From Hormiphora californensis (Eukaryota > Animalia > Ctenophora), in the NCBI GenBank assembly GCA_020137815.1, contig CM035358.1, positions 1,426,001-1,490,000 of the forward strand: a stretch of DNA of 64,000 nt, given 5' to 3'. Positions 1 through 64,000 of the stretch are shown here, in pieces. The first letter of the stretch is position 1; every line of letters begins with the position of its first letter. A program made the position numbers and the translations under genes. The notes under the pieces are model-generated. The model saw only the letters and a program-made list of their open reading frames with translations. It was not told the DNA's origin and made no database searches.

Positions 1-3000
1 ACCTAAAACAAAAATCGCAACCCCACAAAACTTCAAAATAATGAAATTCGCATCTCGCATGTCGTGTTGCATGTCGTGTCATGTTATTGACGCGCTCGCG
101 TTCAACTCTCACACAGCAGCTGCAGAACATGGCGGGAAACATCGAGGAGTAGAGAGAGGGTCGGTGCCGAATCAAATATTTCTTGATCTTGATCTACTCC
201 ATCTCTCAGCTATCCTACCACTCATCAACTCGATCTCTAAGCTACCCTACCCCTCATCTACTCCATCTTTCAGCTACCCTACCCCTCATCTACTCCATCT
301 TTCAGCTACCCTACCCCTTATCTAGTCCATCTCTCAGCTACCCTACTCCTCATCTACTCCATCTCTCAGCTTCCCTATAAGGGAAGCATAGAGATGGAAA
401 CGATTAGGGGTAGGGAATCCCTACCCATAATCGTTTCCATCTCTATGCTTCCCTAACCCTCATCAACTCCATCTTTCAGCTACCCTACCCCTAATCTAGT
501 CCATCTCTCCGCTACCCTACTCCTCATCTACTCCATCTCTCAGCTACCCTACCTCCCATTTACTCCATCTCTCAGCTACCCTACCTCCCATTTACTCCAT
601 CTCTCAGCTTCCCTACCTCCCATTTACTCCATCTCTCAGCTTACCTACCTCCCATTTACTCCATCTCTCAGCTTCCCTACCTCCCATTTACTCCATCCCT
701 GCCTCCCATCTACTCCATCTCTCAGCTACCCTACCTCCCATTTACTCCATCTCTCAGCTACCCTACCTCCCATTTACTCCATCTCTCAGCTTCCCTACCT
801 CCCATTTACTCCATCTCTCAGCTTACCTACCTCCCATTTACTCCATCTCTCAGCTTCCCTACCTCCCATTTACTCCATCCCTGCCTCCCATTTACTCCAT
901 CTCTCAGCTTCCCTACCTCCCATTCACTCCATCTTTCAGCTTCCCTACCTCCCGTTTACTCCATCTCTCAGCTTCCCTACCTCCCATTTACTCCATCCCT
1001 GCCTCCCATTTACTCCATCTCTCAGCTTCCCTACCTCCCATTCACTCCAACTCTCAGCTACCCTACCTCCCATTTACTCCATCTCTCAGCTTCCCTACCT
1101 CCCATTTACTCCATCTCTCAGCTTACCTACCTCCCATTTACTCCATCCCTCACCTTCCCTACCTCCCATTTACTCCATCTCTCAGCTTCCCTACCTCCCA
1201 TTTACTCCATCTCTCAGCTACCCTACCTCCCATTTACTTCATCTCTCAGCTTCCCTACCTCCCGTTTACTCCATCTCTCAGCTTCCCTACCTCGCATTTA
1301 CTCCATCCCTGCCTCCCATTTACTCCATCTCTCAGCTTCCCTACCTCCCATTCACTCCATCTCTCAGCTACCCTACCTCCCATTTACTCCATCTCTCAGC
1401 TTCTCTACCTCCCATTTACTCCATCTCTCAGCTTCCCTACCTCCCATTTACTCCATCCCTCAGCTTCCCTACCTCCCATTTACTCCATCTCTCAGCTTCC
1501 CTACCTCCCATTTACTCCATCTCTCAGCTACCCTACCTCCCATTTACTTCATCTCTCAGCTTCCCTACCTCCCATTTACTCCATCTCTCATTTCCCTACC
1601 TCCCATTTACTCCATCGCTTACCTTCCCTACCTCCCATTTACTCCATCTCTCAGCTTCCCTACCTCCCATTTACTCCATCTCTCAGCTACCCTACCTCCC
1701 GTTTACTTCATCTCTCAGCTTCCCTACCTCCCATTTACTCCATCTCTCAGCTTCCCTACCTCCCATTTACTCCATCGCTTACCTTCCCTACCTCCCATTT
1801 ACTCCATCTCTCAGTTTCCCAACCTCCCATTTACTCCATCTCTCAGCTTCCTTACCTCCCATAAATACTCCATCTCTCAGCTTCCCTACCTCCCATTTAC
1901 TCCATCTCTCAGCTTCCCTACCTCCCATTTACTCCATCGCTTACCTTCCCTACCTCCCATTTACTCCATCTCTCAGCTTCCCTACCTCACATTTACTCCA
2001 TCTCTTACCTTTATCTCTTACCTTCCCTACCTCTCATTTACTCCATCTCTCAGCTTCCTTACCTCCCATAAATACTCCATCTCTCAGCTTCCCTACCTCC
2101 CATTTACTCCATCTCTCAGCTTCCTTACCTCCCATAAATACTCCATCTCTCAGCTTCCCTACCTCCCATTTACTCCATCTCTCAGCTTCCTTACCTCCCA
2201 TAAATACTCCATCTCTCAGCTTCCCTACCTCCCATTTACTCCATCTCTCAGCTTCACTACCTCCCATTTACTCCATCGCTTACCTTCCCTACCTCCCATT
2301 TACTCCATCTCTCAGCTTCCCTACCTCCCATTTACTCCATCTCTCAGCTTCTTTACCTCCCATTTACTCCATCTCTCATTTATCCTAACTGCTAACATTC
2401 CTACCCCTGAGAGATGGAGTAAATGGGAGGTAAGGAAGCTGAGAGATGGAGTAAATGGGAGGTAGGAAAGCTGAGAGATGGAGTAAATGGGTGGTAGGGT
2501 AGCTGAGAGATGGAGTAAATGGCAGGTAGGGAAGCTGAGGGATGGAGTAAATGGGAGGTAGGGAAGCTGAGAGATGGAGTAAATGGGAGGTAAGTAAGCT
2601 GAGAGATGGAGTAAATGGGAGGTCCGAGGTAGGGTAGCTGAGAGATGGAGTAAATGGGAGGTAGGGTAGCTGAGAGATGGAGTAGATGAGGAGTAGGGTA
2701 GCGGAGAGATGGACTAGATTAGGGGTAGGGTAGCTGAAAGATGGAGTTGATGAGGGCTAGGGAAGCATAGAGATGGAAAAGATTATGGATAGGGATTCCC
2801 TACCCCTAATCGTTTCCATCTCTATGCTTCCCTTATAGGGAAGCTGAGAGATGGAGTAGATGAGGAGTAGGGTAGCTGAGAGATGGACTAGATAAGGGGT
2901 AGGGTAGCTGAAAGATGGAGTAGATGAGGGGTAGGGTAGCTTAGAGATCGAGTTGATGAGTGGTAGGATAGCTGAGAGATGGAGTAGATCAAGATCAAGA

Positions 3001-3180
3001 AATATTTGATTCGGCACCGACCCTCTCTCTACTCCTCGATGTTTCCCGCCATGTTCTGCAGCTGCTGTGTGAGAGTTGAACGCGAGCGCGTCAATAACAT
3101 GACACGACATGCAACACGACATGCGAGATGCGAATTTCATTATTTTGAAGTTTTGTGGGGTTGCGATTTTTGTTTTAGGT
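1..3180. mobile_element. Large foldback (inverted-repeat) element with internal minisatellite; left end outside the window
   Basis: 1-~540 is the near-perfect reverse complement of ~2640-3180 (identical ORFs 41..325+ and 2757..3140- reflect this). The minisatellite flips orientation at ~2380-2408. The right arm probably continues past 3180. Confidence 0.8.
549..2660. repeat. 32-bp minisatellite (ctacctcccatttactccatctctcagcttcc)n, ~1.8 kb forward then ~250 bp inverted
   Basis: Directly visible tandem units with point variants and a 34-bp variant (ataaatactcc); inverted copies from ~2408. Confidence 0.95.
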
Positions 3181-3527
3181 CGGAGAGTGAAACGGCCGGT
3201 ACAGTGGTAAACTAGATTAAAAACTGTACGCCTCGTTAGACGGCGATTTTTCCTATCTTGTCTGGTTCCTGAGATATGGCCCCCTAAAGAGTTGGTGTCT
3301 CAAACTGCTGAATCGGGGTCACGCGAGGAAAATGGGCATCAGTTTGCGTGTACTGCTCCGTTTTTCACGGGACTTGAACGAGGGTGACGGCAAGAGTCTC
3401 ACCTATTACATGGTATCCTTACATTGTGTATTAAATCTAAAATGACTGAGCAGCATGCTTGTTAATGAACCTTGACGTGTTTGCTTGTCTCGCAAGCGCG
3501 CTCGCGACTAGCAAACACGACATGCAG

Positions 3528-4162
3528 TTCACACCCTGAGAAAGTTCGGACGGATAATAGTTATCATTGCCAAGGCTGTCACTGTGGTGATAGGTTTGGT
3601 CGTCGTGGGTGCAAATCTTACAAATATCGTTTTCATTTTCATGAGTAAGTATAAAACTTAATAATTAACAAAATTCATGGGCCAATTTTTCGTGCCAGCT
3701 ATTTTTTAATTTTTGGCTAACCGATTCAGGGCTGGATTCGGAATGGTAATTATTTGAGGGCCAAACAATTAGATTTGTACTTACCCTCGTTGAACTGGGT
3801 CGCACAATTCTCCTGACAGGCTCAATTGCTCTCTTTTTCCTTTGGATTGTTACCTCAAATGAACCAGGTCAGTTGAATTCTGGTAAATCTTGGTCCGCAG
3901 ACCACTATTTTTTGGCAGATAAATTCACACCAAAGTTATGCTTCACCGCCGTATTCCCAATATGCGTGCATTAGTATGCGATTATAATCCACTATTTGCT
4001 GTTTCAGGTGTACAGCCGAACCAACAAGGTCACGTGCTAAATCTGAACCAGCAAGGATATCATCCAAATCAGAAACAACAAGGATACCCTCCCAATACAA
4101 ATCAGCAAGGTCACGTGCCTAATCCGAACCAGCAAGGACAACTACCGGGGGTGGATGAATGA
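3528..4162 (+). CDS. Possible terminal exons of a small membrane protein: TM helix plus Gln/Pro/Gly-rich tail
   Basis: Open frame HTLRKFGRIIVIIAKAVTVVIGLVVVGANLTNIVFIFM ends at donor A|gtaagt (3644). The phase matches acceptor tttcag| at 4008, giving SVQPNQQGHVLNLNQQGYHP...PGVDE*. No start codon identified. Confidence 0.4.
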
Positions 4163-4328
4163 TTTTTCTCCAGGGGGACTTTGCTGGGCGCCGTTACGAT
4201 CTGGGTGTTTGGTGGCCTGTTTACAGGTGCACGCTTCCAAAAATTTGATTCATTAAAATGGCTCTAACCGCTAAACCACTCAACCGTTTTGGCTAATTCA
4301 AAGTTTATCTGGTAGGAAATGTCAAGGC

Positions 4329-4395
4329 CTAACCCTAACCCAAACCCAAGCCCTAACCCTAACCCCACTTTAGCCCTAACCGGGGCCTAACCCTA
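4329..4395. repeat. Degenerate (CCCTAA)n telomere-like tract
   Basis: ctaaccctaacccaaacccaagccctaaccctaaccc... Confidence 0.75.
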
Positions 4396-4440
4396 AAAAA
4401 ACGTTTGTCAGCACTCACCAAACACCCAGATTTTAAGTAT

Positions 4441-4465
4441 CCCGGTAAATCGGGGTCCGACTGTA
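4441..4465. mobile_element. Solo terminal repeat of a TA-flanked Tc1/mariner-like MITE
   Basis: cccggtaaatcggggtccgactg+ta; the reverse strand translates IQSDPDLPG, which I recall as a common Pleurobrachia repeat. Partner TIR not found. Confidence 0.45.
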
Positions 4466-5650
4466 TGGTGTGGTGTGGGGAAGCCTTCGGATTCCAGTTT
4501 CTACGTATGCTGCAGACCCCTCTCACCTCTGACGAGGGGCCTGGAGTAGTGGAGTGAACAACAGTCGGCACGTAGCTCAAATGCTCTGACAAGGCGGGCC
4601 GCAGTGCTTTATTTTAGCGCTTGAGAACTGCTCCTTTTGCGAAATTGATTATTGGGTCATCAAGGTTATGTCTAAGGGCTGCCAATTCCCAGCATTTGTA
4701 AATTGGTGCCAGGTGCTTGTGGGACATCAGGAAAATGTTTAGAACGACTCAGAAGTCAGGAAAGATTTTTAAAAAGATCGCAAGATTTTGGAAATTCAGA
4801 ATTGAAATGTTTCGACAGCGCGCGGCTCCTTTTCAAAATTATCCTGCTATGCGCGTCACTCACTTGCGTCGAAGTGATAAATTTATCGCACAACATGTTT
4901 GTTTGTATTAAGCAGATAACTAAAATTTGGATTATTTGAATAGTCAATATTAAAAATGATACAAGAATATTTAATAGTTATAGAAACCTCAACCTATTTC
5001 CAACACATTCAACCCCTCTCTCCCATCCTTACAAAACACTCATCCAACGATTTTCTAGTTCTACATTTCGATTCCCAAATCACACACATAAGAAATTCAC
5101 TCACCGGGATCAATTAAAGGGAAACTGAGCATAAAATAACCCGGAAATTATGAACTCTGTCAAAGAAAGTCAAGCTGAAAAACGCACACACACGGGAGAA
5201 ATGAAGAATAGATGGGCAATCAGTGGGCAAGAGTTTTGGGGCGAGAAAGAAGAAAATGGGCCGAATGTTGCTACATACTCAGAACATTTACTAAATGATT
5301 TAGCAAAAGAAGATTTAACGCCACTCGTGAAAGTGCTCTGTTACATAAATTAATTGTTTTTTTCTGGTATTTCCAATTATAACAATATCTCTATCATTAC
5401 GTGAAAAGGGGGCTGGGCCGTCATGAACAATACCCAGTTGTCGTTGTCCTCTACATCTGAACCTCTCTTTCTCTGATCTCTCTCTATTTCTATCTACCTT
5501 TCTCTCTCAGTTCATTTTCCTATGAAATCTCTCGCTACTCTATCTCTACACGCGTACACTCTCTCATTAGTCACCTTGAAATGTCACTATCACACACCTC
5601 TCTCTCTCTCTGTTTCTCAAAGAGTCAGACAATCAGAAAGTTTTTCTGAC

Positions 5651-18231
<12,581 letters not shown>

Positions 18232-18324
18232 CCTATAATCACAACAAATATAGGAAGACTGCAACAAAGAGAAGACACGAAAATGTTGTGATAGCGTTCG
18301 AGAAATGCGAGCTTTTATAGAGGC

Positions 18325-18389
<65 letters not shown>

Positions 18390-19679
18390 GCGATGGCTTC
18401 TAGAAAAATTATGCGCCCATACGAAGTCTCGTGATGCCTCAAAGGGGACCTGCATTAGCATGATAACAAGTGAAAAAAGAGAGAACGAGAGGGAGAGAGA
18501 GATGCATACATTATGCCGGATATGTAATCCCCGGTCCCTGTCCAATTTTGTGCTGCAAACATCACAGATGGTTTTGGCGTGTATTTTGCTGTTTTGTTTG
18601 CACTGTAACAGTCTAGGCAGCATGAGAGGAGGGAGTGAGAGATGGAGAGAGCAAAAAGAGAGAAAAGGAGGGAGAGTGATAGATGGAGATGGAGAAAAGG
18701 AGGGAGTGAGAGGCCGAATGAAAGGGAGATAAAAACAGAGAGAGATAGGCAAAAAATGAAATTCTAAATTTAATTTTCTTTAAATTATGTGAGATGCATC
18801 ATATAGCAAGGAACTGCAGTAATTCAAGATGGAGCTGTAACAAAATCAGGTACGTGTTACATAAACAAACGAACAAACATACTAACAAACTAACTAACAA
18901 ACTAACTAACAGACGAACAAACAAAGACATACAAACAAATAGACAAACAAACAAACAGATGAACAAACAAACAGACAAACAAATAGACGACCAAACTAAC
19001 TAACAGACAAACAAATAGACAAACAAACAAACAGACAAACAAACAAACAGACGAACAAACAGATGAAAAAGATTACAAAAAAAAACAAAAAACACACAGC
19101 TATAGAACCAACAAACAAGTATCGTAGACGGACAAAAGACAGAAAATCAACAAACAAAATCTGCCAGTAGTTGCAAAACATGGGGCCACGTGGCTATCAT
19201 TATTTGTAAATAGCTCTGCGTGGCACACACAACGTGGTCAACACTAACAGTGGAACTGCAGCGGAATATAGAGAAACCTCATTAGGTTAGGACATGTGGG
19301 ATAGCCAGGGGGCACAGAGAGAAAGAAAAAGAGAGAGAAAGAAAGAGAGAGAAACCAAACCTAAAAAGGGAGTGGGGTAGGAAGAGAGTTGTTTACATTT
19401 GTAAAGTGCGGGGCTTGCGAGAGGCAGTCTAGCTTGGCAAGGAAGGGAGCTGTCAGAAAGCGAGTGAGCGACAGGAAAAGACAGGAAAGAAGAAAACAGT
19501 GAACAAATTTACAGAAAATGTGATAGATAAAAAAGGTGTGTTGGCCATAACACATGTCTGTGTGTCACACACATGTTGTCTGTGTGTCATTTCCCAAGGG
19601 AGACTGCAGTAGTCATTTTCGTGTTTATTCCCCCTGTATGATATGATAGTGCTAACTTTCGCTCTGATCTGATACAATT

Positions 19680-20160
19680 GAGGTAAACGGAAGCCACACA
19701 TTTTGTTTGTTTGTGATTGCTGCGTCTGGAGGATGACCTGCCCGAAAGCAATAGAGGCCGCACCGAACACGCTTATAAGGCGCCCCAGCACGTCCACCAC
19801 TCCGCCGTAGCAAGGCCACCCACCAATCAGTTTATGCAGAGCATGTTACTTCAGACGCTCCAGGAAGACCGTGGTCAACCACTGGCGACACTGAGCGGCG
19901 AAAGCCGTACGGCGTCGACAGGGGTATCACACTACTCCTGGCCTAAATCAAAACACTAGACAAAAGTACAATACAGTGAACAACTTGTACCGGTCTAGAC
20001 AAGACACTAGACAGTGTAAAATACAATATCAAGTCAATGTACAATTTGTACCGGTCTACAAGAGGTAGAGAAATAGCGACGAAACATACATCAAACTGCA
20101 AAAACGTGAACTCTACACATATCGTGTCATGATACAAACTGTGTAGCGTCCGTTTACCTC
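19680..20160. mobile_element. MITE with GAG...CTC termini and AATT TSD (Sola2-like)
   Basis: Imperfect TIR gaggtaaacgga(a/c)gc(c/t)acaca.tttgt; aatt at 19676-19679 and 20161-20164. Confidence 0.75.
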
Positions 20161-20662
20161 AATTGTCCTTTACATTTCTAAAAACTGACATATCTCTCTC
20201 AGAATAGTGTTGTACATTCTTCCCACATTAGTACTCAATACCCACATTTTACTGTTAAATCATACCCACATTTTGTTGATCTACCGAACCCTCACAAATT
20301 GGGAGTGAGCCACACGCCCACACAAACATTTCGTTTTTTCAGTTTGTTTGTGGTTCATTTGTTAGTTTGTATGTTTGTATGTCAGTGTCAAACAAATTGT
20401 TTGTTTGTTTGTTTGTTTGTTTGTATGTGACTGTGAACAGTGCGTGTAGAATGATCAAAGGTTCACCCCTCACTATACCCGCCGTTATGACGCAACGTAT
20501 ACCCTCATCAAATCCCTATTGATCACACACAAACCGTTACCTCCCGCAATATTCACAACCTTCCCCCTCATATTAGAAGGAATTTCCCCTTTCTCTCTCG
20601 GGGAGTTTTGAATGAGGGCACTTGGAAACTTGCCAATGATAGGGATACTAGGATGGTAGGGA

Positions 20663-20771
<109 letters not shown>

Positions 20772-22113
20772 TAGAGATTGTGATACAAAGGTGATAGCCT
20801 ATCAAGTCAATTATATATTGCTGTTGTATTTGATGGAGTTTTTATTATAGACGTGATCAATGCAGGATGTGAGCAGAAGAGAAGTTGATGTCAGCAGTAA
20901 AAGAATGAAAAGAAACAAATAGTAATCAAGAAAAAAGGAGAGAGAAAAATAAGAAAAGAAATAAGAAAAAAGAAGAGACTGGAGAATGAAAAAAAGATAA
21001 AAAGGAGGAAGAGAGAGGGCTAAGTAGGAAACGAGAGAGAAGGATAGAAAAATTGAATTTGATAAGAGAAAATTGCTGTGAGAGTGATGATAAGAAATTA
21101 CATGACACATGTGAAAAACAGTGTGAAACATAATACATGATATGGTAGAGAGTTGTCTGCTGTTGTGTCTGTAAAATCCAACACGATCATACGGTACATT
21201 ATGCACGGTGAATTGATCCGTATGGTTTAATTTCCCAAAGGATGCTGCCAGAATACTCATTGTTGTCGCAATTACAGGTTTGGCAAACTATCACATCTAC
21301 CAATTTAGAACACAAAAGGAACGTCTCTACTCTCTCAATTGATCTTATTGTTTCTTTGGGAATTTAGGCTGCTACTCAATCTCATTTTAAAACGGTAGCC
21401 AGCAAGTACAAAGGACATTATAGGAGACTATGATATATACTGCCTATATAGTTCGACCCTCCCTCCCCGCGGATTGAACATAACAAGATATCTACACGCA
21501 CCAAAAAACTAAAGCAATGTACAGATAATCCATGCATCACTCAAACCCCCTCACAAGTTTATATGTGGACAACAATGAAAATCAATTCAGATAACCGTTA
21601 TCCAATAATCCCAGACTACAATCCCAGACTACAATACAGGATGTACAACTGAAATCTGAATCACAAGACTCCCCCATTTCACGTACCAGTAAGAGTTTAG
21701 CTTTCTACTTCTGCTAGGTGTGATGTAGTCGTATAAACGTTAGAGGTGTTGTATTTTGCAGTTGCCATTGTGCCGTTGGGTTCACACCGTGTGGGTGGTG
21801 GTCAATAAGCCATGGTGGTAGCTTCACAAATGGTGGGAAATGCAGGAAAGAAACGAAAACATGAGCAGAAACCGCCCCGGCATCGCTACAGAAGTCGTCA
21901 TCCAGTGCGGAACTCTAAGATGTTTCAACAAATTGTGGAGTGAATCGCGCGCGCAGCGGGAAATGCAGCGCATCAATGAAATACTTCGCGCAAAGAGTAA
22001 ATTTTGGCGCGCGGCGCGGCAAATTAAATTTTAACATAATAATAAATTTAAAAACAACTTTCGGAAAATTGTGAAATTTACGTTTTTTAGTTTTTTTTAA
22101 ACTTTCTCTTTTA

Positions 22114-23241
22114 TAAGGAACCATAATAAAGTTCAAGAGCCTCCAAGAGCACCCAAGAGCGCACCCCATCGAAGAGAGACCACACCTGAGAGCGCACCCT
22201 ATCGAAGAGAGACCACACCTGAGAGCGCACCACACCCAAAAGAGACCACAACCAAGAGCGTAAAGTCCATTTTTTTTCAACTGTTCACCCAAAAACTGAA
22301 ATTTAATAAAAATTAGAATTTGGGTGGCGCGCGCTACACGTTAACATGTGATAAACGCGCAAAACAATTCCGCGTGCGACTTTGGGGGGTGAACAGTTGA
22401 AAAAAAATGGAGTATATTGGAATGCGCTGCAGCCCCCTCATGCGCGCACCCCCGCAACGAGGGGACTGAAGGGAATGCCGCGCGCGCGTTTGGCCTGAGC
22501 CCGGCTGGGTCGAAGATAACTTTGCGGTCGAAAAAACGGCGGTGCTTATAACTTTGGCTCCTGTAGTCCGTTTGACTTGATTCTTTCACCAGTTGTTAGA
22601 TCTGACGATTATCTACCTTGCTGTTTTTGAGAGAAGTTAATTGGACTTAAGGAGGCTGAGCAATAGCCGTTGAAAGATGGGTTGTTTTCAAAAAGTGACG
22701 TCACAGATTCCTGCAGGGACACCTTTTTTTAAATTTCATTCAAATTTCGATTTTACCGCACTCGATTTTGCGGAGTTTGGTTCATATCTCGTGTTCCTGA
22801 TAAGATAGAGACCTGAAACCGGTTGCATTTAAAAGCTCTTATCTTCCTCTTTCCAACGCTACCAAAACGATTTCTGTACCTTATCTGGAACCGGAGATAT
22901 GATTGATTATGTATTCCCCCCCCAGCGCGGTATTCCCTCCAGGCCCCTTATATTATATTATAAGGGGCCTGCAACGTATGCCAATGGAGTATACCACATC
23001 CAGAAGAGACCAATCCAAGAGCGCACCACATCAAAGAGAGCTCCACATCCAGAAGATACCACGCGCAGGGGACACCACGCGCAGAAGAGACCAGCGCGGC
23101 GTTGTATTTGCGTGTGCGGACTCTTCTGCGCGTGGTATCCCTTGCACGCGGTCTCTTCTGGATGGGGTGCTCTCCTGGTCCTGGTGTGCTCTTGGACCTG
23201 GTGCGCTCTTGGAGGCTCTTGAACTTTATTATGGTTCCTTA
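22114..23241. mobile_element. Pair of related non-autonomous elements joined tail-to-tail (TAAGG...CCTTA ends)
   Basis: taaggaaccataataaagttcaagagcctccaagagc at 22114 is inverted at 23205-23241; internal palindrome caggccccttata/tataaggggcctg at 22940-22971; repeated aagagcgcacc/aagagacc subunits. Confidence 0.65.
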
Positions 23242-23946
23242 TGAAAATCGTTGTAATAAACCGCAATGGAGCGTATGAAAATGTTTTCCCTATAAATTGA
23301 CTGATAAGAGTAGTGTCTCTCGGGTTATTAGCTTCAATTGTATCTAATTCTAGATTTTCTTACCTCAGACCTCAGTTTCACCGCTCGGAGTCCAAACTCT
23401 GTAGTCACAAATTTGACGTACTCATTTGCAATACTGAGTAGTATTGTAAGAATCTGCAATAATTCATAATCCATCTAGAATCTGCAGCCATAAAACGATT
23501 GCCATGGCTATTAATTAATTAACTGTTAACTAAAATTCATCAATAATAAATGTCTTTGATCCTTTTTGGTTCATATTCGGCTGTATTTCTTTTCTATTTG
23601 TAGCAGAATAAGAGAAGAATGTACCTCAAACAGGGCACAGAGAATATGTTTCTACCATTGCCATAGCTGCACATCTCTTTCTCTTGACACTTACCACCTG
23701 GCTCGCTACAAGATCCCCGTGCAATAGTACACCCTTGCACTCTAACTAGTGCATATAACAACGTTAGTAGTGTGCCCTGTTCTTGCCATGTGAATTGAAA
23801 TTGAATTTCTCACAAGAGTTTTATTTCGGGATATATATATGAAACGAGGTGCTTTGAAGAATTTTAAATAGTGAACATAGATCAAGGCAGCTGTTGTTTT
23901 GGATTTTCTTTCTGTGAAAGTAACGCTTCCAACGCAGCAACAGATC

Positions 23947-26900
23947 ATGACAGTCTCAGGAAGGGAGGTCTCTACCCCTCCCCAGATAAGACGCATAGAA
24001 AACTTTGAAGGAACTCTACGGTACCCGCTAGCGGTAGGTTAAACTGGTATTTGATTGTGGCTTTATTGATTGTCTTTTATCATCGAATCAGTTCCTTTCT
24101 TGAATAATGATAAAGCACATAACAACACTTTCTACTTTCTCTACAGAAAAGTAGGAACAACAGGCGAGCAGAGCATGTTTCCTCCAGTAAGATGTTCCCG
24201 CCGATTGAAGAGGGAGCTGTCAGTAAATCACCCCGACGAGCACCACCCCCAACTCCACGTTAGTAATGTCACTGTAGTTAGGGACGCCCCAAACAGTCTA
24301 ACTCTGTTTTGATTGAGAATCGAAGAAACCATAACTCCCCCATATGCATGATTATTATTTCAGGAACCCGGCCGAGCACTGCAGAATTCTTTGAGGCCGC
24401 GAAGGACTTCCATACGAACAAGGGGGTGAACAAGCAGCTCAGGGATAGGCTCATGGAATCACACATGGTACGAATACAGCGGGGAACCACCACGGGGAAC
24501 TAGGAATCTGTTTTAAAATCCGATATAAACTTTGACAACTTTATGTTTGATTTTGTTCCCTAATTGTTCCCTAATTCCAATGATCTATTATTGTAGTTGT
24601 ACTACATACTTATTTTTTATTTTACCAGATGTTTATGAACTGGAGGGTTCCTGTTTCCCGGCCTGCATCCGTAATGTCCTCTCGCTCATCAGGTATATTG
24701 TGTTTGTAATCTGAGAGAGGTGGAGTTTATAAGAGGCTGCACTCATTTTGTAATGCTAAATTTGTTGTATTGAATTCAGTTACTGGAGCTTATCTACTGA
24801 ATGTGTGATAGTTGATGGGGTTAGCTATTCATTAGTTGCACCTGTCTCTGTCTCCACATTTCAAGATGTGATACAGTGTAACCCGCACGACAAAGGATCA
24901 GAGAAAGGGAAAGAGAGAAATGGGCAGAGAGAAATGGGCAGAGAGAAAAGGGGCAGAGAGAAAAGGGGAATTAGAGATAGAAATTATAGAGCAGGCATGA
25001 AAAATAAAATATTTTGGGTATCCCTAAGTGAGCTTGAAATAAGAAAGGTCCCCCCTTTGAATCGGTAAGATATATCATCCCGCACTCTCTCTCTCCCCTA
25101 TAAAATGCAACCATGACAACCCCATAACACACACACTCATCTTGAGATATTACAGTTAGCAGTTAATGGAATTGAGTCCTTGTGACAATCACTCCCTGAT
25201 ATACATGTGATGAGAGAGATAGGGACCATGGTATGAGAGAAATAGGGAGAGAGATAGGGAACACCGCGATGTCATAATACTAGATGTTGTGGCGATCCAA
25301 ATACAGTTGATATAATTTAGACAGTAAATCACACAGATCTCCTATTTTCGTGTGATTTATACGGAGCCTAGCAACTAAACAAGCGTCCCATTGTTGTGTC
25401 ACTGCTACACAGCTTTGTCGGGGTTGGTTACCATGGTTTCCATGAATTCTAAAAGATAAAATATATACCCCTCCCCTCTCTCTCATTCCCTTATTTCAGT
25501 CTCGAGACCCGGAACTAGTTTGGCAAGGCTGACAGAGGCCAAAGAAAATGCCAAGAAATCACCATACACCCGAGAAGAAAGTAAGATAAAGTTTTCAACA
25601 AATTACCATTCGATTATAAAATTAAACCATTTGATTATATAATATGGTATTTATTTCCAACATGTTGATTACATTCCGTAATGTTTCAGTCCCCAAGATC
25701 GGTTCAGATAAGCTTCTCCCAGAAAAGGAGAACATAAAACCAGCCTTGTCTCCCAAGAAACCTCCTCTCACTGAGAAGGAGGAGGCGATTCTGAAGGATT
25801 GGCTGGGACAGGCATCAGTTGCCGAGAAGATTGTGTTGTCGAATCTGATTGAGAGTGCAGATAGACTGACCATGACCACGGTAAAAATGTTCAACTGAGT
25901 ATCACTTATCACTGTTCTCGATTCATAATTTTAGAAATTAATTAACTTCTGATACCATTTCCCAATAGGTGACTGGAAGGAAATACAGACCAAGTATGGC
26001 TGAAGCAATAACACTGTGGTTGGACAAGGCAAACTCTGCAGGTAACTCCGTCGGCTAGAGCTGCTGATAAGATGAAGACTTCAAATTTGTCATTTGGAGG
26101 TTTGGAAGAACTAGAGTCTCCGGTCTCGACATGATCTGCCTTCCGATTCTTGAGCCAGATGAGGGAAAGTTGCGCAAAGTAACGCGGCGCGCATTGCTCA
26201 TGGTGAAAGTACACAATTGCGCGCGCGTTTTATACAACCACATGTGTGTACTGTGTATATTTACAGGGGAAAACTGTGTGTAAAACTATACACGAATTTA
26301 CACCTGAGCACCAAATCTTGTACCGCGTCCCAGGCTAGGTAGATTTGGTGGCAGAGTTTGAACTGTTGAGTTTTGATTGGCTACGCAGTACAGGGAACTT
26401 GCCAATCCCAGTCTGCAGACAATTAAAAATGGCCTTGATAGTTATATCAAGGCCATTTTTAATTGTCAAACCCTCCCCCCTTTCAGAAAAAGATATAGCA
26501 GAACGATTTCTGGGGGATCTGAACCTTCTGGAAACTCTCGGCTCTACTCCCAGACGGAGACCAGTGACATCTGGATTCGGGCCGCTAATTGACCGCCCTG
26601 CTGAGCTGGGATACCGTGATGTCAAGTCCGACCGAGACATCGAGGCATTATTTGATAGCCTTACTAGGTAGGATTGGGGGGAGCATATTTAGAGATTAAG
26701 ATTGAGAGACAGAGAATGGCTAAGAGATTAAAACTACTTGACGTCAGAGACGTCTTCGCTTTTTGACAATCAAGAGCGCATCAAAAACAGTAACTCTCTA
26801 GCACTCTCATATAATTTATATTATAAACTGTCCCTCTTTTTTTCAGTGAGCTTGATCTGAGTCTGACAAAGCCCTTTTCTAAGGGCATGCCTCTACAGTT

Positions 26901-27386
26901 TTTGAGCACTAAAACTCCCGCCGCTCTGTGGCACCTTGACCAGGTATATATTGACAACTTTATAATTTGACAAATTCTTACCACACCCCGCTCGATATAT
27001 TATCTTTCCTCTAACTTATGAAGTATAATTTATATTACAGTTTGAGTTTTACTCCTTTTCCTAATTCTTCTAACTTCTATCAAATATTAATATTTCATAT
27101 GCAGGAATCGACCGAATTAAGTAAACAGCCAATCAGAACTCGTTACTTAGGTCACGTGACTGGTTATCAGCCAATCAGGGATCAGTATTTCCTGGTCGGT
27201 TCCTGTTCATATGTTAACAGCTTCTTTTTCTGACTTCTATAATTAATATTTCATATGTTAACAGCTTCTTTTTAGGAGCGCGACCGTAGACGTGTTGTAG
27301 AGAACAACTCGAGTAGTTTTGTCAACCCCAACCGAGTCAGAGGAACCCACTTTGATATACACCCTGAGTGGCCGTGTGTCAATTAG
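23947..27386 (+). CDS. Uncharacterised protein, 10 exons, two W-L-x-x-A-x-x-x-E-K helical motifs and C-terminal HFDIHPEW
   Basis: All ten exons splice in consistent phase from MTVSGREVSTPP to ...NRVRGTHFDIHPEWPCVN*. KDWLGQASVAEK and TLWLDKANSAEK resemble a motif I recall from TBATA/C4orf17. Confidence 0.8.
27102..27205. mobile_element. 104-bp hAT-type MITE (CAG...CTG, 8-bp TSD TTCATATG)
   Basis: TIR caggaa(t/c)cgacc; TSD at 27094-27101 and 27206-27213; translates to the QPIRTRYLGHVTGYQPIRDQYFL repeat. Confidence 0.9.
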
Positions 27387-27933
27387 TAGTATCTGCTAAT
27401 TACCATATGTTAATTAGTTGATAATTGGAAATTGACAACACAGAGACTTATATAATTTAGATTCTATCAATATATTACTTACTCACGTTTTAGTAAACTT
27501 ATTAATATACTATCGTGGTTGTAAGTAACCATGTGTGTTATGTAGATTTCAATCACAGCTTTGTTTCTCTCTAACACGTCTCTAACACACGTGACAGAGT
27601 GCAATATAGAAATAGTGCGAATGTCTTTACACGAGGACTTTATAATGAAAATGCCTCCTGTATATTGTAGCATGCTTTTCTTGTAAACATATATTCAATC
27701 TTCTTTTCTTTAACATGAAACAATTATTGTCGTCTTCTTTCAACAAACATTCAACCTTTTTTACTAAATTAGATTTCTCCTACCATTGCAGATTTCAACT
27801 CAGTATGAAATATTATTTTCAATCTAAAATAAGCGTACTCTTGACATTTCAAGCTCAATTCTTTTGACAGCCCAATATATGATCTGACTGTCAAAAGCGA
27901 CGCGACATGCACTGTCAGAGCGACCTCCCAGCG

Positions 27934-27998
27934 GGAGGCACCGTGAGAGGGGAGGGAGGCACCGTGAGAGGGGAGGGAGGCACCGTGAGAGGGGAGGT
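27934..27998. repeat. 21-bp tandem repeat x3 (gggaggcaccgtgagagggga)
   Basis: Directly visible. Confidence 0.85.
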
Positions 27999-29372
27999 AC
28001 TAAAATGGGTATATTATAATCTTGCACCTCTTCTGTTTGGCTCCTCATTTAATTTATAGAAGTGCTCATTCTTGTTGTTGTGAGAGTTGGGCGGCGTATC
28101 TAGTGGTTGTATAGGGTGGATAAGAGGTAGGGGAGACGGAGAATTTTAGTACAAAGTTGTTGTGGTTTAGTTTCTGACGAGGGATCGTCGAAAACCACAG
28201 AGAAAATAATGCATATATATGTGTATCATAACGTAAATAATAACCACTGGCTATGCTATTAGCCAATGCTGAGGTGCCTTTTTGTCATACTCGATGCGGC
28301 ACAAACAACAGCTCAGAAGCTCTAAAGCCAAGGGGACGAAATCGCATTTTTGTAGGGTCGCCACACCACGGTCTAAAGTATCTTTGGGAGTTGCATATAA
28401 AACAATGCATAATTCTAAAATGTTCCTCCTGTTCTATCAATATCACGTTGTTCTCATTCTGTGTGCCAGTTCTGCAGCGTTTTTCCTTGCCATGCTGCAC
28501 AGTCTGCCCATTCGTCCTCGGACGATTTGCTAAGCCGGTGTCTATGAGACGCAACGACGGAACATCAAGTTTTTCCGTCCCAATCACACGGCCCTAAATA
28601 GGGAAGGGAGAGCCAAGAGGAAGGAGCACCGATGAGAGGAGGAGCACCAGACGTCAAGCGAGGACAAAAGGGACCACTCCAGATGCACCTCTTCAGTAGC
28701 GCCACTCATTTAATAAGTAGTCCATCTGTTGTGTGAGAGGGCCGCGCGAGACTAGCATCTAGGTAGTGTGGGGTGGTATTGCGGTGGGTCAGGAGGGATA
28801 TCCTAGCAAGTTGGTGATGTTGGAGGGGAGCTTGCAGACAGACTGGGAACATGTCAAGTTTTTCCGTTCCCAAATTCACCCACGGCCATCATATTAGGGT
28901 TAAAGAGTTAAAGAGTTTCTCACTCGCTACATATTCCCCTCTGTCCCTTTCTTTCTCGCTAGGTTCTTTAAAATGTCAAATTGTGACAGATCATCCAGAT
29001 GATTATAATAATCCAAGGGGAGAAAGCTGGGAGTTTCAACTTTCAAGGGAGAGGGGAGAGAGAGAGAGGGAGAGAGAGAGTGGGAGTTTAGAGGGAGAGA
29101 GAGAGAGAGAGGGGGGAGAAAGCTGGGAGAGTGGAGGGAGGGGGAGGGGAGGGGAGTTTAGAGAGGGAGAGAGGAGGAATAAAGAAAGAAAAAATGGTTA
29201 CAGCTTAATTCGGAAGAACATAAATCAACGGGTGCTGCTCGTCAGTGCTTTGTTCTGTGTAGGCTAGAGATGGCGGCTGCACTGCTTCGACACCTTTGAT
29301 ATAATTCCACTAAAGTACTATTATCTACAACATGTAGGTCCTCTCATATGCATACGGGTAGAGATCTCTCTC

Positions 29373-29458
<86 letters not shown>

Positions 29459-30202
29459 CATATGTCCCTCTATCAATAATGGACGACCGTAGGCAATCTT
29501 TGCAATAAGCAATCCTATAAATATAGTAGTAAGGACGTCGACCAATAATTCCTAGCTTCATTATCACCTGACTTTTGCATCACGAATTATTTGTTTTGCC
29601 ATTTATGCATTAAAGCACAAAGTTATATTTAGCAATTGATTCTATTTGAACTTGCTTAGATTGAAAGTGAGCATTAATTTTATACTGCCAGTACATTGTA
29701 TTAAATAATCGATAATAGTTTTACTGTTTTGCGGGTTTACCTAACGCGTTACATACCTGCTATAGCACGATCCCTGCACTGCTTTAACAATTCAGCCTGG
29801 TGCAGTTTCTACAACGATTTAGAAATTAGTTTCAGTTTCTTACTACTGCTGCAGCTTGCATGGTTATAATATGATTTAGAGTATTCAAATTTTTGCGACG
29901 TAGATATCCTGCACGAAATATCTCTCTTTCATATCTCTCTTTTGTAGCTTGATAACCAGTCTCTCTCTCTTTACAATTCCAATCTGTCTCAGTGAATTAT
30001 CTTACCTCAGTTCCTTCAGTGCGAGTTTCGAGTTCACTGCAATTATACCCTGATTAATCACAGTAGCTCTCTCGTAATAAAGTTGGGGAACTTGCTCTCT
30101 CCTAGCTAGTTCAACAAACTCTCTTTTGTTCTCTATAGTTATTATATCAAACTCTCTTTTGTTCTCTATAGTCATTGTAACGATCTCACCTGCAGCTATA
30201 AG

Positions 30203-33200
30203 ATGTCAACACTACTTGCACCCCTTTCCAATGGGGCTGTAGTGGCCATTGTGGCACCCTTGACAGCCCTTGGGTTCTTTGGCAATGGAATTATTCTCAT
30301 ACTGGTCTTCAGTCGGAGAATGTTCAAACTGAACAGTGAGTATAAACTATGATATATGATATAGTTCGTGTTTGTTGGTTTAGTTGGTTGGTTTACTAAT
30401 TGCTGACGTTCTACCAAATTTAGTGGTTTGGTTGACAACAAAACCGCTAATTCAATAACTTGCATGAAAGAGCGTGCAGCTCATGGCTTTTATGCTTGAA
30501 TAAATTAATTCGTCTTCAACCCCCCCCCCCCACCCCCGTTATCCCACAACTACCCTGCACAGGTGCCGTCTGTTTGTTGGTTCATCTCAGTCTAATAGAC
30601 TTCCTAAGAAGTGCCCTGGTGAACCCTCTCGTCGTTGTGTCTCTCATCACAGGTATATACTTCCTCACATGATAACAGTTTGTGTCAATATCTTGTAAAC
30701 CCCAATCCCCGTAAAACCTCTTACCTCGATCGATCAGGCCGCCATACAAATCTATCCACCATCTATGGCGAATACTCTTATTCCCGTTACCCCATGCAGA
30801 TGATTAACACGATAATATACAGGTTCTTGGCCGGAAGGAGAGAGAGGAATTGTATGTCAAGTATTCCCGACGGTTACCCGACTTTTATCTTACACCTACA
30901 TCTGTACTTTGGTCTTTATCTCTTGTGAAAGGTACGATTTGAATGGGAAGTTTATAGGTGATGACTGATGCCCTTACAAAAAACACTTACAATTTTCATA
31001 ACATATATTGCACCATGATCTTATTTTCATTTTCCATGCTAAATGAAGGTGCCTCCGGGTAGTAACCATTTATGGAAAACATTACGCAGATATTGTTCTC
31101 AATTTCCTCTTCTTGATATTATATACATATGATGATATAACTTTAGTTAGACTGTGCCCAATGGTTATATGCAGACATGTAGTCATTGCCGAGAAGAAGA
31201 TCTCCCTCTGACCTCTCGAGTCTTTGGAAGAATTAGACACGTAATATATTTGGGAAATCGAAGGTAGACGTACTGGTAATATACTTGGGAAGTATTAGGT
31301 AGACGTATTGGTAATATACATTTGAAGGGTGCATCATGGCCATTGAATTAGGCTAGACATACGTAATACCAACGGTAAAGTGATCTCACACGGCAAATTT
31401 ACTAAGAACTACGAAGCGATTTGAAGTAGCATTTCTCTTATAAATTTTTGAGCTCCCGCGAGCACGACAAATCGGAATTATAAGCTCTTCAATATTTGAT
31501 TTTACCACCCATTTGTCAGCACTATAATGTAATATCAAAAGTTTCCTGCTCCATCATCCATGATATCATTTCAGTGCATCCTAGATACGTCATCACTTCA
31601 CAGACCTTACCACTTCCAGCGCCATTAAATTTGTCGAGAACAACATAATTTATTAACTTACCAGGTTCATGGGGGGGTTGAAGAAACCGGGACTCCCTTG
31701 CTTTGTTCAAACTTTAACAGTCTAACTTGGCAAGGACTCCCCCGGTCTGGGAGGTTAGTTTGGGGGGGGGGGGAGGGAGACTAGTTGCAAGGAACAACTG
31801 CAGTAAAACCACCGATGATCAGCATGCTAATGGGATTAAGTCATGCGGGATGAAATTGCCACCCACAAAGCCCCCTGCCAAAGATTCTCGATAATGAAAA
31901 TGAAACCCGCGTCGCATTTTGTGTGACCTAGGTTTATGTGTATTGAAGCGGTAAAAAGTCAATATAAAGAGTTTTGTTCAACAAACTATATGGTCACGGT
32001 ATAAATTAAGATAGGTGTGGATTTCTTTCTATTTCGGGCAGTGCCTTACTTGGTGCGGATAGTGGTGTGTGAAATATTGTGACAACTATAATGTCATAGC
32101 GCGATCCAATCACCAAATTTCTCCCTAATTCAAAATGTTTCTCTACATTGTCTATAGAAACCCGTGGATCATTAATCGCGTCCACTTCTTGACATTTGAG
32201 GGATTCCCATTCATGGTATTATTGCCGCGAGAAGAGAAGTGCATGCTTTGCCAGGGAAGAGAGGGGGGGGGAATGGGTGGAGTGGGAGACTGCTTTTTTA
32301 GATATCATAATGTTGGACAAAGACTGACAGAGAAAATATACTGACCGCGTATCGAACCCGAATTCCTCACATTATCCTAAAAGCAAATCTACTCTGGGAA
32401 TTCAGAAGTAGATTGAACTCTGTCCCCGCGGTAGTAATAATGCAGTTGACCGTGGTAGCTGTGCAGGCAATTCTAATTTGCAGGCATGAAAGCGTACGTT
32501 GTTCAGCAGTACTTCAATTTGACCTAATTTCAAGGATTCACTTCACTGCTCCAATCATCTTTATAGTGAGATCACGGGGTTTCCATGGCAGCAATTTACC
32601 TGATTGCCTACGTCAAGGATCTCTATATATCTGATCTCTCTCCATTCTGCAATAGATCTGTCTGATCAAAAGTGGTAATCTTATAATATAGCCTCAAGTC
32701 TCAACCATAAAACAGTCTCAACCGCAAAACCATAACTATTACTCACTTTTGATTATCTATATCCTGGTTAAAATTGTGACATATGAAAGTCTGGTAATGT
32801 CTGAGTATGATATAACCTTCTAGGGCGATAAGCTGTTATCAAGAGGAACTTATCGATCCAAATCATCCCCGAACTAAAATATCACTTCTCTCGTCCATCC
32901 CTCTCTCACTTCTCCTCCTCTCTCCATCCCATCCATCCCTTTCCTTCCCCCCAAACTAACCTCTCTCCACCACCCGCAGGTTAGCATTGGTCAGTCTGTC
33001 AATCCAGACTATATGGAAGGTAATGAGGAAGCGCAACTTGGCGATAGTGGCACTGATAGCTTGGTTCATCGCTGCCTTCCTCACCATTCCTAAAGCATTC
33101 TCTCTCAAAATAAGGTACCGCCATTTAGTTCACCCTTCCCCTTATATGTCTTATTTTCCCTAATATTGTCAACTTATGTCAAGTCTGGCCTTGATGCTTA

Positions 33201-35043
33201 ATTTATTAAAAATAGAAGCTGTCAAATAAAGCTTGTTTTAAAATTCTAGAACCATCTTTCTCTTGACATTTCTCTACCTGTCAACCTACCTCTCCCTTTT
33301 TAACCTGTCAAAATTTAGCTTATATTTGGTTATTTAGCTAGTCAGATGGTCAGACACGCACTGCACTTCCTAAATTTCTGACACTGATAGTTATCTCAGC
33401 TCGACTTCAAAACCTCAGACTTGGCAATATCTTCATGAAATCTCACTTTGAGAAAAATATTCATCCTAAATAGTTTACGTCCCAGGTACAACTACTAATT
33501 GTATAATTTAACCCTGATTTCAACCCCAGGTACCTCTCCCACATTGGAATGTGTACTTATTTTGGATATGACAAACATAATTCATTTACGATGGCACTAG
33601 TTCTGGCAGATAAGATATTCCCCCTCGCTGCCCTGCTTCTCCTCACCATCTTCTACCTGGTCTTCCTCAAAAAGGTGAGGAATATCAAGAAATAGTTCTA
33701 GTTGAGCTTCAGAGAATCTTCTAGGATCATTTGACCTGTCTGAGACGTTGGAATAATCTAAGATTCCAACGTCACAGACATGGTAACCACAAGCATTATA
33801 CTAGCAGGTTGTATAACCAGGCTCATGAGACTCTATGTACGTGTTGTAGGGTATAGTATATTTTCAGTTGGGGTAGTAGTCTTGTGGTTTATCAGTGCTC
33901 AATGATCACTCTGGAGGAAGTAGTTGCTTTATTGGTTATCATCTAAACCATGGGGTAGTTATCGACTGGAGGGTGGTTGAATTAATGCACCAGTTTCAAT
34001 TATCGATTCGATTATCAAACAACGCCCTTTATTATTGTTAAATTTTGGGCAACGTCTAGCATTGTAGCAACCGTTCAATACTTCTTGAGCAACCTGAAAC
34101 AGTAATTAATTATTCAATTGCACAATATATGACTTGTTAGATTTCACCAGGAGATGAGGGGTCACGCACAATATATGCTTTGTTCGTGTTACATGAATTA
34201 TGAAATTTCATGAAACTCATCTAATCTAGTATAGCTGTGTGTACTATTGCAATAGTCCCATGAAACTATTGCAATAGCTCTACATATATCAGCTTCTGGA
34301 CCAGCTTTTTCGCTGTCAATAAGATATTGCATTCACCAGAAGTTCTGGTGAATGCAATACTTATTGACAGCTAGAAAGCTAGAACTTTTATTATATGATC
34401 GGGCTTGAGCACCAGCAATAAAAAACAATCTGAAACTAACCCCTCCCTTCGTCCCCTGCAGGTGTACAACCTTTACCACTCGCCCCTCCAAAAGCGACTC
34501 TCCCGCTCGACACCGCTCAAAACAATCAACATCAGCAGTGGACCCGAACCGAGACGAAGCACCCCAACTCACATCAAAACCACCGCAGTCCTAGTCCACC
34601 GAGTCCGATCCCCAGACTGGCCTGGGTCACCCAGCACCCTCCTACCCAAACCTACCAACCGGAGGTTCAAACGGACATGTATCATGATAACTTTAGTAAT
34701 AATAGTGTTTGTAGTAACTTGGTCACCCTACTTCTTCTTAAAGTTCCTATACTTGCTAAAAGAGGAACACCCGATAGTGAAAACTGTACTGTTTCACCAA
34801 ATCGTGTTTATCACCTCAATTCTCCCTCCTGTTCTAAACCCTATTGTATACATATGTCAGTTTCCAGCCATGAAAGACCTCTTTAGAAAGGCTAGGAAGT
34901 GGTTATGTGATCCTAGGGAGGAAGGTATTGAGGAGTTAGGAGAGAATAATAATGCTGTGATTGTAGTAGCGGGAGGTAATGATCTTGAGCAGGATAAGGT
35001 GACGCCTAGAAATGTGCAACATATGTGTGTCACACACTCTTAG
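30203..35043 (+). CDS. Rhodopsin-class (class A) GPCR, orphan, 6 exons
   Basis: Exons 30203-30335, 30563-30652, 30823-30931, 32980-33114, 33530-33674, 34462-35043. Motifs: GN (TM1), LSLID (TM2), Cys at the top of TM3, ERL for DRY, W/P (TM4), ECL2 Cys, FVVTWSP (TM6), NPIVY (TM7). Confidence 0.92.
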
Positions 35044-35947
35044 GATATTTTAGATTATTTTATCAAGGGTCAGGGATTTATTGACAATTTTGTATGTGAT
35101 TGTTTGAGCTACACTTTAGTTTAAATATATTTGGCCATTAGATTCAAAGTTCATTTCACATGTGAAAGTGTGCGTATCATCAGCACACTGACTAATGAGT
35201 TGATATATTGGAGTTGAAAGAGAAAAGAGGGCGATGAGTAGCAAAGAAGAGAAAGAGAGGATAGTTTTCTGTTTCTGTGTGTTCATTGTTATATTCGGTA
35301 TCTTATTCATTGCTAACAACAAATATACACCTTGTTTGACTCTTTGAACTACGTTCTAATACCCAACATTCATGGTAGCATTGCAGCTATTTGAACTTTG
35401 GCTGGCAATTTCATGGGATATAGAATTCTCAAAAGTCTCCCCCCTATAGCAACAGTACTGTCTTGAGTGTTGTGTACATTGTTGTATTATACTACATGAT
35501 ACATCATGTAGCTAAATGGTGTGTAGTATATAGTCTTTTGTTCAATGTTTCCATTGTATTTAGTTTCACGTTTCCGTTCTTTGTCGTGTATCATGCGAGA
35601 TCACCTAATGTTTCCTTCTGTTTATGTTACGGTGTGAGTTGCATCCTCCTTGTAACACGCTGTTTAGCTTTTATTTGGTATCAGAGCTCTGACCACCATC
35701 TTTAGTTTCACATTTATTTCAGATTATGATGGTCCTTTCATTCAAGTTGACAAGTCAGTGCTAGTTGTGTGGTGCACCTGTGTTCCTAGATCCAGCTGTT
35801 GGTATGAGCTTTGTACTTGTTCTTTGAATAGTGTTCATATTGTTGTCATTTTGTTCATGTTTTTCATGTTGTTCATGTTATTCATGTTATTCATATATCC
35901 AAAGTGTTTATAATGGTTTGAGATGTGAATGACTGCCGGTGTTTGAA

Positions 35948-39079
<3,132 letters not shown>

Positions 39080-39191
39080 AAAGAAGAACGTTTTGAAAGG
39101 GACAGCTAAAAGGATGCATAGTATGCAGTGCAAACCCTCTAGTTGCCAATTATAGGACAGTGATATGACCCATCCTGATATAGTTTGCAAT

Positions 39192-39281
39192 TTGGTCACA
39201 TTGATACCTGAGTGAGATCGAGGTCAATCTCACATAGCGAGATCAATCTCACATAGCGAGAATAGGTTGCGATGGATCCAA
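39192..39281. mobile_element. 90-bp MITE with 9-bp TSD (GTTTGCAAT), MULE-like; copy 1
   Basis: ttggtcacattgatacctgagtgagatcga...ccaa, TSD on both flanks; a related copy starts at 53555. Confidence 0.8.
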
Positions 39282-39857
39282 GTTTGCAATAGGGTTGTCC
39301 CACTAAGACCGGAAGGAAAAACTCTGTTTTTTGTTTGAATTGACATTTCGATTTATGAGAAAGATGAACCATGTAACTAAAATGACTTCTTTTTCAAACA
39401 AACTAAAAACCAAACATTTTATTGTGACAAAAAACAAAGATATGAAATAGAAAACACAATAAATTACACTCACACAACCCTAGCACAATACATATTAATA
39501 TGTTTCTGGAAAAGTAACAAAAAACAGAATAACATTATTTTTCTGGAAACTTCACGGCAAAAAATATCAATTAATTCATCAATTATTTACGATTTCCAGT
39601 ATGAAGCTGCACTAAACCCTGGAATCCAGTCAAGATGATTTATTCAACATGCTGTCAAAACCAAGTTCTAAAGTCATTGGATATATAAATTAACTCCTAA
39701 ATGAGTTAACTGATAAATAGCTTGTTGCGAGTCAGAGGCGGTGTCAGAAAACCCCTACCGCACTCCTGGTTCACTGAAAACTGCTGCAGATACAATTAAT
39801 CATAAACAAGCCACTCCTAAATGAATTAATTCTGCTAAACAAGTCACGAAATGTCTG

Positions 39858-42448
39858 TTATCTTCTGTGTCTCATGCTCCCATCCCATTTAGGGAGTGGG
39901 ACATCAAGGAACTGGGTCATGTTGTACCCAAATAATACCGCGTCATCCCTGTACAGCTGGGCTAAAATCTTCCGTTGGGCGAAGGGCAGGGTTTTCAGTA
40001 ATCGTAGTGCTTCATCTCGAGATTTCGTTGAAGTCTGAAACGGGTTTGAAGTTCAGTGAATATTGTTTTGCATCGGAAATACCAAATTAGTCCTGGTCAG
40101 AAGTCCCGAGTGATATAATAGGCCCAAGGTTAATCATAATGAATGTTAATTCACCTCTCTGAAGAACTTTTTAGGCACGAAATCCTGGATTTTCAGATAC
40201 TCCAAAAGGTATTCTCCCTCTCTTTTCTGTTCCTCAAAGTGCCCCAACATGTTGTACTCGACATGACATGGTCTACACAACACACTGGCGGGTATCCAGT
40301 GCTCATTCATCTCCTCAGGGATTCTGTAAAAACAATAATTTGTATTAGTAAACGAGCTGTAATGGGCTAAATTGCTTCTCTAATTACTCTATAGGTTCTG
40401 TAAACACAGGGAGGGATAACGGGTCAACAAAGGAATGGAATAATGTCATGGGCCGTGTTGCATTACTTTCTCAAATTTTGTCTCATAATAAGACTGTCCT
40501 CTCGCGAAAGATATTACAGTACAGTGCCTGCAGACAACTCAAATTGCAATCCATCTAGTATCCGTTTATCCTTAAGTCTTAGTTTAGTGGAGGTTTTTGG
40601 GAAAATTTAACTACCCAGAGTAATTATCTTTTGTATAATTGCTTCGAATTTGTTCATCGTGGGCGGGGGGAACCTGATCCCCTGTGAACTGGGCTGGAAT
40701 ATGCCCATATTAGGACATTTATTAAAGAGTTTTTCCGTAGGGCGAATCTTTCTTAGTGACGTCATCAACTATCTAACAGGTAATAACTACTGTATTATTT
40801 CGTTGTAACAGGTAATAACTATTAACTATTCATTTCTAAAGGAATAAATAAAGGAATATTATTGTGCAATATAACGCAGTACCAATTACCACATACTAGT
40901 AACTGCTCAGGGTGCTTATTTCTAGCAAGTTTTTCTTTAAATCGATGAACTATTTTTCAACTCACAGAAAAGCTAGTGATGTAGTCGATGTATTCATTGA
41001 ATGACACTGGAAAACCCCTCTCTAGATCTTGTGGAGTTATCTTCTCCTCAGGTCGGAATCTCCTGATTATCTGCCGGCCGTACTTGTGATGGAAATTCAC
41101 ATAATCAGATCTATGGGAGAGTGGGGAAGTGTGTTAAAGTTCTATTAATGAAACTGGCATATTTCGAATGAAGCTCTTTATCTATTTTCTATCAAAGGAA
41201 GCTCCTTCCTTTTTAATTATCGTGAACGCTGGGAAAACGGAAATATAGAAACTCCGGGCAGTTGTCATCATATGTAACTTCCCCATGTCAATTTTATACT
41301 GTCTCAGCGGGATGCCTGACCACTCGAACCCTCTCCTCATGAGAGAAGATCAGCGTGATGCCTGACATATTCAATTTATATACCTGTTCTCTTTTGAGTG
41401 ATGCTGGAATTTATCTCTCCAAGCGCTGACAAGTCGGACAAGGGGATCACGCACAAATGTAAACGTATAATAGTCCTTCAACCTGTGAAACGATAAATAA
41501 ATTATGTCATGCAGCTAATACGGGACAGACCGACAATTATAGGTTGCCTAAATATTTCTGTTTCCTGGGACACAAATATTTCGGGACTTTCAGAGCATTG
41601 GCCTGACAGTTTTGGGACTCACACTCGTAGAGCATTTATAGTTGAAAGATCACTGATTCTCCTAAACTGGTGATCGTAGTGTGGGAATATTGATTTGATA
41701 TCCTTGTCCTCATATTGTGCTACCCCACTAGTTTTCAATATCACTTGTTTCCACTCTGTACACGCTGCTTTGGGTACACTGCAGTACACGAACCTGTAGG
41801 AGGGGCTCTCAGTCACGACACATACCCTGTCAACATGAGACTAAACATGCGAGTCATGTCATGAGTTCTGCTGGAATAGTGGTACAAATTGTTCGCACAC
41901 GTATAAATCGCAAAGTTATTCCTACTTGTGTCGGTGATCCACAAACAGTCGGTTGTACAGTTCCGCTTTTTGATAGGTCGACAGGAAGTGAGGCTGGTAC
42001 GTTCTACCACACCGGGCTGATATCTAGGTAGAGGTACTGTGTGTTCATGGGTACTTCATGTTGAAGATAAGAATTGGTAAAATTGACCAAGCCCCCCTGC
42101 CCTTTCTTTACTATTTTACTAATTTTCGTAGCCGAATTAAGAGTTTTTAAACAACATACCCTTTCGTGCCTCTCAAGCTGAGAATTCACGACATAAGGAT
42201 GATCTTTGGGCATTAACCTGAGCCGTCCTCCATCTGTCATTTCTGCCATTTCTAAAAAATAGAATTTGATTGGAGACTGAAGAGGTCGATCGAAGAAGAC
42301 CTTTTTATTTGTTTTATACGAACATACCTCTAAGAAAGACCCATAGAAAGTTCCCAATGACCAAAGCAGCAAGAAGAAACACTGAGACTCCCAGGCATTT
42401 CAGCACTCGAATCATCGGTCTTGATAACCCTGCCCGCCAGTTTACCAT
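39858..42448 (-). CDS. Golgi carbohydrate sulfotransferase (CHST8-14/HNK-1ST family)
   Basis: N-terminal TM (LGVSVFLLAALVIGNFLWVFL), 5'-PSB YCSVPKAACTEWK, 3'-PB FVRDPLVRLVSAWRDKF, NEHW...LCRPC, C-terminal LYRDDAVLFGY; multi-exon. Confidence 0.92.
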
Positions 42449-43062
42449 GCCAAAATAACTATCTAAATTAGGGAATAATATTGTCAATCTCGAACAGCAA
42501 ATTGAAATCGAACATATCATCTAGATTTGATTAATTAATTGGCAGGAATTTATTATGAATCACCTTCGTGTTTAGTTTCAAATTAGTTTCATCAGGCTAT
42601 GTCATCGTTCCGCTGATAACTAAAAATATAATGAATTCATTACACGTTCCCTTCAAATCTTTAAACCCACGGTGTTCATAACATATATTTTAAAGCAGGC
42701 CGAGTACAAGAATCACTGTTTCAAATAGGGTGAGCATGCAACTAAAAGTATCAGCTTGAATGATCTTATCATGATATCCTAGCACATATAATTTTCAAGA
42801 AGCTGCACCCTTGGTGATATAATGATCATGTACTGCATGTACAAGACGCTAGGGTGGCTAACAAAAGGGAGAGAACTGCTAGAAGGTATCATATTTCTAG
42901 CCGACAACAACAGCAGCAGTAGCGGTACCATACGCCCCGAGAACAATCTATTAAGATTTATTAGAGCTGCAGTACCTGGCGATGTATGTGCCGCCGCTGT
43001 AGTTATATTAACAACGGCAACATCGTGATCTGGTTCTCACAGTAGGGGGTATACACTGGGAT

Positions 43063-43149
<87 letters not shown>

Positions 43150-43582
43150 TCCTGTTACAAGCTGCCGATAGCTTGTATACCACATCCTCAAGCATGAAAA
43201 CTGTTCACTATACAATCGATACTTTGCAATTGAGAGACACAAATCAGAAAGATAGAGACTGGGAGAGACTGAGCGAGCTAAAGAGAGAGAAAGAGAGAGA
43301 GGAAGGAGAGATCATACCTTTGAAAAGTGAAAGAGGGCGGAAGTTTAAACTGTTCCCACACAATACAGCTTATTCTATCATCACCGATCCATTGGATAAG
43401 AACAGTGTGATTGTTCTCAGTTCTCACCAGTCATTTAACTGGTGCTGATAGATCAATTGGAGCTTTGTGTGCATTGGTGGGCGGCCACAACAAATTACCA
43501 CACATGGGGATGCAGCTGCACTGCTCCAAAAATCAGATATACTACAAAAACACAGCACACGCATACACAAACTACTGCCGCG

Positions 43583-43675
<93 letters not shown>

Positions 43676-44545
43676 TGGTGCGTACACATGTTACAAGCCG
43701 AGTGTTGCGGCGGAGGGGGGAAACACAGTTTCCTGCGTATATACATCACGTGACAGAGCACGTGACTAAAACGGGCACGAGCTATGTGTATGTGTTGGCA
43801 TAGACCAGAAAGCACAGGGCTTCCGCTTAGTTATGCGGGGTATGATTATAAATCGGACATCATGCCCGATAACCGATTTGGCCATTTCAATTGTATTTGG
43901 GACTTGAAGTTGAAGAAACGATATTAGAATTCATAGAGGTCCTCATATCACTCCTCAGTGTGTTCTTTATTTGTAGTGCAGTGCATTCGAATACACTATA
44001 TTCTCACTGTAGTTTATTCTCACTGACGAGCCGTGAATTCGGTGAAGCTTCATAATTTGCACTTCTCCCACCTCCTCTTCTACTAACAATGTACCAGTAC
44101 AGGCTCTGAACTCTGAAGTAGCAACCTCTAATCTATGAAGTAGCAATATGTTATTGCGGCCACCATCCCCATCGGATCCCTTACAAGAGATTTCAATCTC
44201 AGTGCAGCTCTTCTATCCACAAATGAGCTACCAACGATCTATCAACAGAACTAACTTATCAGGTACGTTGTGAGAGGATGAGAGAAACACACACGCATCA
44301 TCTTCTTGTATGAGAAGATCGACGATCGTACACTAGCTGGAGTAGTGTACCTTGTTCTCATTTTATTTCTCGAGGTGTCTGGCATGTCAACCTACTAGCC
44401 TTTGATCTGGTACTGCTGTTCATGTCTACCAATCATTTGACGGCTAGGTCTACCGATAATCTGAGTGCTGGGCCTGGGTAGGTTTAGTTTTTGCTATCAA
44501 ACCGCCGTTAGTTTTAAACGCAACTGCTTTCTAGTGTCTGATATA

Positions 44546-46594
<2,049 letters not shown>

Positions 46595-47051
46595 ACATTT
46601 GGTTCCGTACAACCATGATAAATAGTAACCGTGATAGTTCGCCTCCTAAGATTCACGGTAAACACCGGGCGATACAGGATCACATCGTTCCCAGTACCGA
46701 CTTTTAGACGGGTGAAGGTCATCGGACAACCCAGTGAGACAGTTCAAAACAGCGAATTAAATTGTTTGTGTAACTAATTGTGTAACTTATAAAAATTGTC
46801 ATAAACAATAGATTTAGTCAAACTAATACAGCTGATTACTCTCGAGTGTATAACATTTTGGTAACAAGTTCCAAATCACTTTTGAGCGACATCACTTATT
46901 TTACACACACCTATAGCTATAAAATATAAATCTCTCTATTTAAAATCGAGAATTGAGTCCATTTAAAAATATTATATTATAAAATGTACAAATCATAAAA
47001 TGTTCTTCAATTAAATGTCCGTTTTTAAGGCTGCATCTACAACTTTGAAAT

Positions 47052-50000
47052 TCAGTTGTTATCAATGTCAATATCAGCAAAGACGTCGTTAGAAAACACT
47101 AATGCTGGTGTCAGATGTTCCCTGTTTGTTCTGTTCTTCTTTGCTCTGAAATACGGATTATTGGTTAGCCTAGGGTTGTTAAATATTACTACACCAGCTG
47201 CCTGACAAGGTACATATTAGTCATCCCCACTGCTGCAGTATCCTAACAGAAGAGACAAAGATCCAAAGAAGAGACACAGAAGATCCAAAGATCCAAACTG
47301 AACTGAGTGACGCCAAACAGTATTTTTTCAACAACAATGAACATCTGTATTACCTGATAGTTATGAAGATTCCGATAGAAGCCACCAGCACTACCACTAC
47401 AGCTGCAAATACAGCAAGACCAAGGAAGTTAAACCCGCTATCAGTATCTTGAACTTCATCTGAAGGGGAGAGGGGGGGGTAAGATGTTTCATATCTGGAT
47501 TCACGCCGCAAATGTGCTTTTTTCAGCCCCGTAAATCGCGGCGCTAATCAAGAATTCATTAGGCTACTTTTTGTTGGAGAACTTTTCTAAAGTGGGAATC
47601 GCATATTCAGCATGTTCTCACCTTTTTCACGTGTAGAGAGGATGAAGGGAGAGGAATGGGAGAGAACATGGCCACTTTGGACAACTTGGAGATCACTACA
47701 ATCCCAGAATCTGAGAACTTGTCCTTTCTGGATTTCCCCCTTCTTTCTCCTCTCGGCGGGGCTCCACACGGGTGTGGTGAAGTCAACTGAGTAGTATATC
47801 CTTACTTTCTGGGTGACGTCATTCCATTCACAACCAGTGTCGTTAGTGTTTAGTGTACAACCTGTGCAGATTAGGGGGGGGGGTTAGATGGAATCGAGAA
47901 GAAAACTGGGTTGGGGCAGCCGGCAGAGTTAGCTGTGTTGGGGCAGAGTGAGCTGGGTTGGGGCAGCCGGCAGAGTTAGCTGTGTTGGGGCAGAGTGAGC
48001 TGGGTTGGGGCAGAGTGAGATGTGTTGGGGCAGAGTGAGCTGGGTTGGGGCAGAGTGAGCTGTGTTGGGGCAGAGTGAGCTGTGTTGGGGCAGAGTGAGC
48101 TGTGTTGGGGCAGAGTGAGCTGTGTTGGGGCAGAGTTAGCTGTGTTGGGGCAGAGTGAGCTGGGTTGGGGCAGAGTGAGCTGTGTTGGGGCAGAGTGAGC
48201 TGTGTTGGGGCAGAGTGAGCTGTGTTGGGGCAGAGAAGAAAACTGGGCTGGGGAATCTCACTCTTGAATGAGCTGTGTGGATCACTTACTTCCGTCCTTT
48301 AGACAGGGGATGATGAGACGGGGTCCACACACGGTAGCATTTACATCTCGTAGGTTAGCCAACATTTTGGATCTCTCATACTGCCCATCTGAGTTTTCTG
48401 TACAAACCTGCAGTAAAATGTGACATTGGGTAACCGTTAATTATACATAATTAATTAATTAATTAATACACTAGTGAATAACACTTACTGAGTCAAGTCC
48501 CATGCTGCTTGGAATCTTGAATGTCTGATAATCAGAAGCACTTGGGATAGCTTTAATTATTCCACACGTAGCCAGCTTTCTGTGGCTTATAGAAACCCTC
48601 GGATTTAAAACAGGTTGAAGTTTTCTTGAATGAAGCCGTTTCTGTGGAAATTATAGATTAGATCTCTCGTTCGGTACACCTGATGCACTTGGAACTCATA
48701 TGAATTGAGCGACAAGCTCGAGTAATATCCCCCCAAAATCCCATGAAACCTATAACAAATACAACTCCGTCTATTCTAATATCACTCACCCATGAGCTTA
48801 TAGCGCACTGTAGAGTTATCAGGTGGGCACGATACATGAGCTATAGTAGAGCCATCCCAGGGATTTCGAGTGTAGTTTATCGAGACGCCTGGGTCTGCAG
48901 AGGGAATTAGAGAGGTTGTAATGAATGGGGCTGTAGTGCAGATTCAAAGATTGAAATTGTATTGGTCTAGGAAAAAAGGGGAGGGGTGCTAAAAAGTAAA
49001 TATTTAGTTTTGGAGCTGCTGATTGAACTAAGAATACATTGGACAATCCTCACAAAAGGTGTGAGCCACCCAAGATCAACCTACCATTCCCGTAGACCCC
49101 AATGTTGGCCTGAGTTAGACAATTGTAGTAGGTCGTGTAGTGCTTCTTCTTCCTAACAACTACTTCATTTCCATCCTGGTCCCTCAAACCAGCCTGGTTG
49201 ATAATTGGGGATTTAGTATAGCTATCAATCATGATCAAAATAATAACCTCCGGAGTCCGTAAATTCAATCACGAGATGAGAAGTTGTCATCACTTACACT
49301 GCATGTTAGGACACCTCCCTTGGTTGCCACATTAGCCCTCACCACTCTAAACACCCCTCTGTAGTTGTAGTAAGTTCCATCGAATTTAACACTCGGTTCT
49401 TCCTTCCTCACCACGCTACCCCCCGACCACTCCACCCTCGTCCAACTTGGCTTGTCTCCAGCCAGCATACTACACTTCACATGCACTTCATCCCCGACAA
49501 TCAAACCAGAAGTGCTGTTTGTGCTGTATGTTAAACTCTTAACTCCAGGCACTGTGATCCACACTCTGTTACTCCGCTTGGGGTTATTATACCAAAAACC
49601 TTTTCCAAAGAATCTGACGGTATTGCCATGGTAACGAGTGATTGTATCCTCAGGGTATTTGACAGAGCACCGTGTGGTGTCGTTATCACCAGGGCGAGAG
49701 TTGGGCGAGTAGATGGTGAGGATACTCTCACTCTTGAGGGCGTCATCTCCCGAGGGCCGTTGACGGATCTTAGACCTGAGATTAATAATGTTAGTAATTA
49801 GTTAATTAATTAATTAGTTACTTAATTAAAAAATATATATTTACAGACCTCTCTTCACTTGACTGAAAGATTAAATTTGACCGGAACGGGAATAGGAAGA
49901 AAACAAATCACACATCTCCTATTATTAGTTTACCTAATTACCTGAATACCTGAATCTCCTAGTAGTTTACCTGAATCGGGAAGGTTGCTCCCAGGTAACC

Positions 50001-53000
50001 TCCACCTTCCCAGTGATGTGGGGATACTGACAGGTAACAGGTGTTGCAGACCCAACTAGCCAGATATGGGATGACGCGGGTAGCACCTGAACCTCTGGCA
50101 GTACCTCGACCTTCATTATCTCGGAGAGGAACGAGGCTCCAGTCTTATCATCGGTGTAGTTACAGCAGAAGAATCGGGTGGACCCGGCCCATTCGCCGAG
50201 AGCGATAGTAAAGTTAGCCCCAACACTATTCCAATCGTTGAAGTCATCTTTCCATTCATAAGATACATTATGATACGAGGGATTTCTAGCATTCCATTTC
50301 TGTTCCAGAAGCTCTAGAGTCCCCTCTGGCCAGTGCTGCTGGCTCCTAAATTGACACTCCACGATCGCATCCGTCCAATAACTTTGCGTGACAATGTGAC
50401 TCCAAGAGGGGGCGACCCAGTAACCCATGACAACCAAGTTGGCAGGTTCAGAGCTGATCAATTCGGTTGAAAAGAGCATGTGGCACCTGACCTCGCCTCG
50501 GAGATCGAAGGAAGCGTTCTGAAGGGTAAACGTAGTAGTGATGATGGAGTTGTTAGTTGTTGTTGTAGTGGTCCCGTCCAGGATTCGGCGGCCGTCTCGA
50601 TATAGGTCACCATTTGACATGAGTTTCTGAAAATAAACAGTTGTTAGTATCGTATAAACTGGGTTGTAACTATTATCATCCCCATTATACACTGACTAAA
50701 CCAGCGACTCCTAAACACCTTTAAACCAATTGTTACTAAGCTAGCGAGTAGCGACTAAACCACTGAGTATAATAACTGAGTGATTACAGCTGCCCAATTG
50801 AGTTAACTCACCGTGTTGTTGACAGTCCAGTAAACACTATACCGGGGAACACTAGGACACCCTTCTAAACCTGCACAGGAACTCTCCCCGCTCCGTATTG
50901 TTGCCCGTAGTACCACTCACAATCGTCACATTTTCAGGCTCCTCTATCAACAAATCCTCAGGGTACAACCCGACCTAGCTGGGAGTGAGGTGATTCCACA
51001 GTATTACACCCGTACCCCACAGTTGACCTTGCAGTACATGTTCCCGTAGTTGTAGGATGGATCAGCCCGGATCGTCCACTGGTAGATTGAGTTGTGGTGG
51101 GGTTTGTAGGTAGGTATGTAGTTTATTAGTGTCAGTTCATCCACCTATAATAGGAGGGGGGGTATGTAGTTTAGTGTCGTTCATCCACCTGTATGAGGGG
51201 GTATTACACGTCTCTGATCGGGGTAATACGGGGGGGGGGGGGTAACACTACCTAAAGATTCGTCAAAATCAAATAGTAGGGCTGGGGAACGACCAGCTCC
51301 CATATTTGCTCTCTTACCACTCGACGTTAGAGATATCCTTGGTTGTAAGATCACACCGTAGTTCCACAGTAGACTGTCCTAGTAACACCACTCCGTCCCG
51401 TGTTGACATGCTGAATTGTACACCTGGGAGAGGGATGTGGGATGAAAAATAGATGAAAACCTGAATTTATTGAGTAACCTTTACTTTCTAGAGTAATTAC
51501 TGATATAGACTTAAAAATTTGCTTCAATTTTCAATCGTGTATTGATTATCGAGACACTCACCTATAGGCTCGATTCTGAACGTATCACTAACGTTATGTC
51601 CACCCACAGTAAACACGCAACTGCCAAAACCTCCCTTCTTCGCTCCGAACTCTCCCCTTCCAGTATATCTACCATTACCAAGATCCTCTACCGTTCCGTT
51701 CACACTATATCCTCCAGGAGCATCAAATGACACACTACTGGGCGCGGCAGCGCTGGTAAGGGTGCAAGATACAGCTCCACTCTCATTGAAGTAGTTGTAG
51801 GAAACACACCGCTGATTTGAATTCACCGTCACCTTGGTAACGGTTATCGGGGAAACTCCCGGGACAATCATCACTCTGGCATTGTTCCAGAAACCAAACT
51901 GGCACGTGTAGTTTCCAGTGGCCCAGCCTTGTTTCAGTGTGATGTCACTCTTGTACTGGAGATATTTATCATCCGCACTGTTGGAAGATCTTGATATGAC
52001 ATGATTGTAGATAATCGCCATATTTTCATCGGATTTTATATCCTCCCCATTTGGATTTCTCCAAGTGACCATTTGAGGTAACTTAGCCGCGTTCTTGACA
52101 TGGATTGTGTAGGAGAGTTCTAACACGGGTTCGGTTACCATGACAACTGTATCACGTGCCGTTGCTAGGTAGGTAACAACATCCGTTACCCCTGTTAACA
52201 CATCACCATCCTGGAACGTGTTAACACACTTCCATGTCCCATAGTGGGTGTTATTGAATGACCAGGTTAGCCCCTCTTGATAGGCGCCCGAGACCATGAG
52301 TTTGTAGTTGGCAGGGTGACTGTTGCTTAGGAACCATTCTTGTTTGGTGGGGGTGTCAAGGGAGTTGACCTTACAGGGCAGTGTATGGTTTGTATTGATG
52401 TCAGTCCATTACAATGTTCACTCTATCTTCCATCTTTTCCAGCCCTGTAGAAATAAGTAGCGGTAATTGAACCAAAGGTGACCAGATTAGAGTTTGGGTA
52501 ACCATAGAAACTGGCAAGCGATACTTCAGTTGCTGCACGGTATCCAGGAAAGCTGAAGAAGAATTAGGGCAGCTAAACACTAACCTCTAACAATAACCAA
52601 GGTCGGACTAGATTCCATATCTTTGTTCCGTCCTTCAATCTTCCATCCACACTTGTAGGTCTCATCATGGACTCCAGTGGTTTTAAATCTTAGATTAGTT
52701 GATGCTTGCATTGTCTGGACGTTGTAGCTCACTTTGGAGATACCGTATTCAGCATCGTCTACATCACCATCCAGAGAGACCCAACTATCGACACCATCCT
52801 CTGTTTGTTTCTGAGGGGGGAGGGATAATTAAAGGAATAAAACCAATAGTGAAAATTGGGTATGCGAAGGGGTTGAAATGCGTTGAGCTAGAGCTTAGGA
52901 ATATGAGCTTGAGAAGGAGAGAACTTAGGACAAACTATACCTAACTTATATCAAGTAAAACTAAATTGCTAATTACTAATTATTAATTAATAATTACCTT

Positions 53001-56000
53001 ATACCAGGTGGAACTCTCGGGTGCTTGTTGCCCTGTGTAGACGCACTCCAGTTGTACATGCTCCTTTATGTTATGAACAAAGTACGGATTGGGCTGCTTA
53101 ATCACCACACCTATATGGAGAATTGGACTCGTAACCATGGCAACAAGCTTCAGAACCACAGTTTGAAGTAACGGGTGGGAAACACTTTGCCATGGCAACA
53201 TGGGTATGTTTTTCTGGCTAATTAACAGTTGATTAAAGTAATTAATTAGAAGTAAAGATAGAACATGATAACATACTATTTCTATAGAGTTGGGTAGTCC
53301 GTTCATCAGTCCTGTCATGAGAGAACTGCACATGACACGTGTAAGTCCCCTCTTGACCACTTTGCATGGATAACAGTCGGAGAGTGTGGGTTCTCACGTA
53401 GTCTGGGCTTTCTACCATCGACATTTCAACCTAGAGTAATTATGGGGGTGAACCACATTTTATGTAGAAACTATGTAATTTTTGCCAAAACTAAACGATT
53501 TCCAGTAGTAAGTTTCCAGTAGAAACAGTGTTTTCTATTGATGGGGTACCTTGCTTGGTCACATTGATACCTGAGTGAGATCGACGTCGCGCGCGACTGA
53601 GATCGATCTCACATATTCTTCGCGGAGTGAGAATATGTTGCAATGGACCCAAGTACCTTGCCAGGCTGATGTTCAACGTTCTCTCCATCTCTATCAATCC
53701 AGGTTACATTAGGGTGCCCCTCTACTGACCACACCACACACTTCATTACTCCGTTATAGTCGTCATCCATAAAACTCTCTCCTGATAATATGATAATGTG
53801 TGGTTGGGGTAGTTGCTAAGGGCACGAGTCTCTTGTTAAACAGTTGCCATGGGCGGTGTGCGGACTCTAGTGCTACACTCTAAGTCTACAGTGGACTCTA
53901 TATCTAAATTTAGATTTAGATAAAGAGTCCAAATAAGTCTAAACTCTAGGAGGACTCTATCTCTAAAAAGTCTAAACAGGGCGGACTCTTTATCTAAAAA
54001 GTCTACAAAGAGCGGACTCTATATCTACATAAATCTAAATTAGACATAGAGTCCGCCATTCTCAGCGAACTCGAGATTTCGGCCGTTAGGCCGGAAACGA
54101 GAGTTTGCTGTACCTCTATACTAATTGAGAAGTGTTAGGGCCATTATTTGGGTTCGAGGTTAGGGTTAGGGTTATGGTTAGGGTTAGGTTTTGGGTTGGT
54201 TTAGGATTTTAGACATAGAGTCCGGGTTGGGGGATTTGGCGCCAAAATGTACCAGGGGACTCTATGTCTAAAAAGTCTACACAGTGCGGACTCTATATCT
54301 AAAAAGTCTACACTGGGCGGACTCTTTATCTAAATTTTTTTCAAAGTCTAACTGTAGATAAAGAGTCCGCTTTTAGATATAGAGTCTGCCTTGAATTTAG
54401 ATAAAGAGTCCGTTAGCACTAGAGTCCGCCCACCGCCATGGGCACGAGTCTCTTGTTAAACAGTTGCCATGGGCACGAGTCTCTTGTTAAACTGTTGACA
54501 TGGAGTTCAAGCCCATGGTGAAAAACAAAAAGAGAACAATGTGATACACCACTAACCTTCCATTTCAATCCCACTCGCATTAACAATGGCGGTACTGGTG
54601 ATATTCCATAACTCGGGGGCCTCCCAGACAACATTGCAACTAAGATTACCAACATAAGAGGGGCCGTTTGATACTGTTATCTCTTTCTCTGTCTCACCAT
54701 CTGTAGAGGGGTGATCATTGAGTGTCTGAGGATCTTGCTTTTGTTTCAAACTTTTCAACACTACTTTAAGGGTACACCTGGCGTTTTTCATCATCGAGTG
54801 CCCAACCAAATGACTTAACCAAGGTTTAAGCCATACAAAATGGACCTCAAATATGCAATTTTAGCCCTAAAGTCGAATTCATATTTTTGCTACAGCCTAT
54901 TTTCAAAGTGGCGTTTTTTCAATTTTTGTTGGAATTTTTAACCTCAGGACCATTTTTTTTGAGATAGAAACATTAAATTCTTGGAATTTGAAGAGAATAT
55001 AAAGGTGAATAAGCCCAAAGAAGGATTTTTGAAATGGAGCTTATTTCTGGCCATGAGAAGGGTTTACTTTTTTGCTTCTTTGACACGCTGGCTGAGAATG
55101 TTCCCATGCTTCATTAGAGATGAAAATCTGGAAATAGTTGCTCAAAACGATAATCTATGTAGCCCAAAAATTTTGGAACTTTCCCGCCAAAGATGCGGTG
55201 TACAGAGCTTGTTTTGTGAAACCCGTCTTTTTGAAAAAGAGGGAAATTCCCCGTATCTCAAAAACGGATGATCGTAGAGACCTGGGACCAAGCTTAATCG
55301 ATTCAGAAGGTCCGATTTTGGGGGGGTCTTCTGAGAGACATTTTGCTCCTACTCCAACCGTTTTTGCTGTAATTGCGAAAAAGGTATCAGCAAGTAAGGG
55401 GGAAATCAGCCCGAAGTAGGCTACTGGAATAGAGTTGTTCCCCCTTTTCATAGAATTGGTTTTTTGCAATTACAGCAAGAACGGTTGGAATAGGAGCAAA
55501 ATGTCTCTCAGAAGACCCCCCCAAAATCGGACCTTCTGAATCGATTAAGCTTGGTCCCAGGTCTCTACAATCACCCGTTTTTGAGATACAGGGAATTCCC
55601 CTCTTTTTCAAAAAGACGGGTTTCACAAAACAAGCTCTGTACACCACATCTTTGGCGGGAAAGTTCCAAAATTTTTGGGCCACATAGATGATCGTTTTGA
55701 GCAACTATTTCCAGATTTTCATCTCTAATGAAGCATGGGAACATTCTCAGCCAGCGTGTCAAAGAAGCAAAAAAGTAAACCCTTCTCATGGCCAGAAATA
55801 AGCTCCATTTCAAAAATCCTTCTTTGGGCTTATTCACCTTTATATTCTCTTCAAATTCCAAGAATTTAATGTTTCTATCTCAAAAAAAGTGGTCCTGAGG
55901 TTAAAAATTCCAACAAAAATTGAAAAAACGCCACTTTGAAAATAGGCTGTAGCAAAAATATGAATTCGACTTTAGGGCTAAAATTGCATATTTGAGGTCC

Positions 56001-59000
56001 ATTTTGTATGGCCTTAACCCTGGTGAAGTCATTTGGTTGGGCACTCGATGATGAAAAACGCCAGGTGTACCCTTAAACAAATTAATTTGAGCTCGCGGCG
56101 GCGTCGTGTGTCTCAAACCCCCTGTAGGATCTAGCCTATGGTAAAAGTAATGGCCAATCATGACAAACATGGCACAGCCAAGGAAGTACTCGGGGAGATG
56201 ATTCGGACTGGTCCGGAAGCTGTTAAAACCTGCTTGACACACTTCGATACATCACAACCTGTGTGGGCCAATAAGGCGTCCTTATCAAAGGTTAACCGAC
56301 CCATTCTCGATGAATTCGCGGAGTTTCTCGGTATTCCTCCCCTATATGGTGAAAAGGGGGTTAAGGACATAGAGCTGAAAACAAAGCCCAGGATTGCTCT
56401 CAGGGTTGCTCAGGAGCTCAAAGCCCTGACCGTGCCAGTCAAATGTGCTGAATGTAACGACATCTACCAGCACAAGAGGAATGGCCTCGTTCCTCTGAGG
56501 TGTTTTCTCTGTCACCAACCTTCCCATGACTGTGAACCTTTGGTGAGTGTAATCACTTCCAGAAATGAAGCTTCAAGCCTGGTAGGAGAAGTTTGGATAT
56601 GTGATCCGTGCTGTGTTCCCAAAGATGAGGAAAAGGGTACACCGCTTACTACCAAGGTCTCATCGCGACTGAATACGCCTGGAAGGTCTAGGAATAACAG
56701 TCTGTCGATTGTTGAGCCCGGTAGTGAACGGAAAACGAAATTGAACGATGAGGCAAGCGAGAAGGTGAATGCTAACGATCCGACTGTGCTGGAAGCACTG
56801 GCCAATCTCGCGAAACAGCAGAAGGAGGCGGAAAAATTCCCAAACGAGTGCGAAACTACTTGTATGTTGCTCAAGGAGGGTAGGTGTCCTCATGGCATAA
56901 CTGGGAAGAAATCTGCTGACGGTAAGGATAGGTGTGACTTTTTTCATCCGAAACTATGTGTTCCCTGGGGGAAGAAAGGAGAGAAAGGTTGTGCCAAGGG
57001 TCCGGAATGTAGGAAACTACACAAGGCTATCTGTAGCAGAGCAAAAGAATCCAAGGAATGTTTTGAAAAGAAATGTTACCTTGTTCACCCCAAAGGAACC
57101 AACAGGCGAAAGCCAAGGGACCAGGTGGGGCAAAAGAGAGATAGAAGAAAGAGTGAACGTGGACCTTCCCAGGAAGGAGGACGAACGGAAAAGCCGTCCT
57201 TCGCAACGGGGCAAAACAAGTCCAATGATAAGAAGCCTGGCAGTTCGCTGGGACGAAACGGTAAACCAGGCGGTAAACCAAACGCAAAATTCACTCCAGC
57301 TAAAAGTCAGGGTGATTTTTTAGCTATCAAATCCCTTTTGGAAAAGCTTCAGAAGGGAATGTCGGACATAAAAGGGGATCAGACACAAATGCAGAAAACC
57401 CTGAAAACTCTGAGAGCAGATCAAGGAAAGAGCTGCTCAATGGGGAGGTCTCGGATCGGATCCGGCCACGGGTGCTGCAGTCAGGCGTGTTATTAAACGC
57501 CCAATCCTGCAACCCAAGTGCAAGGAGTAAATGTGCTTGGAAGTTGCAGTGCCTCAGGGAGGATGTGGAGTCAATCCCAGGAGAGGTACCCTTCATAGCT
57601 GTGACAGAAACATGGCTTAAACCATACGTGGAAAACTTACAAATTCTAAATGGATGGGAGAAGTACAGGGTCTACCGTTGTGATCGGAGATACAGGACAG
57701 GGGGCGGTGTTATGCTGCTGACGTCATTTGATCTACCGATAGACGAGCATGTAGCTTTGGATAACGACAGCTGTCAGCTGTTAATGTGCTCCTCAAGCCC
57801 AAGCAAGTGGGTATTTGGGGTACTGTACAGATCACCATCCGCTCCAGTTAGTGATTTTAGGGCGTGCCTGGAGGTAGCCAGAAATTTCATCGAACAGAGG
57901 CCAGATCATGTTGTCTGTCTTATGGGAGATTTTAATGTACCTGAGATCGCTTGGAATCCACCTGAGGCAAACCCAAGAACAGCAAATAGTGATGCACTGC
58001 TTAGCTTCACTGAGGACACGCTGCTTTCTCAATACATTGATGTACCATCGAGAGGCAGCAGCTACTTGGATTTGGTTTTCAGCAACTCTGAGACACTGGT
58101 TAACCGTGTGAGGAGCAAGGAGACTAGGTTGTCGGACCACAACCTATTGGAGTTTGGTGTGACTCGGAATCCGTGCTCTGCAGCCAGGGAAACTGTGCCA
58201 CCTCAGTTTGCTGCTGATGAGTTTCGTTCACTGGATATGTACAAAGCAGATACAGAGGCAATATGTGAGGCGGTAAAAAAGGTTGATTGGGAAGCTGTAT
58301 TCGGTAAGTGCACCACAGAAGAGCTTCCTCGAGTATTCAGGGATATATTGTTCCAGATTGCTCAGATTCATGCACCTAGGAAGAAACCGAGAAGGGGGAG
58401 GCCAAAGCTTGTCAGAAAACTTTCTCGGAAAAAAAGAGCTGCGAAAGGGCGTCTCGCACTGCTCTTGGAGAAAAAGGATACTCCAATCAGTCAGATTGAA
58501 GCTCTCCAAAAGAGGATCGATGTGCTTTATGGGGAAATCCGGGATGCTATCCTGGATGAGAATATAAAGCAGGAAAAACTGGCAGTTGAAAAGATCAAAA
58601 CAAACGCCAAGTACTTCTACAGCTACGCTAAGCGTTTCGCTGGTGACAGCAACAGTATCTCGGCGTTAACTGGAGAATCTGGCGAATTGATTACTGATAA
58701 GAAAGAAATTGTGGAAGCTTTGTCTAGGCAATTCAAGGCTGTGTTCAGTGACCCGGAGGAAGCTGACTTAAACACAGGACACGATATCACAGTTTGCGAG
58801 TCAATAACACCTGGTGACAATGATGTTGACTTTACAGTGAAAGATATCCTAGATGCTATCAAGGAGATGAAACCGGACGCAGCTCCTGGTCCGGACGGAA
58901 TACCGGCCATACTGCTGAAAAGCTGCGCTGAAGCGGTGGCACACCCACTGTACCTGATGTGGACTAGGTCGCTAGGGGAAGGTATTGTTCCATCATCGTC

Positions 59001-62000
59001 CAAGGTGTCGCTTGTCACCCCCCTCTACAAGAAGGGTAGCAGGTCCTCAGCTGCAAATTATCGCCCTGTCTCTCTGACCGATCATACCATTAAGGTCTTC
59101 GAGAGAGTCGTACGGAAAAAGCTAGTGAACCATTTTGAGAAAAATGAGCTTTTTAACGACATTCAACATGGATTTAGGCGTGGGAGAAGTTGCCTCACCC
59201 AGCTCCTAGATCACTTCGACAACATTCATAGTAATGCACTCGATGGCATGGAAACTGACTCTGTGTACCTTGATTACGCTAAGGCGTTTGATCGAGTTGA
59301 TCATAACATCTTGATTAGAAAGCTTAGAAGCTATAAGGTACATGAAGGTCTCGTGACATGGATCCAGTCTTTCCTGGAAGGAAGAGTGCAGAGAGTCACG
59401 GTGGATGGATGTCAGTCGGAGCCTGTACATGTTAAGAGCGGAGTTCCCCAAGGGTCAGTTTTGGGACCGATGCTCTTTTTAATATATCTGAATGATATCA
59501 CAACGGTTGTGTCAGGAAGTACACTGCGGTGCTTTGCAGATGACACACGAATCATGAAGAGTATTGGAGGAGAAATGGATATGAAAATACTCCAACGGGA
59601 CCTGGATTCGGTTACCGAGTGGTCACTGAGAAATAACATGAAACTGCATACGGATAAGTTCGAATTCCTACTGCATGGCGTTTCACGTGACCATCTCATG
59701 CACCATCTCCCTTTTACTGCTGATATCTTGAGCTACAGCACTTCAGCAGGGCTGCTGAAACCTATGTCCTCGGTTAAGGATTTGGGCGTGCTTGTTCATT
59801 CTGATCTAACCTGGTCCGGTCACATCGCTACCATCGCCGAAAACGCTAAGAGGAAAGCAGCCTGGGTGTTTAGTGTGTTCAGGACCAGGGATAGAGGGGT
59901 TATGGTAACCCTCTACAAGAGCATGGTAAGAAGCCTGCTGGAATACTGCTGCCCTCTTTGGAATCCTACCAAGATCCAGGATATCCAGGTTTTAGAGGGG
60001 GTGCAACGCTCCTTCACCAGACGGATCTCTGAGTGCAAGGGGATGGATTACTGGCAGAGACTGCAATACCTGGGCCTTAGCTCCCTGCAGCGCAGGAGAG
60101 AGAGATACTCCATTCTCCACATGTGGAAGATCATGCACGGCCTAGTCTCCAATGACCTCAAAATAAGGTTCACAACTGGAGGCCGACTTGGAGTTCGAGC
60201 TGTGGTTCCCAAATTGACCAAACTGTCCACTATGGCCAAACAGACAGCATATGACGGATCCTTTGCTGTTATGGGACCACGACTATGGAACTGTTTACCT
60301 GCAAAACTTAATCAAATTGACGAGTTCCAGGTATTCAAAGTTCAGCTGTCAAGATACCTGACGTCGTTTTCGGACTGTCCCCCAGTTACGGGATATGTAC
60401 GAAGCTCCAGGAACTCTATACTAGACATGAGACTGAACGACGGGGAGTTGCAAGCAAGCGATACCCCGGTCGGAGTGTAAACGGCGGCGAATCATCAGAA
60501 GTAACCAGAAGTAAGTAAACCGATTCAGAGGGGTCTGAAACAACCGAACAATCTAAGATCATGTAGTTAGAAATCATAGCTACGAAGTAACCCCTCGACC
60601 TTCGTAGAGCGCACTTAGTGGCTAGTGCCGGCCACTGGCCAGGGAGGGGTAACTTCGTTACCATTGGTTACTAACCAATGGTTACTAACCAATGGTTACT
60701 AACCATTAAAAACACCCCCGCACTCACCTATCCTCCTATCACCAATCCACCAGGACATAGCAAATGTCAGATTAGCAGTGTCTAATGAGTCATCCTGCTC
60801 AACGTTACAAGTAAATGTAGCAGTATCATCTGTCATCATCAAGGTAGCTGAATCAGGTGTGACACTGACATCTGAAAATGGAATGGATAAAAGGTTAAGG
60901 AACTGGAGTAAGAGTTCATTGAACTCGCAATTTACTACTAATTTACTACAAATTACTGCAGTGAGATGAAAGAAAATTAAAAATATCAAGAAAAAAAATT
61001 GAAATTTAATGACCAGCGAGGGTCAATTATTGTCAAATCAAAGTCTCCTATAAATTACCTCGCTTAAATACAGTCATTTCACGAGACACGATATCATCAT
61101 CCAGATCAGATGTGCTGCTATTGACTTGATCAAACTTGATTGTAGCATGGGCTGTGTATGTCTTATCAGGCAATCCAGAGTCCACATAATAGATCCAAGA
61201 AGAATAGTTAGATGACTGTCCCTCGGTTGCGGTGGTATTAGTTCCATCTACCGTCCAGATGACAGAGTCGGGTTTGATGTGGGGAGATGAGAATGTGAGT
61301 TGGAGACGGCCCATGTTGTACTGGTAGGGGTGATCAATACCAGCCACATCTGTAACACGTGGTTTAGTTATACCAATAGTGCAAAGAAACAAGGAAACAA
61401 AGAAAAAAAAAGAAAAAAAAACAAACAAACATACCAACAAAATAGGTTGTAACTTGGTCACTCCTAATTGACCTATAAGTATTATAGGTCCATTTCCAAT
61501 CATCTAAACACCGTGCTACACACATGAACATCTGTTTATCTCCATATCTCCTGTTAACCGTTAACCACTCTCCCTTCCAGGTGGTATAGTTGCTCCAGGT
61601 GTTATTATTCGAGGTGGTCCACCAAACCTCTCTGGATGAGATAGAGAGAGATTATTGAATTAGAGATAATGCCGTGATTGAAACTTAGTTTTCAGTTACA
61701 CTAATACCACTTCTACACTACTATACTACTACTAAAACTATGCTATTCAAGTTAAAAGGGTAACATGACAGAGGTAACTACCTGAGTAACAAAGATAACA
61801 AAGATAACAAGGGTAACTACCTGTTTGCGCACTCAGCGGTAAAGTTACAGTATATGTTTACAGTATCCTCAATTGATACCTCTCTTGTACCATTCATTAT
61901 CTCAATATCTGCGTGGGGGGAGGCAAAAGTTAAATTATATTATGTGTGTTTTGTATAATTGGACTTTATAAAGATGATTATTTATCTCGAACTAACTGAC

Positions 62001-64000
62001 CTCGTATGTATAGAGTGGTTACATTAGACATGTATCTATCACCCTCCGTTCCATTGATGTTAGTCCACACCTCACACCAATACGTGCCATTATCAATGAA
62101 CAACAGGGAATCAAACTGCAACATCATTCCATTCTCTCCATCAAGACGTTCGGGTGTACCACTGGCATTGTGGTACCATTGGTAGCTTGGTGTCCCGGTA
62201 TTACCAGTGACGCTGCAGGTAAGATTGGTGGAAGCGGAGGCAACTTCGAACCGACTCCTGTCAATATCCACGTCTGGAGAGAGAGATAGATAGAGAGAGT
62301 AAATGTAAGGAATGTTAATCAATTGTGGACAGTTTGAGAATAAATTGTGAGGAATGGCCCCCGGGCGCTTACCAGCGCTGTGAACCATTTGGGACAGCGA
62401 GAGGATTGTGAATCAACTGAGGCAGTAAATGTGATTGTGAGGAGTAAAACTTACCAAACACTCCAACGAAGGCATGTTCAGTCATGTTAAACCAGTACCC
62501 GTTATCCTCAAAAGCTAACAAACACGTCACATTCCAGCCATCTCTAATTGGTGTAAATGTAGCTACACTTCCGTTAGAGAGACCAGGCCAGGAGAGGGAA
62601 TCGTTGTAGTCATTGCCCAGTTCACTGGTAACGTTACAGGATAGGTTCACCTCACCACCTCGTAGTGCTTCCTTGTTGTCCACTACAATCTCTGAAAGTG
62701 GGTAGGCATTGTAGGCATTGTGGAACGAACTATAAATATTTGAGTCCCCCTCCCCCGATGATTATTAGTGTCATAGTTGATAGTGGTGACAAGTGAAATG
62801 TGACCTACCCATACAACCCGATAGTTTCTGGTGACAGGTGAAATGTGACCTACCCATACAACCCGATAGTTTCTGGTGACAGGTGTAATGTGACCTACCC
62901 ATACAACCCGATAGTTTCTGGTGACAGGTGAAATGTGACCTACCCATACAACCCGATAGTTTCTGGTGACAGGTGAAATGTGACCTACCCATACAACCCG
63001 ATAGTTTCTGGTGACAGGTGAAATGTGACCTACCCATACAACCCGATAGTTTCTGGTGACAGGTGAAATGTGACCTACCCATACAACCCGATAGTTTCTG
63101 GTGACAGGTGAAATGTGACCTACCCATACAACCCGATAGTTTCTGGTGACAGGTGAAATGTGACCTACCCATACAACCCGATAGTTTCTGGTGACAGGTG
63201 AAATGTGACCTATCCATAGTTTCACAGTTTCTGATGTAATATGACCTACCCACAAGATCAATAGCAATGGTATCCTGAACAGTAGGACTCTCCTCTAGAT
63301 AACATATCACCTCCCCGCTACTGTTAACCATCAGATAGCTAGTTGTTGAGTTATACTTCACTGACAAGTCCGTTAAATCTGCAAGTAACAGTCAATATTT
63401 TTATACATAGAGCTTTCATTATAAAATAATTAATGGGTGTCCAAATGTTATCAGAAGTACCTGTTGAGTCGTCCTTAGTTTTCCATTTGATACTCTGAGA
63501 CTCACTATTGACGGTACACCACACATTGACACCCCATCCCTTCATTATCACAGCATTGTTGAATGCACTCTTTACAGCTGATAATGGGGGGGGGGGTAGT
63601 GATGGAGAGTTTGTTATTTGGGGTTAGAAATAATCTGGGTTAGGTCCTAGAACCCAAATCTGAACATTCTGGGAATCATTTCAGATTTGATTTTGTAAGA
63701 ACAATAGACCTACACATGGTCATGCAATGTACAATTTGTACAAGTTACAAATGAAAAGTTTTCAGATACACAAAAAGTACATACCCAGTTTCTCCAGTGT
63801 AGAATAATGACTCCGCAACACCTTGGCAGTATGATGAATCCCTGAATACTCCACTTCACAGAACACCTTCTTCCCCACCATACCCTCACTCATCGTCACC
63901 TCCCAGGAACTAACAAACACCCCATCCTCTGTTATATTCGACACTGTACCATCACTAACCAGCTCAATATCACCCACATCATTCAGGTAGTTCCACCTCA
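47052..64000 (-). CDS. Large multi-Ig-domain type I membrane glycoprotein (5' end outside the window), with sushi-like and Cys-rich juxtamembrane region; several apparent indels
   Basis: Many exons with the C...W...YxC Ig pattern (e.g. TNLTCSVTG..SYQWYHN..DNGTYWCEV) and dense NxS/T sequons. TM exon 47459-47354 (LGLAVFAAVVVVLVASIGIFITI); last exon 47145-47052 AKKNRTNREHLTPALVFSNDVFADIDIDNN*. Confidence 0.85.
47905..48252. repeat. 20-bp G-rich minisatellite (gggcagagtgagctgtgttg)n, intronic
   Basis: About 16 visible units. Confidence 0.93.
53555..53652. mobile_element. 98-bp MITE with 9-bp TSD (GTACCTTGC), MULE-like; copy 2
   Basis: Same 5' 30 bp as 39192; TSD at 53546-53554 and 53653-53661. 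Confidence 0.85.
53852..54437. mobile_element. MITE (GGC...GCC TIR, 3-bp TSD ATG) with subterminal repeats and a TTAGGG-like core
   Basis: TIR ggcggtg(t/g)gcggactctagtgcta; many ggactct(a/t)tatctaa motifs in both orientations; ggttagggttagggttatggttagggttagg at ~54158-54188; inserted into a 31-bp tandem repeat. Confidence 0.8.
54770..56072. mobile_element. 1.3-kb foldback DNA transposon, TTAA TSD, GGG...CCC termini (Kolobok-like)
   Basis: ~610-bp near-identical arms (54770-55383 / 55459-56072) with a ~75-bp spacer; ttaa at 54766-54769 and 56073-56076; purine-purine start argues for Kolobok rather than piggyBac. Confidence 0.88.
56138..57496 (+). CDS. LINE ORF1 protein: PHD-like finger, three CCCH-type fingers, basic linker, C-terminal coiled coil
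   Basis: CAEC...CFLC...HDC...WICDPC; three C..C..C..H clusters ending DFFH, RKLH, YLVH; heptad segment IKSLLEKLQKGMSDIKGDQTQMQKTLKTL. Confidence 0.88.
   Translation: MVKVMANHDKHGTAKEVLGEMIRTGPEAVKTCLTHFDTSQPVWANKASLSKVNRPILDEFAEFLGIPPLYGEKGVKDIELKTKPRIALRVAQELKALTVPVKCAECNDIYQHKRNGLVPLRCFLCHQPSHDCEPLVSVITSRNEASSLVGEVWICDPCCVPKDEEKGTPLTTKVSSRLNTPGRSRNNSLSIVEPGSERKTKLNDEASEKVNANDPTVLEALANLAKQQKEAEKFPNECETTCMLLKEGRCPHGITGKKSADGKDRCDFFHPKLCVPWGKKGEKGCAKGPECRKLHKAICSRAKESKECFEKKCYLVHPKGTNRRKPRDQVGQKRDRRKSERGPSQEGGRTEKPSFATGQNKSNDKKPGSSLGRNGKPGGKPNAKFTPAKSQGDFLAIKSLLEKLQKGMSDIKGDQTQMQKTLKTLRADQGKSCSMGRSRIGSGHGCCSQACY
57316..57358 (+). promoter_or_regulatory. Candidate -1 programmed ribosomal frameshift signal (U_UUU_UUA plus stem-loop)
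   Basis: ORF1 codons GAT TTT TTA put the heptamer in the correct phase; 9-nt spacer; stem 57332-57342 / 57348-57358 (11 bp, two G-U pairs), 5-nt loop. Confidence 0.7.
57316..60480 (+). CDS. LINE ORF2: apurinic-like endonuclease plus reverse transcriptase (frame open from 57316; first ATG only at 57712)
   Basis: EN motifs LLNAQS, VTETW, MGDFN, LDLVF, SDH; RT motifs PGPDG, YRPVSL, QHGF, LDYAKAFD, GVPQGSVLGP, FADD. Confidence 0.96.
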   Translation, partial: FFSYQIPFGKASEGNVGHKRGSDTNAENPENSESRSRKELLNGEVSDRIRPRVLQSGVLLNAQSCNPSARSKCAWKLQCLREDVESIPGEVPFIAVTETWLKPYVENLQILNGWEKYRVYRCDRRYRTGGGVMLLTSFDLPIDEHVALDNDSCQLLMCSSSPSKWVFGVLYRSPSAPVSDFRACLEVARNFIEQRPDHVVCLMGDFNVPEIAWNPPEANPRTANSDALLSFTEDTLLSQYIDVPSRGSSYLDLVFSNSETLVNRVRSKETRLSDHNLLEFGVTRNPCSAARETVPPQFAADEFRSLDMYKADTEAICEAVKKVDWEAVFGKCTTEELPRVFRDILFQIAQIHAPRKKPRRGRPKLVRKLSRKKRAAKGRLALLLEKKDTPISQIEALQKRIDVLYGEIRDAILDENIKQEKLAVEKIKTNAKYFYSYAKRFAGDSNSISALTGESGELITDKKEIVEALSRQFKAVFSDPEEADLNTGHDITVCESITPGDNDVDFTVKDILDAIKEMKPDAAPGPDGIPAILLKSCAEAVAHPLYLMWTRSLGEGIVPSSSKVSLVTPLYKKGSRSSAANYRPVSLTDHTIKVFERVVRKKLVNHFEKNELFNDIQHGFRRGRSCLTQLLDHFDNIHSNALDGMETDSVYLDYAKAFDRVDHNILIRKLRSYKVHEGLVTWIQSFLEGRVQRVTVDGCQSEPVHVKSGVPQGSVLGPMLFLIYLNDITTVVSGSTLRCFADDTRIMKSIGGEMDMKILQRDLDSVTEWSLRNNMKLHTDKFEFLLHGVSRDHLMHHLPFTADILSYSTSAGLLKPMSSVKDLGVLVHSDLTWSGHIATIAENAKRKAAWVFSVFRTRDRGVMVTLYKSMVRSLLEYCCPLWNPTKIQDIQVLEGVQRSFTRRISECKGMDYWQRLQYLGLSSLQRRRERYSILHMWKIMHGLVSNDLKIRFTTGGRLGVRAVVPKLTKLSTMAKQTAYDGSFAVMGPRLWNCLPAKLNQIDEFQVFKVQLSRYLTSFSDCPPVTGYVRSSRNSILDMRLNDGELQASDTPVGV
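62784..63249. repeat. 45-bp minisatellite (9 full units plus partials) starting at a splice donor
   Basis: tgtgacctacccatacaacccgatagtttctggtgacaggtgaaa repeated almost perfectly. Confidence 0.96.

Follow-up and report, generated by a model that had tools for sequence, protein, structure and literature searches.

The LINE in the stretch of Hormiphora californensis DNA analysed here (the window, 64,000 nucleotides) raises the question of how its endonuclease and reverse transcriptase are translated. The frame that encodes them opens inside the preceding ORF, immediately behind a stop codon, and reaches its first ATG beyond the first endonuclease motif. The original prediction saw in this arrangement a -1 frameshift cassette of the retroviral kind. 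Judged from the sequence of the locus and of its relatives, -1 programmed frameshifting at U_UUU_UUA (57316-57322) is very probably the main route to the endonuclease-reverse transcriptase.

The Element and Its Overlapping Frames

The LINE is an intact two-ORF element on the forward strand, extending from about 56.1 kb to 60520 of the window, within which no second copy was found. ORF1 (56138..57496) runs from an ATG at 56138 to a TAA at 57494-57496 and encodes 452 aa. The ORF2 frame (57316..60480), on the same strand, is open over 1054 codons and encodes a linker, an APE endonuclease, a reverse transcriptase and a C-terminal domain. Exo_endo_phos, Exo_endo_phos_2 and RVT_1 were matched above the Pfam cut-offs in ORF2; no Pfam match to RNase H was obtained in the element, and the Pfam search of the ORF found no protease domain. 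The 3' UTR is short (60481..60520, + strand) and ends in AAGTAA-type repeats without poly(A); similar repeat ends were seen in most complete relatives. An APE endonuclease followed by a reverse transcriptase in ORF2, an ORF1 upstream and a short-repeat 3' end are the features of an APE-type non-LTR element. By its architecture the element falls into the CR1 group of APE-type LINEs; the lack of an RNase H match and the short-repeat tail agree with the CR1 clade in the strict sense, of which it is a putative member. We take the C-terminal domain of ORF2 to resemble that of invertebrate CR1 elements.

The two frames meet at a heptamer. A TGA (57313..57315) closes the ORF2 frame just 5' of the slip site, and directly after it TTTTTTA (57316..57322) is read in ORF1 as GAT TTT TTA (Asp-Phe-Leu), with U_UUU_UUA in X_XXY_YYZ phase. 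It is followed by a spacer of 9 nt (57323..57331) and by a predicted 11-bp stem-loop (57332..57358), a family-specific candidate for the frameshift stimulator. ORF1 and the ORF2 frame overlap by 181 nt in the window copy. Behind the heptamer (57323..57496, + strand) the overlap is dual-coding: frame 0 specifies a helix and tail of ORF1, and frame -1 a Ser/Pro/Thr-rich linker to the endonuclease. Motif I of the endonuclease (LLNAQS) has its Asn at 57496 and the catalytic Glu lies at 57607; the first ATG of the ORF2 frame is 3' of both, at 57712, and is 216 nt past the ORF1 stop. A GTG in the same frame (57472..57474) lies 22 nt 5' of the ORF1 stop and may serve as a secondary start for reinitiation. 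On this layout the original prediction held. The -1 position of ORF2 and its opening at the in-phase heptamer after TGA were confirmed base for base, as were the stop-free overlap of both frames over 181 nt and the lack of an ORF2-frame ATG before 57712; recomputation returned the length of 1447 aa given for an ORF1-EN-RT fusion.

Other repeats lie next to the LINE. A foldback or MITE-like element (54765-56077), with 618-nt inverted arms that are 98% complementary and 77 nt apart, adjoins its 5' end and leaves at most 60 nt for the 5' UTR. Past the 3' end, a palindromic short element (60560-60705) combines a hairpin-like stretch with three self-complementary repeats of 14 nt. In some relatives (L011, L020, L028, L029, L037, L039, L046, L050 and L052), a conserved small hairpin of the GGTC...GACC type overlaps the ORF2 stop and is followed by AAGTAA-type repeats; this hairpin is probably a recognition signal for the reverse transcriptase. 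Elsewhere, the window contains a large 32-nt satellite array, partly inverted (192-2989), and a 45-nt tandem repeat of 9.7 copies with 98% matches that is open in two frames of the reverse strand (62784-63218). By eye, open frames resembling host-gene exons were seen at 49967-52408 (- strand, immunoglobulin-like repeats) and at 34399-35043 (+ strand, a GPCR-like helix region).

Relatives of the Element

Relatives were collected with a degenerate pattern for the endonuclease motif, which yielded 53 metagenome loci and one genome locus. L041, L047 and L056 were dropped as chance matches, L056 being the sole match on a genome contig. Five loci that do not reach the junction were left out: L007, L013, L023, L042 (contig edge) and L045 (truncated or chimeric). 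The 46 informative metagenome loci that remained were clustered at 80% endonuclease identity, which gave 36 groups including the window, 32 of them with an in-phase site. The median pairwise endonuclease identity across families is 43%, and that of the window to the others 29-53%; the families share ancestry, and L040 and L053, near-identical at the junction, should count once. The loci found in marine metagenomes probably come from several animals. ORF1-like clusters numbered 1754 at E<=0.001 and 706 at 1e-10. The only named homologs carry EukProt 'sb' identifiers, which we take to be those of a ctenophore. Among viral contigs no relative was found, and two distant reverse transcriptase matches were set aside.

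Close relatives were compared over 57150-57750 in contigs of the runs X5, X7, X11 and X12, which represent a further sample of the window's organism, a second organism and two marine metagenomes. The copy of the second organism has 33 differences from the window in 601 nt, and that of the two marine metagenomes 15 in 315 nt. No change was found in the heptamer or in the stem at 57332-57358 in any of the four runs; the spacer has one shared substitution (57325), and the other 138 nt of the overlap contain 14 variable sites. The unchanged heptamer and stem are no more than suggestive, as the protein is conserved here too.

Conservation of the Heptamer

Conservation of the heptamer among relatives had been named beforehand as a test of the original prediction, and the site came through it. 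An in-phase heptamer lies inside ORF1 in 44 of the 46 informative loci (39 U_UUU_UUA and five G_GAU_UUU), 288-531 nt 5' of the catalytic Glu codon; the other two, L029 and L054, have the heptamer, thrown off-phase by a downstream indel. Among the 32 families, T_TTT_TTA is found in 28 and G_GAT_TTT in 4. The three synonymous positions of the heptamer are fixed in 28/28 of the U6A families, whereas elsewhere in these elements the T_TTT_TTA codons are used at only 1/108 Phe-Leu pairs, and they are absent from the 7753 upstream ORF1 codons. Over 10 family pairs, the divergence of heptamer and spacer is 9%, compared with 32% upstream and 26% further downstream. In a tree of 46 rows, from which short rows were left out, U6A is present on both main branches, and G_GAU_UUU is found in one well-supported group of three and in L038. 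The latter heptamer joined the search only after it had been seen in the data. This single substitute is itself slippery, since the same heptamer has been tested as a -1 site in pea enation mosaic virus (PMC4737148).

In L029 the overlap indel joins ORF1 and EN-RT in one frame (471 + 956 codons open, with the heptamer 337 nt before the catalytic Glu), and this locus is a natural fusion, a dead copy or an assembly error. L021 has a premature ORF1 stop just 5' of the heptamer.

At the protein level, x-Phe-Leu follows the zinc fingers in 115 of 138 ORF1 homologs. The five amino acids that no U-ending codon encodes (K, E, Q, M and W) never occur as x; they make up 22% of linker residues. The 23 homologs without x-Phe-Leu are known at the protein level alone, and several of them show [Q/E/K/A]-Asp-Phe, compatible with G_GAU_UUU. 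In P0091, P0097, P0149, P0156, P0177 and P0191, Lys-Asn-Asp replaces x-Phe-Leu before the terminal helix; these homologs would be compatible with an A_AAA_AAY heptamer.

The same position could be read as a splice site, with UUUUUUAG as the acceptor, such that an upstream ORF1 exon would be spliced in cis to the ORF2 frame or trans-splicing would give a separate ORF2 mRNA. This would agree with the G that directly follows the heptamer in 25/28 U6A families and with one X5 contig in which foreign sequence is joined at 57322. However, the AG is missing in 3/28 U6A families, and the first AG occurs in all three phases among the G_GAU_UUU families. An acceptor would also allow C, yet a synonymous C is found in 0/28 families. 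The first AUG past the heptamer belongs to ORF1's frame in 30/32 families. As to the foreign sequence in X5, nothing in the window matches it, and it belongs to a list of six loose ends of X5, such as truncated insertions would give. Splicing is thus considered most unlikely as the route to ORF2.

The Open -1 Frame

The -1 frame of the 32 families contains 276 stops in 3002 codons before the heptamer and 0 in 2337 after it. In the relatives the heptamer follows the last -1 stop at a distance of 0-36 codons (median 3), and the +1 frame retains its stops. From the ORF1 sequence and codon usage, about 97 stops would be expected in the downstream -1 frame, where none was seen; in the upstream control, the same model expects 229.5 and 207 were seen. 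The overlap of the frames behind the heptamer measures 169-415 nt across families, with 55-135 stop-free -1 codons preceding the ORF1 stop. Stops in the -1 frame 3' of the heptamer, which would have told against the original prediction, are absent from 32/32 families, and the ORF2 frame is kept open from the heptamer by selection against stops. A heptamer and an open frame in a single copy could be due to chance; the counts across families cannot.

Slippage of RNA polymerase on the T run, by which one added U would give minority transcripts with ORF1 and ORF2 in frame, would depend on this heptamer and on the open -1 frame just as frameshifting does. HIV reverse transcriptase is reported to slip on U6A (PMC5737442). 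The run is just 6 T, however, and 4 T in the G_GAU_UUU families, and polymerase slippage would make the strict ORF1 codon phase unnecessary. Transcripts with an extra U would moreover enter the genome, and at no locus are the ORFs fused at the site by a longer run in phase. We regard polymerase slippage as highly implausible.

A last possibility at this site is that Phe-Leu is kept merely as the start of the ORF1 helix and that the overlap is incidental. The modelled helix begins exactly at Phe-Leu, and Ser, Asp and Asn often cap helices, which also counts in favour of this view. Selection on the protein, however, can neither fix synonymous codons, as the contrast of 28/28 with 1/108 would demand, nor remove the roughly 97 stops expected in the -1 frame. 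The codon counts and the missing stops largely refute an incidental overlap, to which we give next to no probability.

Start Codons and the ORF1 Stop

The leading alternative is termination-reinitiation of the SART1 or L1 type, in which ribosomes would terminate at the UAA of ORF1 and begin again a few codons 5' of it, at the GUG or AUG at 57472. In 31/32 families ORF1 ends in a TAA that is part of the Leu-Asn codons of motif I and lies one codon before the Asn, and a position fixed in this way would suit reinitiation. (The usual last residue of ORF1, Cys, Tyr, Ser or Phe, follows from the hydrophobic codons of ORF2.) The start position also lends itself to such a restart. The GTG that the original prediction noted at 57472 is there in the window and is kept in X5 and X7, the other sample of the same organism and the second organism; in the metagenome copy (X11/X12), a close relative, 57472 reads A and the codon is ATG. 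An ATG at 57472 occurs in a more distant family and in a loose end of X7 too, and P0004, with an ORF2 72% identical, starts at the equivalent position. The available texts on viral TURBS reinitiation (PMC10275272) and on L1 (PMC1965478) indicate that the former tolerates distances of about 30 nt, which includes the 22 nt found here, and that L1 ORF2 tolerates non-AUG sense codons in place of its start. Predicted ORF2 starts in many proteins fall within motif I.

Reinitiation nevertheless leaves the invariant heptamer and the long stop-free stretch of -1 codons before the ORF1 stop unexplained, and the restart would have to occur upstream of the stop in order to retain the first endonuclease strand. 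Stop-start coupling of the SART1 type would have an AUG overlapping the ORF1 stop or next to it; an AUG 7-37 nt before the stop was found in 1/32 families; in 21/32 even the near-cognate starts are missing, AUG, CUG, GUG, UUG and ACG all being absent from this interval. Between the heptamer and the motif-I Asn, 24/32 families have no AUG, and the other 8 have one at scattered places. The consensus AUG before motif I that would have told against the original prediction is therefore not common to the clade.

As the main route, termination-reinitiation is very unlikely. It may coexist with frameshifting, because the subclade of the window has an AUG or GUG 22 nt before the ORF1 stop and the position of the stop is fixed; such reinitiation alongside frameshifting would be most plausible in this subclade. 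The fixed TAA may have been inherited and be anchored in a conserved motif, or else be the trace of stop-coupled reinitiation that still operates beside frameshifting. Frameshifting as the main route is supported by the comparison across the clade in four respects: the phase of the heptamer, its invariant codons, the open -1 frame and the missing AUG.

The Predicted Downstream Stem

The part of the original prediction that concerned the RNA structure was borne out only partly. The stem at 57332-57358 has 11 bp, including two G-U pairs, with a loop of 5 nt and a spacer of 9 nt, and is both the minimum free energy and the centroid structure. When 57323-57400 is folded, as had been proposed, the stem is recovered, and the stability is modest compared with shuffled sequences (z -1.57, with 16/200 shuffles as good); a z of -3.87 was obtained for the stem only in a 35-nt stretch chosen around it. 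In the relatives, when only the sequence behind the heptamer is folded, the pairing of 5' arms peaks at +9..+18 (0.56-0.71 versus about 0.4). In 21/32 families, where about 6 would be expected, the best stem starting at +5..+12 is better than those of four control windows, and the mean folding z just 3' of the heptamer is only -0.9 across families.

Stems are thus enriched 5-12 nt downstream, but their shape varies. Short hairpins are found in the window, L049, L011 and L032, a long-range stem closing about 60-70 nt later in L046, L050 and L028, and no good stem in L022 and L024. The 11-bp hairpin of the window is therefore a family-specific case of a looser requirement. The compensatory changes that the original prediction looked for in relatives amount to 1/22 pairs in the subclade of 8 sequences with the hairpin, which is not significant. 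In the subclade of 12 sequences with the long-range stem, 81% of the stem is paired, against 28-51% when it is slid; the covariation score was reached by 88/500 shuffles and is not significant either. A pairing of the heptamer site with the element's own 3' tail was also considered. Among 18 elements no preference was found (permutation p 0.12-0.92), and such long-range pairing is rejected at this resolution.

The ORF1 Protein and the Predicted Fusion

ORF1 consists of an N-terminal helical domain, a PHD-like Cys/His cluster, three CCCH-type zinc fingers, a disordered linker, a long C-terminal helix and a short tail. Its Cys/His residues are invariant in an alignment of 82 sequences. ORF1 itself has no Pfam match and no sequence match in the PDB; Pfam zf-CCCH and PHD are matched weakly, and in ORF1 homologs alone. 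A Foldseek search with the model of ORF1 gave no match at E<=0.001, CCCH proteins being weakly present. The AlphaFold2 model (mean pLDDT 75, pTM 0.46) has ordered N-terminal and zinc-finger regions, disorder at residues 337-390 and a single long helix (392-432) starting at the slip site. RNA binding is the probable role of the PHD-like and CCCH fingers, and the C-terminal helix is probably an oligomerising coiled coil.

In the proposed mechanism, the stem 5-12 nt downstream would pause ribosomes, and tRNA-Phe and tRNA-Leu would re-pair one base back on U_UUU_UUA. A minority of ribosomes would go on to make the 1447-aa fusion of ORF1, linker, endonuclease and reverse transcriptase, while most would terminate ORF1 at its UAA, within the Leu-Asn codons of motif I of the endonuclease. 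Because the slip site coincides in the model with the end of the linker and the start of the C-terminal helix, the fusion would keep the PHD-like and CCCH fingers and have the helix swapped for a flexible Ser/Pro/Thr tether. The slip ratio would set the ratio of ORF1p to reverse transcriptase as that of Gag to Gag-Pol is set, and the fusion could tie the reverse transcriptase to its own RNA. Self-processing of the fusion is improbable, because the ORF is without a protease domain.

Taken more widely, the comparison makes it probable that a large clade of LINEs in marine animals uses -1 frameshifting of the retroviral style. Its heptamers would be interchangeable (U_UUU_UUA, G_GAU_UUU and perhaps A_AAA_AAY) and its stems freely remodelled, and the reverse transcriptase would be made as an unprocessed Gag-Pol-like fusion, with the zinc fingers of ORF1 attached to EN-RT and the oligomerising helix replaced. 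If this is true, a reverse transcriptase covalently tied to the putative RNA-binding fingers of ORF1 would provide cis preference and a fixed stoichiometry by simple means. A further consequence would be that gene callers truncate such proteins inside the endonuclease and that repeat curators may mistake a functional frameshift for decay. A defined, conserved -1 cassette makes the translation of LINE ORF2 directly testable with a short reporter.

Comparison with Known Systems

Reviews treat the translation of LINE ORF2 as unsettled, and reinitiation is the mechanism in the cases tested (PMC3708506 and PMC3894237). For Paramecium LINEs, +1 frameshifting or read-through has been suggested in the source available to us. 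Among non-LTR elements, only the HeT-A gag is named in the passages found in the first 300,000 characters of a 2016 review of frameshifting. A cassette of heptamer and stem in a LINE was not found in the literature searched, which covered neither most subscription journals nor Repbase reports.

SART1 and human L1 resemble the element in having a bicistronic LINE RNA from which ORF2 is made at a low ratio and in dependence on the translation of ORF1 (available parts of PMC3708506, PMC10275272, PMC2881922 and PMC3894237), and SART1 likewise uses a downstream RNA structure in the translation of ORF2. They differ in that they reinitiate at or after the ORF1 stop to give a separate ORF2p, whereas in the present clade an invariant heptamer precedes a frame overlap of 169-415 nt, in which an AUG is mostly lacking. 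The CR1-group LINEs with a PHD ORF1 in PMC4120745 have the same APE-RT ORF2, PHD-like ORF1 cluster and short-repeat 3' end; no tandem CCCH fingers with a terminal helix are among the ORF1 types described in its available text. The word 'frameshift' is absent from that paper and from a 2026 survey of CR1 (PMC13343379).

Frameshifting is said to be required for ORF2 in the Dictyostelium elements TRE5-A and TRE3-A, which are also APE-type non-LTR elements and are also assigned a -1 shift (legend in PMC5911963). That legend gives no slippery site, stimulator or assay, and the two elements have another host, an oligo(A) end and a C-terminal zinc finger. The umbravirus of PMC4737148 shares the G_GAU_UUU site found in 4/32 families here; in the available text, it needs a long-distance interaction with its own 3' end, whereas no pairing with the tail was detected in the LINE. 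From HIV-1 gag-pol (PMC3561942), the LINE differs in being a non-LTR element, in having an APE endonuclease but neither a protease nor an integrase domain, in the variable shape of the stem among families and in that its frameshift is predicted from sequence. The likeness nevertheless extends to the same U_UUU_UUA, a short spacer and a downstream stem-loop, predicted in the LINE, and in both a structural ORF overlaps the polymerase ORF in the -1 frame and runs on past the site.
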